Below the pieces are notes generated by a model, which saw only the letters and a program-made list of their open reading frames with translations, searched no databases and was not told the origin of the DNA. A stretch of DNA of 60,900 nt. Origin: Bdellovibrionales bacterium (GTDB lineage: Bacteria; Bdellovibrionota; Bdellovibrionia; Bdellovibrionales; UBA1609). Where the stretch lies: positions 1,959 through 62,858 of the forward strand of contig JAYQON010000006.1 in NCBI GenBank assembly GCA_038144835.1, in the 5' to 3' direction. Both the position numbers and the translations under genes were made by a program. This document shows positions 1 to 60,900 of the stretch, one piece after another (position 1 is the first letter of the stretch; every line of letters begins with the position of its first letter).

Positions 1-48
1 CTTTGCGGCTACTCAATGGCTAACTTTGCATCCTAATAAACCTGTTTA

Positions 49-83
49 AAGGCCATTAACGCTTTGTGTTAATGGCTTTTTTT
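49..83 (+). terminator. Intrinsic terminator upstream of the flagellin 1 promoter
   Basis: AAGGCCATTAAC-loop-GTTAATGGCTTT stem running into a T-tract. Confidence 0.75.
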
Positions 84-173
84 GGGGTCTTGCGAAAAAA
101 AAATTTCAACTCAGTTTTTTCCTAATATCAAATACTAGACGCGTCGCAATAATTGAAAAACTAGACCAAAGGC

Positions 174-200
174 TAAAGCTTCCTAGACCAAGGTCGATAA
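174..200 (+). promoter_or_regulatory. sigma28 (FliA) promoter of flagellin 1
   Basis: TAAA(174-177)-N15-GTCGATAA(193-200), near-consensus TAAA-N15-GCCGATAA, upstream of a flagellin. Confidence 0.8.
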
Positions 201-438
201 GACTCCTGAACACGTTGGAGCACTCGAAGCGAGTTCATTTCAGCAGTCACTGTGATGAGCCCGTCTAGAACTCCGAAGGCGTAGGGACAGTCACCCCTTC
301 GCCTTTGGGGGCCTCCAATAAACTAAAACAATTTAACCCGAAAGGGATGTCCTGTTCATCTTACCGTCGGCCGGACGCTGGCTGTGGGGGTGGGTTGAGC
401 AGCGGTCTTAAGGAAGGGCCAATATTCAGGAGGCCACC
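201..438 (+). promoter_or_regulatory. Long structured 5' leader of flagellin 1
   Basis: ~230 nt with several stems (CTCCGAAGGCGTAGGG/CCCTTCGCCTTTGGGG, CCC-GAAA-GGG, CTGTTCA/TGAGCAG); CTCCTGAA 203-210 can pair with the SD region TTCAGGAG 425-432. Confidence 0.6.
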
Positions 439-1269
439 ATGGGCTTAAGGATCAGTACCAACCTTGCGTCGGTATCGGCGCAAAGAGTTCTTACGAAGCA
501 GCAGCATCGCTTGGAGCATGCGCAACAGGCTCTCGCTTCAGGATCTCGAATCGTCAAAGCGGCGGACGATGCTGCCGGATTAGCAATTTCCGAAAATCTG
601 CGTGCTCAGGTCGCGGGTATCAAAATGGCTCGTAATAACGCCTACAATGCGCAGTCGTTGATTCAGGTTTCAGAAGGTGGTCTTAACGAAATCTCAAATA
701 TCTTAATTCGCTTGCGAGAGTTGGGTGTGCAGGCGGCGTCGGATACGGTCAGTAATGTTGAGAGATCATTTCTTGATCAAGAAGCGCAGCAGCTTATCAG
801 TGAAACTGATCGGATTGCTCGTTCCACCCGCTTTGGCAATATGCCTCTTCTGAGTGGTGCCGGGGAAGAGTTGGAATACCATGTGGGTGCCTTTTCAGAT
901 GAAAACGAAAACGTGATTCGCTACAAAATAACTGCTGATGCCACAGCGTCAAAACTGGGCATTGACTCTGTCTCAATTGCCGGCAAACAAGATGCTCGTT
1001 CAACCCTTGAGGCCGTAGATGCCGCGCTTGTGCAAATTGGTCAAATGCGCTCGGACTTCGGCGCTGTTCAAAGCCGATTGCTTATGACCACGAGCAATTT
1101 AGATATTCAAAACGAAAATTTACAAGGTGCTAAATCACGAATTTCAGATGCGGACATAGCTTTTGAAACGGCGGAAATGAACTCCGCGCAAATTTTGCAA
1201 GCGGCTTCGGTGGGAGTCCTTGCGCAAGCCAATCAAAACGGTGTGTCCGCATTGAAACTCATTGGCTAG
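439..1269 (+). CDS. fliC: Flagellin (paralog 1), 276 aa
   Basis: Flagellin N-terminal (ASGSRIVKAADDAAGLAISE) and C-terminal (SRISDADIAFE) motifs; SD AGGAGG. Confidence 0.97.
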   Translation: MGLRISTNLASVSAQRVLTKQQHRLEHAQQALASGSRIVKAADDAAGLAISENLRAQVAGIKMARNNAYNAQSLIQVSEGGLNEISNILIRLRELGVQAASDTVSNVERSFLDQEAQQLISETDRIARSTRFGNMPLLSGAGEELEYHVGAFSDENENVIRYKITADATASKLGIDSVSIAGKQDARSTLEAVDAALVQIGQMRSDFGAVQSRLLMTTSNLDIQNENLQGAKSRISDADIAFETAEMNSAQILQAASVGVLAQANQNGVSALKLIG

Positions 1270-1370
1270 CAAGTTGAATTTGTTTTTGAATGCGGATCTT
1301 TTTGACAGCCTTTGTAGATACGGCCGAGAAAAAGAAACGCTCGATATAATTTTAAACCATCTTAGAGTTT

Positions 1371-1447
1371 AGGGTCGTCGCCCACAGACTAGCGACCCTT
1401 AAGCCCGCCCTGGGGTTGCCCCACACACCCCAGGGTATTTTGTTTTC
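1371..1447 (+). ncRNA. Two-hairpin element ending in an intrinsic terminator (candidate sRNA or fliC1 trailer)
   Basis: AGGGTCG/CGACCCT and CCCTGGGGT/ACCCCAGGG stems, both loops contain CCCACA, followed by TATTTTGTTTT; TATAAT at 1345-1350. Confidence 0.45.
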
Positions 1448-1660
1448 TCCTCAAGCTATCCAAAATTTTTCCATTTTTTTAAAATTCAAAAAATTTTTGG
1501 CATTTTACTTTTCTAAACTTAGACCAACGTCGCTTGGTAAATCGTCGAGGAGACTTTGGTCTGAACATCACAAGTCATCAATTCGCTCCGATTTGAAATA
1601 AAAAAGCCCAACCTTGGTCTAGTTTCACCGCGACCATGGTCCAGTTTTCCAGGACTCGAC

Positions 1661-1687
1661 TTTAGTTCGCCCCGACCTGGCCGAACT
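1661..1687 (+). promoter_or_regulatory. Probable sigma28 promoter of flagellin 2
   Basis: TTTA-N15-GCCGAACT. Confidence 0.55.
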
Positions 1688-1913
1688 ACTAGGCAAGCAA
1701 GCGAAGCGGTCATTGGATCCGCCAGAGGTGAGAGTGCATTGGGAGTGACTGCCTGATGATAACTCGATCGAAGCTTCTGAGCGATATTCAGTTTCTGCTC
1801 CAACGTGTTCAACCAAGGCGCAGGGATGCGACGCTTCTCCACGATTTGTCCCCGAGTAGGTTCGGGGCGGGGGAGTCAGGCGAAGGGAGCCTAAACAAAA
1901 AAGGGAGGACCCT

Positions 1914-2744
1914 ATGGGTCTGAGGATTACCACAAACTTAGCCTCCATCTCCGCGCAGCGGTCGATGGCAGGCAGTCAGCGAGAAATCAATAAAAGTTTC
2001 TCGCAACTCGCTTCGGGAAGCCGAATTACAAAAGCGTCAGACGACGCTGCCGGTCTCTCTATTAGCGAAACCTTAAAATCCACTGTCCGCGGCTACGTGC
2101 AATCGCAACGTAATGCCAACGATGGTATGTCCATGGTCCAAGTTTCCGAAGGTGGACTGGGAGAGATTTCCAACATCCTGACGCGCATGCGTGAATTGGG
2201 TGTGCAAGCCGCTTCGGATACGGTTGGTGATACCGAGCGTGGTTTCATCGACAAAGAAGTGCAGCAGTTAAAGTTGGAGGTTCAGCGTATCGCCAAAACC
2301 ACCAAGTGGGGTGGATCGAACTTGCTGGATGGCTCTGGAAGTAACTACACATTTCAAGTTGATTTAAATAACGATGAATTTAATGACCGCATCGGCTTTG
2401 ATGCCAGCCAACAAGATGCAACCGTAGACACTTTGGGAATTTCGGGATTCGACTTTTCTGACCGAGCTGGTGCTCGTGAGGCGATTGAGATTCTTGAAAC
2501 CGCTCAACGTCAGGTGAATGGTTATCGCGCCAATTTGGGTGCGATTCAGAACCGACTAATGTCGACGGCGGACAACTTGGGTGTTGCGATTGAGAACTTC
2601 TCAGCGGCCAACTCTCGTATTCGAGATACTGATGTAGCTCAAAGTTCGGCCGAGTTAGCTCGCAACAACATCTTACTCAATGCGAGTGTGGGTGTGATGG
2701 CGCAAGCGAATAACCAGCCCGCAATGGCTTTGAAACTGATTTAA
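1914..2744 (+). CDS. fliC: Flagellin (paralog 2), 276 aa
   Basis: Flagellin N- and C-terminal motifs; SD GGGAGG. Confidence 0.97.
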   Translation: MGLRITTNLASISAQRSMAGSQREINKSFSQLASGSRITKASDDAAGLSISETLKSTVRGYVQSQRNANDGMSMVQVSEGGLGEISNILTRMRELGVQAASDTVGDTERGFIDKEVQQLKLEVQRIAKTTKWGGSNLLDGSGSNYTFQVDLNNDEFNDRIGFDASQQDATVDTLGISGFDFSDRAGAREAIEILETAQRQVNGYRANLGAIQNRLMSTADNLGVAIENFSAANSRIRDTDVAQSSAELARNNILLNASVGVMAQANNQPAMALKLI

Positions 2745-2769
2745 ATGATTCTTTAAGAGTATGTGTAAT

Positions 2770-2836
2770 GGAGGGCGTTCTCCTTCGCCCTCCGGTACCT
2801 TACCTACCCGGAGGATCTTCGTGTTCTCCGGGGTAC
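2770..2836 (+). ncRNA. Conserved two-hairpin 3' trailer motif (copy after flagellin 2)
   Basis: GGAGGGCG-TTCTCCTT-CGCCCTCC, then CCTTACCT and a CCCGGAGGA/TTCTCCGGG stem; same architecture recurs at 4081-4163. Confidence 0.5.
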
Positions 2837-3029
2837 TAAGGACACGCCTTTCAACCGTTTAACCTAGATCTATAAAAGGTCTACGAAGACAATGGTTGAG
2901 GTGTCTTAGGTCCGAGAGACTTTCATCGCAAGACTGATCCTCAGTCTTGAAAAAGCCCACTTAGGTCGCGAATTCCGCGACTGAAGTCCGGTTTTTATAT
3001 GCCTTTAGTCCAGATTCACCAGACGAGAC

Positions 3030-3056
3030 TTAAGCCTTCACCAGACTCGCCGATTG
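3030..3056 (+). promoter_or_regulatory. sigma28 promoter of flagellin 3
   Basis: TTAA-N15-GCCGATTG. Confidence 0.7.
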
Positions 3057-3228
3057 TTCTGGTGTGTGAGGCGCAGGACCTAGCCGTCCAGTGCCTCATT
3101 TAAAAAACAATAACCTAAAGCTCACGGATTGAATTGAGCTCTCCGGAAATAAGCTGAGTAGGTACGGCTTTATCCGGTGAGAGAGGGATTTCTTTGACTA
3201 AGCGCCCGTTGGCGCAAAGGAGAACACC

Positions 3229-4059
3229 ATGGGATTACGTGTAACAACAAATATTGCATCGATCAACGCGCAGAGATCGATGGCTGGCTCGCAGAGAGAA
3301 ATCACTAAGAGCTTCGCACAGTTGTCTTCCGGCAGCCGTATCACCAAAGCGGCTGACGATGCCGCTGGTCTGTCAATTAGTGAAACTTTAAAGAGCACAA
3401 TTCGTGGCTACAATCAGGCGCAACGTAACGCCAGTGATGCCATGTCCATGGTAGCTGTTGCTGAAGGTGGTCTTGGTGAGATTTCAAACATCTTAACTCG
3501 TCTACGTGAACTTGGTGTCCAGGCTTCCTCAGACACGGTTGGCGACACCGAAAGAAAGTTTATTGACAGTGAAGTTCAGCAGCTCAAGCTTGAAGCTGAA
3601 CGTATCTCTCAGAGTACTAAATACGGAAAAACGACTCTCATTAACGGTCAGGGTGAAAAGTTCGAGTTCCAAGTAGATATTAATAACGACGACTTCGTCG
3701 ATCGCATTGGCTTCCACCCCAGTGAAATTGATGCCACGACTAACAATCTGGGAATCTCGGGTTTCGACTTTTCGGATAAATTCCAAGCGCGCGAATCTCT
3801 CGAGGTCCTGGAAGAAGCTCAACGCACCGTCAACGGTCATCGCGCCACTCTCGGTGCGATTCAGAACCGATTAGTTTCAACTTCTGAAAATCTGGGTGTG
3901 GCTATCGAGAACTTTTCAGGAGCGAATTCACGTATCCGCGACACTGACATCGCTCAAAGCTCCTCGGAGTTGACACGCAATAATATTCTTCTGAACGCGA
4001 CGGTGGGTGTGTTGGCCCAGGCCAATCAGGCTCCATCTGCGGCTCTGAAGCTTCTCTAA
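3229..4059 (+). CDS. fliC: Flagellin (paralog 3), 276 aa
   Basis: Flagellin motifs; highly similar to paralog 2; SD AAGGAG. Confidence 0.97.
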   Translation: MGLRVTTNIASINAQRSMAGSQREITKSFAQLSSGSRITKAADDAAGLSISETLKSTIRGYNQAQRNASDAMSMVAVAEGGLGEISNILTRLRELGVQASSDTVGDTERKFIDSEVQQLKLEAERISQSTKYGKTTLINGQGEKFEFQVDINNDDFVDRIGFHPSEIDATTNNLGISGFDFSDKFQARESLEVLEEAQRTVNGHRATLGAIQNRLVSTSENLGVAIENFSGANSRIRDTDIAQSSSELTRNNILLNATVGVLAQANQAPSAALKLL

Positions 4060-4080
4060 TTTTAATATTGAATTTGATTC

Positions 4081-4163
4081 GCGGGAGATTGAGTTCTCCG
4101 TCTCCCGTGAGCCTTACCTTCCCCGGGAGGAATTCTGTAAAGGACAACTTCCGGGGTGCTTTT
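4081..4163 (+). ncRNA. Conserved two-hairpin 3' trailer motif / terminator (copy after flagellin 3)
   Basis: GCGGGAGA-(loop with GTTCTCC)-TCTCCCGT, CCTTACCT, CCCCGG..CCGGGG stem, then TTTT. Confidence 0.5.
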
Positions 4164-4202
4164 GTTGGTAAGTAAACCAATTTTTTAGGAAGTAAATCTC
4201 GT

Positions 4203-4808
4203 ATGAGACTCAACCAAAAAATTTTTCTTCTTATCTTGACGGTGCAAGTTGTGAATATTCACGCTACCAGTTTAAAAAAGGCCCACATCAAGGCGGGAAT
4301 TTATACCAACGGCAAATGTATTGTGATCGTGGAGCAAGACAAGCAAGGCAACCCTTTTGTAGAAATCGTGATGGCGTCTGATAAGCGAGCAAAGCTGTGC
4401 GACTCAGATGTGGATAAAGATTGCGGCGATATTCAAATACCGATTCGTCCAAGAATTACAGATCGAGGGGTAAACGATTTTTCTCTTTACCCGCGCAAAG
4501 TCGTGGAAAAAAATTTTCAAAGGAAGTCAGATGGCGCTATTGAAGTGACATTTGAGTCAAAAGAACAAAATGCTCTCATTTTCAATATTCATCACAGTCA
4601 GCTTTCACTCACGCTCAACGCTCACGGGCAGGTGACCGATGCGGCGGGTATGTGGGCGTTGGCCGAGGGTCGCTTTTCTGGATTAAAAATTTACTCTCGT
4701 GTGGTGGACCGCTGTAAGGGTCTCAAAGAGGATTCGCCTGCCGACCAGTCCGACCTGCCAAAGCCGAATAACCCTTCATCAAAACAGGATGTTAAAATTT
4801 CGCGTTGA
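4203..4808 (+). CDS. Hypothetical exported protein
   Basis: 201-aa ORF with an N-terminal hydrophobic signal-like segment and 4 Cys. Confidence 0.7.
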   Translation: MRLNQKIFLLILTVQVVNIHATSLKKAHIKAGIYTNGKCIVIVEQDKQGNPFVEIVMASDKRAKLCDSDVDKDCGDIQIPIRPRITDRGVNDFSLYPRKVVEKNFQRKSDGAIEVTFESKEQNALIFNIHHSQLSLTLNAHGQVTDAAGMWALAEGRFSGLKIYSRVVDRCKGLKEDSPADQSDLPKPNNPSSKQDVKISR

Positions 4809-4901
4809 AGGACCTGATAGGATTATTATCTTGGCATCACAAATGCTTCTGTGATTTGCAAAGATCTAATGCCTACTCATTCAAAATAGGAAAAGGTCCA
4901 A

Positions 4902-6083
4902 GTGAACTTCTTTCAACTCTCTGTACAAAGATTAGCCATACCCTTGTGTCTAACGACAATCCTTAGTGGGCCACCTCTGGCTTTAGCTCAGTCAAAGGAT
5001 GATTGTGAAAAGGCACTGATTGCGAGTCGTTCTCTGCCTCTTACAAAAGATGTGGTTATTAAAACCATTTTGGCTCTACGAGATAACGGCCATCCTATAA
5101 ACCACAAAGCGATGGAGAGAGGTCGAAGCCCCGAGTCAAGGGAGGTGATTGGCTCGATTGTAGGCCGTCCCTTTTATTCTAAAACAATCCTTAAAGCTGG
5201 AGAAAGGGAGTTTGGAGGTTGGGATAAGGCGCTTGTGGCTGCGGGAATAGATCCCAAAACCGTTCGTATTCGTAAGCCCAGTGTTCCTTTGTCAGAGTTG
5301 AATCTGATTGCCATAGTTCAGCGGCTCAATGAGTTAGGTATTCCATTGAGAGCTAGAGCCGTGGCCAGAGCTGGTAGCGACTTTGAGGAGCTCTGTCTGC
5401 GGGAGTTTGGTTACTCTCTTCAAGGTGATTCTTTGTACGCCGCTGCAGATATGTATCATGGAAGTTGGCAAAACCTTATGAAAGCTGCCGGTATTCCAAA
5501 AGATCGTTGGGAGCCAGAACGAAGTAAATGGACAAAGGCTCAGATCATTGCGGCCATTCAGGCTCTTCAAAGCTCGGGAGTCAAACTGCACATTGGATTT
5601 TTTAGACGTGACCTAGAGGGAAAGGTTAAAAAAACATTATTGGCAAAAATTGGTAGAGCTTCAAGTGGTGCCGGGCTGTACCAGGCCGCATTGGTTCATT
5701 TTGGAGGTTGGTCAGAGGCATTGAAAGCGGCTGGGCTTGATCCGAGTTTGTATGTGATCTGGAGTAAAAAGACTAAATTCGGACAAACGGGTGAAGATGC
5801 ACTTAACGAGGAAGAAGAAGATGAGTTGAATTCTATTTCTCCAGAATTTCGCAATGTTACCGATGAAAAGGTAATCGCGACTTTGATTCGATTACATCGA
5901 GCTTCGGTGAATCTCTTTCCAGATAATTTTTTGCTCGATGATTCCTCTCTTACAGCAAAGATTCTAGAAGAAACTTTGGGTGTAAGAGTCACCACCTCTC
6001 AATTCTATTATCATGTTAAATGGCGTTTCTGGGGCTGGGCCGAAGCACTTGCGGAAGCTAAAATATTTTTGAATCGGTATTGA
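4902..6083 (+). CDS. Exported protein with homing-endonuclease-associated (FGxWxxALxAAG) repeats
   Basis: Signal peptide ending ALA; four repeats ending FGGWDKALVAAG, HGSWQNLMKAAG, FGGWSEALKAAG, FWGWAEALAEAK. Confidence 0.75.
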   Translation: MNFFQLSVQRLAIPLCLTTILSGPPLALAQSKDDCEKALIASRSLPLTKDVVIKTILALRDNGHPINHKAMERGRSPESREVIGSIVGRPFYSKTILKAGEREFGGWDKALVAAGIDPKTVRIRKPSVPLSELNLIAIVQRLNELGIPLRARAVARAGSDFEELCLREFGYSLQGDSLYAAADMYHGSWQNLMKAAGIPKDRWEPERSKWTKAQIIAAIQALQSSGVKLHIGFFRRDLEGKVKKTLLAKIGRASSGAGLYQAALVHFGGWSEALKAAGLDPSLYVIWSKKTKFGQTGEDALNEEEEDELNSISPEFRNVTDEKVIATLIRLHRASVNLFPDNFLLDDSSLTAKILEETLGVRVTTSQFYYHVKWRFWGWAEALAEAKIFLNRY

Positions 6084-6104
6084 GCTTGGTGTGAGCTCAA
6101 TTGT

Positions 6105-7670
6105 CTAGCGCGGCTTAACCAGACAACTGCGCATAAACTCTCTCTCTTTGCCGGGTTCGACGTGCTTTTTTAAATAGTTGTCGATTTTCTGTAGCAAAGT
6201 TGGGCCATCTTCCTTGAGGATAGCCGAGAGAACAAAATCTAAGCGGCGCAGTTCGTCGTAAGCGGCTTCGCGGGTCGCGGAAGACGAAAGTAGTGGTAAG
6301 CGTGAACGCACAAGGTCCTCGTTGAATTCGCCAATAAAAGACGCTCGCTCAACGTTTTCCTTAAGAGAGGACTTAAATGGCAGCAGTTTTGGATTGGTCG
6401 CCTTGATTGAATCGATAGTGACAGTACTATGCGTGAGGTCTGCGCGAACGACAGTAGGAGCTGTTCCCGCTGAGGGCGGCTCTGAACTTACAGTTACGGT
6501 TTCGCGACTCTTTGTACCCTTCGTTCCGATCTGAATTTTTATGACATCATCATTTTTGAGAGTATCTTTGAGTAGCTGCGCGAGGTGTGGGACTTCTTCT
6601 TTTGCCGCCTTTAATCCTTTGGTCACAATTTGCAAGGCATAGCCGCCACCAATGATACCTGTGAGGGCCTTACAAATCATTTTAGTCCCGGCTCTGCGGT
6701 TGAGACAGGGAATCTGTTCCCAGTTCTTAACCAACTCTGTAACCACGGCCTTTACTAGCTTTTTACTGACTCCGATGGGATCGTTCCAAATTGCCGATGC
6801 TCCGTAGCCCACAGCAGCCGCAACTTCAGCGCGATACTTTGAATCCCAAGTGAAATTCCAGGCTCCCTTCAGAACAGACCAAGCTCCAGACACCAGGTGT
6901 TCAGTGGCTTCGTAAATGCCCTGACCGCAGCCAACTGGCGTTGCAAAGGTGCTTTCCTGATAAAGATAATCAAGGGTAATTCCAGGTTCGTCTTTACGCT
7001 TCAAATCTTTGGGATTTACGCCCTTGCACTTATCGGCCTTGGCTTTGATGACTGGAGGCATTGGTTGAGCCAATTCCGCAGTCGTCGACTTCTCTTGGCC
7101 GCAGCAGACCTGCGCCTCGGTCTCGATATCGCCTTCTGAGTGGGCGTTAGCGACAGAGCGTGAATTCCATTTTGGTGCTAATCTCTCAAGCAGCAGATTA
7201 GGTTTTTCTATTTGCTCTTGGTCGAGTGGGAAGGTGATGGCGGTGAGACGAGTTTTTTCTGGTGCAGAGTAGAGACGTTCAAATGCCTGCATCCAAACCC
7301 CACCAGGGGTTCGATAACGCATACGAATCTCCATCACAGCACTATCTAGGCCGAATCTACGTACAGAGACGTGATCGATGCGGATATTGGTGAAGCCTAG
7401 CATATCGAATAATCGCTCTCGTTCCCTTAGAATAATAGATTTTTCAGATTCTAGATTTTTAGCTGAAGATTCGACTCGGGAGTTGCGGCGAACATCCACA
7501 AGAATTGCATTTGCTGAGTGGTCTGGTTTGCGCCAAAGATGTGCGGGTTCTTGATGACTGTACTCCCAATGGGCCGGCATAAGCGAAGATGGACCAGCAT
7601 GAGCTGGACAAAGGTAAAAAAATAACGCTGAGAAAATTGCTAGACTTCTGAACGATATCTTATTTTTCAT
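6105..7670 (-). CDS. Hypothetical exported protein
   Basis: Long ORF; signal peptide MKNKISF...PAHA from ATG 7670; Gly/Ala-rich amphipathic central segment. Confidence 0.75.
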   Translation of the reverse strand: MKNKISFRSLAIFSALFFYLCPAHAGPSSLMPAHWEYSHQEPAHLWRKPDHSANAILVDVRRNSRVESSAKNLESEKSIILRERERLFDMLGFTNIRIDHVSVRRFGLDSAVMEIRMRYRTPGGVWMQAFERLYSAPEKTRLTAITFPLDQEQIEKPNLLLERLAPKWNSRSVANAHSEGDIETEAQVCCGQEKSTTAELAQPMPPVIKAKADKCKGVNPKDLKRKDEPGITLDYLYQESTFATPVGCGQGIYEATEHLVSGAWSVLKGAWNFTWDSKYRAEVAAAVGYGASAIWNDPIGVSKKLVKAVVTELVKNWEQIPCLNRRAGTKMICKALTGIIGGGYALQIVTKGLKAAKEEVPHLAQLLKDTLKNDDVIKIQIGTKGTKSRETVTVSSEPPSAGTAPTVVRADLTHSTVTIDSIKATNPKLLPFKSSLKENVERASFIGEFNEDLVRSRLPLLSSSATREAAYDELRRLDFVLSAILKEDGPTLLQKIDNYLKKHVEPGKEREFMRSCLVKPR

Positions 7671-7715
7671 CTGCGTCTCCAATCGGGATCACGCAAAATT
7701 ATCTCAAGTCCAGAC

Positions 7716-7742
7716 TCAGTGACCGATCGGGCTTGCCGATAA
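7716..7742 (+). promoter_or_regulatory. sigma28-type promoter for the Fic/ART-like operon
   Basis: TCAG-N15-GCCGATAA (perfect -10), ending 8 nt before ATG 7751. Confidence 0.65.
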
Positions 7743-7750
7743 TCTATTGA

Positions 7751-8809
7751 ATGGCCGTATTGCATATTCTGATTTTACTGAATTTTATTTGGCTTTCTGC
7801 TCAGACTGGCGCGGAGTCAGTCGTCGACTCCAAATGTTTCGAAGCACTGTCGCAACTTGAAAAGGCATCAGAAAAACATGAGCTAATGGAATTAAAAAAA
7901 CGCTATGCAAGAATTCCTAGGTCTAAAGATGAGCAGCCAAAAAAAATTGATTCGAATGATGCCAGAAGGTTCGTGAATGCCGAGGACTGGGCGCTGGCTG
8001 AGTCGACTTTGGGCGAGCGCGCCCAGTTGTTTTACAGCGAACGCACGATGCTGGCGTGGTCGCGAGCCCGCGATTTTGCTATGGCCCATACGAGCGAAAC
8101 ACCGACGCCCGATCTCATGCGGCGTCTTCATGCTGAGGCAATGCAGGCGTTATCGTTTCATGGCTTCGAAGGCCGGCGATTAAAGCTGCGCTTCAATCGG
8201 GGAGAAATTGATAAGCTTGAATATGATCGACTATTAAAAGAGGCTTTCACCAAAGATGCCAACCCATCTGGAGTCGAGCATGCAAAGCTTGCTGGTCAGT
8301 TTCGCTCGGATCCGATCGATGATATTCATCATGGTGGATCCTCTTTTTCCTCAACGGGCGAGCGCTACTTTGAAGCCTCCGAGTTGGAGGCAGTTCGTCG
8401 TAGCCCATATATGCGAGTGATAGAAACCTCGGTGCGTGAGATCGAGCCGGGCAAATTTAAGGCGGACACTTTTTACACTCCTCCTCATAAGGTCAAAGAA
8501 GAAGTTGATCTCATTTTTAAGCGTTTGCACTCCGATTTGCGGGCTGTAAAAAATGACGATGATCTCATATTGGCGGTGGCGCGAATGCAAAAGCATTTGC
8601 TCATAGTTCACCCCTTTTTGGATGGAAATGGCCGTACCATTAGATTGTTGGGTGATATGATTTTCGAACGTCATGGTCTGCCTCCTCCAGTCTTGCTGCG
8701 CGAACAAGAGATCTCTCTTTCGGTTGAGCAGATAGCTAAGGATATGAAAACCGGAATGCGAATTTATGTTGATGAAAAAGAGAGGGTACTGAAAGGGACA
8801 TTCAAATGA
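7751..8809 (+). CDS. Exported Fic-domain protein (putative AMPylase)
   Basis: Canonical HPFLDGNGRTIR Fic motif; N-terminal signal peptide. Confidence 0.9.
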   Translation: MAVLHILILLNFIWLSAQTGAESVVDSKCFEALSQLEKASEKHELMELKKRYARIPRSKDEQPKKIDSNDARRFVNAEDWALAESTLGERAQLFYSERTMLAWSRARDFAMAHTSETPTPDLMRRLHAEAMQALSFHGFEGRRLKLRFNRGEIDKLEYDRLLKEAFTKDANPSGVEHAKLAGQFRSDPIDDIHHGGSSFSSTGERYFEASELEAVRRSPYMRVIETSVREIEPGKFKADTFYTPPHKVKEEVDLIFKRLHSDLRAVKNDDDLILAVARMQKHLLIVHPFLDGNGRTIRLLGDMIFERHGLPPPVLLREQEISLSVEQIAKDMKTGMRIYVDEKERVLKGTFK

Positions 8810-10902
8810 TGAAAGCCCTCCTAATATTTCTCGCAATTGCACTTGCGCCCATTGGCACAATCTGGGCCGAAGACGTGGAAAGGGCTCTCACCGAGCTAGC
8901 CAAGCCGCTGACGGAAGACAAAATTTTTTATCGATGGGGTTCGGTGACTAGCGGAGAAAATCTCCACAAAATGGGGACTCTAGATGAGTCCATGAATAGA
9001 TACTTCATGAATCTAAAAACTGACATTGCTGCAGGGCCTGGATTTTACATGGCGGACAATATACATGGCTCTGCAGGCTACTTGCCAGAACATGGGGGTA
9101 ATGTTGTTGAAATTCGCATTCCCAAGGGAACTCCATTTATAGATGCTGAAGACCCGGTGGTAAAAAAGCGGCTCAAGGAGCTGGGGTTTAAGGATGGTGC
9201 AGAACTGGGTGGAAAGTCTATCAAAAGTCCTGTGGTTATTCGTTATTCGGGTGACTGGTTGGTTGGCAAAAATTTAACAGGCAGGGCTCATTTCACCTTA
9301 TTTCCTGGTCCAGATGCTACACTCAATTCTATTCGATCCGCCTACGATAGTTTGGAATATCAAAACCGTCCTCAAGAGCAAGTTATTGAGCAAATCAAAA
9401 AACAGCGTCCAGACTTACATAAAAAGATAGATGAAAATTTAGTCCTTGGTGACAAATTTTCGGCTCGCTTGGCTAGTCTAGAAAGTACTAAAAAGCTATT
9501 GGCTAATGCGATTGCTCAGGAATCATCTAGAAAGTCTGTAGCAGATCTTGTGAATACCTTAGTTTATAGTCCGTACCGAGGACAAATTATTCATTCGCAG
9601 GAGGAGTTTGTTTCTGGCCTAAGAGAAACATTGATAAAAAACGCGAATCCTTTTTATTTGTCTCAACTTGCCAAAGACCTGCCCGAAGATTGGGTCGCTG
9701 AATTTTTGTTGGCAAGGCAAAATGCCACTTGGGATCAGAGAACTTTTTGGAAGGAATATTTGGCCAGAATAAGTGATTTTGCTGATTCTGAATTTGTTGA
9801 ACGCATAAAGGGAGTTGAAAAAATACTGTCGGCCAGAGGGCAGAGCTTTTCCGTGGAATTGAAGGCTATCCTATCTGAAAAAATTGAAGAGCAAATTGTG
9901 ATCGCTAGAAATAAAGGAGTAAGACGCGATTCGTTAAGTGACCTTTTGGATGAGAGGTATATTGCCAATGAAAGTATAAAGTCATTGAAAGACCGATTGG
10001 CGAATCTCGAAAGATACGTCGTCGCCTTCGATAAGATGCTCGCCAAACCGACCGCCGGCACGGTGAGAGAGGTGCTAGGGGAAGCCCAAGGATTGAGGGA
10101 AGTAAAAAGTGTCGTTAGTAATCTCGTTAAACATCCAGACGTTGTTGGCAGCGTGCTGCGAGCAGAGCCCGATCTATTAGCCAGACATTTTGTGCAAATT
10201 CCACCTGCGGGTGTGTTGGGAGACCTAGTCGAAGATTTTGCTCGTGTGAAAATCAATATTGTGGATTTATCATTGGATAGTGTTATGCGTCTGCAACCAA
10301 AGGCACGAGGTCAGTTTCTCGAAGATTGTCTTATAAATTTTGGTTGTCGAAAAATTATGAGTCGGCAATGGTCACGATTGTTAAAAGATATTGAAGACAT
10401 CAGTGGAATCATGAAAGCATTAGGCCGTACGTTTTTTGTGTACACAGCCGTGCAGATCGAAAAGGAAATATTCGAGGCGATTTCAACGCCGAATCAGTTA
10501 CGCTCATTTCACAGAATATCGGGTAGCGAGATTTTGGAAGAAGATTTGCTAAAAAAGATTAAATTGATTGGGGTTGATAAATTTCATGGTCAGGAAATTT
10601 ACAGAATTGTCGATGTCAAAAAACTGGGTGCAGCTCCAAAAAAGTTGGCAATGATGACTGCTGTGCGCAATGTGGTAAATGCTGAAGATGCGATTATTGT
10701 GCAAAAGCAGTTGCGCGAATTGAATCTTGATCGAACTGAAGTAGCACATGTACTCGAGCGCAAAATGCAATCTCTAAATCCAAACTTAGACGAAATTGAG
10801 CAGTTCCGCAAAGTCAGGGGCGAGGTCGGTCGTGATAATCTCAAGCCAGCGACACAGATCGACTGCATTTCGAGTTGGAGCCGATCTCTCAGATCCCCTT
10901 GA
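8806..10902 (+). CDS. Exported protein with a putative N-terminal ADP-ribosyltransferase-like domain
   Basis: Signal peptide; FYRWG...GPGFYMA...S..Y...VVEIRIP pattern; ATGA overlap with the Fic gene. Confidence 0.6.
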   Translation: MMKALLIFLAIALAPIGTIWAEDVERALTELAKPLTEDKIFYRWGSVTSGENLHKMGTLDESMNRYFMNLKTDIAAGPGFYMADNIHGSAGYLPEHGGNVVEIRIPKGTPFIDAEDPVVKKRLKELGFKDGAELGGKSIKSPVVIRYSGDWLVGKNLTGRAHFTLFPGPDATLNSIRSAYDSLEYQNRPQEQVIEQIKKQRPDLHKKIDENLVLGDKFSARLASLESTKKLLANAIAQESSRKSVADLVNTLVYSPYRGQIIHSQEEFVSGLRETLIKNANPFYLSQLAKDLPEDWVAEFLLARQNATWDQRTFWKEYLARISDFADSEFVERIKGVEKILSARGQSFSVELKAILSEKIEEQIVIARNKGVRRDSLSDLLDERYIANESIKSLKDRLANLERYVVAFDKMLAKPTAGTVREVLGEAQGLREVKSVVSNLVKHPDVVGSVLRAEPDLLARHFVQIPPAGVLGDLVEDFARVKINIVDLSLDSVMRLQPKARGQFLEDCLINFGCRKIMSRQWSRLLKDIEDISGIMKALGRTFFVYTAVQIEKEIFEAISTPNQLRSFHRISGSEILEEDLLKKIKLIGVDKFHGQEIYRIVDVKKLGAAPKKLAMMTAVRNVVNAEDAIIVQKQLRELNLDRTEVAHVLERKMQSLNPNLDEIEQFRKVRGEVGRDNLKPATQIDCISSWSRSLRSP

Positions 10903-10972
10903 CTTATCAGAGAGTGCACAATGCAAAAATAATGGGCCAGTTCACGGGCTGCGTTGACATCAATCGGTCGTA

Positions 10973-11878
10973 TTGTTACTGCCGGGGGATATGCAGCTTT
11001 ATACTATTCGGTGCTTAATCATAATACTGTTTTGGACTTATGGTGCCTGGGCCGTGCCTTTTGCCCCACCAACCCCTGTTTATTCAGCCCGGTACAGATG
11101 TACGGTGCCAATACCTTTGCATGAGGGCTTAGAGAACCTTTATCAAATGCGTTTTGACGAAGCGCTGTTATGGAATAGTCTGCCTGATCAGATAAAAATG
11201 AGCTCATGGAGTCTAAACAAGGAATGGTTTTCTCGCTACGCGGGACCTGCAATATCTCTGCGTTATTCGCCACAACACGGCCAGGAATGGAATCGGAGTC
11301 TTATTGATCTGACGACCGACACTAGCATGGCAGGAGGATTGGAGTCATATCTGCAAGAGGCTCGCAGTGAGTTTTCGATTCATCTTCTGCAATTGCCGTC
11401 GCTTGATCCGACGTTTGAGCAATGGGCGCAAAAATCGCAGTTTTTGCGACTTCTTTTTAGTCCGGTTGCCCTTAACGAAATTTTGCAGACCCGTCGCGTA
11501 GATCCTAAGCATCATGCCTTTCATACCTATGATGACCTTATAGAGTTTTACCAGACGGCCATCTCGGCTCCAAATCTGAGTTCCCGAAAAAAGTTGGCGT
11601 CAATCAAGGGAATTACGCAAGAGTGGCGATCTCTATTAGACGGTGGTGGGTACGTTTTCGGTGCCCGCAGATATTCAGTTATTTTATCCCGCTTAGCGAA
11701 TGCAGTGGTTCTTTGTGTTGAGGAAAACCAAGTTCAGTCTCCAAGGTATGTGGGCCGTAGTCAGGCAGCCAGGTTCTTGTTTGATTTTCTTGTGCGTGCC
11801 AATCAGCTCGCGTTTTTGCAGTGTGAAAACGTACTGCTCTCGCCTCGAGATAGACAGGTAACGTCAGGAGAAGAGTAG
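10973..11878 (+). CDS. Hypothetical exported protein
   Basis: 301-aa ORF with a signal-like segment ending AWA; start uncertain. Confidence 0.65.
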   Translation: MLLPGDMQLYTIRCLIIILFWTYGAWAVPFAPPTPVYSARYRCTVPIPLHEGLENLYQMRFDEALLWNSLPDQIKMSSWSLNKEWFSRYAGPAISLRYSPQHGQEWNRSLIDLTTDTSMAGGLESYLQEARSEFSIHLLQLPSLDPTFEQWAQKSQFLRLLFSPVALNEILQTRRVDPKHHAFHTYDDLIEFYQTAISAPNLSSRKKLASIKGITQEWRSLLDGGGYVFGARRYSVILSRLANAVVLCVEENQVQSPRYVGRSQAARFLFDFLVRANQLAFLQCENVLLSPRDRQVTSGEE

Positions 11879-11880
11879 GA

Positions 11881-14379
11881 GTGCAGACTTCTTTTCTTCC
11901 TATTGACGATTTTCTTAGCGCAATCGTTAATAGCGTTAAACAGCGACATAGCGTGGTTTTGACAGCTACACCTGGGGCTGGAAAGACGACGCGCTTGCCT
12001 CCTCAGCTTCTTGGTTGTGTCACCGGTCAAGTCCTAGTTCTTCAGCCTCGGCGCATGGCTGCGGTAGCCGCCTGTCACCGTGTTTGTGAGGAGAACGGCT
12101 GGACGGTAGGGCAGGAAGCTGGTTACCAAGTACGCTTTGACTCCAAGGTCGGACCTGCGACACGTTTGATTTTTATGACCGATGCTTTGCTTTTGCGACG
12201 TCTGGTGGACGACCCAGAACTCCAAGGCATAGATTTAGTGGTGATTGATGAATTTCATGAGCGTAATCTCAATCAAGATTTAATTCTTGGGTATTTGCGT
12301 GAAATGCAGGAGCTAGGTCGGCCATTAAAAATGGTGATCATGTCTGCTACGTTAGAAGCTAAAAGACTGTCACAGTTTCTGTTAGATTGCGAGGTCATTG
12401 ATGTCCCGGGCAAGGTTTACCCTTTAGATCTACGTCACCAAAATCAAAGTTTAAGTTTACGCACCGATGGTGCGTTTTATCATCGCGTTGTCGATGCTGT
12501 TTTCGCCGCTGAGCAAGAGACTCAAGGTGACATTTTGGTTTTTCTTCCAGGGACGGGTGAAATTCAACGGGTTCGAGAACGTCTGATTGAAGCCAAACTT
12601 AGAAGTCGAGAAGTCGTTGAACTTCATGGTTCCCTTTCGTTGGAACAGCAACAAAAGGTATTGCGAGTTTCTCAAAGTCCTCGCGTCATACTTTCGACAA
12701 ATGTTGCTGAAGCCTCTGTGACTGTTCCGGGAGTAGACTATGTGATCGACACTGGGTTGGCTAAAGTGATGCAAACCCACCCGCGCACAGGCTTTTCGCA
12801 GTTGGAGCTCTCACGAATCTCTTTGTTTAGTGCCCACCAGCGCGCGGGTCGGGCGGCGCGACAAAAAGCGGGTGTCTGCCTACGCTTATGGACAATTTTT
12901 GAAGAACAGACACAGGCCCAAGAATCGGTGCCTGAGTGCCAGAGAGCTGAACTGACTCAAACAATGCTACTTTTGACTCATTTGGGGGTCACGCAGTTAA
13001 ACTCCTTTTCGTGGTATGATCACCCGCCGGCGTCGTTAGTTAGTTTGGCCAGGCAGTCGTTGCTTGCTCTTCGTGCAATCAACGATGATGGACAAATCAC
13101 TGCCTTTGGACGAAGACTTCTCCGCTACCCTTTGCCCCCACGTTGGGGCGGACTTTTGGCCTTAGGTGAAGACTGTGGTATGGGTCAATTGGCAGCCAAT
13201 GCGGCGGCAATTCTGAGCGAAAGAGACTTTGTTGACCGCGAGCGTTTCAAAACGAGCGCACCTTCTTTATTTGAATGTGATTTACGACTGCGTCTTGACC
13301 TTCTTGCTGATTTTGAACATGGGCGGCCTCCCGGCTATGTGAATGTGCGAACGGCCCAAGCCGTGCTCGAAACGGCTCGACAGTTGCGTGGAATGGTCGA
13401 TCAAAAATCGTCTACCAAGGGTGATTTGTCTCGCTTATTGTTGGGTTCTCAAGGTGATCGACTTTGTCGGCGTCGCGCAGCAACTCCCAGAGCATTAATG
13501 AGCGGGCGACGAGGAGTTCGGTTGGCGGATTCATCGCAGGTGCGAACTAGCGAATTTTTTATTGCTCTACAAGGGATGGATTTACCCAATCAATCAGACA
13601 CGCAGATCACCTTGGCAAGCGGGTTTTCAAAAGCCCGGCTTTTGGAAGAACTTGGCGATAAGGTCGAAGTCGCGCAGGACGTTTGGTACGATCCGGACAA
13701 AGAAGTATTCTTCAATCGTAGAGTTCGCACGATAGGAAGTCTCCCCATAGAAGAGCCGACACTAACTCCGGCTTTGCCCGAAGTGGTGGCTGGAAAAATG
13801 GTCGAAATACTAGTGCAAAATTGGAGTCAACTGACGCAGAGGCATAAGGGCTTGCTGGCATGGTTAGAGCGCTGGAGGTTTTTTGTTCGCCATCGGCCCG
13901 AGCATGCCTCGGAGTTAAATGCGGAGGCTATAAAAAGATGTTGTGAAATGGCAGGTTATGGACGTGTGAGGCTGAGCGATGTGCTTGAACAAGATCTCGC
14001 TGCTCTCATTGAAATGGCCTTACCGTCTTCTTTGGTTCGTGATTTTGATCGTGAAGTTCCATCGTTTTTTTGTGCCCCCAGTGGTTTAGAGCATCTGATT
14101 GTGTATGGTGATTTGCATTCGGCTTACGTTGATGTGCGTTTACAAGAGATGTTTGGTCTGCTGACAACACCGCGTATTCTTTTTGGTCAAGTTCCTTTAA
14201 CTTTTCGGCTCTTGGGTCCAAATTTCAGACCTGTGCAGGTCACGTCCGATTTGGCTAGCTTTTGGAAAAATGGATATCCTGAGGTTCGAAAAGATCTACG
14301 AGCGCGCTACCCTAAGCATTCCTGGCCAGAAAATCCACTGACGGCCAAACCCGAAGCTAAAGGACGGCGCCGTTCATAG
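11881..14379 (+). CDS. hrpB: ATP-dependent DEAH-box RNA helicase HrpB
   Basis: GAGKTT, DEFHER, MSAT, QRAGRAAR; C-terminal YPKHSWPENP. Confidence 0.95.
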   Translation: MQTSFLPIDDFLSAIVNSVKQRHSVVLTATPGAGKTTRLPPQLLGCVTGQVLVLQPRRMAAVAACHRVCEENGWTVGQEAGYQVRFDSKVGPATRLIFMTDALLLRRLVDDPELQGIDLVVIDEFHERNLNQDLILGYLREMQELGRPLKMVIMSATLEAKRLSQFLLDCEVIDVPGKVYPLDLRHQNQSLSLRTDGAFYHRVVDAVFAAEQETQGDILVFLPGTGEIQRVRERLIEAKLRSREVVELHGSLSLEQQQKVLRVSQSPRVILSTNVAEASVTVPGVDYVIDTGLAKVMQTHPRTGFSQLELSRISLFSAHQRAGRAARQKAGVCLRLWTIFEEQTQAQESVPECQRAELTQTMLLLTHLGVTQLNSFSWYDHPPASLVSLARQSLLALRAINDDGQITAFGRRLLRYPLPPRWGGLLALGEDCGMGQLAANAAAILSERDFVDRERFKTSAPSLFECDLRLRLDLLADFEHGRPPGYVNVRTAQAVLETARQLRGMVDQKSSTKGDLSRLLLGSQGDRLCRRRAATPRALMSGRRGVRLADSSQVRTSEFFIALQGMDLPNQSDTQITLASGFSKARLLEELGDKVEVAQDVWYDPDKEVFFNRRVRTIGSLPIEEPTLTPALPEVVAGKMVEILVQNWSQLTQRHKGLLAWLERWRFFVRHRPEHASELNAEAIKRCCEMAGYGRVRLSDVLEQDLAALIEMALPSSLVRDFDREVPSFFCAPSGLEHLIVYGDLHSAYVDVRLQEMFGLLTTPRILFGQVPLTFRLLGPNFRPVQVTSDLASFWKNGYPEVRKDLRARYPKHSWPENPLTAKPEAKGRRRS

Positions 14380-14383
14380 GATC

Positions 14384-15092
14384 TTACCGAGTTCCTGTGC
14401 TTTCAATAATTTGAAAATCTTTATTTTCTCTATCTGCTTTTGCTGTTTTTATGCAACTGGCTTCTGAAACCTTATCACCTGATTTTTTAAAAACGTCTTG
14501 AGTAAAAAAGTTGTAGGCAGAAGGACATTTAGATTTAAGATCGTCTGGGTTTACAATGAGTACAGAAAAAGCTTCTGCGAATTCCTCAGAACGTTTGGTT
14601 TGCGCATAGGGCGAAATTTTGCAAGGTTTTACGTTTTTTGAGTACAAACCGTAGAGCTTTTGTCCATTGGCATTTGCAACTTTATGTCCTAGTTCATGAA
14701 TCAGTGCCGCAACGTTATCCCCGCCGTAGGAAAGCTTTTTGACATTTATGCGAGGTACAGTTTGATTCCATGCGCCTCTTTGATTCAAAAAATTGAATTC
14801 GGTTTGCCACTCCGGAGGTAATGGTGCGCCATTTAACTTTTCCAACTGACCAACACCCAAGGCCAACGCGCGCAAGTCTTTCGCTGAATAATCTCCTTTT
14901 ACTTTAATGCCATTGCGCTTGAGAACTTGAGTTGGATCATCCGCACTGGGCTCAATACACTCACCCGACTTAGCCACTTTTTTTTTCGGCGTAAAGATAC
15001 TGTGCATTCGCGCTCGGGTAAGAGGCGGTGAGAGCAATCAGAAAGGCCCAGGCCCACAAACTTCCTAAAAAGTGCTTTCGGTAGTTTTCCAT
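14384..15092 (-). pseudogene. Exported zinc metallopeptidase (HExxH), split by a 1-nt frameshift in an A9 tract
   Basis: Signal-peptide ORF 15092..14970 and catalytic ORF (HELGH...SPYA...EEFAEAF) to 14384 join if A9 (14978-14986) is A8. Confidence 0.7.
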
Positions 15093-15297
15093 AAATTGAA
15101 GTCGCTGCAAGAGCGAGGCCCTCATTCTCATCGAGTGAGTCGCTAATGAGATTGGGAAGTTGATTACTGTGAAAGCGACTGTCTAAATTTTTGACAGACA
15201 CTAGCAGTCGCGAAGTTGTGTAATCAGCCGAGTCCTTTGTCGCAAAATTATTAATTCTCCTCATGTAAAGAGGCGAATCTGACGAAATATTTTTTGC

Positions 15298-15666
15298 ATG
15301 AATATCAAGTCTCTTGCTCCTAATTCTGTTCTTCCGGTTGACCAAAAGCAAAAGGTCGAGAAGAACGTACGTGCTCAAAGCAGCACGGATAGGGACGCCG
15401 ATGGGCGACAAGAACAATCACAACACGAGGGAAAAAGGCATCTCAACCAACAGGAATTTGACGATGCCTTAAAGGCTCTCGCTGCAATGCCGGGACTTAA
15501 ATCCAACATGCTCACGATAAAGGTCGAAGGGCACGGCGATCTGCGTGTGGTTCTTATAATTGATCCACAAGGCCAAGTGGTTCGTAGGCTCTCTGATAGC
15601 CAGTTGTGGTCTGCGACGCGCGACCAAGATCGAAAAACCGGAAACATTCTAGACAAAGCGATGTAG
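15298..15666 (+). CDS. flaG: FlaG-like flagellar protein
   Basis: VLIIDPQGQVVRRL...GNILDKAM C-terminus; directly upstream of fliD. Confidence 0.75.
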   Translation: MNIKSLAPNSVLPVDQKQKVEKNVRAQSSTDRDADGRQEQSQHEGKRHLNQQEFDDALKALAAMPGLKSNMLTIKVEGHGDLRVVLIIDPQGQVVRRLSDSQLWSATRDQDRKTGNILDKAM

Positions 15667-15729
15667 TCATTTTATTGACTCACGGAATCCCCAGTCTCTT
15701 TGCCAAAATGAAGAGATCAAGGGGGAACA

Positions 15730-17106
15730 ATGCCAGGAATGAGTATCGGTGGAATCGCATCAGGGCTTCCGCCAAATTTGGTGGATCAATTGATCGAAGC
15801 CGAACGTATTCCCTTGCGACAGATTGAAAAAAACAAGGGCAAACAAGAAAATCGCTTAAAGCTTGTGCAGGATCTCGAGAGTAAACTTAATGGTATTACT
15901 GGAACGATCGGAGCTTTGGCCAGCTCGCGTGGTTTTTCGGACATGAAGTTAAACTCAGGGGATGTCAACATTGTCTCGGGTGCGGTAGATCCCAGCGTGG
16001 GAACGACGGGCAGTTGGAATATCGAAGTTATGGAGCTGGCACAAAAGGCGGCAGCTATTACTAATGGCTTTCCTGACAAAGACAAAACTCAAATCGGAGT
16101 CGGCTATTTTCGCTTTGAAACCCCCGACGGAAGTAAAGAGGTTTATGTTGGCGGCGATAGCAATACACTCGAAGGTGCGGCTAACGCGATCAATCGCTCT
16201 GGTGTGGGAATCAAGGCAACTGTGCTCAACGATAGAAAAGATCCAGATAATCCCTTCCGCTTAATGATTTCAGGCGAAGGTGTTGGAGCTGAAAATCAGG
16301 TCTCCTATCCGACCCTCTACTTTCTGGATGGGGATCAAGATATTTTCTTTGAGGAGAAGCGCGAAGGCAAAAATGGTCGAGTAAAAGTCGATGGCTTTGA
16401 GTTTCAAGTCGGCGAAAATACAGTCAAGGATGTCATACCCGGTGTCACACTTGATTTGAAGCAAGCCTCTCCGGGAAAGACAGTCAATATTAGCGTCAAA
16501 GAAGACCAAGAAGTTGTTTCAGGTAAGGTTAAGGGGTTCGTTGATGCGGTCAACCAAGTGCTTTCTTTTATTCAGCAGCAAAACGCTCTGACCAAAGAGA
16601 CGGACACGAGTAATACTCTGGGGGGCGACAGTTTACTGAGAAGCATTGAAAACCGTATTCGCAGCCTGATACAAAACCCTCAAATGGGGGTTTCTTCTGA
16701 AATAACCCGCTTAAATCAGCTGGGGATTCGTTTCAACCGTAGCGGCACATTGGAATTCGAAGAAAAGAAATTTAATGAAACTCTTGTGAGAGATCCGATG
16801 GCTGTTCAACGCTTTTTGGCCGGCGATGGATTTTCTGTTGGTTTTATACCGAGCTTAAAGCGAGAAATCAGTTCCCTATTAAACACAGCTTTCGGTCCGG
16901 TAGCCATTCGTAAGCGTGCCTTACAAGACCGCATTGGTCAGATGAATGATCAAATTTCTAATAAGGAAAGACAGCTCGCTCGCAAGGAGGAATCCTTGCG
17001 CAACAAATTCGCCAAGCTTGAAGAAACCGTCAGCCGTATGAAGGGCCAGGCTAGTCAGTTGGGCGCCGCGGGCTTTGGTGGCGGCGGAATTCCTGGGTTG
17101 GGTTAA
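15730..17106 (+). CDS. fliD: Flagellar filament cap protein
   Basis: GIASGL...LVDQLIEAER N-terminus, IPGVTLDL, C-terminal coiled coil. Confidence 0.95.
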   Translation: MPGMSIGGIASGLPPNLVDQLIEAERIPLRQIEKNKGKQENRLKLVQDLESKLNGITGTIGALASSRGFSDMKLNSGDVNIVSGAVDPSVGTTGSWNIEVMELAQKAAAITNGFPDKDKTQIGVGYFRFETPDGSKEVYVGGDSNTLEGAANAINRSGVGIKATVLNDRKDPDNPFRLMISGEGVGAENQVSYPTLYFLDGDQDIFFEEKREGKNGRVKVDGFEFQVGENTVKDVIPGVTLDLKQASPGKTVNISVKEDQEVVSGKVKGFVDAVNQVLSFIQQQNALTKETDTSNTLGGDSLLRSIENRIRSLIQNPQMGVSSEITRLNQLGIRFNRSGTLEFEEKKFNETLVRDPMAVQRFLAGDGFSVGFIPSLKREISSLLNTAFGPVAIRKRALQDRIGQMNDQISNKERQLARKEESLRNKFAKLEETVSRMKGQASQLGAAGFGGGGIPGLG

Positions 17107-17140
17107 AGTTTTAACGAATCGTTACCGAATGAGACAATAG

Positions 17141-17530
17141 ATGAAGAATCCATATCAGAAGTACAAAGAAACATCGGTGCAAAGTGCCAGTAAGGAAAAA
17201 ATCCTACTGATGCTCTATGAAGGAGCCATTCGCTTTATGAAACAAGCTGGAATGGCGATCGATAGCAAGGATATCGCCGGGCGAGGGATAAATATCGGAA
17301 GAGCTTTTGATATCGTCAATGAGCTAAATAATACGCTGAACCACGAGGCGGGTGGTGAAATCGCGTCGAATCTTGAGCAGCTCTATATTTTTGTCTGTGA
17401 GCAAATGACAAAATGCAACGCCACTGGTGACAAAAAGCCACTCGAAGACGCCATTCGTATTATGGAAACGCTTTATTCTGGATGGGTTGAAGCTATTGAA
17501 AAATTAAAACGCGAAGAACTCAATAAATAG
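17141..17530 (+). CDS. fliS: Flagellin export chaperone
   Basis: SASKEKILLMLYEGAI; GGEIASNLEQLY. Confidence 0.95.
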   Translation: MKNPYQKYKETSVQSASKEKILLMLYEGAIRFMKQAGMAIDSKDIAGRGINIGRAFDIVNELNNTLNHEAGGEIASNLEQLYIFVCEQMTKCNATGDKKPLEDAIRIMETLYSGWVEAIEKLKREELNK

Positions 17531-17544
17531 GTCAGGGAGGACTT

Positions 17545-17970
17545 ATGGAAACGATCGTCAATCTTCTCAAGGACAAAAATTACCATCTACAAAAATTTTA
17601 TCAGCTCAACGAAACGGAGCTGATCAATTTTGCGGAAGGAAATTTTGATAATATCGAGATTTTTTATCAATCCCGTGAAACAATTTTGGACCTGATCCGA
17701 TGCATTGACCGGCTAATTGATACCGCCTCAGAAGCTCAAGGCTCTGATGTGCGTCCTACAAATCGGCAAAAGCAAGACGTCATTGCGGCAATGGCTGAGA
17801 AAAGCGACTTAGTCACTCGCATATTGGGACAGGATCTGCAGATTTTGTCGGTCATTGAGCAAGCAAAATCTGACATCATTAAAGAGCTGCGTGGAGTGCA
17901 AGTTGCACGGAAGGCTGTTGGTGCCTATAAGTCCGGTGACACTCCGGCAAAATTCGACGAAAAGGCCTGA
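17545..17970 (+). CDS. Helical flagellar chaperone-like protein (FliT/FlgN-like)
   Basis: 141-aa helical ORF after fliS; SD GGGAGG. Confidence 0.6.
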   Translation: METIVNLLKDKNYHLQKFYQLNETELINFAEGNFDNIEIFYQSRETILDLIRCIDRLIDTASEAQGSDVRPTNRQKQDVIAAMAEKSDLVTRILGQDLQILSVIEQAKSDIIKELRGVQVARKAVGAYKSGDTPAKFDEKA

Positions 17971-18095
17971 CAGATCGTTGACGCTGGACTTTGTTTTCTG
18001 TCCCGACCTTAAGCCCGATTTGAATCCTGTCTTCGCGTTTATTCTTATTTCACCCCTGGCATCACGGTTGCTGAACAGAGTATGGGGAGGCAACC

Positions 18096-18989
18096 GTGGA
18101 AATAATGAGACCCTCGTTGAATGAAGACCTATTGAGAGCAGAGACTTTAGTCTCAAAAGGCTCCATCCCAAAAATGGAGATTGAGGACTTCATTTGCATT
18201 TTGCAAATTGAGCCTCAAGACAGCTTTATGGCGATGGAGCTGGCTAAGCGTCTCGTGGCACAAGAGCGAGTCGACGAGGCTCATCGCCTTATGACGGCGA
18301 TAGTGCGTATAGATAACCGCTTTGAAACTCTCTTCGCTTTAGGCTGTTTAGAATACCGTATGAGTTTAGAGGACAGTGCCTTTGCTCACCTGCAGTCAGC
18401 TCTTTTGATTGCTCCAGACGGTGCTTCAGAATTATTTGAAGTTTTTAAAATTCTCGGTAACATTTTTGTTCGTCGAGGCGATTTTGATTCTGCGGAAGAC
18501 AGCTACTTTAAGGCTTACCGTCTCAATCCGATGTCAGACGTCTTACATGTTAATTTGGGTACATTGGCGATTCAAAGAGCCAATTGGGACGAAGGCGCGC
18601 AAAAATTTCGCGTCGCTCTGGGTTTAAATCCCAGCAATGACAAGGCCTGGGTGGGTCTTGCGATTTGCCATCGGATGAAAGGTGATTTTGAATTGGCCTG
18701 GGGTAATCTTGAAGCGGCTATTCAGTACAATCCATTAAACGAAGCGGCTCTGCAGTTATTCTTGGACTGGGGATTAAGCGAAGGCCGCGAGGGGAAGGTG
18801 CTTGAACACATTCGCGATTTTTTAGTCGAAGGAGGATGGTCGGAAAGACTCAGCCTTGCCTTTGCTTGGCTGAGTTTCAGACGTGGCGATCACTATTTGG
18901 CTTCGTTGGAGCTTGAGCGGCTTCTGGCTATAAATCCTGGACACACGAGTGCTTTGCAGCTTGCCGAAGAGATGAGGGCAAAGTGTTGA
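18096..18989 (+). CDS. TPR-repeat protein
   Basis: Repeated LG..Y/A..A...L.P patterns. Confidence 0.85.
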   Translation: MEIMRPSLNEDLLRAETLVSKGSIPKMEIEDFICILQIEPQDSFMAMELAKRLVAQERVDEAHRLMTAIVRIDNRFETLFALGCLEYRMSLEDSAFAHLQSALLIAPDGASELFEVFKILGNIFVRRGDFDSAEDSYFKAYRLNPMSDVLHVNLGTLAIQRANWDEGAQKFRVALGLNPSNDKAWVGLAICHRMKGDFELAWGNLEAAIQYNPLNEAALQLFLDWGLSEGREGKVLEHIRDFLVEGGWSERLSLAFAWLSFRRGDHYLASLELERLLAINPGHTSALQLAEEMRAKC

Positions 18990-19597
18990 TTGAACAGTTG
19001 GTTGCGAAAAACGGGGATTCGGTACTTCGGGTCAAAGGGCGTTTGCTAGCTTCGCGCTTTGATCCTCGCAAGGAAGCCACTGATTGGGTCGCTCGCCGAT
19101 TGAGTTTTATCGATAAGGTGAAAACACTAATTATTCTTGGTGCGGGAAGCGGATATCATATTTTTGAATTGATGGTTCGAACAAGAGCGGAGATTTTGGT
19201 GCTAGAGCCCTCTCTAGACCTATTTGAGGTTGTTCAACGATTACATACTTTTGACTCAAGCCGGGTTCGCTTTGAGAATGTTCAGTCGGCCAAGGGCCTG
19301 CGAGCAACTGCGAGCGTGAGGCAGGCGGTGAAGGAAAGTTTTCGCGTGCTTGTGCATCCGTCAAGTCGCTCTGGTCGTGAAAAAATATTTGATGAACTAC
19401 AAGCTCAGCTGATTGCTCGCGATTGGGGTAGTCTGACTTGGCAATGGAAGCTCCAGGGACTAGGTGATCTGGCCGAAACTTTGCGAGTCGATGCTGGAAA
19501 ATTAACGATTTATGACCTTGAACAGACAGAGCTGGTGCAAAATTCAGTCGAGAGAGAGCGTTTGTTGATAAAGGCTCTTCGGGAGTTGGTTAAATGA
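18983..19597 (+). CDS. Maf (motility accessory factor) N-terminal-like protein
   Basis: LLASRFDPRKEA...IILGAGSGYHI resembles Maf N-termini; flagellar context. Confidence 0.6.
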   Translation: MLIEQLVAKNGDSVLRVKGRLLASRFDPRKEATDWVARRLSFIDKVKTLIILGAGSGYHIFELMVRTRAEILVLEPSLDLFEVVQRLHTFDSSRVRFENVQSAKGLRATASVRQAVKESFRVLVHPSSRSGREKIFDELQAQLIARDWGSLTWQWKLQGLGDLAETLRVDAGKLTIYDLEQTELVQNSVERERLLIKALRELVK

Positions 19598-21120
19598 AGA
19601 TTTTGGTCGTAAGCCTTCTGCGCCTTGGCGATTTTATTCAAACCGTGCCAGTGATCAATGGCCTTGCTCGTAAGCCCGGAGTTGAACTTGACGTACTTGT
19701 TCACAAACCGACCTTACAACTGGCTCCGTTAGTGAGAAATGTCCGTAAATGGTGGTCGCTTGATCGTGATGAACTACAAGAAGGCCTTGGACGTGCAGAC
19801 ATTCCCATGATGACGTCCATTCATGTTTTAAGAGAAACTTTGGATGAGGTGAGTGCCACCGAATATGATCTGGTCATAAATCTGACACACACTCGTTTTT
19901 CTGGCTATTTGCTTGGCTATATTCGGGCTAAAGAAAAGCTCGGTATGCATGTGGATGAGTTCAATCGTGTTCGCTTCAATAGTCCGTGGTTTAGGTACTT
20001 GGATCGTCATGCGAAAAATCCAGTCCCCGATGTCCTTAATTATAGCGATATTTTTTTGCAGGCTTGTGGTCTTGAGCATGCGGATTGGGAGATGCGCCCC
20101 ACGGCGCAAGGAATGTCCGAGCTGGCGGCTCTCTCGCTTCCAGATTGCGGTGCTTTGATCGTTGGGCAAACGCTAACCTCTGATGCAAAAAAAAACTGGA
20201 GCTCGCAATCTTGGACACAGCTTTTTCACGAACTTTATGTGCACGACAAAAATCGGCATTTTGTTTTGCTAGGAGCGCCGAGCGAGCAAGAACGGCTCAC
20301 CGATCAAATTGAAAGGCTTCGTCTGATGGGCGTTCCCGCGCGCTTAGGTATTATGTCTTTAGACGGAGCTTTGGCTCTGCTCAATCGGGCCGATCTTCTG
20401 ATCACTGGAGATACTAGTATTAAGCACCTTGCCAATGCTTCAAGGGCTCGTGTGGTTGAATTGAGCCTTGGGTCTAGTGATTTTCGTAGGACTGGAGTAT
20501 TTAAGTCGGAAAGTCTCATTCTCGCCAGTCGGGCTGAATGTGCGCCGTGTGCACATTCAAGCCAATGCTCACAAGATACACATTTGTGCGGAGAAAATTT
20601 GTCGCCGCAGTTGGTAGCTGAGGCGTGTGAGAATTTTCTTAAAAGCGATTGGAGCGCACTGACGATGGCCGCTCAGCATGGAAAGTTTAAAGCTATGCGC
20701 ACACGGCGATTGCACTCAGGAATGTGGCTCGCTTCTGACCTGAGTGATCAGAAGAGTGTAGTTCAAGGTCTTCTCAATCGAAGCACGTGGAAGTTATTAT
20801 TTAATCAAGAACATCGTCGCCCACTGGCAGCCATTGGTAGTGAAAGTGTTTTGATTAAAGAAGATTTGCGTGAGCTTTTCCCGACTTCTTTCGGCAGATT
20901 TGCTGGTCTCGATTTTATAGAACAAGAGATTGAAGAAGTTCGAATTTCATCCGAACATCAACTGGCCCGTTCTCCAATAGGAATTCGTCCTGACAGTAAA
21001 ACAGTAAGTATCACTGAGATTCGAGAAAAGCAGGTTGACCTTGGTGAAAAGCTTGAACTTGGTGAAATTAAGAAAAAGCTGATTCGATCACTAAAATCCC
21101 AGTCGATGGAGAATCTATGA
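19594..21120 (+). CDS. Glycosyltransferase family 9
   Basis: MKILVVSLLRLGD; LLITGDTSIKHLA; Cys-rich CAPC...C motif. Confidence 0.85.
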   Translation: MKILVVSLLRLGDFIQTVPVINGLARKPGVELDVLVHKPTLQLAPLVRNVRKWWSLDRDELQEGLGRADIPMMTSIHVLRETLDEVSATEYDLVINLTHTRFSGYLLGYIRAKEKLGMHVDEFNRVRFNSPWFRYLDRHAKNPVPDVLNYSDIFLQACGLEHADWEMRPTAQGMSELAALSLPDCGALIVGQTLTSDAKKNWSSQSWTQLFHELYVHDKNRHFVLLGAPSEQERLTDQIERLRLMGVPARLGIMSLDGALALLNRADLLITGDTSIKHLANASRARVVELSLGSSDFRRTGVFKSESLILASRAECAPCAHSSQCSQDTHLCGENLSPQLVAEACENFLKSDWSALTMAAQHGKFKAMRTRRLHSGMWLASDLSDQKSVVQGLLNRSTWKLLFNQEHRRPLAAIGSESVLIKEDLRELFPTSFGRFAGLDFIEQEIEEVRISSEHQLARSPIGIRPDSKTVSITEIREKQVDLGEKLELGEIKKKLIRSLKSQSMENL

Positions 21121-21293
21121 GGCAGGAAGACAAGTTGAAAGTCGCTTTAGAGAGACTAGAACATGCGACTCGAAAGACGATTAGTACTCGCAGTTATTGT
21201 AAAGACGCGAGAAGCTTAAAGATAATCGAAGAAATCATAAAGGAGCAGCTTTTAAATGCGCCATCTCATTCTTCTGCTCGTAGATCCCGCTGA
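21117..21293 (+). CDS. Small hypothetical protein (58 aa), absent from the ORF track
   Basis: GGAG SD, ATGA overlap with the upstream stop; MRQEDKLKVALERLEHATRK...; fills the gap between two GT9 genes. Confidence 0.55.
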   Translation: MRQEDKLKVALERLEHATRKTISTRSYCKDARSLKIIEEIIKEQLLNAPSHSSARRSR

Positions 21294-22878
21294 CATTCGT
21301 TTGGCCTTGCCGGCATTAAATGCGCGTCGCCGGCAGGAGACTGCTGACGGCGAATGGCATATTTTGGTGGCCGCCCAGGCTCTGGATGAAGTGAGTAGTC
21401 TTGAGGGGTTTATCGTACATACATTTGTAGAACAGTCCGCAGGGGAGATTGCTGAAAGTCTTCAGACCCTTTCTTCCATACCCTTCGATTTTATCTACAA
21501 CCTCTCCTTCACGCCGCATTCAATAGAAATTATTGGCCGATTAAAAGGCCAAAAGACTCAAATTTGTGGTTACTCTCGCCATGCAGATGGAACGTTGGCA
21601 ATTTTTGATGACACGAGTGCCTATGTGCACGCTCAGGTTGGCCCTGGACGACCGAACCGTTATCACTTCGTACAAATTTTTGCGGCGATTTTGGGGGTCG
21701 ATCTCAGCGTCGGTGATTTGCTGGTCAACCCGTCCAAAATCGTTGACCGTTCGAACGGTCCGATTGTCATCAATCTTGAAAGTCAATCAACACCTTACCC
21801 AGCCGATATGTGGGAAACGGTGATCAATGAATTGCGCCAACAATCTTCTAGTGAGATTGTTGTTTTGGGTCGCATCGATATGCGGGACAAAGTGGTCGAA
21901 TGGGCCCAAAAGCATGGGCCAGTTACTGACTGTTTAGGCGATTTAAATTTGCCGGCTTTAAATCGAATTTTGCAAGGCGCGCGCTGTTTGATTTCGGCGG
22001 CGAGTGCATCGGTTCCTGTCGCTTCAATGAATACTGTTCCAGTTTTGTACCTTGCGGGATTAGACGTCAATTTTTGGGAAAAAGGTCCTTGGTCACCAGC
22101 GAGTCGTGTTTTAGTTGCCAATGAAACTCATGAAATATCGCCTAAGGCCATTGGTTTACATGCTCTCAATATGCTCGCGGATGAGTCACCTTCCCAAGCT
22201 TGTTGGCTGCGAACGGGGGTGCTTGAAAGTTACGTCCCGTGTGGAGGTGTTGAAAATGACGCTTTCCAGTGGGAACTGTTGCAGGCGCTCTATACTTCGT
22301 CAAGTTATCCTCAACTTACGGGTTTGCAGGATGAGTTGGCCTTCCAGCGGCTTTATGAGGTGGCTGAGTTGGCACTGCAAAACTTAGCGAATTGGAATAA
22401 AGACAAAATTGGTCGGGCTCGGCAACTGCAGGTTGTGGATGACATTTTGGCGCAACTTCCTCAACTTTGTCCCAATATTGGGCCCGTCATTCGCTGGTTC
22501 AACACTGAGCGGCTGCGCCTTGTTCCTGACGCTGAAGATGAAGTTTTAAGTTTAACGCGTAAACTGTTTTCAGATCTTTTGCTGGTGGCTTCAGTGTATC
22601 GCGAGTATGGCGAAAAGGATCGAACTCGGAGTTTAGCTTCTGAGCTGTGTCGCGTTTGTGCACCGGCATTTCGTGAATTCGAAGTTCATACTGTTGCAGA
22701 TCAGTTTCAGCAGCTCTTAGGTGTTTTTCATGAACTTTCCCGACATTCTGCCCAACTTGCGAATCGCGACTGGTCTGAAATTCTTGCCACGCTCACGGGG
22801 AGTTTTGATCGCAAAGACTACATTGAGGTTGCTGACCAGCTTGAATATGAACTTGCACCCATTCTTGATTGGAATTGA
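21256..22878 (+). CDS. Divergent glycosyltransferase family 9 protein
   Basis: FDFIYNLSF, GARCLIS, EKGPW motifs parallel the upstream GT9. Confidence 0.7.
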   Translation: MRHLILLLVDPADIRLALPALNARRRQETADGEWHILVAAQALDEVSSLEGFIVHTFVEQSAGEIAESLQTLSSIPFDFIYNLSFTPHSIEIIGRLKGQKTQICGYSRHADGTLAIFDDTSAYVHAQVGPGRPNRYHFVQIFAAILGVDLSVGDLLVNPSKIVDRSNGPIVINLESQSTPYPADMWETVINELRQQSSSEIVVLGRIDMRDKVVEWAQKHGPVTDCLGDLNLPALNRILQGARCLISAASASVPVASMNTVPVLYLAGLDVNFWEKGPWSPASRVLVANETHEISPKAIGLHALNMLADESPSQACWLRTGVLESYVPCGGVENDAFQWELLQALYTSSSYPQLTGLQDELAFQRLYEVAELALQNLANWNKDKIGRARQLQVVDDILAQLPQLCPNIGPVIRWFNTERLRLVPDAEDEVLSLTRKLFSDLLLVASVYREYGEKDRTRSLASELCRVCAPAFREFEVHTVADQFQQLLGVFHELSRHSAQLANRDWSEILATLTGSFDRKDYIEVADQLEYELAPILDWN

Positions 22879-22902
22879 CGATAAAAGTGTTATCCTTTTC
22901 CG

Positions 22903-24804
22903 ATGGAAACCAAAACTGTTCAAGTACAGCTTTTGACGCGCTTTTTACCGCCAGAATGGTGGTTAAGACTGCGGGAGGAAAGCGGACTTAGTGTCGATTG
23001 GTCAATTGCCGCAAATCTTAATCCTACGGCTAGCGTAATTTTGGTTTTACGTAAAGAGCTGACGGATTTTCGCAAAGAGGAATTTTCATTTTCAAAAGCA
23101 TACATAATTGTTGATGAGGGTTGGACGGCACAAAACTTAAAGAGAGCTTTGAGTACTCTCAAGGGAGCCTTGTTTCTCGACTCTAACCAGGAACCAATAG
23201 AAATCGCTCGTGTTGTGTCCGTTGCTCTGGCTCGGCAAGAAGAGCGTGAACGTCATGCCAGTTTGATGCAGGTCATGCGTTTACAGAACCGGCAAATCGA
23301 AGAACTGAACCGTGGTCTCGAGCAGGTGGTAAAAGATCGTACGATCAATGAAGCTGAATCTCGGCGTGCCAGCCAGAAAAATATCTCTCGGGTAAGGGAA
23401 ATCATAGGGTTTATTAAGGATCTCTCGCAGATTTTTGATATTGCCGACATTCTACCACTCATACGACGACACACTAAAGAGTATCATTTTCTCGAATCAC
23501 CGTTGCTGTTTGTGCCAAGGGGCGAAGATTTTGGCGATTTTTATTATCTCCGAGCTTCAGAACCAATACGTGTGCGGGTTCGTGGTCAATGGGCTGTATC
23601 AACGCGTTGGCGTGCAAATGAGGCAGAGGACAGTCAGTTTTTGGCCAATGCTTTAGGGCGCCCGGTGGGCAAGGTTTTGCGTTTTCCCTTGCTCACAGGG
23701 CGCCATCAAAAGGATGTTTTTCGTGCACCATTACTCATGTTTGAACATAATGTCGCGTCACAAAATTTGGATGAACTGGTAGCGACTTTAGCTGAGAAAC
23801 TACAACCCGTAAGTTGGGCCCTTGATCGATTGGTGTTGGAGCAGGAACTCAAGAGTACTTCTAAAGATTGGGAAATGACCTTCGATGAATTGTCAGAGCC
23901 AATCGCGATTTTGGATCATGATGGAAGAGTTCTGCGTTGCAATTCGCATTGGCGAGAAGAGTTCAAGTCAGTTTTGCATAGCTCTTCTTTGCAGTTTCGC
24001 AGCGGTAATTTGCTTTATGCGGTCGAGAAATACCCTATTCGTATGACGGCCGAGGGACCACCTATTTCGTGGGTTGTTTATTTGCGCGATGAAACCCGCT
24101 CGCGCAAGCTGAAGACCCAGGTTGTACAAGTTGAAAAGATGTCGGCTATTGGCCAACTGGCTGGTCATATCGCCCACGAGCTAAATAATCCTCTCACGGG
24201 CATTCGATCACTATCGCAAGTTTTGCTCACAGACACGCCGGTAGATACCCAGTTGCATCAAGACCTTGGGGAAGTAGAAAAAGCCGCAGCTCGTTGCCAG
24301 GGGATCATCAACAATCTACTGGATTTTTCAAAGGGTGGTCTCGAACATAAAGTGTCGGTGATTGATCTCAATGAAATTACTCGCAAGACGTTGCCATTTT
24401 TAAAGACGGCCATCAGTCAGTTTAATAACGACATTGAGTTGAGCGATGCGGAGCTTCTGGTCAAAGTTGAACCGCAACTTATGCAGCAAGTGATCTTCAA
24501 TTTGTTAAATAATGCGTGCCAAGCGATGAAAGAGCGAGGTGAGATTCGGGTGCGCACCCGCGCTGAAGGGATATGGGCTATTTTAGAGATTGAAGATGAT
24601 GGGCCTGGTATCGATAAAGAGCTGAGGGAGCGTATTTTTGAGCCGTTTTTTACCACTAAAGAAGAAGGCGAAGGAACTGGCTTGGGGCTAAGTCTAAGTC
24701 GCGATTTCGTTCGCCAAGTGGGTGGTGAAATTGAGTGTGAATCTGAGCTCGGTCGAGGGTCATTGTTTAGAGTAAGATTACCATTAGAAAGTGAGGGCCA
24801 ATGA
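22903..24804 (+). CDS. Sensor histidine kinase
   Basis: AHELNNPL H-box; NLLNNA, DDGPG, FFTTK, GTGLGL. Confidence 0.95.
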   Translation: METKTVQVQLLTRFLPPEWWLRLREESGLSVDWSIAANLNPTASVILVLRKELTDFRKEEFSFSKAYIIVDEGWTAQNLKRALSTLKGALFLDSNQEPIEIARVVSVALARQEERERHASLMQVMRLQNRQIEELNRGLEQVVKDRTINEAESRRASQKNISRVREIIGFIKDLSQIFDIADILPLIRRHTKEYHFLESPLLFVPRGEDFGDFYYLRASEPIRVRVRGQWAVSTRWRANEAEDSQFLANALGRPVGKVLRFPLLTGRHQKDVFRAPLLMFEHNVASQNLDELVATLAEKLQPVSWALDRLVLEQELKSTSKDWEMTFDELSEPIAILDHDGRVLRCNSHWREEFKSVLHSSSLQFRSGNLLYAVEKYPIRMTAEGPPISWVVYLRDETRSRKLKTQVVQVEKMSAIGQLAGHIAHELNNPLTGIRSLSQVLLTDTPVDTQLHQDLGEVEKAAARCQGIINNLLDFSKGGLEHKVSVIDLNEITRKTLPFLKTAISQFNNDIELSDAELLVKVEPQLMQQVIFNLLNNACQAMKERGEIRVRTRAEGIWAILEIEDDGPGIDKELRERIFEPFFTTKEEGEGTGLGLSLSRDFVRQVGGEIECESELGRGSLFRVRLPLESEGQ

Positions 24805-25163
24805 GGGTCATGGTAGTCGACGATGAGCCGTTAGTGCGCTTGTCTTTGCGTCGGGCATTGGAAAAACACGGTCATCAGGTTTTTGAGGCTGCCGATGGAC
24901 AAACAGCCTTAGAGAAATGGTCGGAATTTGATCCTGAGGTGGTTTATCTTGACGTTCTTATGCCCCGCTTAAGTGGGCCAGATTTGCTCAAGGCACTACC
25001 AGAGGAAAATCGTGGGCGAGCTAAGATTATTCTCATGAGCGCTTTTACCGGGGGGTACGATTTAGACAGGGCCAAGGCTTTGGGGGCTGAATTATTTGTA
25101 TCCAAGCCGTTTGAGGATATCTTTGCGACGGTGAAATTAGCGGAAGATTTGAGCTGCTTTTGA
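24801..25163 (+). CDS. Single-domain response regulator
   Basis: VVDDE, LDVLMP, SKPF. Confidence 0.93.
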   Translation: MRVMVVDDEPLVRLSLRRALEKHGHQVFEAADGQTALEKWSEFDPEVVYLDVLMPRLSGPDLLKALPEENRGRAKIILMSAFTGGYDLDRAKALGAELFVSKPFEDIFATVKLAEDLSCF

Positions 25164-25210
25164 CTCAAGCTTTGCCTTTAGATACACATGGCTAAAGAGA
25201 GAACCTGCCT

Positions 25211-25783
25211 ATGCGTATCATATCTGGAAAATTTAAAGGTCGAAAGCTAGTAAGCTTCGAAGCTCCAAATATTCGGCCGACTACAGATCGAGTTAAAGAA
25301 ACACTTTTCAACAAGCTTATGGGGCAAATTGAAGGGGCCCGTGTTTTGGATCTCTTTTCAGGCACAGGTAACCTGGCCCTCGAATGCATTTCGCGAGGGG
25401 CAGACTGGGTTGACTTGGTGGAAAACAATGCCAATAGCCTGGCGGTGATACGTAAGAATCTCAATGCTTTAGGTGTAAGTGACGGCTTTGAAATTCATCG
25501 GACCGATGCCTTCGCCTTCATTCGATCCTACAATGGCCCCCTTTACGATCTGGTGCTTGCTGACCCACCATTCACAGAAAAATATGCTCATGACTTAGCG
25601 ACAGTGATTGGAGTCAGTCGCCTGATGCACCCGGGTGCCGTTTTAGTCATAGAGGCGAGCTCTAAAGAGCGCATGGATGAACATTACGCGGGCTTAATTC
25701 GCTTGGATCAGCGAAAATTCGGTGATAAACACTTAAACTTCTTTGAGAAGGCGATTCATGAGCAAAGCGATATATCCGGGTAG
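25211..25783 (+). CDS. rsmD: 16S rRNA m2G966 methyltransferase
   Basis: MRIISGKFKGR, RPTTDRVKE, LDLFSGTG, DPPF. Confidence 0.95.
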   Translation: MRIISGKFKGRKLVSFEAPNIRPTTDRVKETLFNKLMGQIEGARVLDLFSGTGNLALECISRGADWVDLVENNANSLAVIRKNLNALGVSDGFEIHRTDAFAFIRSYNGPLYDLVLADPPFTEKYAHDLATVIGVSRLMHPGAVLVIEASSKERMDEHYAGLIRLDQRKFGDKHLNFFEKAIHEQSDISG

Positions 25784-26243
25784 CTTTGACCCGATCACCC
25801 TTGGGCATTTAGATATCATCCGCCGCATTCAACCGCTATTTTCAGAACTCACCGTTGTTGTCGCGAACTCCCAACGTAAACAATACCTATTTTCGCTCGA
25901 AGAACGCGTGCAAATGATTGGCGAAAACTTACATGGCTTAGCCAATGTCAAGATCGACAAGTGTGACAGTTTGATTGTTGAGTATGCACGGGCTCGAGAC
26001 GCGAGAGTGATTGTGCGTGGTCTGCGTGCTGTTTCTGATTTCGAGTATGAATTTGCGATGGCAAATATGAACCGTAACTTAAACCCTTCGATCGAAACTA
26101 TGATTGTTTTTACTCGTCCCGAATACTCTTTTGTAGCCTCGCAAATGGTGAAGGAAGTTGCCTTCCACCAAGGCGACCTAAAAAAGTTGGTTCCAGCCAA
26201 TGTGGCCAAAGCGCTCAATGCTCGTATGCAAAGCAAGAGGTAA
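25758..26243 (+). CDS. coaD: Phosphopantetheine adenylyltransferase
   Basis: AIYPGSFDPITLGH, RGLRAVSDFEYE; ATG at 25758. Confidence 0.97.
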   Translation: MSKAIYPGSFDPITLGHLDIIRRIQPLFSELTVVVANSQRKQYLFSLEERVQMIGENLHGLANVKIDKCDSLIVEYARARDARVIVRGLRAVSDFEYEFAMANMNRNLNPSIETMIVFTRPEYSFVASQMVKEVAFHQGDLKKLVPANVAKALNARMQSKR

Positions 26244-26246
26244 AAA

Positions 26247-27443
26247 GTGCTGTCTAAAAAAGCAAGAAAGTTAAAGCCTTCCCCAACTCTCGCGATTGCT
26301 GCGAAGGCAAAAGAAATGCAAGCCCAAGGCCATCACGTGATCTCGTTGTCTGTGGGTGAGCCGGATTGGGATACTTTTGAAGATATAAAGCGCGCTGGCA
26401 TTGAGGCAATACAGGCTGGTCAAACAAAGTACGCTCCTTCAAATGGTACTCCGCAATTGCGGACGGCTATTGCACACAGCACCAATGAACTGCTTGGGAC
26501 TGAGTACACTCCTGCGGAAGTGACGGTGTCGGCCGGAGCTAAATTTATTCTTTTTGCGGCCTTTCAGATGTTGCTCGACCCGGGAGACGAAGTTTTGATT
26601 CCAGCTCCCTATTGGGTCAGTTATCCAACAATGGTGGAATTGGTCGACGGTGTGCCCGTGATTGTTCCCAGTGACGAGATGAGTGGGTTCAAACCGCAAG
26701 CCTCTCACTTCGAAAAATATGTCACGTCAAAAACGAAGATGTTGCTCTTGAATAGTCCTAACAATCCCACCGGGCAAATGTACACCCAGGAGGAGTTGAT
26801 TGAAATAGTTCATTTTTTAAAGCGTCATCCTCAAATCATAGTCGTGAGTGACGACATCTATAACCAGTTGGTTTTTGATGGCCCTGATGTTGCGCCCCAT
26901 CTCTTGCAATTGGCCCCAGAACTCAAAGACCGGATTGTGTGTGTGAATGGAGCCTCAAAAACGTATTCGATGACTGGTTGGCGAATTGGATGGGCACTGG
27001 GTCCAGAAGTGGTTATTAAGGCAATGTCTAACTATCAGTCTCAGACGGTCAGTTGCGCTAGCCCTTTCACTCAAATGGCAGCGTTGACTGGACTTCAGGC
27101 CGGTCAGGATCGGGTGCGAGAATGTGTGAATACATTGCGCTCACGGAGAAATCATTTTGTTGAGGCTCTTAACAAGGTGTCTGGGTGGCGAGCTGGATTG
27201 CCACAAGGCGCCTTTTATGTTTGGGCGGATGTGCGTTCGCTTCTGGGTAAGAGTTGGCATGGAAAAAAAATAGCGACGACAAATGAACTTGCGGCTGCTT
27301 TGCTTGAGTCTGAAAAGGTCGCCGTGGTTCCTGGTGCTGAGAGTGGCCTTGAAGGCTTTGTACGTTTGAGTTTTGCTCTCAATGAGCAAGAGTTAAACGA
27401 AGCAGTAAAAAGAATTCGTTTATTTACTGAGGCCTTAGCATAG
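26247..27443 (+). CDS. aspC: PLP-dependent class I aminotransferase (aspartate aminotransferase-like)
   Basis: GEPD, NSPNNPTG, DDIY, SKTYSMTGWRIG. Confidence 0.88.
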   Translation: MLSKKARKLKPSPTLAIAAKAKEMQAQGHHVISLSVGEPDWDTFEDIKRAGIEAIQAGQTKYAPSNGTPQLRTAIAHSTNELLGTEYTPAEVTVSAGAKFILFAAFQMLLDPGDEVLIPAPYWVSYPTMVELVDGVPVIVPSDEMSGFKPQASHFEKYVTSKTKMLLLNSPNNPTGQMYTQEELIEIVHFLKRHPQIIVVSDDIYNQLVFDGPDVAPHLLQLAPELKDRIVCVNGASKTYSMTGWRIGWALGPEVVIKAMSNYQSQTVSCASPFTQMAALTGLQAGQDRVRECVNTLRSRRNHFVEALNKVSGWRAGLPQGAFYVWADVRSLLGKSWHGKKIATTNELAAALLESEKVAVVPGAESGLEGFVRLSFALNEQELNEAVKRIRLFTEALA

Positions 27444-27530
27444 ACCTTTTGCCAGTCAAAGTCGGGCCCGTCAAAAGGCCCGTCTGGGTTGTGACACAGG
27501 TTGATTACCCTTTAGACTTTAATAAGTAGC

Positions 27531-28529
27531 GTGGGGGTAGGCGTCGTGTCAGTCTGGACATTATTACAGATAGTTTTCAATCTTCTGATTTTTTCCGGTG
27601 TCACGGTTTTATGGATGCGGTCACGTCGACCACCGCAAGATGATCCTCGGCTAAGTCGAGGTTTGCAACTCTTGCAAACAAAAATCACCGTGCTTGAAGA
27701 TCTTTCTGATCGAACCGACAACCAAGTCAAGCAGCTAACGTCCCTTCTGGATCAAAAGACTCGCATGCTGCAAAATAAGGTTTTGGAAGCCGAACAACAA
27801 ATTTTAAAAATTGACCACTCAATGAACAAGAGTCTTGAGGTTGCGGAAATTTTTCAAGACAAAATTCCGCATCAAGAAATTGCCGAACGTCAGCGTACCG
27901 TAGAGTACGTACGAGCTGCGCGTATGGCAAACTCGGGCATGAGTCTTGAGGATATTGCTGAAAAGGTGTCTTTACCACGAGAGCAACTAGAGTTGATTGT
28001 GAAGTTCAATCGGGATCAATTGATGTTTGATGAATCTGCATTGCCTGAATGGGCCAATCGTGAAAGCGAATCTGGCACAAACCCTTCTTTTGCATTAGGT
28101 GAAATGAGCTTTCTCACCCAGGAAGAGGTGCCGGCATTTAACCCTCAAGACGTTGAAAAAATCAAAAGTGGTCTGCGCGAAGCTGTAGCAAACGCCAAAC
28201 AGGCGGAACATTTTGCGCAGGCTTCGGTGATGGACTCTAAGGTGGCCGAGACGCTAAAGGCAACGGTCGTGGGCGGGATTGAGAGTATGCAGCCAGCGGT
28301 GATTTCATTAAAGGCCACGGCGCAAACACTGCGTGGTAAGTTGGTGGCTACGGCTGAAGATCTTTTGCGATCACAGAGTGCTGGGGCTCAGCCAGTTCAG
28401 GGCGCTTCGGCCTCCGATTTGGTGAATCGTGAACCTGCGGTCAAGGTATCTTTGTCGGGAGCCCATCAATCGACTTCAGCTCCGGCAAACCAAGTGCGCA
28501 AAGTCATTTTTCCGCGTATTGAAAAATAA
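27531..28529 (+). CDS. Membrane-anchored coiled-coil protein (DUF2802-like HTH)
   Basis: N-terminal TM helix, coiled coil, YVRAARMANSGMSLEDIA. Confidence 0.65.
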   Translation: MGVGVVSVWTLLQIVFNLLIFSGVTVLWMRSRRPPQDDPRLSRGLQLLQTKITVLEDLSDRTDNQVKQLTSLLDQKTRMLQNKVLEAEQQILKIDHSMNKSLEVAEIFQDKIPHQEIAERQRTVEYVRAARMANSGMSLEDIAEKVSLPREQLELIVKFNRDQLMFDESALPEWANRESESGTNPSFALGEMSFLTQEEVPAFNPQDVEKIKSGLREAVANAKQAEHFAQASVMDSKVAETLKATVVGGIESMQPAVISLKATAQTLRGKLVATAEDLLRSQSAGAQPVQGASASDLVNREPAVKVSLSGAHQSTSAPANQVRKVIFPRIEK

Positions 28530-28606
28530 TCGGTACCAATGGCACGTCAATAGCATCAAGATTCCAAAAAGTTCCAAATTTGCAGCTCATTAGCAATAGG
28601 ATCCTG

Positions 28607-30418
28607 ATGCGAACGAAACAGACGTCGAGACGAGGACATTTTTGGCGAAGGTTATACGTAATTAGGACACTTTTGGCCCTTGGGATTGTCCAATTTGTAC
28701 TCCCGGCCGTCGCGCAGCCTTCATCCAGCTGTGAGTCGCTGCTCACCAAAAAACACGCTTCCGAGCAGGAGCGAGAATACTGGTCCTCGTCACCGGAGGC
28801 TTCCGCGATTCTTGGCGTGGCGCAAGATACTGCGAGTAGGCTGGATGTCGCCGATCAGGATGTCTTAGCGTTACTAACTATGGTGCTGGATGATGGTTTT
28901 GCCGCAGACCCAGACACTCTGGCGATTCGAAAGGCTTACTCTCAATGGCCCGATTTAGCTTTTTTTGAGACCGTTTTTGAAAATGAGTTGCATGAGGTTG
29001 CTCCAATCATAGCCGGACTCTTTTACGTTGCCAAATATAGCCAGGGAGATACGCAAAAATGGTTTCAGGATTTTTTGCAATCAGGGCGTAGAGCTTTTGT
29101 TTTGGCGAGCATTTTGCGTACATATCCACGTAACTCAATGGTGATCAATCCGCAGATATCAAACGACTGGAAAAAATATAATAAAATTCGCGAAGTCTTT
29201 TTGACTCGTATACAACCCCTTGTCCCACCAAATGCGACTCTTCTCTCAATCGCACGTGATTCGCCTCTTCTTCTCAAGGCGCTGGTGTCAGAGGCTATTA
29301 TCACGCGATCGGCGGTAGATCATCGGCGCGAGGTCAATCGGCGCTACAATCAAGCGGGAGGACACTTCTCTACTGAGGACTTAATGTCTGCCGACACTGA
29401 AGATTTTGCTGAATGGTTTATGGGACACTTGCAAAAATACCAAGTTCCTCACAACGATATGAGTGCTCCTCGTGAATGGCGTGAACGGTCATTGTCTATT
29501 TGGCCATGGCTATCGCAACGTATTCTCTCTCCTGATCGTAAGCGATCCGTTTACTCATTAACGGTATTGGCTTTGCTGACAAATCGATTTCTTCGCCATC
29601 TAAAACATGCATTTTCAGATGAACTAGGGGTTCAAGACATTTCCGCAATCCCCATCTCGCCAAAATGGATTCTGGAGCACTTTTTTAGAGAAGAAAATAC
29701 TCCTCCAACGATAACGGCTAGATTTGTCAATCTGATAAGTGCTCTTATCGGTATGAAATTCACCAATGCTCAAACACTAAAAACAACGATTAAGGGTCGA
29801 CTCGCTTTGACGATGGCCACGAAGCTCAAGGAATACTTTCCTGTACCTGTAAAACTCGCATCGGTGCCTTTCGGTGAACATGAAATCAAACCCACGCCTG
29901 CCGAAATCCTTGAATCTGATCCTATCCAGATTGGAGACCCTTCATTTCAAGGTCAGATTGCTGATACAGAGATCAATCTGGATCACGTACCGGCCGAATT
30001 GCCAGGCCCCGAAGATCTATCCAGTCTTGGTGGTGATGAAGCTGATCTTAGTGTTTATGCTGCGGGTGAATTGCCGGTTTCGCAGCTGGTGGCTGACAAA
30101 CTGTATCATGTGCGTTTTGTGCGCACAGGCAACAAATTTTTGGGGCCACAAAAAGTCCTTTTTAAAAAATCCGCGCTGTTTGGCCTACAAACGATGCTGA
30201 CCAAGGAAGTATCGCCTCGCACCTGGCTGAAAGCACTTGAGAGAGGACTTGCTGCCAATGAAGGGCAACGCGGGATCAAGTTCTTACGTGCAAGACGTGA
30301 AAAAGCTCTCGTCAACGGTCTTCCCATTGAATTGAAGCTTTTGCTATCGCCCATGCGACTGATGGGACACTACAAAGATGGCGTTTTTATTTTTGAACGT
30401 ATGCAAGACCCACACTAA
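28607..30418 (+). CDS. Exported hypothetical protein with a possible C-terminal RelE-like domain
   Basis: Signal ending AVA then SSSCESLL; acidic linker; basic C-terminal GIKFL...ELKL...RLMG...FIF. Confidence 0.6.
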   Translation: MRTKQTSRRGHFWRRLYVIRTLLALGIVQFVLPAVAQPSSSCESLLTKKHASEQEREYWSSSPEASAILGVAQDTASRLDVADQDVLALLTMVLDDGFAADPDTLAIRKAYSQWPDLAFFETVFENELHEVAPIIAGLFYVAKYSQGDTQKWFQDFLQSGRRAFVLASILRTYPRNSMVINPQISNDWKKYNKIREVFLTRIQPLVPPNATLLSIARDSPLLLKALVSEAIITRSAVDHRREVNRRYNQAGGHFSTEDLMSADTEDFAEWFMGHLQKYQVPHNDMSAPREWRERSLSIWPWLSQRILSPDRKRSVYSLTVLALLTNRFLRHLKHAFSDELGVQDISAIPISPKWILEHFFREENTPPTITARFVNLISALIGMKFTNAQTLKTTIKGRLALTMATKLKEYFPVPVKLASVPFGEHEIKPTPAEILESDPIQIGDPSFQGQIADTEINLDHVPAELPGPEDLSSLGGDEADLSVYAAGELPVSQLVADKLYHVRFVRTGNKFLGPQKVLFKKSALFGLQTMLTKEVSPRTWLKALERGLAANEGQRGIKFLRARREKALVNGLPIELKLLLSPMRLMGHYKDGVFIFERMQDPH

Positions 30419-30489
30419 TCAAAGCCGATAGTGTATCCCATTCGATGGATGGACAGCGACAAATTTCAAAGTTAGAGTCGTGTTAAATC

Positions 30490-32124
30490 ATGGCGGACAC
30501 TGAAAATAGCTTTGCAAGCCCTAGTCCATCCTCATGGGTTGAAATCGTCGAAAGGCGAAAGTCAATTCCTTCGCGTTTGGCTGTCGATTACATCGCATTT
30601 TTGATGGCTCCTGACATCCTTGCGGATCAGCGAGATGAAATTCAATGGATACACTTTGAAGATGAAAGATATTCCGCCATACCTGATGACCTTTGGAATG
30701 TGGCAGCTGAAAAATGGGCGGCTTTGGATAAGCATTTTTCAGGAAAAACTTCTGGTTATTCTTTGAGGTCCCGTCCTCAGCTTGGCAATGGCCCTGACCT
30801 ACGCGCTTTTTTGAATCTTCTAAAGGAAAGCCTAGAAGGGTTGAAGTCTGAGCACAGACTTTTTTTCTGGAAACGACTATTTCCAAAGCATGCAACTCTT
30901 TTTGAAAAATTTTTTAGCTCAAAAGTTTTTTGCCCCGCTGCTTGGATTGGGGTCAACATACATCCAACTGGTAAGGTTTTGCCATGTTGTGCTTTTAAAC
31001 AAGATCGGCCTTTGGGTGATCTTCGCTCGCAATCCCTCAGCGAGATACGGGCTCGGGGTGGATTTTGGGGGCTGAGACAGAATATGTTTTTTGAACGTCC
31101 AAGCTCCGGGTGTGAAAGTTGTTACGTGAGTGAGAAGTCTGGGGGAGACAATTTGCGTTTGCACTTGCTCAAAACTTTCGAGCATTTTGTGCCATTGATG
31201 CCCGTGCACTATGATTCTCTACCTCCTCTTTTTTACCTGGATGTTCAGTTTTCAAATCTTTGCAATTTTAAGTGCCGTATTTGTTCTCCCACTTTCAGTA
31301 GTCGTTGGAGTGCTGATCATGCGGCTTTGTACGGAAAAAGCTTCTCAACCAATCCTGTCATATCAATTCAGAAAAATGCTCCCCGTGGATTTGAAGAAAT
31401 ACTTGATAATGTTGACCATCTGCACGAGGTGTATTTTTGGGGTGGAGAACCTCTGATTATGCCCGAGCATTACGAATTTCTGGAGAATTTATTGCGTCGT
31501 GGTTTATCGCACGTGCGTCTTCGTTACAGTACGAATTTTTCCCAGTTAGAGTTACAAAACAGTCGTATCATAGACTTATGGAAGCAATTTGCATGGGTGT
31601 CAGTGGGGGCAAGCCTTGATGGATCTGGAGCGCGCGGCGAGTATATGCGTAAGGGTCAAGATTGGAATCTTGTAGAAAAAAATCGTCAAATGCTTTTAGA
31701 GAAAGCCCCTGACGTCCATTTTTTCATTGCTTGCGCGGTTTCTGCATACAATGCTTTGCACGTTGCCGATTTTTTTCAGGAATGGGTTGAAAAGGGCTGG
31801 GTCGAAGAAAATCTCTTTTGCCTTAACCTCTTGCAGACTCCGCGAAGAAAATCCGTACAAATCTTGCCGCCTAAAATGAAGGCGATGGTGGTAGAGCGGG
31901 TGCAACGGCTTATAAGTGAATTTATACGGCCCAGATTTGGAGTGAATTCGGTATCAGAATCTCGTTTTCAAGCGCTGGTGCATTTTATGCTTGCCGGGGA
32001 TGCGTCTGATTTGTGGTCCGATTTTATTTGTTGGAATCGCAGGCTCGATACAATTCGTGAGGAAGATCTTTTTACGGCAATTCCGGAATTGTCGGAGACG
32101 GCTCTTGTGGATTCCAAGCTTTGA
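30490..32124 (+). CDS. Twitch-domain radical SAM protein
   Basis: CPAAW...PCC...CESC cluster, then CNFKCRIC and GGEPL. Confidence 0.9.
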   Translation: MADTENSFASPSPSSWVEIVERRKSIPSRLAVDYIAFLMAPDILADQRDEIQWIHFEDERYSAIPDDLWNVAAEKWAALDKHFSGKTSGYSLRSRPQLGNGPDLRAFLNLLKESLEGLKSEHRLFFWKRLFPKHATLFEKFFSSKVFCPAAWIGVNIHPTGKVLPCCAFKQDRPLGDLRSQSLSEIRARGGFWGLRQNMFFERPSSGCESCYVSEKSGGDNLRLHLLKTFEHFVPLMPVHYDSLPPLFYLDVQFSNLCNFKCRICSPTFSSRWSADHAALYGKSFSTNPVISIQKNAPRGFEEILDNVDHLHEVYFWGGEPLIMPEHYEFLENLLRRGLSHVRLRYSTNFSQLELQNSRIIDLWKQFAWVSVGASLDGSGARGEYMRKGQDWNLVEKNRQMLLEKAPDVHFFIACAVSAYNALHVADFFQEWVEKGWVEENLFCLNLLQTPRRKSVQILPPKMKAMVVERVQRLISEFIRPRFGVNSVSESRFQALVHFMLAGDASDLWSDFICWNRRLDTIREEDLFTAIPELSETALVDSKL

Positions 32125-33352
32125 TATTCAAGTAAGATTGGAATTCTGGAAAAGTGTCGTAAAAACGTTCGCTGCGTATTTGATCAAGATTTTCAGTTAT
32201 TTTTAAAAACTCTGGCCAATGGTGTTGGCCGTCTTGCGCAAGCATGAAGTGCACTACAGCCTTCATCCTTTCAGCCAATATTTGCATTTCTTCTTTTGGC
32301 CAAATAGAACGCCACTTCTCTTCATATTTAATAAACTTTTCTAGTATATTTTCTTTCATTGCTTGTGGTAGCACTTGGATTCGATAATAATCTGGAAAAA
32401 TAAGTGGATTTAAAATGATTTGGGCTGGTCGTAAATAGCCTTTTTGTAACCATTCTTCGTGAAAATCCAGAATGTGCCATCCGTTGAGATTGCTCACGGT
32501 GGAGTTGACAAAGATGTTTAAATTGGGAATTTCATGCAGTAGGCGTTTTCTTTGGGTCTCTACCTTTTTCCAGTCTAAACCTTTGCGGAGATACTCTCCA
32601 CGCGTATGCGATCCATCAAGGCTGATATGCAGTTCAACTTGTTTAAATTTTTTCCACCACTCTACAGCGTCAAAATTCCGATAAGTTAGAGTTGAAAAAT
32701 TCGTATTGTACTTCAAATTGACGTTATGTAGACCGCGCCGATCAAGCTCCGCAAGAATTTTCCAATGGTCTTCCATGAGCATGGGTTCACCGCCGACAAA
32801 ATTGACTTCCTCGAGATCTGCGAGATGCGGTTCCAGCTGATGCCAAAGATCTGTGACAGTGTTGGCCAGCTTTTGCAGTTTGGGCGTGGTACTCAGAGGA
32901 TCAAGCTTTTTGTGGTCTTCGTGCCAAGCGGAGCTAAGTTCAGGACCACAGGTTCGGCAACGAAAGTTACAGATGTTTGAGAACCGGATGTCCCAATACG
33001 CAAGAGTCATTTTTTCGACGCTCCCATTGGGAAGTGTCATCGCCGTGTTGTGTAAGTGATGTGCAAAGCGCTGGTTGAGGTAATTTCTGAATGATTTATG
33101 TCCAGAGGCTTCTAGTGCGTGACAACGTTGACAACTCGGTGGTGCTTTTCCAGCCAGCATATCCCTGCGAATTGAGCGTAATAAATCAGAATTCCAAACC
33201 TCCGTGAGCGAGGATTCACCGAGGTTGCCAGCAACGAATGAAGGGGGTGTCATACAGCAGGGATAAACATTCGCGTTTGGCCACACATGAAGATGTAACC
33301 ATGGACTCACACAGAGATATTGAGATTGGAAGTGGCTCTGGCTTTGTCTCAC
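32072..33352 (-). CDS. Twitch-domain radical SAM protein (paralog)
   Basis: CVSPW...PCC...CQRC, then CNFRCRTC and GGEPM. Confidence 0.9.
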   Translation of the reverse strand: MRQSQSHFQSQYLCVSPWLHLHVWPNANVYPCCMTPPSFVAGNLGESSLTEVWNSDLLRSIRRDMLAGKAPPSCQRCHALEASGHKSFRNYLNQRFAHHLHNTAMTLPNGSVEKMTLAYWDIRFSNICNFRCRTCGPELSSAWHEDHKKLDPLSTTPKLQKLANTVTDLWHQLEPHLADLEEVNFVGGEPMLMEDHWKILAELDRRGLHNVNLKYNTNFSTLTYRNFDAVEWWKKFKQVELHISLDGSHTRGEYLRKGLDWKKVETQRKRLLHEIPNLNIFVNSTVSNLNGWHILDFHEEWLQKGYLRPAQIILNPLIFPDYYRIQVLPQAMKENILEKFIKYEEKWRSIWPKEEMQILAERMKAVVHFMLAQDGQHHWPEFLKITENLDQIRSERFYDTFPEFQSYLNIKAWNPQEPSPTIPELP

Positions 33353-33416
33353 GGTTGAGGTCCTTACGGAAGGTTGTAGGCGCTTAAGACAGTAATATGC
33401 GCTGAGTGTGAAGGAC

Positions 33417-33911
33417 TCAGCGCGCCGAATCTTTCACGAAGCGGCTCATGTAAAAGCGGATAAGATAGTCAATATTGATTGGGTGTTCATTGTAAGTCCA
33501 AACCAACTCTCCAAAAGCTCCCCATGTGGCGCTCAGGCAATCTTTGGGATTGTTGTCCTCAGAAACGCTCGTACCAGGTACATAATTAGCTCCGGCATTT
33601 GAGTAGGCTACGCTAATCATACCGGCTTGGCGCATACTGAAAATCAACTTGTAGCCATTTCTGAAGAGCATAAAATCAGCTTTGGTTTTGGAAATCCCAT
33701 AAATACGAAGATGCCCATGAGTTGCACCTTTGAGTTGATTGAAAGCACTGGCCGCCTCGACAAAGCCAGCTTTCAGGTCATTGATGAAATCCACAGTGGC
33801 ATCTTCAAGTTGGCGAGAAGGATCAAAGCCTGCTTCCATGTCGACCACTCCAGCCTCTTCCATTTGTTGTTCGGCCAGGACAAGCTCTTTGATCCAACTC
33901 ATCTTTTCCAA
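33417..33911 (-). CDS. Hypothetical protein
   Basis: 164-aa ORF with SD AAGGGGG, downstream of ssb. Confidence 0.75.
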   Translation of the reverse strand: MEKMSWIKELVLAEQQMEEAGVVDMEAGFDPSRQLEDATVDFINDLKAGFVEAASAFNQLKGATHGHLRIYGISKTKADFMLFRNGYKLIFSMRQAGMISVAYSNAGANYVPGTSVSEDNNPKDCLSATWGAFGELVWTYNEHPINIDYLIRFYMSRFVKDSAR

Positions 33912-33932
33912 ATCAATCCCCCTTGAAAGTGG

Positions 33933-34379
33933 TCACGCAGGATGCGCCACAGCATTATGATTTCTTGGAGGTTCAAAATTGTCAAGATTCTCCGTCTCCA
34001 TGGTGTTTTCCTTGTTTGCTGTTGTCGAACCGTAGCTAAGAAATTGCACTTGCTCGGCATGGATGGCGTTTTTGTAACTTGTATGCTCCTCGTTTGCGAT
34101 TTCCCAATAGGTGAGCGATCCTTCGATGGCGAGTAAAGCCCCTTTGCTAAGGTAGCGGGCGCAGTTTTCTGCAGTATTGCCCCAAACAAAGATAGAGTGC
34201 CAATCGGTATGGTATTTGTCCTCTCGCTCGTGGGCTTGTTCAAAGCCCTCCTCCTTTGTTGCTTTCAAACGTCGTGTTGCTAGGCGCAAGCGAGTGTAGG
34301 CTATGCCATTCTTTGATCGCTTCAATTCGGGCTTAGCTGCAAGCCAGCCAATCAGAGTCACCTTATTTAAACCTTGCAT
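33933..34379 (-). CDS. ssb: Single-stranded DNA-binding protein (atypical C-terminal tail)
   Basis: LNKVTLIG, TDWH...WG..AE...YL.KG...IEGSL; SD GAGGAGG. Confidence 0.9.
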   Translation of the reverse strand: MQGLNKVTLIGWLAAKPELKRSKNGIAYTRLRLATRRLKATKEEGFEQAHEREDKYHTDWHSIFVWGNTAENCARYLSKGALLAIEGSLTYWEIANEEHTSYKNAIHAEQVQFLSYGSTTANKENTMETENLDNFEPPRNHNAVAHPA

Positions 34380-34557
34380 TTGAACCTCCTCAGCGGTTTG
34401 CTGAAGGACATTGCAAGTTTGTGAGCCAGTTGGACTGTGTGGAGATTGGTTGCGGCAGCTTCAGATGTCCGAGATTCAACATGGTGCCTAGCGGCAGATG
34501 TGGACAGTAGGCCAGTCTTTTCTAAAATGGAGCCCAATTTTTAAAGGAGATAGCATC

Positions 34558-35073
34558 ATGTTTCGACGTTTTTCATTAACAATGGTTTTGCTCTCGGCCT
34601 TGGTGCTCTCTGTCTCGTGTGCGAGTAAGAAAAAGTCTGAGGCCCCCGTGGGCGGAGCTGAAGGGGGGACGATGGACACGAACGTTACGTCCCAAGATAT
34701 GTCTTTTGATCCAGCCGGAAGTGACAGCGGAAATATTTCAGGTTTGAGCACGGTGAACTTCGAATATGATTCCTCAACTCTCACCTCTGAATCGCGCCGC
34801 AAGCTTGCGGAGAATGCCGACTGGATTAAAGCCAATTCGCGAGTAACCGTACAAATTGAGGGTCATTGTGATAGCCGTGGTTCTGTCGAATACAACTTGG
34901 CTCTGGGTGAGCGACGTGCCAAGGCCGTAAAAAATTATTTGGTGAGCCTGGGAATTGATACCAAACGGTTGACGATTCTCAGCTATGGTGAAGAAAAGCC
35001 GATAGCCATGGGAGATACGGAAGAAGCCTATGCAAAGAATCGCCGTGCGAATTTCGTTCCTTTGGCTCAGTAG
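34558..35073 (+). CDS. pal: Peptidoglycan-associated lipoprotein
   Basis: Lipobox SVSC; IEGHCDSRGSVEYNLALGERRA, SYGEEKP, KNRRA. Confidence 0.95.
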   Translation: MFRRFSLTMVLLSALVLSVSCASKKKSEAPVGGAEGGTMDTNVTSQDMSFDPAGSDSGNISGLSTVNFEYDSSTLTSESRRKLAENADWIKANSRVTVQIEGHCDSRGSVEYNLALGERRAKAVKNYLVSLGIDTKRLTILSYGEEKPIAMGDTEEAYAKNRRANFVPLAQ

Positions 35074-35350
35074 TGCGTTTCTTGTAGGGTGTGTGAATCC
35101 TCCACCACCCTACGAAGACTATGCCATTGCCCGTACTGCCGTTCGCTCAGCACGAGACTTTGATAGTGCGCGCTACTCCACCACCACATTGCATAAGGCC
35201 GAAGAGGCCTTTCGCAATGGAGAAAAATGTTTCAAAGATAATGATTTTGAACAAGCTAAGCGTTACTTCAGGCTTGCTAAGGAATTCGCCGAGAGAGCTG
35301 AAAACGCCACTCGTCTTAAGAAATTCAAATCGGGAGACAGTTTTCCATGA
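35030..35350 (+). CDS. DUF4398-like lipoprotein
   Basis: Lipobox LVGC; Ala-rich helical domain. Confidence 0.7.
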   Translation: MQRIAVRISFLWLSSAFLVGCVNPPPPYEDYAIARTAVRSARDFDSARYSTTTLHKAEEAFRNGEKCFKDNDFEQAKRYFRLAKEFAERAENATRLKKFKSGDSFP

Positions 35351-36027
35351 AAACACTGGCGCTGGTTGCGGCTGTGACACTGATCGTATCTGGTTGTTTG
35401 AAGACACGGCAGCAGCTTCGTGGCGAACGCACGGAGCCTGTTTTGCAACGGCAAACTTTGCAGCAGCAAAAAGAACAGTATCGAGAAAAGGCTCCTCCCA
35501 GTGCTTACCGTTTTGAAGAGATCGACGAACAGATGCGTCAGCTTAACGGTCGAGTCGATACTCTCGAAAATCAAGTTTCACAGTTGAGTGCCACTAATTC
35601 TGATCGCCACGAAAACGAGTCAAAAGAGCAAGAGAGTCAAAAGCAGAAATTTCTAGCTTATGAAGAGGCTTTAAAGAAATTGGAATCCCAGATTACAGTT
35701 TTGGGCCAAGAGGTGGAACGACTGAAAACACCAGCACCAAGTGCTGTCGTGGGCAAAAACACGTCAGGAACAAAGTCGGCCTATGATGAAGGTGAAGAAC
35801 TCTTCAGTTCTAAAAAGTGGCGTGAGGCCATTGTGTCTTTCCAAAAATACCGAGACGGCAATCCTAAGGGTAAGTACTATGCCGCGGCGACCTTTAAAAT
35901 CGGTGTGGCCTTTCAGGAACTTGGGATGAGTGATGAAGCGCGTGTTTTTTTAGAAGAAGTGAAAGATAAATTTCCCAAGTCTAAAGAGGCAAAAAAGGCC
36001 GCTCAGCGCATGAAATCACTCAAATGA
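35347..36027 (+). CDS. cpoB: Tol-Pal coordinator CpoB/YbgF-like lipoprotein
   Basis: Lipobox, coiled coil and C-terminal TPR; downstream of pal. Confidence 0.75.
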   Translation: MKTLALVAAVTLIVSGCLKTRQQLRGERTEPVLQRQTLQQQKEQYREKAPPSAYRFEEIDEQMRQLNGRVDTLENQVSQLSATNSDRHENESKEQESQKQKFLAYEEALKKLESQITVLGQEVERLKTPAPSAVVGKNTSGTKSAYDEGEELFSSKKWREAIVSFQKYRDGNPKGKYYAAATFKIGVAFQELGMSDEARVFLEEVKDKFPKSKEAKKAAQRMKSLK

Positions 36028-37058
36028 TTTTAGCTCTTGAAACTAGCTGTGATGATACATCTGTAGCTATTGTCGATCAGCACGGCCACGTGCGATCATT
36101 AGTTTCTGTCAATCAGGACAGCGTGCATAAGCCTTTTGGCGGCGTAGTTCCCGAAGTCGCTAGCCGTCAGCATACAGAACAGCTTTTGCCACTGATCGAA
36201 CGAGCCCTTGAAGAGGCGAAGATTGATTGGAGTAAAGTGAGTGGTTTGGCCGTGACTTCGCGCCCCGGCCTTATAGGTTCTCTTTTGGTAGGTGTAGTCA
36301 CCGCTAAGACACTCAGTATGGTTTATGGGCTGCCCCTGGCTGGTGTGAATCACATCGAAGGACATCTCCTAGCACCACTTTTAAAAGATGGTTCCTATTC
36401 TCCCCCGCGTGATTTTGGCTTTCCATATTTAGGATTGGCTGTCAGTGGAGGACATACGCATTTATTCGCTGTTGAAAAGCCAGGGCATTATTCTCTCCTC
36501 GGCCACACCCTTGATGATGCTGCAGGCGAAGCTTTTGATAAGTTTGCCAAAATGATGCATTTGGGATTTCCGGGCGGTGTGCGGGTTGATCGCATCGCTC
36601 AGGACGGCGACCCAAAGGCTTTTAGCTTACCACGAGGATTGTTACACGAAGACAATCTGAACTTCAGTTTTTCGGGACTCAAAACTGCCGGAATGCGCCT
36701 TATCGAAGGCATGAGTGAAATTGACCGACGAGTTCGCGAAGCCGATCTGTGTGCAAGCTTCCAAGAAGCAATTATTGAAGTGCTTATTGCCAAACTTGAA
36801 AAAGCTGCTCGGCAAACGGGTTTAAAAAATTGGGCCATTACAGGGGGAGTGAGCGCCAACTCGCGTCTCCGGACCAAGGCCGCTGAGAGCGCTTTGCGCA
36901 AAAAGGCCATTTTGGCTTTGCCTCCCTTGAAATACTGCACAGATAATGCCGCGATGATTGGTCTTGCTGGCCTATATAAGATCAAGGCGGGAGAACTGGC
37001 GGGTCAAGATTTATCTCCCAGTGCCAGTTCGTTGCCTGGGGATTGGCGCTCCCCGTGA
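36024..37058 (+). CDS. tsaD: tRNA t6A threonylcarbamoyltransferase
   Basis: LETSCDDT, NHIEGH, SGGHT, DDAAGEAFDK, TDNAAMI. Confidence 0.97.
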   Translation: MILALETSCDDTSVAIVDQHGHVRSLVSVNQDSVHKPFGGVVPEVASRQHTEQLLPLIERALEEAKIDWSKVSGLAVTSRPGLIGSLLVGVVTAKTLSMVYGLPLAGVNHIEGHLLAPLLKDGSYSPPRDFGFPYLGLAVSGGHTHLFAVEKPGHYSLLGHTLDDAAGEAFDKFAKMMHLGFPGGVRVDRIAQDGDPKAFSLPRGLLHEDNLNFSFSGLKTAGMRLIEGMSEIDRRVREADLCASFQEAIIEVLIAKLEKAARQTGLKNWAITGGVSANSRLRTKAAESALRKKAILALPPLKYCTDNAAMIGLAGLYKIKAGELAGQDLSPSASSLPGDWRSP

Positions 37059-37879
37059 GCATGGTTTTTGACCTAAAAGCGCGCCTAGAGGCCATGGGTT
37101 TGTCACCTAAGAAAGCCTTTGGTCAGAACTTTCTGGTGAGTCCATCGGTCATCAGTAAAATTATTTACGAAGTAAAGAATCGAGCTTTCACTGATCTGGT
37201 GGAAATTGGCCCAGGGCTTGGAGCTCTCACAGAACCCTTACTCGCAAACTCCTTGCGACCACTTCTCATCGAAATAGATCCTGATTTGGTGAAGTATTGG
37301 AACGGTCGGGGTCTTAGCGTCATTGAACATGATGCCATTCGGCTTAACTGGGATCTTCTGAATCTTAGGCCCAATTCATTATTGGTAAGCAATCTTCCCT
37401 ATCAAATATCAACGCACTTGGTAGTGGACCGTTGTTTAGGACCAATGAATTTGCAATATATGGTTTTGATGTTTCAAAAGGAAGTGGCACAAAAGCTCAT
37501 GGCGGCTCCCAGGACTGCCGAATATGGCCTACTGTCAGTCATGGCCCAGTCATATTTTAAAATTAGCCGTGTGGTTGATGCTGCTCCACGAGATTTTTAT
37601 CCCGCACCCAAAGTGGCTAGCCGTGTACTTGCTTTTGAAAGACTGCCGGACCCCGGCTTTGGGCACCGTTATTTGACGTTTCTAAAAGGTGCGTTCGCTT
37701 TCCGGCGCAAGTTTTTGTTGAAAAATCTTAAATCCGTGATGGATAAGTCCAGAGCTGAATGTCTGCCGATGTGGCTGCAAGAGTTGGGCTTGAGCGATAA
37801 AGTTCGGGCAGAGGAACTTTCAGTGGCTCAATTTCAGGCACTTTTCGAGAAGGTTTATGGGCATAAAGATCATCAATGA
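37043..37879 (+). CDS. rsmA: 16S rRNA dimethyladenosine transferase
   Basis: GQNFL, EIGPGLG, NLPYQI; true start may be a few codons downstream. Confidence 0.95.
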   Translation: MALPVSMVFDLKARLEAMGLSPKKAFGQNFLVSPSVISKIIYEVKNRAFTDLVEIGPGLGALTEPLLANSLRPLLIEIDPDLVKYWNGRGLSVIEHDAIRLNWDLLNLRPNSLLVSNLPYQISTHLVVDRCLGPMNLQYMVLMFQKEVAQKLMAAPRTAEYGLLSVMAQSYFKISRVVDAAPRDFYPAPKVASRVLAFERLPDPGFGHRYLTFLKGAFAFRRKFLLKNLKSVMDKSRAECLPMWLQELGLSDKVRAEELSVAQFQALFEKVYGHKDHQ

Positions 37880-38309
37880 AAACAAGAAAGCTCGCTTTGA
37901 TTTTGAAATCCTCGAGACCTATGAAGCTGGCTTAGCGCTCACAGGTAGCGAAGTGAAATCATTACGAACGAATGGGTGTACTTTAAAAGACGCATATGTG
38001 GCTTTTAGGGGGAGTGAAGCTTTTCTTCAAAATGCTCATATTCCGGTTTATATGGCCTCGAGTTACAACAATCATGAGCCAGAGCGTTTGCGCAAGCTGT
38101 TGCTGCATGGTCACGAACTTGAAAAAATCCACGCGGCGATCACTGAGAAAGGTCTCACTTGCGTTCCCTTAAAAATTTACTTCAAAAAGGGATTAGCAAA
38201 AATTGAACTTGGGCTTGGACGAGGTAAGAAAAAAGGTGATAAGCGGCAAACTATTAAAAGCCGCGAAGCGGACCGTGAAATACAGAGGTCCTTGCGTCGT
38301 CCCCGTTGA
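37857..38309 (+). CDS. smpB: SsrA-binding protein
   Basis: NKKARFD, EAGLALTGSEVKSLR, RKLLL, GKKKGDKR. Confidence 0.97.
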   Translation: MGIKIINENKKARFDFEILETYEAGLALTGSEVKSLRTNGCTLKDAYVAFRGSEAFLQNAHIPVYMASSYNNHEPERLRKLLLHGHELEKIHAAITEKGLTCVPLKIYFKKGLAKIELGLGRGKKKGDKRQTIKSREADREIQRSLRRPR

Positions 38310-38495
38310 AGTTAGAAACTGCATCCCGGATGTTTGAAAGCTTAAGCCTAAAGCATTAGCTGATTGTGATTTTTCGCTTGGAATCAGAGGTCCGGTCAAT
38401 GCGACCAATGAGCACCAGAGAGGTAGGCCAGTTTCTGATTAAATCACGACTTAGGTCCCCTACAGGACGGTGCTGTTGCGGCTTATTCTGAGACT

Positions 38496-39206
38496 ATGAA
38501 AAGAAATATGATTCTGATTCTGGTTGCTCTTAGCACTTTGGTTTCATGTGCTCTTTTACGACCTTCAGCTAAAAGTCAGCGTGAGCAAGATCGTCAGCAA
38601 ATCCAAGCTGAGCTGAGTCAAGAGGCATCTCTTGCAGAGGATCGAGAGAAATTGGCTGATTTGCGCAGGGAAATCCCAGCCGAAAAGCAAAAAGAAAATG
38701 ACGAATTGGCTCTGCAGCTCAAATTGATGGGCCAGAGTACTGAGCAGCCTCATCTTTTGCGGCAGAAGTTTCAATTTTTAGTCCAAAAGCGACGAACGGC
38801 ATTTCGTCAGAAAACACAGAAGTTGAGGGATGAATTTAGAACTCAGGAGACTCGTCGGCGAGAGGATTTTTTTGCTGCTCAAAAGTCTAAGCGCGATATT
38901 TTTTTTAGGCGTAAACGTGATTCAAAACAGAATCGCGAGTTTTTTGCCGGCCAAGAAAAAGAACGGCAGCGGTTCGCCACTGAAGAACGGGAGCGTAGGA
39001 TGAATTTCGAGTCTGAACTCAGTGCCGAATCCAAAGACTTTAATTCGTATATGCGTGAACGGCAGAATGAGTTCAATGAGCAGTTTCGGCTCTATTCAAA
39101 AAAATTCTCCGAACGGCCCAAGGCAAGTAAGGCGGTCACTGGAGAAATCAATGAATTCAAGCGCCTGCAGGAAGTTCCCGCAACGCCACTGGGTACCGAA
39201 GATTAA
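38496..39206 (+). CDS. Charged coiled-coil lipoprotein
   Basis: Lipobox LVSC; R/E/Q-rich helix. Confidence 0.75.
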   Translation: MKRNMILILVALSTLVSCALLRPSAKSQREQDRQQIQAELSQEASLAEDREKLADLRREIPAEKQKENDELALQLKLMGQSTEQPHLLRQKFQFLVQKRRTAFRQKTQKLRDEFRTQETRRREDFFAAQKSKRDIFFRRKRDSKQNREFFAGQEKERQRFATEERERRMNFESELSAESKDFNSYMRERQNEFNEQFRLYSKKFSERPKASKAVTGEINEFKRLQEVPATPLGTED

Positions 39207-39357
39207 CAGATACGTCTCAGATCGAGACTCTAAGGATTTGACAAGAGTCAGGGCATTTTACGCCTGTTGATAACTGGGTCGGCGAGCGATCAAGGGTGAC
39301 CAGAGAGGCTGGCCTGCGTCTTGAAGTATGAAAGGGTGGGACGGAGGTAACTTGCCG

Positions 39358-39903
39358 ATGACCTTAAAAATCTTGTCAAGCCTGGTAACGTTTATATGTT
39401 TAGCTTTGTCTGCTCCAATGAGCCTCGCTGAAGGTGGACATTCAGAGGGTGGAAAAGAAATCAGCCCTGAAGAGCTCACTGACCTTGATGAAGAACTCAA
39501 GCGTGTTTTTGTTGAAAACTTTACGATCTGTGCTCAAAAGGCACTAGGGAATAGTGCTGACTGCCGCTTGGTGAATATGGGTACAAGTCGGCATCCAGAT
39601 GCCAACTATGGGGCTAAGAACTCCTGTCATAAGAACAATCCCGCTCAAGCGATCGACGTGGGCAAAATTATCTGTGGTGGTTCGAGCGCGGATCCTCAAC
39701 AAAATCCAGAAGAGTACATGTATTTTGCTAAATGTATGGCCAATGAAACACAGAACACAATGAAAGTGATTTATCGTGATCACGAAGAAGGCAATATGTT
39801 CGCCGGTGGAGACCTAGGTACTCATGAAGATCATGCGCATATCCAAAGTTTCGACTGTCAACCCAGTGGCGGTGGTCAACAAAGAACGGCTTCGAGCTAT
39901 TGA
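39358..39903 (+). CDS. Exported peptidase M15/extensin-like Zn protein
   Basis: Signal ending SLA; SCH...AIDV...HEDHAHI. Confidence 0.6.
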   Translation: MTLKILSSLVTFICLALSAPMSLAEGGHSEGGKEISPEELTDLDEELKRVFVENFTICAQKALGNSADCRLVNMGTSRHPDANYGAKNSCHKNNPAQAIDVGKIICGGSSADPQQNPEEYMYFAKCMANETQNTMKVIYRDHEEGNMFAGGDLGTHEDHAHIQSFDCQPSGGGQQRTASSY

Positions 39904-39909
39904 ATTTCT

Positions 39910-40791
39910 TTAACGAAAAGATCGTTTAGGCTGATGTTTGCCAGCCTTGGGCGTGGCTTTTACCCCTTTAGAGCTGGATTTAGTGCCTGTTTTGCTTCCG
40001 CGTCCAGACCCTTTGCGCCCTACCAGATGGTCTTCTTTGCGTTTGCGGAAAATTTTTGCCAAGGCGCCTTCATCTAGAAAGGCATATTCGCCTTTTTGCA
40101 GGCCTCCCAAAGTCAGCAGACCGATGGCTACTCGCTTGAGCTTTTTAACATCGTAGCCGATCTTATTGAACATATGGCGCACTTGGCGGTTTTTACCCTC
40201 ACCAATGACGATTTTGATCCAATCGTACTGTCGGGAATCGCCGATTTTGACTCTCTCGAGATGAAGGGCTTTGACCTTGCCTCCAGGGATTGTCACGCCT
40301 CGCAAGAGCTTATTTAACTGCTCATCACTGGGGCGACCGTCGAGCTTAGCTAGGTATGTTTTGGGGATCTCTTCGCGTGGATGAGCCACTCTCTGAGCGA
40401 AATCGCCGTCATTGGTGAGTAATAGCAGGCCTTCAGTGTCCCAGTCCAACCGGCCTACGGGAAAGACGCGAACGGGAAGTTTTTCCATGAAGTCAGCGAC
40501 GGTGGGACGACCCTCCGGGTCCTCCATGGTGGTAAGCACATTTTCGGGCTTGTAAAAGACAACGTAAATTTTTCGGGATTCTTGGCGAATGGGCTTACCG
40601 TCCACAGTGACGCGATCAACACCGGGTTCTATGCGAACGCCGAGCTCATAGACTGTTTTGCCGTTGACCTGGACGTGCCCTTTGGCGATCAATTCGTCCG
40701 CTTTACGGCGCGAAGCGATCCCGCATTCTGCGAGATACTTGTTCAGACGGGTACTGTTGGCCTTGGCGTCTTTGGTTAATCCCATAATCAA
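39910..40791 (-). CDS. rluB: RsuA-family rRNA pseudouridine synthase (RluB-like)
   Basis: S4 domain RLNKYLAECGIASRR; VGRLDWDTEGLLLLTNDG; EGKNRQVR. Confidence 0.88.
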   Translation of the reverse strand: MIMGLTKDAKANSTRLNKYLAECGIASRRKADELIAKGHVQVNGKTVYELGVRIEPGVDRVTVDGKPIRQESRKIYVVFYKPENVLTTMEDPEGRPTVADFMEKLPVRVFPVGRLDWDTEGLLLLTNDGDFAQRVAHPREEIPKTYLAKLDGRPSDEQLNKLLRGVTIPGGKVKALHLERVKIGDSRQYDWIKIVIGEGKNRQVRHMFNKIGYDVKKLKRVAIGLLTLGGLQKGEYAFLDEGALAKIFRKRKEDHLVGRKGSGRGSKTGTKSSSKGVKATPKAGKHQPKRSFR

Positions 40792-41704
40792 GATGGGTTA
40801 CCAAAAGGGTTAGCAGTCTGTCATTGGGAAAGATGTTTTTCAGCCACAAACGGCCTTTATTGAGAGCTTTTTCAGCCTCGGCCAGGTTGTCGGGAGTGGG
40901 ATGGTTGAGTAAACGGTTGCCGCGTTCGAGACGAGACACCAGTTCCTGGTAGTACGGATCACTTTGCGGATTGATAAAATAGCGTTCAGTTTTTTTGAGA
41001 GAGTGAAACAAATCCTGGGTCTCACTGAGTTTAGCTCGGATAAAGGTTTCAAACTTTTGAAAGGTGTAGCCGCGCGTGACCAGACCGTGAGTCCCCTCAC
41101 TATCCACATGAAAACAGTGAGTGGTCATTAGGCTGCCTTCAAGAACCTGGCGCACGTGAGGCATCAATTCAAGCTCTGCCGAATACTGTAAGTGTGTGAC
41201 GGGAGTTACGAGGTGCAGGCGGGGACCGCGGACCACAGCCATGGCCGGATACACCTTCACTTCGAGGCCACCACTGGGAGCGAGTAAAATCACCATAACT
41301 CGCCCGTCATCCATTTTGACGACTTTGATTTGATCCCCAGACTTTTGTCTAGGTTGATGTTCGGCGAGTGCCAGATCCTCGCTGTCTTGCTGCAGTTTGA
41401 TGTCCACGATTTGAAGAGTGTCGGGATGTCGTAGGTCGCGCCAGGCATCAGCTTCGTTACCCACGGTGTACTGTTTGAGGTAACTGAGTAGATCACCACG
41501 AACTGTCGTGCTGAGATGCTGAGCCTCTTGGCGCCAGTGATCAAACTGCAGTACACGAGCGTAAAATGCCTCTATCACCTCGGGTGCAAAAGGGACGCTG
41601 GGCTCCATGAAATGTTTTAAAAAATTATAGAGCGTGAATCGAGCCTGATTTCGTTGCGGATCAAGTTTTAAAAGATACTGGGCGAACTGACTCACTGGTG
41701 TCAT
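40703..41704 (-). CDS. Hypothetical protein
   Basis: 333-aa ORF overlapping the rluB start. Confidence 0.75.
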   Translation of the reverse strand: MTPVSQFAQYLLKLDPQRNQARFTLYNFLKHFMEPSVPFAPEVIEAFYARVLQFDHWRQEAQHLSTTVRGDLLSYLKQYTVGNEADAWRDLRHPDTLQIVDIKLQQDSEDLALAEHQPRQKSGDQIKVVKMDDGRVMVILLAPSGGLEVKVYPAMAVVRGPRLHLVTPVTHLQYSAELELMPHVRQVLEGSLMTTHCFHVDSEGTHGLVTRGYTFQKFETFIRAKLSETQDLFHSLKKTERYFINPQSDPYYQELVSRLERGNRLLNHPTPDNLAEAEKALNKGRLWLKNIFPNDRLLTLLVTHLDYGINQRRQGQQYPSEQVSRRMRDRFAP

Positions 41705-41761
41705 AATTTAACGATAGAGTGGAACACTCGACTTCGTCCACTTGAAAAAAGGGGAGACTTA

Positions 41762-42265
41762 ATGGCACGTGAACTCAACCGTGATTTGTTTGGCGTAGGT
41801 GGGCGAGTGGAAGAGTCACCAACTTCGGTGGCGTCACCGGCTTTTGCCAAAGCCGATGAGCTGCGAGTGTTGCATTTGCACGTCGAAGCCCTTTCGAAGC
41901 GTCTTAAGGAGTTTGAGTCCCGCGTCGAGGTCATGAATACAAAGACAGAAGAAGTTGTTAAGCAGAATAAACAGCGTTTTGAGCGAGTGCAGGGACATTT
42001 TCAACGTCACGGAGAAATGGTTCAAAATGGATTCAACGACATCAATGCAAAGCTGGCGCAAGTGATTAGTCGTGTGAACGAGCGTAAAGTATCTGAAAAT
42101 GCTATAAAGGAAATGGTCGATCGCCATGCCCAGTTGGTGCAGTCCTTCGAATTACGTATGCAGCAGCTCCAACGAGTCATCAGCGAGCAGGAGTTGCAGT
42201 TGATGAACGCGCGCAATGAGCTGAAAGAGGCTCTACATGAATTGGCGCGTCTGAAAAAAATCTGA
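41762..42265 (+). CDS. Coiled-coil hypothetical protein
   Basis: SD GGGGAG; heptad-rich 167 aa. Confidence 0.8.
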   Translation: MARELNRDLFGVGGRVEESPTSVASPAFAKADELRVLHLHVEALSKRLKEFESRVEVMNTKTEEVVKQNKQRFERVQGHFQRHGEMVQNGFNDINAKLAQVISRVNERKVSENAIKEMVDRHAQLVQSFELRMQQLQRVISEQELQLMNARNELKEALHELARLKKI

Positions 42266-42343
42266 TAGCGCATCGCGCTGCACGCTGATTATTGAAATTG
42301 TTGAATCTTCCCATTAGCTTTTCAAGCCAACATTGGGGGGGCA

Positions 42344-43654
42344 ATGGAGTCAATTCGTCGTCGCGATTTTTTAGCCATGCTGATGGCTTCAGGAGTGTCT
42401 GCGCACGCCCGCAGTTTAGACACAGATTCTTGGCTTTATCGGGAAGAAGAAAAAAAAGGATTTTCTATTCTTCAGGGCTTCACGAATGAAGTCAGCGCTC
42501 AGTTTTCACTTCTATTGCCCAAGAGAGGTGTTTGGTCGATTGAGATCACAGAGAATGGCCATTCCGAGCTTTTAGAGTTGCAACAAGAGATTCATAGTCG
42601 TGAATTTTCCGATCTCTGCGTGCACAAGATCACGGTTTCTAATCTGAGACTGGGCCGAAATTATATTTTAAGTGTCAGAAATACCGAAGGATTCGTCGTC
42701 GACCAACGTGAGTTTTCTGCTTTGGATCTCTCTTCACGCCAAACGCGGTTGGCTTTTTTGTCATGTGCTTTGGATCTGCTTCACCGCGATGATGTATGGC
42801 TTCAATTGGAGACACAGAAGCCAGAACTGATTTTTTTTCTGGGAGATAATGTTTACGCTGATCGGCTCTCCTGGATCAGGAAAAAAATTGCTGATGGCAA
42901 ACAGTTGTGGGATCGCTACGTGGAAACTCGGCAAAGGGTTGCTTTCTATTTTCAGAGGCGGTTAACCCCGGTCGTTGCTATTTGGGACGATCACGATTTT
43001 GGTGGCAATAATTTAGGTCGGTCCTATCCACACAAACAAGAGTCCGTGAGGGTCTTCGAAACCTTTTTTGCGCAATCTGAGTCGCAAGGTCTGAGTCGCG
43101 GACCGGGGATAGCACGCCAATTTTCTGCCTTTGGTGCAGATTTTTATCTTTTGGACGGCCGTTATTTTCGTGATGATTCACGTGTGAGCGGGGCCAAAAT
43201 GTTTGGCTCTTTGCAAGAAAAATGGCTGTTTAGCCAAATAAGACCGCGCGCTTCTTTTTTACTAAATGGATCCATGTTTTTTGGTGGCTATACGCAAAAG
43301 GATTCATTTGAAGGTCAATTCGATGATGATTTTAATAATTTTTTGATGCGTTTACGTGCAAGTGACGGGTTATTTTGTTTTGCTGGTGGAGATGTGCATT
43401 TTTCTGAAGTGCAATCCATCGAGGCCGCCCAGCTGGGTTATCCGACTTTTGAGCTCACATCGAGTTCGATTCACAGTATGACTTTTCCCGGCCATGAGCA
43501 CCGTTGGACGAATTCGCGTCGAAAGGCTTCGACTAGCAGTCACAACTTTTGCATTTTTGACGGCTGTTTTAGTGACGATCGAATTGAGGGTGAAATCAGC
43601 TCATTTTCGGCGCGAGGCGCGGAGTTTAAAGTGGGAGTCGTGGCAGCACGTTGA
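42344..43654 (+). CDS. phoD: PhoD-family phosphatase, Tat-exported
   Basis: RRRDFL twin-arginine signal; FLGDNVYAD, WDDHD, GDVH. Confidence 0.88.
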   Translation: MESIRRRDFLAMLMASGVSAHARSLDTDSWLYREEEKKGFSILQGFTNEVSAQFSLLLPKRGVWSIEITENGHSELLELQQEIHSREFSDLCVHKITVSNLRLGRNYILSVRNTEGFVVDQREFSALDLSSRQTRLAFLSCALDLLHRDDVWLQLETQKPELIFFLGDNVYADRLSWIRKKIADGKQLWDRYVETRQRVAFYFQRRLTPVVAIWDDHDFGGNNLGRSYPHKQESVRVFETFFAQSESQGLSRGPGIARQFSAFGADFYLLDGRYFRDDSRVSGAKMFGSLQEKWLFSQIRPRASFLLNGSMFFGGYTQKDSFEGQFDDDFNNFLMRLRASDGLFCFAGGDVHFSEVQSIEAAQLGYPTFELTSSSIHSMTFPGHEHRWTNSRRKASTSSHNFCIFDGCFSDDRIEGEISSFSARGAEFKVGVVAAR

Positions 43655-43704
43655 GAAAAAAGCACTGACAGATTTAATTTAGGACGTTAGATTTTTTAGC
43701 CAAG

Positions 43705-45558
43705 ATGATCGGATTTTATTGCACAAAGCCAAGAGAAGCACCGGTATTCAATTCACTCAAAGCAAGTCTTAAAACCAGTTCACTGGCATTGGATCAATCG
43801 CATTGCCAGATTTTTGGATGCGATATTAAAATTTACGGTGATATCGCAATCGGATGTTCTGGCTATTTGCGTGGCCAACCTGAACCAGAACGATATGTAT
43901 ATGATATGTTTTGCTTGAAGGGACCGCGCTTTGTTAGGGACCTCGAGGGATCTTTTTTTATAACGATCTATCGCCAATCTGATCAGTCATTGTTTTTGTT
44001 CAATAATTTTATTGATGCTTTCCAGCTCTATTATTTTATCGATGGGCAAGGAGTTTATTTTTCAAAGCACCTTCAAGATCTCCTCAGAACCTTTCCGATC
44101 TCCCGAAAAGTCCATTTTGGCAGTGTGAGATCTTTCCTGGCTAATGGATTTACCTGGTCTGATCAAACGCAACTGGACGGAGTCAAAAAACTTTTGCCGG
44201 CACATTATATCCATGCTCAGCCAGAGGGCATAAAAGTCGCTAATTTATGGGAAGGCCACTTGCAATTTCGGCGGCGACAATTCGCCAATCTTGAAGATCA
44301 TCTGGATCTTTATGAAAGTCGTTTTCGCCAAGGAATTGCCGATTATTTAGATCAATCTCAACCAAAGGAGTTGGGCTGTTTACTTAGTGGCGGTCATGAC
44401 ACTTCTTTCGTTTTGCACCATGCCGCGCAATGTTTTGCGAAACCCGTACATGCCTTTACGGTGACGTTTCCCGATTGGAATTTCAGCGAAGAATCAAGTG
44501 CCGCCAATATTGCTCGCAAAACCGGATCCATTCATCATTGTGTACCCTTTCGACCAGATAATTTGAATGCGTTGGTTTCATTGATACAGGCTTGTGAAGA
44601 GCCTGTTGTCGGCTCCACGCTGCCTCTGCATTGCTTGGCTGATCAGGCCTCTCGTGTTGTGGATTGTATGTTTGGGGGCGATGGGGGAGATACTCTCTGG
44701 GCCGAATACCATCCGGTAGCTGAGGTGCACCGCTATATCAAGTACCTTCCCTTGATGGGCCGCAAGAGCGTGCACCGTATGAGTCGTGGCGTAGCGAAAG
44801 TTTTAGGTTGGGAAAGGCTATGGGAGCTCGAGCACGTTTTGGGACTCTTTGCCCGACCAGATTTTTATCAGCATTTTATGCTGCATTTATGCACCTATCG
44901 TCACTTTGATCAACGCTGGCAGAACCGAGTTTTTCGACCCGAAGTGGTTAATGTTGATTATTCTGTTCCTTCTTACGAAGTGCCTTTTAATGCCGAAAAT
45001 TTTGACGAAGCTCTTATCGAAGGCAAACTCTTTAATGCTTTTTTTACCTATCAATCTTTTTCTCAGAGCAAAAGCCTGAATTACTTTGGTCTGCCATTCT
45101 TTTTGCCTAGTCTCACCAAAGATGTCGTTGATTTGATAACCTCTTTGCCCCGGCACTGGGTGAATGGTGGAACGACATTGCACAGATTGAGTAACAGCAA
45201 GAAAACCAATCGTATGTTTCACAAAATGGCTTTAAAACGTCATTTTGAGCAAGGCGAAATTTACAATCGAAGTTTTGATATGCCATGGCATCGGCTTCTA
45301 AAGCCACGCAAAGAGCTTTTAGGGAACCTCAAGAATTCCCTACTGAATAGAGGATGGTTTCAAGAGGAAGGTTTGAATGAATTATTTGAAGGTTTTTTGC
45401 AGTTTCGCAACAAGGACCATGAAATTATTGAGCTTCGCGACAATGGTTATCGAATTTTCACCTTGATGAGCCTTGAGGCCTGGTGCCGAATTTATTTGGA
45501 CGATCGATGGTCGGGTCGAGCGGGATTGAACGAGGATCTAGAAAGATTTTTTGCTTAA
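43705..45558 (+). CDS. Asparagine synthetase-like ATP-dependent amidotransferase
   Basis: LLSGGHDTS PP-loop, GDGGD; no Cys at position 2. Confidence 0.8.
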   Translation: MIGFYCTKPREAPVFNSLKASLKTSSLALDQSHCQIFGCDIKIYGDIAIGCSGYLRGQPEPERYVYDMFCLKGPRFVRDLEGSFFITIYRQSDQSLFLFNNFIDAFQLYYFIDGQGVYFSKHLQDLLRTFPISRKVHFGSVRSFLANGFTWSDQTQLDGVKKLLPAHYIHAQPEGIKVANLWEGHLQFRRRQFANLEDHLDLYESRFRQGIADYLDQSQPKELGCLLSGGHDTSFVLHHAAQCFAKPVHAFTVTFPDWNFSEESSAANIARKTGSIHHCVPFRPDNLNALVSLIQACEEPVVGSTLPLHCLADQASRVVDCMFGGDGGDTLWAEYHPVAEVHRYIKYLPLMGRKSVHRMSRGVAKVLGWERLWELEHVLGLFARPDFYQHFMLHLCTYRHFDQRWQNRVFRPEVVNVDYSVPSYEVPFNAENFDEALIEGKLFNAFFTYQSFSQSKSLNYFGLPFFLPSLTKDVVDLITSLPRHWVNGGTTLHRLSNSKKTNRMFHKMALKRHFEQGEIYNRSFDMPWHRLLKPRKELLGNLKNSLLNRGWFQEEGLNELFEGFLQFRNKDHEIIELRDNGYRIFTLMSLEAWCRIYLDDRWSGRAGLNEDLERFFA

Positions 45559-47646
45559 GTTTGGTTCGGTCGCATTCATCAAATTTTTCGATGTGCGCAA
45601 AATATCGGGAATTTTCTCCCAGCTAATCTTAAGCCAATGATTCAAGGACCTCACGAGCAAGTGCTGTTCTTGACCAAATTCCGTTCGCTCGAGGCTCTTT
45701 TGAGCAAATTTTAATGAAGAGTTAGCTTCACTCCACTGCTGGTTTGCCAATTGAAACTGAGCGAGGGATTCGTGAAGGAAAAAAGCCTCTGGAGCAGTAC
45801 CAAGATCATTGGCCACCTGACTCATGAATTCATGCAGAGACTTGCTGGGCGCCGAGTCGTTTGGCTTTCTAAAAACCAAGGCTAAATTGTGTCTGAAGAA
45901 TTCGACAAAACCTACGGAATTAGCTGCATGAATTAGACGTGAGGTAAATTCAGTGGAGCGCATCGAAACATAGATGTAAGTGTCGGTGAGTTGTTCTAGC
46001 CTATCTTTGGGAATTCGAACGAGCTTAAAGTGGCGCTTGCCCTCAAGTCTTTGCGTATAAATGGTGGACTCCACACTGACTTGGTCTGGATTGCTATTAT
46101 AAATTCTGTCCATGACGTTACCGTAAAGTCCAATATTGGCTGTTAGGACAGGAACGTTAAACATCACTGCATTTTGAGATTTGATTTGGATCAATGAATA
46201 AATCGATTTCCAAGGGATCATTGTTGCACGCTTTTTATTGGCATAATTGGCAAAGCTCTTCTCATAGCCAGTCAGGCAGCCCGTCAATACAATTAAGATA
46301 GAAAAAAATTTTGTCAGACGGTGACCGAAGGTGCCGCGAATATTTGCAGCCTCTTGGAGGGCAACAAAGATAAAGAAAAGTAGCCCAGGCACAATGAGAA
46401 TATAATATCTCGCATGCAGTTCCCAGTTAATGACTGCGTAGACGGACTCAAATAATAGTGCGAACCCCATAAAAAATAGACATCCTACAATACTGATTAC
46501 CAAAAGACGCTGTTCGCTCTTTTTCTTTAATGAGAGCCAGGCTCCAACGCCTAAAAGGCCGATGAGCGCCGCAATCAGAAATTGATATTGTTCGAAAATA
46601 TCGAGATAGCTGCGAATTTCAATCCAACCAAAATTGCTGAGCGCTTCAAAAATTAAAGAATAATAGCTTTCCTCATAAAATTGATTCCATTTTTTTGAGA
46701 GTGTATAAATCTGATAAAAAATTGGTGTTGATAGCAATAAAGACGTGCTCGTGATGAGCCAAACTTTAAGGACTCGGTCCTTGTTTTTTGTGAACCATAT
46801 TGGTGTGACTGCTATTGCTAGTGCACACACGGCGACGATTGGTTGTAGTCCAGTGGCCATTTGCAATAGCAATCCAGAGGCCAATAAACTTTTGGCGTTA
46901 GCCCTTGGGTTATTAAGAAATTCCCAAAAAAAATACAGATAAAGAATAAAGCTGAAGGCGCTCAATGAAATTGGGCGAGCTTCGACATTGTACCAAGCGA
47001 GTACTGGATGAAATAAAAAAACAAATGTGGCGCTTGCGGCAAGAAAAGAGTCGACTTTAAAAGCCCTTAAAAGGTGAAAAAATAGCCATACGCTGAGTCC
47101 ACCAAAAATATTGGCGTGCAAGCGGACGACCCACTCCATTTCGCCCAAGAAATACTTGGCACCCCACGAAAAAATATAATCTAAAGGCGGCTGTTGTTGA
47201 GAGGCCGCTGAAGCGACGATGTGGCTTTGCTTAACCCATGCGATTATTGGATAAAACTGATACTCCTCATCCATCCACAAAGTGAGGCCTTTTAAGGGCA
47301 GTAGACGAAATCGCCAGACGAGAGCTAAAATGACAATGAGTCCGAGTGCTCCAAAGGCAAGATGGCGCATAGAGGCTCGGCTTTTTAGCTTGGGTTTCAT
47401 CTCCATTTTGCCAAGGTCGAGGGCGCTGAGGGTAAATGCGGTCGTGATCAAGGCAAGATAAGAGACAAGATAAATATCCGTGGATACAGTAAAAGTAAGT
47501 GCATTTAGTATCGATAAAACGACTGAATAGCTCGCAAATAAAACAAGAATCAGTCTGAAAAAAACCGCATATCCCATTGGCTCCTCGCTGGTTGCAGTTT
47601 TTGATATGAAGTTGGTGATATGCCCCTTTTTGAATCGAGTTGGCAT
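45538..47646 (-). CDS. GT-C (ArnT/PMT-like) membrane glycosyltransferase
   Basis: Multiple TM helices; LWMDE, QPPL, EWVVRL, EARP motifs. Confidence 0.8.
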   Translation of the reverse strand: MPTRFKKGHITNFISKTATSEEPMGYAVFFRLILVLFASYSVVLSILNALTFTVSTDIYLVSYLALITTAFTLSALDLGKMEMKPKLKSRASMRHLAFGALGLIVILALVWRFRLLPLKGLTLWMDEEYQFYPIIAWVKQSHIVASAASQQQPPLDYIFSWGAKYFLGEMEWVVRLHANIFGGLSVWLFFHLLRAFKVDSFLAASATFVFLFHPVLAWYNVEARPISLSAFSFILYLYFFWEFLNNPRANAKSLLASGLLLQMATGLQPIVAVCALAIAVTPIWFTKNKDRVLKVWLITSTSLLLSTPIFYQIYTLSKKWNQFYEESYYSLIFEALSNFGWIEIRSYLDIFEQYQFLIAALIGLLGVGAWLSLKKKSEQRLLVISIVGCLFFMGFALLFESVYAVINWELHARYYILIVPGLLFFIFVALQEAANIRGTFGHRLTKFFSILIVLTGCLTGYEKSFANYANKKRATMIPWKSIYSLIQIKSQNAVMFNVPVLTANIGLYGNVMDRIYNSNPDQVSVESTIYTQRLEGKRHFKLVRIPKDRLEQLTDTYIYVSMRSTEFTSRLIHAANSVGFVEFFRHNLALVFRKPNDSAPSKSLHEFMSQVANDLGTAPEAFFLHESLAQFQLANQQWSEANSSLKFAQKSLERTEFGQEQHLLVRSLNHWLKISWEKIPDILRTSKNLMNATEPNLSKKSF

Positions 47647-47758
47647 ATATCGATAATGGGAGCGTGATTTTTTGAGCCTGTCAAAGACTTCTGTGGGTTG
47701 TAATGAGGTACATTAGTTTGATGCTTTGAAAACAGAATTGTGCTAAACCAGCGGCGCG

Positions 47759-48715
47759 ATGTTGGGTGTAAATTTCGCTAAGTACATTGCTAGTCAAAAG
47801 GTCTTTTTCAGCGTGATGCTGCTTGCTTGTTTTATGACTCCCTTAGCGCAAGGGGCAGTTCAGCTGGCTGTGCCTGCCATTGATTGTGCGTGCAAGCCCA
47901 ATGAAAATAAGGATTTAGTAGGACCAAGCCAAATTAATTTTGGCTATTATCTTGGTTATTGTGTTGATTCCTGTCATTACAGAAAGTCTTCTACCCTTTC
48001 TCTTAGAAGTGGTGATCTGAACCATCAAAAAGATAGAGTTGTGATCACTAACTTAAAACACCAAGATAGCTTTTGGAGAGCTGAATTGCCCATCTATTCA
48101 GTAGAGAGTGCGTGGATCGGTTTTGAAGAGTTTATGCCAGGAATTTTTCATGTCTTTTTAGTTTTTGATTTTGAACAGAAATCTCCAGTTGTTCTGCGCA
48201 ATCAAGAAAAATCAAAAACGCCAATCAGTATGAAAATCAAAGAAGTTGTCGTGTCTCCTGAGGGCGTTCCACCACGCGAGGGAAGATACAATCTGTTTGA
48301 CGCGTATTTAGAGAGATATCCTTTAGGTATTCGAGCAATTTCCAAAACTGAATTGGTGAATTGGTCGGTAAAAAAGCTGAAGCATCCAGTCCGTCTGTAT
48401 CCTCTCCAACTCAGTTTTCACCAGAAGGTAGAACTGCTTAAGGCCAGTCTATCCGTGCTGGATTTTGAAAGTTTTAGGGAAAAATATAGTCTTTTAAAGA
48501 ACAACTGTGCCACCAAGGTGCTTGATTTGATCGATGCGGTGGTAAAGCCCGAAAGCCAGAGGCACCCCTTTTATTATAGTTGGCTTTATAATCTTGAGCG
48601 AGCTTTGCCCGTTGCTGGGCCCATTGGTACTCTCAATATTTTGTTGAATCGCAAGCTCATTGCAGACGCTCGTGGGGTGTCGTTAGGGCCTAATCCCAGC
48701 CATGGATCTTTGTGA
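47759..48715 (+). CDS. Exported DUF4105/Lnb-N-like protein
   Basis: Signal peptide; FHVFLVF and YSLLKNNCAT motifs. Confidence 0.6.
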   Translation: MLGVNFAKYIASQKVFFSVMLLACFMTPLAQGAVQLAVPAIDCACKPNENKDLVGPSQINFGYYLGYCVDSCHYRKSSTLSLRSGDLNHQKDRVVITNLKHQDSFWRAELPIYSVESAWIGFEEFMPGIFHVFLVFDFEQKSPVVLRNQEKSKTPISMKIKEVVVSPEGVPPREGRYNLFDAYLERYPLGIRAISKTELVNWSVKKLKHPVRLYPLQLSFHQKVELLKASLSVLDFESFREKYSLLKNNCATKVLDLIDAVVKPESQRHPFYYSWLYNLERALPVAGPIGTLNILLNRKLIADARGVSLGPNPSHGSL

Positions 48716-48836
48716 GTTCGGCGCCGTCTATTTTTTGGTCAACTAGGTCCCTAAATCGGCACTTGATGATTTAGTTTGTGCAGAAATGCTATAGTTTTTT
48801 GGGTAATGTGCCTCAGGGTTGCATTGTACCCAGAAT

Positions 48837-49583
48837 ATGAGAGTGTTTTTATTCTTTATTCTGATTTCTACCGCATCAGCTGCTTATGGCGCTGGTCCGC
48901 AAACCTGCACTCTCGAAAATATGCCTCAGGCAAAAGTAGCAAAGGCTATTGAAGTCGGTCGCATTTCTCTCATTCAAAGACTTAAAGGTCTGAGGCGGGA
49001 GGAGCTTCCGAGAGTCCTTTATTTTGAGAAATTTCTGGCCGGTGGTCGCACGCAAATTCTCGCCCATATGCCCAAGTTTTTGCAAAGTCGGAAGGATTTC
49101 AATTCTCAGATATTAGATGGCAAGCGAGAGATGGAAGTTTTGCTCTGGCACTTTAAGGATTGCTTGTACTCGCGCGTTGCGCGGCAATTTGGATCTGGGG
49201 CTGATCTGTCAGAATTAATGAGGTCTGAGCGTGGATTGCTTTTTATGCGCGAACTGGACGAACATATTCGAGAGCTTGAACGCGGGCAGGCCAGTGATGA
49301 AGAAAAATCTAGGTGTTATCAGATTAAGTTTTCTGACTCGGGCTTGAGCTGTTGGGATGGATTAGTGGGTAAAACTCTTGGTTCAGTTTTGGCGGCGCGT
49401 GCTCTCCGTCAATGGCGCGGAGAATTGTTCAGCGTTCATCGGCGCGAACCCCGCCAACGTCTCGAGGAACTGGCGTTTCTGCAAAGACAGAAGCTCAATC
49501 AGAATTTTGCTGAGCAAGATGCTTTGGCGTTAACTAGAAAGTCACATGATGATGAGGTTATGCGCCCACGCAATGCCCGCTAG
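48837..49583 (+). CDS. Hypothetical exported protein
   Basis: Signal MRVFLFFILISTASAAYG from ATG 48837. Confidence 0.7.
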   Translation: MRVFLFFILISTASAAYGAGPQTCTLENMPQAKVAKAIEVGRISLIQRLKGLRREELPRVLYFEKFLAGGRTQILAHMPKFLQSRKDFNSQILDGKREMEVLLWHFKDCLYSRVARQFGSGADLSELMRSERGLLFMRELDEHIRELERGQASDEEKSRCYQIKFSDSGLSCWDGLVGKTLGSVLAARALRQWRGELFSVHRREPRQRLEELAFLQRQKLNQNFAEQDALALTRKSHDDEVMRPRNAR

Positions 49584-50374
49584 GATTGATTTTGCGTCGA
49601 TTTAAAAAAATCAGCAGCTACCGCAAGAGTTTGGGTAAAGGTTTTATTGTCGCCAAAGAATCCGGCTTGGCGAAAGTGATCCAATCCGACTTCAGCAATT
49701 ATCTGTCCGAAAGGTTGGGTGTCTCGCTCGACAATCCCGTCAGATTCGAGGTTAAAGGCATTAAACGCTGGAAGCTGATGAATTATCCGCAAAGGCAAAC
49801 ACCATTTTTTGCGCGGAGCCCAGCAGACTATTGATCCCGTTTGCACGTGATCGACATTGCGGCCTTCGTGGGCAAATAGTTGGTTAACAGATTTCGCGGT
49901 CAGGTCTTCAAAGAAATGCTTTTTTGCTAAGATGTTGTAACCACCAGTGCGCAAGATAAAAGTTGAGCCGGGATGGGAATCAGGCATATCGGCACAAATT
50001 TCTGCGAGGCGCGATCCTCCATGTGGAGTAGCCAGAGTCAGTACGCTGGTTAATTTATTGGCGCGACCCTCCTGTCGCAAGCGCTCTAAAACCAAACGTG
50101 CCACCAAACCTCCTGCGGAATGTCCAAAAATATGGACACGGCTTTCAGGCTCTTTCCAGATTGGGTGATGTATTAAAAAGGTGTGTGCGCGGTCGGCAAT
50201 TTGAGCGATCGTGTCCGAGCCAAGTCCGGTGACAGGATAAAAATCAATACCCCTTTTGCTCAGGCCGCGAGCAATGTGCTGGTAAACTGGGCCGAAGTCT
50301 AAAAATTTTAATTTGCCGTGGTCATGGGCGTGGGTGCTCAAACCGCGAATAAAGAAAACATTCACTGCTTTCAC
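49580..50374 (-). CDS. Alpha/beta hydrolase (lipase-like)
   Basis: GHSAGG, TPHGGS, SDGIV, DH. Confidence 0.88.
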   Translation of the reverse strand: MKAVNVFFIRGLSTHAHDHGKLKFLDFGPVYQHIARGLSKRGIDFYPVTGLGSDTIAQIADRAHTFLIHHPIWKEPESRVHIFGHSAGGLVARLVLERLRQEGRANKLTSVLTLATPHGGSRLAEICADMPDSHPGSTFILRTGGYNILAKKHFFEDLTAKSVNQLFAHEGRNVDHVQTGSIVCWAPRKKWCLPLRIIHQLPAFNAFNLESDGIVERDTQPFGQIIAEVGLDHFRQAGFFGDNKTFTQTLAVAADFFKSTQNQS

Positions 50375-50394
50375 AAGACCTTAGTACCAGGGCT

Positions 50395-50421
50395 TTAAGA
50401 ACCACGCAAGAATGCCGAAAC
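50395..50421 (+). promoter_or_regulatory. sigma28-type promoter of motAB
   Basis: TTAA-N15-GCCGAAAC. Confidence 0.6.
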
Positions 50422-50437
50422 CTTAGTGAGGTGAAGA

Positions 50438-51298
50438 ATGGGATTTGTAGGTGCGTTAGTCGTATTGGTGTGCGTGTTCGGCGGGTTCATCCTTGCGGGC
50501 GGTCACATCCATGTGGTTTGGCAGCCCTATGAGGTGATGATCATCTTCGGTGCGGCCCTCGGTGGTTTCTTGATTGGAAACCCGCTTTCGACCGTAAAAA
50601 AGGCCTTCAAAATGGCCCTACATGGTTTTACCGCCAGCGGTCCCAGTAAAAAGGATTATACGGAATTACTTCAGCTCATGTTTCAACTCTTTCAAATTTT
50701 CCGCAAGGAAGGCCCTCAGGCAGTGGAAAAACACATCGAGGAACCGGAGGCCTCTGAAATTTTTAAGGCTTATCCGACATTTCTCAAAAATCATCATGCC
50801 GTTGATTTTTTGTGCGACACAATGAAGATCACGCTATCGGCGGATCTTTCTCAATACGATGTCGATGAACTTTTAGATCAAGACATTAAGGTCATGCACG
50901 AGGAAGAACATGCCGCTCAACATGCTGTTCAGAACACGGGTGATGCGTTTCCTGGTCTAGGTATCGTTGCGGCGGTTTTGGGTATCGTGCATACCATGGA
51001 TTATCTTGATCAAGGCGCGCAGAAGATCGGTAGCTTGGTGGCTGCGGCTCTCATTGGTACGTTTCTGGGGGTTTTGGCCTGTTATGGTTTTATTGCACCT
51101 ATCGCCTTAAAAATGAAAAACGACATTGATGCCGAAGGACGGTACTTGATGGTGATCAAGGCCGCGCTGGTGTCTTTGCAACGTGGAGCTCCTCCATTGG
51201 TATGCGTTGAATTTGCGCGCCGGACGATTTTTCCTGAAGTGCGCCCGACGTTTGAGGAAATGGACACGGCTACGAAAGAAGCTAAGAAGGCGGCGTAA
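50438..51298 (+). CDS. motA: Flagellar stator MotA
   Basis: WQPYEVMIIFG, PGLGIVAAVLG, AALIGTFLG. Confidence 0.95.
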   Translation: MGFVGALVVLVCVFGGFILAGGHIHVVWQPYEVMIIFGAALGGFLIGNPLSTVKKAFKMALHGFTASGPSKKDYTELLQLMFQLFQIFRKEGPQAVEKHIEEPEASEIFKAYPTFLKNHHAVDFLCDTMKITLSADLSQYDVDELLDQDIKVMHEEEHAAQHAVQNTGDAFPGLGIVAAVLGIVHTMDYLDQGAQKIGSLVAAALIGTFLGVLACYGFIAPIALKMKNDIDAEGRYLMVIKAALVSLQRGAPPLVCVEFARRTIFPEVRPTFEEMDTATKEAKKAA

Positions 51299-51301
51299 AA
51301 C

Positions 51302-52192
51302 ATGGCAGCGGATAAAAAACCTACCATTGTTGTTAAAAAAATCACCGTGGTCGCCGGAGGTGGTCATGGGGGTTCATGGAAGGTAGCGTTTGCTGACTTC
51401 ATGACGGCGCTGATGGCGTTTTTTCTCTTGATGTGGTTGCTCAATCAAACACCAGAGGTGAAAAAGAACGTTTCAGACTATTTTTCAACGCCATCGATTA
51501 TTGAATACAATTTTTCGAACTATGGAGTTCAACTCACCATTGAGAAGATCTTTTTGGACCTGATCAATGAGCCGCTTAAAGTTCTGCAGGCATTCACTCA
51601 GCCTACAGATTACACGCCTAATTTTTTTCAAATGGGTTCAAAAAATATAGTGATGGCTGTACTTAGTGAGGAACTTGGCGAGTATGCCTCAGGCTTTGAG
51701 GCTAGCGGGGATACGATTGAAATTAAGCTTCCAGAGAGCAAGCTCTTTGAGGACGGTACGGCTAGCCCCAAAGCTGCATTTGCGTTAGTCATGGATCGTT
51801 TGTCAAAATTTACGGCTGGGATGGAAGATGCTGATATTTATGTGGATTCACGCGTCTACTTACATACCATAAAAGGCCAGGACCAAGGCTTGGCTCGCAA
51901 CGTGGCTGAACGTCGTCTGGATTTGGTCATGAGCCAAATTGACAATAAACTGGAGCATCAGAGCGTTTCAATGCATCAGAAAGCCGAAGTGAGTCCACCC
52001 GCTCGTCGCTCAGATGGCCGTCCTGAAGAGGGGTACATCAGAGTTTTAGTGAAGCAAAAAGACCTTCGTTCAGATGGAAGCAAACCTCGTAAGCTCAGCC
52101 GCATTCTGGGCAAGGATGACGAGTCGATGAATGTTTACAACAACTTCGTTAACAAAATGTCCAAAAGCCAGTCTAAAAGCGAGAAGCGCTAG
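51302..52192 (+). CDS. motB: Flagellar stator MotB
   Basis: HGGSWKVAFADFMTALMAFF; divergent periplasmic domain. Confidence 0.92.
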   Translation: MAADKKPTIVVKKITVVAGGGHGGSWKVAFADFMTALMAFFLLMWLLNQTPEVKKNVSDYFSTPSIIEYNFSNYGVQLTIEKIFLDLINEPLKVLQAFTQPTDYTPNFFQMGSKNIVMAVLSEELGEYASGFEASGDTIEIKLPESKLFEDGTASPKAAFALVMDRLSKFTAGMEDADIYVDSRVYLHTIKGQDQGLARNVAERRLDLVMSQIDNKLEHQSVSMHQKAEVSPPARRSDGRPEEGYIRVLVKQKDLRSDGSKPRKLSRILGKDDESMNVYNNFVNKMSKSQSKSEKR

Positions 52193-52262
52193 CGGAACAA
52201 AACTTTCTAGTTTCGCCTTGTAATGCCAAGTACATTTGGCCTACATTAGGCCCCATCAAAGC

Positions 52263-53114
52263 ATGCAACTTTTGAAAACTTTTTGGCCCGAGGCCGTCTT
52301 TATTGCGATTGATCTTGAAACTACGGGTAAGTATCCCCTGGATGCTGAAATTTGTGAGATGGCAGCGGTAAAATGGCAGGGTGGGCGAGTCATCGAGGAG
52401 TTTCAAACTCTGATAAGGCCCATTCAGAGGATGTCACAAGAAGTAATAAAGATTCACAACATCACCAATGAAATGGTTGAGGCAGCTCCTCGCATCGAAG
52501 AAAAAATTTCTGAATTTCACAGTTTCATCTCGAGGGGTATCGTGGTTGCGCATCATGCACCCTTTGATTTGGGTTTTCTGGCATTTGAATTTGAAAAGGC
52601 TCGCTTGCCGCTACCCGTGAATCCCGTATTTTGCACCAGTCTACTAAGTCGCAATATGAATGCAAATGTCTCTAATCACCGGCTTGCCACTCTCGCTGCG
52701 CATTTCTCAATTCCTGCGGGCTCGGCTCACCGCGCGCTTGATGACGCGAGAACTTGTCTTGGTGTGGCTTTAAAATATTTTGAAAAACTTGGGCCCGAAG
52801 CTAAGGTGAGTGACCTTCAGACGATTCAGAGCGTCCCTTTGACATGGGAACGCTTCTCTATCGACTTGCTAACCGAACGTGAGCATTTTCGGACTTTGGT
52901 AAGGGCGGTACGTGACAAAGCCGAAATTCACATCACTTATGAGTCAGGTTCTCGTCCAGGTCAGTCACGTAAGGTTTTCCCAATGGGTCTCGTACGTAAT
53001 CCAGATGGTGACTTTTTGGTTGCCACAGAGGGCAACAACGAGGGTGATGACATAAAACCAAAGCGCTACTTTCTGCAGCACATTTCCTCTGTTCGTTTCG
53101 CTCAGGGTCTTTAA
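52263..53114 (+). CDS. DEDDh 3'-5' exonuclease (DnaQ-like) with a C-terminal WYL-like domain
   Basis: IDLETTG, AHHAPFD, HRALDDA; C-terminal IHITY...RKVFP...KRYFLQHI. Confidence 0.85.
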   Translation: MQLLKTFWPEAVFIAIDLETTGKYPLDAEICEMAAVKWQGGRVIEEFQTLIRPIQRMSQEVIKIHNITNEMVEAAPRIEEKISEFHSFISRGIVVAHHAPFDLGFLAFEFEKARLPLPVNPVFCTSLLSRNMNANVSNHRLATLAAHFSIPAGSAHRALDDARTCLGVALKYFEKLGPEAKVSDLQTIQSVPLTWERFSIDLLTEREHFRTLVRAVRDKAEIHITYESGSRPGQSRKVFPMGLVRNPDGDFLVATEGNNEGDDIKPKRYFLQHISSVRFAQGL

Positions 53115-53222
53115 CGCCAATGCCCAATCTCCTGTCTGGGTCGTGCGGGTCTTTCGACTAAAAAAATGCTAATAGCTTTGGTGAATTTTGACGAAGTGGA
53201 GCGTCGCTTCTAGGCTTGGTCT

Positions 53223-54548
53223 ATGATTCGTACACTCATCATAATTGCTAGTTTAGTTTCAGCTGTTGCAGAAGCAAAATCCTGGTCGTTTCTCTACTCG
53301 CAAGATGGCCTTTGGTTTACCGACAAAATTACTTTGGATGAAAATGGGTGGCCTGAGCTTATTCAGCAAGCTTATTTCACCAGTGAGCGTATTGCCAAAC
53401 GCGCCGCTGGCCAAATCGCTGACTTAGGTCATCCACCATTTAAGGATATTGAACTTATAAGCAGTAATGGTGTGACACTATGGAATGTCACCGAAGAATG
53501 GAGTTGGGCTTGGGAAATACGCTTTGCAGAATGGGTCAAAACTGAGCTTAATAGTCATTGGTGGAAAGATCATGGTTTGGCGACAGATTGCGCGGATGTT
53601 GTATATTCTGCCCGATGGATTTTTGCGCGGGAGCATGGTTTGCCGATGGCCAATCATCTCATCACCGGTCATATTTTTTCATACCGATCAGTCAAGCCAG
53701 AATGGGAGTCTTTGCCGACAGATAAGGCTTGGGAAAAAGATCAGCGATTTTTAGCAGCACTCAATTATTTGCTAAGTCAAACTTTCACGCATAGTCTATG
53801 GAGAGACAGCTACCCTATAGCGATAACCCAAAGCGCACTGACCCCTGGAGCTTATCATCTTCAGCTGCATGACGATTCTGGACACACTCAGTTTGTGAAT
53901 CATGTTGGTCTCACAGCTGAGGAAGTGCCTTTGCTCACGCTAAATTCGACGGTACCGCGTGAGGTTCGGGATCTTGAGGAGCTTGTCTTTTTCGAGGACT
54001 CTGCCGATGAAAAAAGTGCGGGCTTTTTGCGCATGCGTTGGCCACAATTTGATGCTCTTGGAAAGGTGAGTTTTGTGCCCGCGAATGCGATGCCTCACTA
54101 TTCAGTTGAACAATTTGAAACCAGTTTTGTGAGTCCAAATCGAAGCACCTTTTGGGAAGAGGTGTTTTTTAGATTGAATCCATTTGCCGATTTTGATCGT
54201 GTGGGACAAAAGACGGCCAGTCAGATTGTCGATCTGTTCAAGGCGCGAGTTCCAATAGTGGAGCGCGGATTTCAAGTGTGTAATGCCAACCCCTGCTTGC
54301 CAGGTAGTCCTGAATACAACGCATGGAGTACTCCATCGCGTGACCGACGTATTAGACGCACAATTGACGTTTTTGATTCAATAAGTTCTCTTATTTACTC
54401 TTGGTCTAAAATTTCGCGTCTCTTAGAGATGCCGATTCTTTCTCTTGGTGGAAGTTTGTTTAATGGAGAAGAACTCATGTCTAATTGGCGCTCAGGTTCA
54501 TATTCGTCAAATCCGAACCACTTGCCTGAAGTCCGCTGGGGGCTGTGA
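53223..54548 (+). CDS. Hypothetical exported protein (possible Cys-His hydrolase)
   Basis: Signal ending AEA; TDCAD and SGHTQ motifs. Confidence 0.7.
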   Translation: MIRTLIIIASLVSAVAEAKSWSFLYSQDGLWFTDKITLDENGWPELIQQAYFTSERIAKRAAGQIADLGHPPFKDIELISSNGVTLWNVTEEWSWAWEIRFAEWVKTELNSHWWKDHGLATDCADVVYSARWIFAREHGLPMANHLITGHIFSYRSVKPEWESLPTDKAWEKDQRFLAALNYLLSQTFTHSLWRDSYPIAITQSALTPGAYHLQLHDDSGHTQFVNHVGLTAEEVPLLTLNSTVPREVRDLEELVFFEDSADEKSAGFLRMRWPQFDALGKVSFVPANAMPHYSVEQFETSFVSPNRSTFWEEVFFRLNPFADFDRVGQKTASQIVDLFKARVPIVERGFQVCNANPCLPGSPEYNAWSTPSRDRRIRRTIDVFDSISSLIYSWSKISRLLEMPILSLGGSLFNGEELMSNWRSGSYSSNPNHLPEVRWGL

Positions 54549-54559
54549 ATGCCAACGAA

Positions 54560-55588
54560 TCAAAGCACTTTGCGCATTTTGTGCGCGGAATCGGTGCCTT
54601 CTGATCGTAATGACTCATTATCTTCGGATTGAGGGAGTTCGATGTTGGGTTCCAGCGGCTTGCCATCAACCATGACCGTAAATGGGCCACGTTTTGCAAC
54701 AGCCTCATTAATAAGTGGGCGTAATTGCTCCGCAAGCTCTTCAAGGTGTTTAAACTCATCTCCTGCTCGCACGCGAAATTTTCGATCCTTGCCACGCATT
54801 AAATCGCGCAAAAAATTTTCAAATGCGTAAATTGGTCCAGCTGTTCGGTGCGAGAGAATTCTGCCCAAAATAAATAGCGACAGCATAAAGCCAACAAAAA
54901 TAACGCCGTAGGTTTGTAAAAAAGGTATCAGAAATCGACGTTCTGTCATTTTTACGGGACCAATTACTAAATCATCAATAGTGATTTTCAAAAAAGTGTA
55001 CATAAATACACCGCTTATCAATGCAAAACATGAACCGATCGCCATAATAGTTAGGCAGTACTTTAGCTGAAAGCGAGGATTGATCCATAGAGTTCGTCGT
55101 ACATTGACGTCTGGCCAAAACAGACTTCCATCGCGAATGAGTCCATAGACGACCAGGGCGTATCCTACCCATTGAATGGCATCCGCAACGTTGAATGCCG
55201 GACTAGCCAGCGAGGGTGAACCAATGACAAGAAAGTCAACTACGGCGCCGTTTATGGCGCGATCAGTGACGTTGCCTAAGATTCCCCCAAGTAGAAGCGA
55301 CATTCCCGTGCGCAGGGGCATCGACCTCGAAGGTAGCAAGTATTGAATGGCGCCATAGATGAAAACAAGAAAGGCACCTCCAGTGCTCAAAGAGACAATT
55401 CGTAAAATTGGTGGCAGATTAGAAAAAGTGCCTAGTATTGCGCCCGGGTTGTGATGCAGTACAAGGCCGATAGGACCATAAAAGCGCAAATTTTGCAGAT
55501 TGCCTGAGGCCCACGCTTTGGTGAGCTGATCTACGGCCCAGGTAAGAATGACTAATCCAATGACAATCAACCAATCACGCTTTTTCAT
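54560..55588 (-). CDS. lspA: Lipoprotein signal peptidase II with a C-terminal 2TM + HAMP-like extension
   Basis: DQLTK, NPGA, GGILGNVTDR, VVDF, FNVAD; C-terminal SHRTAGP...RAGDEF. Confidence 0.85.
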   Translation of the reverse strand: MKKRDWLIVIGLVILTWAVDQLTKAWASGNLQNLRFYGPIGLVLHHNPGAILGTFSNLPPILRIVSLSTGGAFLVFIYGAIQYLLPSRSMPLRTGMSLLLGGILGNVTDRAINGAVVDFLVIGSPSLASPAFNVADAIQWVGYALVVYGLIRDGSLFWPDVNVRRTLWINPRFQLKYCLTIMAIGSCFALISGVFMYTFLKITIDDLVIGPVKMTERRFLIPFLQTYGVIFVGFMLSLFILGRILSHRTAGPIYAFENFLRDLMRGKDRKFRVRAGDEFKHLEELAEQLRPLINEAVAKRGPFTVMVDGKPLEPNIELPQSEDNESLRSEGTDSAHKMRKVL

Positions 55589-55597
55589 TCATTGAGG

Positions 55598-56527
55598 TTA
55601 TCGGCGAAGGGGGCCGCCCCCTATAGGGGCAATCACGACTTGATTGCGTCCTTGTCTTTTGGCTTGGTAGAGCGCGCGATCAGCGCAATCGATGATTTGA
55701 TGAGCCTCGCTTCCGTTTTCGGGAAAAACGGCGACGCCCGCACTGATGGTGATGTAGGTTGGACTGGATGTTAGTCCGGTAAAAGGATTTTTTTCAAAAT
55801 TTGAGCGCACGTGTTCAGCTAATGCGAGGGCCTTAACGTAGTCGTACCTTGGCAAAATGATTGTGAACTCTTCTCCGCCGTAGCGAGAAACAATTCCTTC
55901 TTTTTCAACAAGTTTCTTAAGCTGCTGAGCAACGGCGTAGAGCAGACGATCACCCTCTGGATGTCCAAAGCGATCATTAAAAATTTTAAAAAAATCGACA
56001 TCAATGATAATTAGGGCAGCCACTTCATTGCAAAGCTTCGCTTTATTTAATTCCTTACGGATATGGTCTTGAAAAAAACGATGGTTGCTCAGCTGAGTCA
56101 CCGGATCCGTAATCGAAAGGTGCTCATAGTGGGCTTTTTCGCTCAGCGTGTTGTGCAACTGGACAGCTTCCAGCATTTGCACAAAAAGATATTCATTCTC
56201 CCAAGGCTTGAGAAAAAGTTTGTGGATGTCCGAATTATTTATGGCCTCGGAGACAATCTGTAAATCGATTTGACCAGAGAGTATAGCTCGGGAGGTGAGT
56301 GGGTTAAGTAAACGAACCTGTTTTAGTAAGTCTACGCCATTCATTTCTGGCATGCGAAAATCGCTCAAGACAACCGCACAGTCTGGGTTGAGTTTGAGAA
56401 GTTTTAGAGCGACGTGTGGGGAACCCGTGGTAAGAACCTGAAAATGTGATTTTAGCAGCCGCTCTAAAGAACTAAGAATACTGGGTTCATCGTCCACGCA
56501 TAAAAGTTTAGGCAGCACGGACTTCAC
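55598..56527 (-). CDS. REC-GGDEF diguanylate cyclase
   Basis: VDDE, SDFRMP, KPW; DVDFFK..NDRFGH, RYGGEEF; GTG start overlaps the upstream stop. Confidence 0.92.
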   Translation of the reverse strand: MKSVLPKLLCVDDEPSILSSLERLLKSHFQVLTTGSPHVALKLLKLNPDCAVVLSDFRMPEMNGVDLLKQVRLLNPLTSRAILSGQIDLQIVSEAINNSDIHKLFLKPWENEYLFVQMLEAVQLHNTLSEKAHYEHLSITDPVTQLSNHRFFQDHIRKELNKAKLCNEVAALIIIDVDFFKIFNDRFGHPEGDRLLYAVAQQLKKLVEKEGIVSRYGGEEFTIILPRYDYVKALALAEHVRSNFEKNPFTGLTSSPTYITISAGVAVFPENGSEAHQIIDCADRALYQAKRQGRNQVVIAPIGGGPLRR

Positions 56528-58074
56528 TTCTTGCTGACCTCCGTAAAGGGCCAAAAGTCTGAGGTTGGACTTGGTTTGTAACCTTTGACTTCAGAGCGTA
56601 TGACAGCTACTTGCAGGTCATACCACAGAGGGATAATGGCAAGATCTTGGTGCACCAACTTTTGCACTTTGCTGTAGATCTGCTTGCGCTTTTGGATGTC
56701 ATTTTCAAATGCGGCCTTATCCAAAAGAGGGTCTAGTGCTGGATTTACATAGCTTCCACGGTTGCGGCCAGGGGGCTTCTCCTTCGAATGAAACGCCAGT
56801 CTATAGATATCTGGATCCACGGTGCCTACCCAGCGCATCAGGGCCAACTGAAATTGTCCCTTTTTAATATCCTCGTAGAAAGTTCCCCATTCAAAGCTTT
56901 GCACCTGCACTTGTAGAGAGCTCGCGCTGATCTGATGAGCAATCACTCGGCCATTCTCGACAGCTTGGGGCGTGCTTGAGGTTTTAAGAATCAGAGATCG
57001 ACCCTGCCAACCCAATTTTTCAATAATTGAGCGAGCTGAAGTTGGATCAGTCTTGGGGTTTTCAAGGCTATTTTCAAAGTAGGGGTTGTTGGGAGTCAGA
57101 ATCGATGTGGCCTCAGTCGCTAAATCAAAAAGTTTATATTTAATTATTTCATTGCGATTAATTGTGTATGCGAGAGCTTTGCGCACGTCTTTGCGGCCCA
57201 GCAACGGGTCTGTGAAATTAATGAGAAGATAAGTTGTGGCTAGACCAGGATAGCGTATGACCCTTAATTCCTTGGAGCGCGCTTCGAGCTCTTTGATTTT
57301 TGCAACTGGCAAATCGGTTTGGGCAATATCGATTTCACCCTTAATAACCTTCTGGAAACGGGTAAGATCATCACGCACGATTTTGAAGGTGAGGCGTGGA
57401 ATCTTTGCGCTGATGGAATCCAACTGGATTTCGCCGTGCTCGGCTTTTGAGAAGCGAAAAGGGCCAGTGCCGGGTAAAGTCTTGGCGAAGTTCGTACTCG
57501 AGGACTCAATTTCTGCTTTTGGCAACAACTTGACCGCTGGCAAATCGCTGAGCAGGAATTTATCTCCGGCGCCGCTGGCTAAGATATCGACGCGAATTCT
57601 CCCATCGATAGTTTTGACTTCGACTTTTTTTATTCCGTCGAGCACTGAGGCGAATGGACTTTGCTTGCTACGGTAGTATGCAAATGAAAATTCGACATCA
57701 GCGGGCTCTAAGACTCTTCCATTATGAAAGTGTAGATTGGGACGAAGAAAAAAAGTGTAATTGTGACCGTTTTGCTCCCAGCGTTCAGCTGCATCCGGAA
57801 TGGGTTTAAAGCCTTCGCCGACGCGCACGAGTGAATTGAAAATCAGAGCACCGATTCGCATGCCGGTGGCATCTGTGGCGTAGCGGGGATCGAGAGTGGC
57901 CGGCTCAGCCGCTAGGGCTACAATCAGGTTGTCAGACGTCGGTTTGTTGCCGCCGCTACAGCCACTCAAAAGTGCGATCAGGCTTATCACAGCGACCAAT
58001 AGAAGTTGCTTCACAGAAGTCTTTCTCCCTTTGCTTACAAAACCAATGCTATACTTGGGTCTGACCAAAAACAA
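56524..58074 (-). CDS. Peptide ABC transporter substrate-binding lipoprotein (family 5)
   Basis: Lipobox LSGC; TLDP, FHNG, GTGPF; true start probably near 58014. Confidence 0.9.
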   Translation of the reverse strand: MFLVRPKYSIGFVSKGRKTSVKQLLLVAVISLIALLSGCSGGNKPTSDNLIVALAAEPATLDPRYATDATGMRIGALIFNSLVRVGEGFKPIPDAAERWEQNGHNYTFFLRPNLHFHNGRVLEPADVEFSFAYYRSKQSPFASVLDGIKKVEVKTIDGRIRVDILASGAGDKFLLSDLPAVKLLPKAEIESSSTNFAKTLPGTGPFRFSKAEHGEIQLDSISAKIPRLTFKIVRDDLTRFQKVIKGEIDIAQTDLPVAKIKELEARSKELRVIRYPGLATTYLLINFTDPLLGRKDVRKALAYTINRNEIIKYKLFDLATEATSILTPNNPYFENSLENPKTDPTSARSIIEKLGWQGRSLILKTSSTPQAVENGRVIAHQISASSLQVQVQSFEWGTFYEDIKKGQFQLALMRWVGTVDPDIYRLAFHSKEKPPGRNRGSYVNPALDPLLDKAAFENDIQKRKQIYSKVQKLVHQDLAIIPLWYDLQVAVIRSEVKGYKPSPTSDFWPFTEVSKK

Positions 58075-58082
58075 TCGGGGGA

Positions 58083-59483
58083 ATGATGTGGTCCTTGATT
58101 CTATACCTGTTAGTGCTTACTCCTGGTGCCAATGCCAATGCCAATGCTCTCACTGGGCGCTTAACAAAAACCGTGCGCCAGTATTCGATCCCACAGGCGC
58201 AACTGGGGCTTGTCATTTATGAGTTGAACCAAACACCCCAGCAATTGATCTTCGCGCTCAATGAAAATCAAGATTTTATACCCGCTTCAGTAACTAAGAT
58301 CGCAACGGCCACCAGCGTGTTGCAAAGGTTGGGGGCTAGTTTTAAATTTCAGACTTCGCTATGGTCTGAGGGTAAAATCAAAAACGGTGTGTTGCAGGGA
58401 GATCTTGTTCTCAAAGGCGGAGGAGACTCTGGTTTTGTATCAGAAACGATGTGGTTTTTAGTCAACGAATTTACACGCACGGGCATCCATCGTATTGAAG
58501 GCGATCTCCTGGTTGATGATACCGATTTTGACCGTGTTCGTGCGGATTCTAGTCGTGATCCTGAACGAGTAGATAGAGCTTACGATGCTCCCGTCGGGGC
58601 GATGTCTTTTAATTGGAACTCAATCAATATTTTTGTGCGGCCAACGCGTTCCGGTGAACCCCCGCGGGTCTATTTGGACCCTTTGGCTGACTATTATAAG
58701 ATCGATAATAAGGCCAAAACAGTGGCTGGGAACGGCTCTTCCCTAGAAGTTTCGCGGGTTGGTCAGCGAGTGATTGTACGTGGAAGTATCGGAGAGGGGG
58801 CTAAAGAGTTTGTTGCCTACAAAAATATCGACGATCCCATCGATTGGTCAGGGCAAAATCTAGCCTTCTTTATGCGACAGAGGGGCATTTCTATCTCCGG
58901 TAAGGTGAAGTCAGGCACAAAGCCTAAAAATGCTGTACTGCTGGCGAAGGCGGATTCAAAACCAGTCAGTCAGCATGTGGCCGACATGATGAAGTTCTCT
59001 AACAATTACGTGGCTGAAATGCTCACCAAAAATCTGGCGGCTCAAGGTGGGGTGTTTCCTGCCAGTTTGGATGCTGGCATGACGCTCATTCGCGAAACCA
59101 TGCTCGGAATGGGTCTCAAGAGTGGGAGCTTTAACCTTTTGAACCCTTCTGGTCTTAGTCGACGCAATCGTATGAAGCCCGTTGATCTGGTCAAAGTATT
59201 GATCGAGGCTCAACATCACTTTCCTACCTTTGCTGAAATGTTAGCTGCTTTTCCTCTGGCAGGACAGGATGGAACTTTGCGCAATCGGATGAAAGGTCAA
59301 GCTACCCAAGGTTGGGTGCGTGCAAAAACTGGAAATCTGTCTGGAGTAGTTGGTTTGGCTGGATATGCGGGGCGAAAAGACGGTGCATCTCATGCCTTTG
59401 TCTTTATTTTTAATGGCAAGGCGGGACAAAGCGATACTGCCAGACGTCTGTTTGACGCTTTAGCTATGGACCTGGTCCAATAA
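58083..59483 (+). CDS. dacB: D-Ala-D-Ala carboxy/endopeptidase (PBP4, S13)
   Basis: PASVTK, SNN, SGLSR, KTG. Confidence 0.93.
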   Translation: MMWSLILYLLVLTPGANANANALTGRLTKTVRQYSIPQAQLGLVIYELNQTPQQLIFALNENQDFIPASVTKIATATSVLQRLGASFKFQTSLWSEGKIKNGVLQGDLVLKGGGDSGFVSETMWFLVNEFTRTGIHRIEGDLLVDDTDFDRVRADSSRDPERVDRAYDAPVGAMSFNWNSINIFVRPTRSGEPPRVYLDPLADYYKIDNKAKTVAGNGSSLEVSRVGQRVIVRGSIGEGAKEFVAYKNIDDPIDWSGQNLAFFMRQRGISISGKVKSGTKPKNAVLLAKADSKPVSQHVADMMKFSNNYVAEMLTKNLAAQGGVFPASLDAGMTLIRETMLGMGLKSGSFNLLNPSGLSRRNRMKPVDLVKVLIEAQHHFPTFAEMLAAFPLAGQDGTLRNRMKGQATQGWVRAKTGNLSGVVGLAGYAGRKDGASHAFVFIFNGKAGQSDTARRLFDALAMDLVQ

Positions 59484-59489
59484 ACAGAT

Positions 59490-60821
59490 ATGAAATCTAA
59501 ATCTTGGAAATACCTACTCGCGGTCGTGATGTTTGTGGCAATGGCTATGACATTCGCTCGCGAGCTGACTGGAGCCGCATTTTCAGACTCGTCAACAAGT
59601 GTAAGGCAAAGCAATGGCGAGTTTTCCTACGCGGAAGTGTCGCCTACAGAGGTTGAAGTTCCTCAAACGGAAACCAAGGTCAAATGGGTCGCACCTGACT
59701 ATAACAAGCAAGAGCGGGCTTTGGGCTGGACTGCACAGACTTTCGTGCCGCCGGAAGGGATGCGGGAACGCGTTCAATTCTGGAAAGACGTTTACACCAA
59801 GTACAGTGCCGATCAGGGTTTACTTCACGATAGCAAATACGTTCATTTGGTATATGAAAATTTAGACTTTAGTGACATCACCGCGCGAGAAGATTTAAGT
59901 CCAAAGCAAAAGGAAAAAATGCGTCGTAAGCGCGTTGACGAGGCCAAAAAAATAATCGTGAGCCGATTAAAACGTCTGCATGCTCTAAAAAGCGCCGAAG
60001 GTCTTGAGGGAGAGGATCGGCGTCTTTTTAAAATGTTTGAGCAGATAGATGAAGACCAGAAATTTATTTTGGCTTCGCAACGCCGACGTCTGCGTTTTCA
60101 GCTAGGGGAACGTGATCAGTTTATGCGCGGAATCTATCAATCTGGGCGTTATTTGCGTCAAATGGAGGAAATTTTTCGGCAGGAAGGACTACCCATAGAG
60201 TTGACTCGTCTTCCTTTTGTCGAAAGTTCTTTCAATTTAAAAGCACGTTCGAAAGTGGGAGCTAGCGGGATTTGGCAGTTCATGCGGTCCACCGCTCGAA
60301 TGTATATGCGGCTTGATAAATCTGCTGATGAGCGCAATGATCCTTTACGTGCAACGCGAGCGGCAGCTCGCAAATTGCGTCAAAATTATGAAATGTTAAA
60401 GAGTTGGCCGCTGGCGGTGACCGCCTATAATCATGGTCCGGCCGGCGTGAAACGTCTTACTGAGAAAATGGGAACTACTGATATTGTTGAGTTGATTGAT
60501 GTTCGCAAAGGGAGATTTGGTTTTGCCTCTGCGAGCTTTTATGCAAGTTTTTTAGCGGCACTTGAGGTCGAAAGAACAGCCATTGAGCATTTTGGTGTGT
60601 TGGAGGTGATGCCAGAATTGCGGGGAGCGGAAATTCAAATTGGTAAAAGCCAATATGCCCGCGATTTTTTGAAATGGTTCAATCACGATATTGAGCTTGC
60701 CAAGCGCTTGAATCCGCATTTGAGCGAGCGAGTGTGGTTAAACAAAACACCCTTGGCTGGCAGGCATCATTTGCGTGTGCCAGTGTCATTGGAATCGCAA
60801 GCTCGCAGTGAACTGCAATAG
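59490..60821 (+). CDS. Lytic transglycosylase (SLT, MltD-like)
   Basis: VESSF, GIWQFM, AYNHG. Confidence 0.9.
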   Translation: MKSKSWKYLLAVVMFVAMAMTFARELTGAAFSDSSTSVRQSNGEFSYAEVSPTEVEVPQTETKVKWVAPDYNKQERALGWTAQTFVPPEGMRERVQFWKDVYTKYSADQGLLHDSKYVHLVYENLDFSDITAREDLSPKQKEKMRRKRVDEAKKIIVSRLKRLHALKSAEGLEGEDRRLFKMFEQIDEDQKFILASQRRRLRFQLGERDQFMRGIYQSGRYLRQMEEIFRQEGLPIELTRLPFVESSFNLKARSKVGASGIWQFMRSTARMYMRLDKSADERNDPLRATRAAARKLRQNYEMLKSWPLAVTAYNHGPAGVKRLTEKMGTTDIVELIDVRKGRFGFASASFYASFLAALEVERTAIEHFGVLEVMPELRGAEIQIGKSQYARDFLKWFNHDIELAKRLNPHLSERVWLNKTPLAGRHHLRVPVSLESQARSELQ

Positions 60822-60900
60822 TTAAATTTGAGGCCTTCGGAGAGTGGCGCGTCAGGAAAAGGAGTGACCCGTTTAGTGACGGCGCCCCGTGCCGCTGAGG

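Follow-up and report, generated by a model that had tools for sequence, protein, structure and literature searches.

How does a bacterium build ordered filament blocks out of several near-identical flagellins when the genes apparently all have sigma28-type promoters? In Bdellovibrio bacteriovorus the flagellins follow the order FliC3, FliC5, FliC1, FliC2, FliC6 along the filament, with FliC1 and FliC2 as neighbouring blocks and FliC2 as a minor component (PMC2791853). In the window analysed here, a stretch of 60,900 nucleotides from an uncultured Bdellovibrionales genome, the leaders of two neighbouring flagellin genes are complementary to each other. Comparison with related genomes indicates that the two leaders probably belong to an order-wide system of leader-to-leader flagellin pairing, a form of trans mRNA-mRNA regulation that is likely undescribed.

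The flagellin cluster and its leaders

A family scan placed a cluster of four flagellin genes (f0-f3) across the start of the window. The gene f0 starts upstream of the window, on contig C6, and ends at window position 36; f1 (439-1269, 276 aa), f2 (1914-2744, 276 aa) and f3 (3229-4059) follow on the plus strand. Further flagellins (f4, f5, and f6) are found on other contigs of the genome. Promoters were assigned using the sigma28/FliA consensus, and each of f0, f1, f2, and f3 was found to have a sigma28-type promoter of its own. That of f1 (174-200, plus strand; TAAAG, 15-nt spacing, GTCGATAA) is near-universal in f1 orthologs, and that of f2 spans 1661-1687 on the same strand. The transcription start was taken as the 8th base past the -10 octamer, following the fliC2 start mapped in PMC3627812 (Table S2). 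By this rule the predicted +1 of f1 is 208; that of f2 is about 1695. The f1 Shine-Dalgarno (SD) region, GGAGGCC, is at 429-435 (plus strand). The f1 trailer (1373-1445, plus strand) consists of a hairpin with the loop GCCCACAGAC (1380-1389), followed by a terminator-like hairpin (about 1408-1445). Because of the latter, f1 and f2 are likely to be separate transcripts. An Rfam 15 scan of window positions 1-4300 gave three weak matches only, far under the gathering scores.

The first 110 nt or so of the f1 leader (208-318) form a module that contains two hairpins with similar loops. No U-tract terminator was found within it. In B. bacteriovorus, the corresponding place is taken by APsRNA3, which has a FliA promoter, is abundant in attack phase and sits 276-149 nt upstream of fliC1 (Bd0604); it was listed as a 128-nt RNA in its own right, with an RPKM of 14,726, about 7-fold over fliC2 (PMC3627812). 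When the module was compared by eye with Fig. S1 of that paper, homology was apparent in the 5' motif (ACGUUGG in APsRNA3), the loop hairpin (CAAUCAC) and CUCCAA. This homology supports the assignment of f1 as the FliC1 counterpart, and also supports transcription of the module. From adjacency and the gene tree, we infer that f2 is the FliC2 counterpart.

For the related locus L128, RNA-seq contigs from 4 of the 16 RNA runs that contain it were examined, and they cover both of its leaders. The contigs of run X11 start exactly at both predicted +1 positions (1351 and 3551), a weak hint, from one run, at the start sites. Those of X16 start at 1390 and 3620 and those of X5 at 1468 and 3572, while X1 runs through. 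In two runs the contigs continue past the leader and into coding sequence, although contigs cannot prove one transcript.

The f1 5' end is complementary to the f2 leader

The original prediction was that the two leaders share a perfect 16-nt complement which begins at about the sigma28 +1 of f1, with both segments in same-strand leaders. This agrees with the sequence and with the predicted promoters. Segments 207-222 and 1796-1811 are exact complements, 15 nt of which (208-222) count from the predicted +1; both lie on the coding strand (plus), 3' of the two sigma28-type promoters, and 103-230 nt upstream of the start codons. The 16-mer and all its 12-mers occur at these two places alone in the 3.14-Mb genome. 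In 1000 dinucleotide shuffles of the f2 leader, the longest match was 11 nt, compared with 15 nt for the real one. A complement of at least 15 nt was seen for none of the 4199 same-strand upstream regions within 5 kb. Genome-wide, 230 of 2,685,403 upstream pairs had one, the focal pair itself falling outside the crude 230-nt cut.

When the full leaders were cofolded, only 208-222:1796-1810 and three stray pairs formed (-19.5 kcal/mol). A collinear duplex over 207-251 and 1744-1811 had also been predicted. It does form in shortened leaders of this genome (208-330 with 1697-1830; -17.1 kcal/mol, against a mean of -4.0 and a best value of -12.4 for 60 shuffles), but neither in the full leaders nor in relatives, and the long duplex over 207-251 is a peculiarity of this genome. 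The blocks thought to bridge 223-242 amount to 4-7 nt, with shuffle-like energies, in 13 of 13 genus genomes, and were discarded. A third block, 295-304 with 1878-1887, is indeed an exact complement, but it reaches 10 nt here only, the 12 remaining genomes of the genus having 4-7 nt. It may be noted that a 10-nt complement turns up in 34 of the 1000 shuffles, and that 295-304 is a paired hairpin arm (mean unpaired probability 0.16).

The match is kept by compensatory changes

Flagellin loci were sampled from the genus, the family and the order, and an f1-type match was present in 136 of 198 order genomes. The analysis set consisted of 61 Bdellovibrionales genomes with usable f1 and f2-type leaders. 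The duplex between the first 18 bases of f1 and the f2-type leader was at or below -18 kcal/mol in 52 of these, and in 49 of the 61 the f1 5' end paired more strongly with the f2-type leader than with all 40 shuffles. The median duplex energy was -25.3 kcal/mol within a genome and -17.8 kcal/mol across genomes.

Covariation was scored over 714 cells from 51 genomes, the register being picked by Watson-Crick matches alone. There were 613 unchanged cells, 43 double changes, 28 G-U pairs, 7 A-C pairs, and 23 other mismatches, counted over related genomes that are not independent. The f1 base had changed in 60 cells, and Watson-Crick pairing was regained in 43. Parsimony gave about 35 origins of f1/f2 changes, a figure that depends on one gene tree and that the register shift in genus g42 can inflate. 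The divergent f1 variants of G016, G032, G038, and G043 fit their own partner best.

The fit remains sense-to-sense in genomes with an inverted partner gene (G026, L108, L126). It is also kept where that gene is 15-21 kb away (G006, G007, G183), and some partners are on other contigs. Since the fit tracks the mRNA strand and persists at a distance, it argues for sense RNA pairing in trans rather than for a DNA repeat. In each genome of the tree, one leader of the f2/f3 clade carries the site (-19 to -30 kcal/mol), whereas the leaders of the other paralogs score between -8 and -16 kcal/mol. The f3 leader of the window, which lacks an f1-partner site, serves as a specificity control. A genus scan revealed no conserved leader-leader complement for f3, f4, f5, and f6 (f4-f6 being covered in part of the genomes). 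Complementarity, covariation and a single partner paralog per genome are thus direct observations.

Nine of the 61 genomes fell below the energy cut. Three of them (G041, G097, G173) have a complement of 11-13 nt with a shifted start, and G002 was sampled for f3 only. The sampled leaders of the other five (G024, G081, G099, G100, G109) have no f1-partner site. Trans pairing between the leaders of paralogous flagellins, as originally proposed, is supported by the strong covariation in orthologous loci, and on this ground we regard it as very likely that the f1 and f2 RNAs pair in the cell.

A predicted loop-loop contact with f2 and two predicted contacts with f0

The first hairpin of the f1 module (233-260, plus strand) has its loop at 244-249. 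The second (273-308, plus strand) has a covarying stem and an 8-nt loop (287-294). The motif CAGUCAC (288-294) in this loop is predicted to kiss the loop AGUGACUG (1744-1751) of a hairpin in the f2 leader (1737-1758, plus strand). The predicted loops are accessible, with unpaired probabilities of 0.75 and 0.83. Both loops change together in 7 of 52 genomes, and hairpin 1 is unchanged in 3 of the 7. The original prediction had paired 1744-1752 with 243-251. The two are exact complements, but the covariation of 1744-1752 follows loop 288-294, and 14 genomes retain the loop-loop match without having the hairpin-1 motif; 243-251 was accordingly rejected as the main partner. There are exceptions. 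Only one such motif was found in G036 and G088, at +35 to +38, and it matches the f2 loop; G020 is without a hairpin-2 match to the f2 loop. Of two apparent mismatches, one was a pattern artefact (G175) and one is a wobble (L121). The f2 loop motif is absent in 5 of the 52 genomes. The conserved f1/f2 architecture is a 15-bp capture of the 5' end together with a separate 7-bp loop-loop contact (1745-1751/288-294).

Hairpin 1 has a partner of its own. Its segment 233-248 is a 16-nt complement of the f0 5' end (C6:1050-1065), and the corresponding duplex was at or below -18 kcal/mol in 51 of 54 genomes. Of 89 changed cells, 73 had regained pairing. Ten motifs had diverged too far for alignment, and 7 of these still pair. 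As loop 2 covaries with f2 and hairpin 1 with f0, f1 is best described as having two contacts for f2 and a separate site for f0.

The f1 trailer would make a further contact with f0, its loop (1380-1389) being complementary to C6:1070-1079 in the f0 leader. The 10 bp are conserved over 14 genus genomes, and a complement of at least 9 nt was found in 38 of 50 genomes, a count made without a null model in which a few are likely due to chance. In the fold model, the f0 segment otherwise pairs across the f0 start codon. Blocking it lowered the modelled opening cost of f0 from 23.8 to 13.1 kcal/mol in this genome, and the median over 50 genomes from 13.7 to 10.8 kcal/mol.

A proposed switch at the f1 ribosome-binding site

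The 5' end of fliC1 had been expected to pair with its own SD region. Such a helix would need 203-210, five bases of which are upstream of the predicted +1, and in all 13 genomes of the genus no more than 2-3 nt of +1 to +12 match the SD region. The conserved partner of the SD region is instead 310-316, within the element GGCCUCCAA (310-318, plus strand). This element has two predicted partners, GUUGGAG (214-220) of the 5' end in nascent RNA, or the SD region (429-435). Several genomes have an f1 SD region that nearly repeats the 5' motif letter by letter. In the nascent fold, the 5' end was paired with the equivalent of 310-318 in 51 of 56 f1 leaders. In the full fold, SD pairing of the element was dominant in 27 of 56 and 5' pairing in 9 of 56.

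We propose the following sequence of events, in which all steps past complementarity and covariation are drawn from folding models. During transcription, the 5' GUUGGAG would bind 310-318, so that the SD region stays open. The f2 leader would dock by the loop-loop contact and by the free 5' bases 208-213. Its site at 1796-1810, which mimics 310-318, would then displace that strand to give the 15-bp duplex; displacement is suggested by the f2 site being a longer copy of 310-318. The released 310-316 would pair with the SD region and less f1 would be translated. In parallel, strand invasion by the f0 5' end would take place at f1 hairpin 1, while the f1 trailer loop would unfold the helix in which the f0 start site is buried. 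The outcome would be an f0-f1-f2 chain that couples the flagellin outputs post-transcriptionally.

The opening cost of the f1 ribosome-binding site (RBS) was modelled with the 5' end trapped on the element and with the 5' end captured by f2; five leaders without the helix were omitted. On going from the trapped to the captured state, the cost rose by a median of 1.8 kcal/mol over 51 leaders. The rise exceeded 1 kcal/mol in 29 of 51 and 3 kcal/mol in 19, and a fall of more than 1 kcal/mol was seen in 2. Within the genus, the rise was above 1 kcal/mol in 11 of 15, and in this genome it was 4.8 kcal/mol. In 22 of the 51 leaders the effect was 1 kcal/mol or less, and in genus g42 it was weak, ranging from -0.9 to 2.7 kcal/mol (7 genomes). 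In the equilibrium fold, blocking of the 5' end shifted the median cost just from 10.5 to 11.4 kcal/mol over 52 genomes. Such a small equilibrium shift means that the switch would rely on a co-transcriptional trap. It may be noted that in L101, L103, and L106 a triple covariation retains the 5'-end pairings and weakens the SD pairing, and the L101 group shows only a slight effect in the models.

It is likely that leader pairing affects flagellin output in some way. That the f2 leader turns down f1 translation through this particular switch has, in our estimate, about an even chance of being right. If it does, the repression would help in building the flagellum in ordered segments. In B. bacteriovorus, the RPKM values of fliC1 and fliC2 are 11,984 and 1,932 (about 6-fold apart) in the first column of Table S1, taken as attack phase (PMC3627812). 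With such an excess of fliC1, f2 could silence no more than a part of f1 at that stage. In single flagellin mutants of B. bacteriovorus, the band intensities of the other flagellins were similar (Iida et al., PMC2791853), which may speak against such an effect.

A wider model may tentatively be put forward, namely a chaperone-free RNA relay with two contacts per paralog pair, in which f1 would unlock f0 and f2 would lock f1. Flagellin order and amounts would then be set by mRNA-mRNA assembly, possibly in a multi-mRNA complex, and not by promoters or dedicated small RNAs. We consider this relay rather improbable. Genes for RNase III, RNase E/G, CsrA, and FliW are present in this genome. Searches of the same genome (G000, listed as 100% complete) for Hfq and ProQ gave no PF04352 or PF17209 match, and a search for RNase J gave no TIGR00649 match above the cut-off.

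Other readings of the pairing

The pairing may be real with f1 as the regulator. Here the module 208-318, whole or released as an APsRNA3-like small RNA, would be present in excess and bind the f2 mRNA. Direct blocking of the f2 RBS was tried and rejected, the modelled mean change being -0.13 kcal/mol over 52 genomes, with shifts of over 1 kcal/mol downward in 6 and upward in 6. As the modelled f2 RBS is unresponsive to binding, an effect of f1 on f2 must go by way of RNA stability (RNase III or RNase E/G) or of CsrA access, and these nucleases, CsrA and FliW are encoded in the genome. The abundance of APsRNA3 and of fliC1 relative to fliC2 (PMC3627812) would suit f1 acting on f2, and so would the minor share of FliC2 in the filament (PMC2791853). 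A hairpin with a GGA loop follows the site in most f2-type leaders, here at 1818-1830, 7 nt downstream; genus g42, however, has no such hairpin. The absence of a U-tract terminator from the module and the contigs that run from leader to coding region in two L128 runs (which cannot prove one transcript) also speak against a released module. On balance, regulation of f2 by f1 appears unlikely, although it deserves to be kept in mind.

The contacts might also be mainly structural, holding the f0, f1, and f2 mRNAs, along with 5'-3' contacts within each message, in one complex. Its localisation, or its joint translation, near the export gate would then let subunit order follow RNA assembly. Such a three-RNA complex is sterically allowed because the f1 sites for f0 (233-248) and for f2 (208-222, 288-294) do not overlap. 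The two separate contacts per pair and the indifference of the modelled f2 RBS to binding would fit this arrangement, as would the complements between a gene's own leader and trailer in 27 of 42 f2-type genes (a count without a null model). The predicted unlocking of the f0 start site by the f1 trailer, however, looks regulatory, and the genus scan, which covered f4-f6 in part of the genomes, gave no conserved leader-leader complement for f4, f5, and f6. We find a mainly structural role quite improbable.

A DNA-level cause (gene conversion, or an inverted site for protein binding or recombination), an antisense transcript, pairing in cis on a read-through transcript, or chance would account for the segments forming an inverted repeat around f1 in this genome and for the mostly invariant core positions (613 of 714 cells), but we give these very little credence, given the preference for G-U over A-C (28:7) on the sense strands in a register set by Watson-Crick pairs only, the match tracking the mRNA strand at the 3 loci with an inverted partner gene, matches that in two different genes start from the predicted +1, the terminator-like hairpin and separate promoter between f1 and f2, and the shuffles and genome background, which exclude chance.

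Comparison with known systems

No description of flagellin leader-leader pairing was found in the literature searched, which left most subscription journals outside its coverage. Few bacterial mRNA-mRNA pairings are on record. The nearest known counterparts are APsRNA3, which shares with the f1 module the FliA promoter and the place upstream of fliC1, and APsRNA4, which begins 30 nt past the fliC1 stop, the position of the f1 trailer in the window (PMC3627812). The part of that paper accessible to us names no target for either RNA, draws no link to a flagellin gene and reports no homology beyond B. bacteriovorus. Unlike APsRNA3 as published there, the f1 module is conserved order-wide and has partners in paralog leaders; the orphan APsRNA3 thereby gains a candidate partner. 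The exact base pairs and the natural compensatory alleles given here can be used for mutation in B. bacteriovorus, a cultivable and non-pathogenic model.

In Vibrio cholerae, the RNA FlaX also comes from a flagellin transcript, pairs with more than one site in a paralog's 5' UTR and alters filament composition (PMC11879080; bioRxiv 10.64898/2026.08.28.747715). FlaX is, however, cut by RNase E from a 3' UTR, bound by ProQ, and sits directly on the SD and standby sites (PMC11879080). In the f1/f2 pair both segments are in 5' leaders, over 100 nt ahead of the start codons. The domain searches gave no match for ProQ or Hfq, and any effect is predicted to be indirect, through refolding. The 3'-UTR geometry of FlaX is matched only by the contact of the f1 trailer with the f0 leader.

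In Listeria monocytogenes, the hly mRNA pairs in trans with the 5' end of prsA2 mRNA and couples functionally linked genes, but this is a 3' UTR-5' UTR contact between non-paralogous genes which protects from RNase J1 (PMC8722363). The f1/f2 match is of the same type in being a selected sense-to-sense complementarity of separately encoded mRNAs. It differs in its enzymatic setting, with RNase E/G and RNase III present and RNase J not found by the search of this genome. If the pairing holds, a chain of paralog leaders that dozens of compensatory changes have preserved throughout an order, and that occurs in a genome where Hfq and ProQ searches gave no match, would widen the modes of mRNA-mRNA regulation.

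Long perfect complementarity, with pairing that starts from a free 5' end or a loop, is familiar from RNA-IN/RNA-OUT of IS10 and from the kissing-loop antisense RNAs of plasmids. There, a single locus encodes both partners, one on each strand, and their complementarity is therefore automatic. The predicted entry of the f0 5' end into f1 hairpin 1 and the predicted contact of the f2 loop with the f1 loop resemble these pairs. In the flagellin cluster, unlike in those systems, the partners are separate genes and their complementarity is kept by compensatory mutation.

Possible leader and trailer pairing in the flagellin genes

The leaders (5' untranslated parts) of the tandem flagellin genes f2 and f3 each carry a hairpin whose loop reads GAGUAGGU (1854-1861 in f2; 3156-3163 in f3), and an ACCUAC element is found in the trailers (3' untranslated parts) of both genes (2800-2808 in f2). 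When the related genomes L104, G030, G096 and G157 were compared, it was observed that the leader loop and the trailer element co-vary. An exact complement of at least 6 nt between the leader and the gene's own trailer was present in 27 of the 42 f2-type genes. A 5'-3' closure of each of the f2 and f3 messages, through the leader loop and the trailer, is possible.

A separate match involves the f2 and f3 trailers: in each, the first hairpin has a CU-rich loop (2777-2785 in f2; 4093-4099 in f3) that is the complement of the SD region in one or other of these two genes (3219-3227 in f3). A similar leader/trailer match was seen for f6, a flagellin paralog on another contig.

For f1, the leader is also matched by the loop of its own trailer (1380-1389) in most genomes of the genus. 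The first codons of f1 (442-450) are complementary to a conserved motif of the f1 trailer (1398-1406).

The 5' region of f0, the flagellin gene that ends at position 36, lies upstream of the window (G000 contig C6, 1050-1148). Its start codon is often TTG or GTG and would fall inside a predicted inhibitory helix. Among the stretches fetched for genus g42, f0 was not found, and the f0 site (233-248 in our f1 leader) was absent from the f1 leaders.

Candidate regulatory sites and other reading frames

Repeated elements of the CTAGAC/CTGGAC type occur both within the f1 promoter and ahead of it (135-194) and, in reversed orientation compared with those copies, upstream of the f2 promoter (1612-1660); relatives keep them. 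Since they lie upstream of the +1, they are likely to be DNA sites for a regulator.

Conserved GGA-loop hairpins are present in the f1 (338-352) and f2 (1818-1830) leaders. By the motif given in PMC13443453, they resemble CsrA sites and are putative candidates for such. In the same genome, fliW adjoins csrA (contig C42, 3529-4265).

Elsewhere in the window, the translation of the ORF at 7751-8809 contains what we take to be a Fic-like motif, and that of the ORF at 11881-14379 presumably resembles, by motif, an HrpB-type RNA helicase.

Follow-up and report, generated by a model that had tools for sequence, protein, structure and literature searches.

A trailer RNA behind flagellin genes has a described counterpart in FlaX of Vibrio cholerae, which likewise stems from a flagellin 3′ untranslated region (UTR) and pairs at multiple sites with the 5′ UTR of a paralogous flagellin, including its ribosome binding site (RBS). 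FlaX tunes filament composition and timing, and is described as an RNA of ∼265 nt that is bound by ProQ, processed by RNase E, and mainly directed at the paralogue (PMC11879080). The trailer reported here is set apart from it by description, being ∼70-85 nt long, having one loop and one bulge, and co-evolving first with its own gene. E. coli FliX originates from the 3′ end of fliC and lowers the mRNA and protein of its own flagellin (PMC10578931), as we propose for the trailer. According to that report, FliX binds Hfq and its pairing sites are within coding sequences, whereas the predicted sites of the trailer are a leader loop plus the Shine-Dalgarno (SD) sequence, and hfq was not found: PF17209 had no match in the 100%-complete genome under study, in a search that was positive in 5 of 14 controls.

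Further parallels come from RNAs of other genes. In Staphylococcus aureus icaR, a C-rich 3′ UTR word faces the SD of the same gene, the accessible text of that report leaving cis or trans action open (PMC3868564); the trailer likewise has a 3′ UTR word that is complementary to its own SD when tested as sequence. Whereas icaR involves one site, a long UTR, and one gene, the trailer has two structured seeds, shows compensatory change across an order, and appears to reach paralogues. RNAIII contacts rot and coa through C-rich loops at two places, the RBS and a hairpin loop, as predicted for the trailer, but is an unrelated RNA with a large regulon (PMC2837412), while the trailer is compact and tied to flagellin genes. 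Finally, the B. subtilis hbs mRNA forms a duplex between its own 5′ and 3′ UTRs, as proposed here; the hbs duplex comprises 14 bp and shields a cleavage site (PMC5737220), whereas the trailer seed would cover the SD instead.

Flagellin genes, promoters and leaders

The window, that is, the whole analyzed stretch of 60,900 nucleotides, belongs to a genome of 3.14 Mb with seven flagellin genes (Z, A, B, C, D, E, and F). Flagellins A (439-1269, +), B (1914-2744, +), and C (3229-4059, +), recognized by flagellin matches, lie in the window, Z is located just upstream of its start, and D, E, and F are found elsewhere in the genome. B and C both encode 276 aa and are duplicates of the same type with 75% identity. 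From gene arrangement (gaps of 1.1-1.3 kb between A and B and of 0.4-0.6 kb between F and E), length, and C-termini, we infer that A corresponds to FliC1, B and C to FliC2, D to FliC5, and F to FliC3. The labels fliC2 and fliC3 that the original prediction gave to B and C are thus ordinal only, both genes being copies of one, probably FliC2-like, paralogue type. The single filament of Bdellovibrio consists of ordered blocks of six flagellins, in the order FliC3, FliC5, FliC1, FliC2, FliC6, with FliC2 as a minor component (PMC2791853).

Promoters of the σ28 (FliA) type are predicted, by eye, upstream of A, B, and C. That of B (1661-1687, +) was read against the consensus TTAAG-N16-CCGATA (PMC3627812), and that of C (3030-3057, +) lies 3′ of trailer B, with a consensus match 198 nt after its stem. 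In B. bacteriovorus, fliC2 is reported to be an operon of one gene with a FliA promoter and a leader of 164 nt (PMC3627812). Words of the type CTAGACC/CTGGACC/GGTCTAG are repeated around the flagellin promoters (161-195, 1519-1527, 1611-1625, and homologous loci) and are possible transcription factor sites.

A leader hairpin whose loop reads GUAGGU, located ∼40-90 nt 5′ of the start codon and followed by the SD, is kept across the order. In gene B this hairpin (1850-1867, +), predicted target site 1, has a loop that is open in the fold, and the SD region (1898-1913, +), predicted target site 2, would form 9 bp with the trailer, including 2 G-U pairs (GTTCTCCTT/AGGGAGGAC). Gene C carries a hairpin with a AGUAGGUA loop (3150-3171, +), as judged from sequence and local fold, and an SD region (3215-3228, +) that would form 9 Watson-Crick pairs with trailer B and 7 with trailer C. 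Hairpins with GGA loops, typical of CsrA sites, are also seen in these leaders (1818-1831, 3119-3140, 3181-3196) and in those of D, E, and F; csrA and fliW are present and adjacent in the genome (G000:C42). The window also contains a long hairpin between trailer B and the gene C promoter (2843-2909), a 201-aa open reading frame (4203-4808) without a Pfam match, and a 393-aa open reading frame with a homing-endonuclease-associated repeat (PF18780; 4902-6083).

Architecture and distribution of the trailer

The trailer is a structured RNA of ∼70-85 nt located 3′ of FliC2-type flagellin genes across the Bdellovibrionales. It comprises a hairpin, P1, with a pyrimidine CUCC(U) loop, then an outer helix, then a bulge (UU)ACCUA(C) on an inner stem. 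Behind gene B, P1 (2770-2793, +) has a loop TTCTCCTT (2778-2785) that is fully unpaired in the local fold and forms the predicted anti-SD seed. The bulged stem (2794-2837, +) combines an outer helix GGTAC/GTACT (2794-2798 with 2833-2837), an inner stem (2807-2832), and the bulge CTTACCTA (2799-2806), the predicted anti-leader-loop seed. Absent from the original prediction, the outer helix makes CTTACCTA a bulge in the comparative model; in a single-sequence fold, only the 3′ half of this bulge is open. Trailer C consists of P1 (4078-4111, +), which presents the anti-SD seed GTTCTCC against its own SD GGAGAAC, and a 3′ part (4112-4163, +) with the seed CCTTACCTT, a stem (4121-4156), and a terminator-like U-rich tail, matching the covariance model described below with 35 bits. 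In the 8 nt after the stem, trailer C has 6 T and trailer B at most 2, that is, no U-tract.

Every sequence word quoted in the original prediction is present where it was placed. The proposed recurrence of one layout behind both genes holds on a genome scale, since the pattern TTCTCC-N(5-25)-CCTTACCT, sought on both strands throughout the 3.14 Mb sequence, occurs twice in total, and only here; as claimed, the P1 sequence differs between the copies while its pairing is kept. TACCTAC (2801-2807) indeed complements GTAGGT (1856-1861) and GTAGGTA (3158-3164). Two exact complements of the gene C RBS had been put forward, and both exist: 2777-2785 (GTTCTCCTT) against 3217-3225, and 2821-2829 against 3219-3227. 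The second was rejected as a free anti-SD seed, because it forms the inner stem's 3′ arm, with 7 of 9 bases paired, and this arm co-varies with its partner strand.

Relatives provided 224 distinct full flagellin genes, 119 of which fall in the B/C clade. Trailers were parsed in 79 of these 119; of the others, 9 were set aside manually because they looked atypical, 2 had no hairpin, and the rest lacked an anchor or folded weakly. In the parsed homologues, the P1 stem reaches at least 7 bp in 70 of 79 (mean 9.0, against 6.0 in shuffled sequences) and the outer helix at least 4 bp in 68 of 79, its type GGUAC/GUACU being replaced in some copies by, for example, GGAAC/GTTCT or GATAC/GTATT. The inner stem shows two-sided changes in 8 of 8 pairs, with 94.6% of cells paired in a model-fitted alignment. 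A covariance model was built from 68 sequences, with the inner stem alone encoded as pairs. The search across the phylum that had been suggested was run with strict filters, under which the lack of a match does not equal absence: 15 of 141 genomes matched, namely the own genome, 14 of 21 others of the same order, and 0 of 119 from other orders. All 26 held-out matches that were checked sit 3′ of flagellin genes, 25 of the B/C type and one of the A type, the latter trailer being picked up at E 0.0036; four weak partial matches were also obtained.

The trailer lies in a flagellin 3′ UTR without a σ28 promoter of its own in the sequence scan: the consensus was found just upstream in 0 of 79 cases, other promoter types having been scanned within the window alone. 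Most B-type copies lack a U-tract, with at least 5 T in the 8 nt after the stem in 18 of 62 (30 of 79 overall), and C-type copies end in U-tracts. A σ70 and terminator scan of the window performed at chance level and listed neither trailer as a terminator. Rfam yielded no family for positions 1-5000, its three matches (best E 0.9) all falling far below gathering, and a literature search, which covered few subscription papers, found no description of the motif. The trailer is a real RNA family, undescribed in the literature searched, that would work like FlaX and icaR and is a member of neither. In one freshwater metatranscriptome (contigs only, word share 0.16), near-identical pieces cover 223-562, 777-942, and 1991-2460, and none the trailers.

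Co-variation of the seeds with the own leader

The leader sites, first the GUAGGU loop and then the SD, are antiparallel and nested relative to the loop and bulge of the trailer. Across parsed loci, the Watson-Crick excess between SD and trailer loop amounts to 55.8 in register and to at most 7.4 over 8 slid registers. When kinship was simulated on the tree, the SD-flank columns, which were picked after the results of the swap test and anchored on consensus words, gave 52.1 against a null of 0.6 ± 9.2, a value reached in 0 of 1500 simulations (p ∼0.0007). Distal control columns gave p = 0.37 in the same simulation, and the excess between leader loop and bulge was 19.6 (p ∼0.02). Rows mis-anchored by the automatic windows (for example L083_C40, L138, L159, and L114) were kept in all counts. 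Own-gene helices are also stronger than permuted ones (−13.5 against −11.4 ± 0.3 kcal/mol, a comparison that ignores kinship), and the apex of the inner stem, used as a control loop, shows no own-gene fit (z = +1.4).

Swaps between nearest relatives lean in the same direction. For SD and loop, the own partner won 22 v 11, 16 v 11, and 22 v 13, and with more differing columns 24 v 11 and 24 v 9; for leader loop and bulge, the counts were 23 v 12, 19 v 8, 21 v 10, 19 v 13, and 14 v 7. Disjoint swaps show the same lean throughout, reaching p < 0.05 in 2 of 10, and are weaker than the tree simulation. Individual genes illustrate the point, with gene-specific SD matches such as TTAGAGG/CCTCTAA, CCTAGGAGG/CCTCCTAGG, GGAGAAGTC/GACTTCTCC, and AGGGAGGAT/ATCCTCCCT, and leader-loop matches such as GTGGGTA/TACCCAC and AGGTTAGG/CCTAACCT. 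At the held-out locus L249 both seeds are altered yet matched (ATGGGTTAG/CTAACCCAT and AATGGAG/CTCCATT, 9 and 7 bp). Among 118 B/C-type genes, 93 have both leader loop and trailer, 14 the leader loop only, 2 the trailer only, and 9 neither, counts in which kin are non-independent and many of the 14 are, by eye, detector misses.

Pairing of the trailer with its own SD is therefore well supported as a prediction from co-variation, and pairing of the bulge with the leader loop is likely. Minimum-energy folds of the whole mRNA do not contain the two pairings; such folds cannot model kissing loops.

Sister elements of flagellin A

Flagellin A has a sister trailer (1371-1445, +) with the same hairpin-linker-stem layout, other seeds (GCCCACAGAC; AAGCCCGCCC), and a U-tail. 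It is conserved, and A-type trailers lie at +83 to +133, counted from the stop codon. The loop GCCCACAGAC matches GTCTGTGGGC in the Z leader, L176 offering a compensated version of 13 bp, and the linker matches the leader of A itself. No target of the A-type trailer was found within 200 nt among the flagellin leaders of genus g49. Several Z trailers carry GGGCGGGC.

The leaders are linked as well. That of A is complementary to that of B at two places (207-222 to 1796-1811, and 243-251 to 1744-1752), and the 14-nt element involved co-varies across 33 loci (12.7 Watson-Crick pairs against 11.7 permuted, without tree correction), which lends support to the original view of the trailer as a second layer of the same RNA network. 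A second element of the A leader (232-247) is complementary over 16 nt to the leader of Z (G000:C6, upstream of 1143) and appears conserved by eye.

In B. bacteriovorus, APsRNA3 maps upstream of fliC1 (Bd0604) and the 98-nt attack-phase APsRNA4 30 nt behind it (PMC3627812), flanking this gene where, by inferred orthology, the A-type leader element and trailer lie. On that orthology, the position of the 14-nt A-leader element matches APsRNA3 and the A-type trailer overlaps APsRNA4, so that the A-type trailer is likely a discrete sRNA. Both RNAs are reported by expression only, the accessible text giving neither targets nor a structure family, and its Table 2 lists no sRNA behind fliC2 (Bd0606), which counts against the mechanism proposed below; no follow-up paper on these attack-phase sRNAs was found in our literature search. 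The complementarities described here suggest roles for these two orphan sRNAs.

Possible paralogous targets, in cis or in trans

By sequence, the trailer also matches other flagellin mRNAs at their RBS. Two copies were parsed at 12 loci. At all 12 of these, the better fit of the downstream trailer is to its own leader, and at 8 of the 12, this window included, the upstream trailer fits the leader of its paralogue, the downstream gene, better. Since trailer B has no U-tract, read-through from B into C is possible, and the fit of trailer B to gene C could act within such a read-through RNA.

A cleaner case, with a candidate target farther away, comes from genus g49, where GUAGGUU occupies a variable-stem leader hairpin of the D-type gene in 17 of 17 genomes, a mis-stranded row (G009) having been left out, as against 0 of 12 D leaders in other genera. 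In genomes mapped for arrangement, this gene lies hundreds of kb from the trailer gene; the motif is absent from the three g49 D trailers inspected, and six g49 genomes yielded one model match each. Trailer B of g49 offers more Watson-Crick pairs to D than to its own gene: for the bulge this holds in 10 of 10 genomes, for the loop in 6 of 10, the remaining 4 being ties. All of this represents a single evolutionary event. These better fits to a distant, trailer-less FliC5-type leader and to the downstream paralogue would require action in trans.

A purely cis arrangement of the icaR kind, in which the tail of the finished mRNA folds onto its own leader as a closed loop and limits translation to nascent or ribosome-loaded message, seems rather unlikely to be the whole explanation. 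It would make paralogue fits leftovers of duplication or a matter of B-C read-through, and it accommodates much of the above: no partner is as constant as the own gene, every duplicate has retained a trailer that matches it, short-leader paralogues have lost both the trailer and the leader loop, no σ28 promoter precedes any parsed trailer, and further own-gene 5′-3′ matches recur in the flagellin family. It leaves unexplained, however, the GUAGGUU hairpin in distant D leaders and their better fit, and it sits poorly with an A-type trailer that matches the leader of another gene and that is mapped, by inferred orthology, as a separate sRNA, as well as with A and B leaders that co-vary between genes. 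The alternatives offered in the original prediction, 3′ UTR-derived sRNAs or 5′-3′ kissing, both gain support: co-variation with the own leader fits 5′-3′ pairing, paralogue fits call for trans action, and the two are compatible.

Proposed mechanism

With moderate confidence, we propose that the trailer binds the SD and the GUAGGU leader loop and so keeps ribosomes from loading onto its own mRNA and those of paralogous flagellins, at least partly in trans. That it silences its own and sister messages is made likely by the co-evolution of its seeds with their RBS and leader loop. The bulge would kiss the GUAGGU loop and the CUCC loop the SD, with Hfq being unneeded. Once docked, the trailer would cover the SD and exclude the 30S subunit, so that initiation is repressed and decay is probably faster. 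Each of these steps has a precedent, in the distal anti-SD words of B. subtilis (PMC12697547), in icaR, in the two contacts of RNAIII, and in FlaX and FliX. The unit may be active while part of the mRNA or, since no σ28 promoter precedes it, is likely released by processing, presumably in the AU-rich spacer. The outcome would be negative feedback on FliC2-type output and a shut-off of other flagellins, on top of CsrA/FliW control. Under this proposal the own mRNA would be the ancestral target, with paralogue targets gained in individual lineages. Control by CsrA/FliW probably extends to these leaders as well; CsrA of B. bacteriovorus is a repressor of hag when in B. subtilis (PMC13443453).

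In its boldest form, which we offer tentatively and regard as doubtful, the proposal extends to an Hfq-free RNA-RNA relay, in which re-programmed copies of one two-seed tail, together with an antisense RNA derived from a leader, would enable every flagellin message to silence both itself and the messages next to it in the series, writing the proximal-to-distal block order of the filament. The tail of a FliC2-type gene might, for instance, shut off the earlier FliC5-type gene.

Pairing could also be mainly non-repressive, serving nuclease protection as in hbs, competition with CsrA, or a flagellin mRNA complex for ordered, localized translation. The csrA and fliW genes, the GGA hairpin loops in the leaders (such as 1818-1831 and 3119-3140), the stabilization of hbs mRNA by its 5′-3′ duplex (PMC5737220), and the mutual complementarity of several flagellin leaders and tails are all in keeping with this; we nevertheless judge it improbable, as one of the seeds lies across the SD itself, with flanks particular to the gene, and SD-covering pairing lowered translation and stability both in B. 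subtilis, where distal anti-SD words were used (PMC12697547), and in icaR (PMC3868564). That the trailer is a terminator, nuclease barrier, protein-binding structure, or antisense-strand CsrA decoy with incidental complementarity is very improbable, for although U-tracts end C-type copies, the reverse strand would present AGGAG in a loop, and many SDs are matched by short C-rich words, the co-variation keeps register and does not extend beyond the predicted columns, few B-type copies have the T-run, and the sense strand folds more stably than the reverse (−69.0 against −55.0 and −48.9 against −36.2 kcal/mol).

If repression through the SD and leader loop is true, the trailer represents a rare bacterial 5′-3′ UTR interaction backed by evolutionary co-variation; the accessible part of the B. 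subtilis study lists only three reports of long-range interactions (PMC12697547). Flagellin 3′ UTR regulators would then have arisen independently outside the Gammaproteobacteria. The trailer may, moreover, help to determine the order of flagellar assembly, the basis of filament block order not being found explained in the literature searched. The proposal predicts exact, mutable base pairs in the culturable predator Bdellovibrio.

Target ranking and other candidates

Complementarity within this genome alone is modest, and the predicted pairings draw their support from the cross-genome comparison. Among 2662 predicted genes scored against the trailer at 2770, the gene at 3229 takes rank 9 and the trailer's own gene rank 29; for the trailer at 4081, its own gene takes rank 146. 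Eight non-flagellin genes score at least as high as any flagellin; 4 have Pfam matches (VWA-like below the cut-off, TetR, Dus, and ISL3 transposase) and 4 have none. None of the eight is flagellar, and as targets they were rejected as looking like chance.

Other candidates were discarded too. The AGGTAAG word in the D-type leader of the genus to which the window belongs was rejected as a bulge target because it is part of a stem of D itself and fails to follow the variants of the bulge, and GGGTAAG in the F-type leader is unconserved in relatives. A minus-strand decoy of the CsrB/RsmZ type would offer just a single GGA loop, and folding is better on the plus strand.

Other flagellin genes show own-gene matches of different sequence. 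The terminator loop CTCCTCTCA of flagellin D (G000:C11; L198-L208) matches GAGAGG in D's own leader, both being absent outside the genus of the window, and at L210 the D loop CCTCCGT matches its own SD. The short-leader second paralogues at L047, L048, L149, and L181 lack the motif and carry another own-gene pair, leader loop CCTCGAC with trailer loop GTCGAGG. Finally, F-type trailers (L218-L237) show a conserved TTTA(A/G)CTCAC and a downstream GTTTCCTGC word 3′ of FliC3-type genes, possibly another 3′ element.
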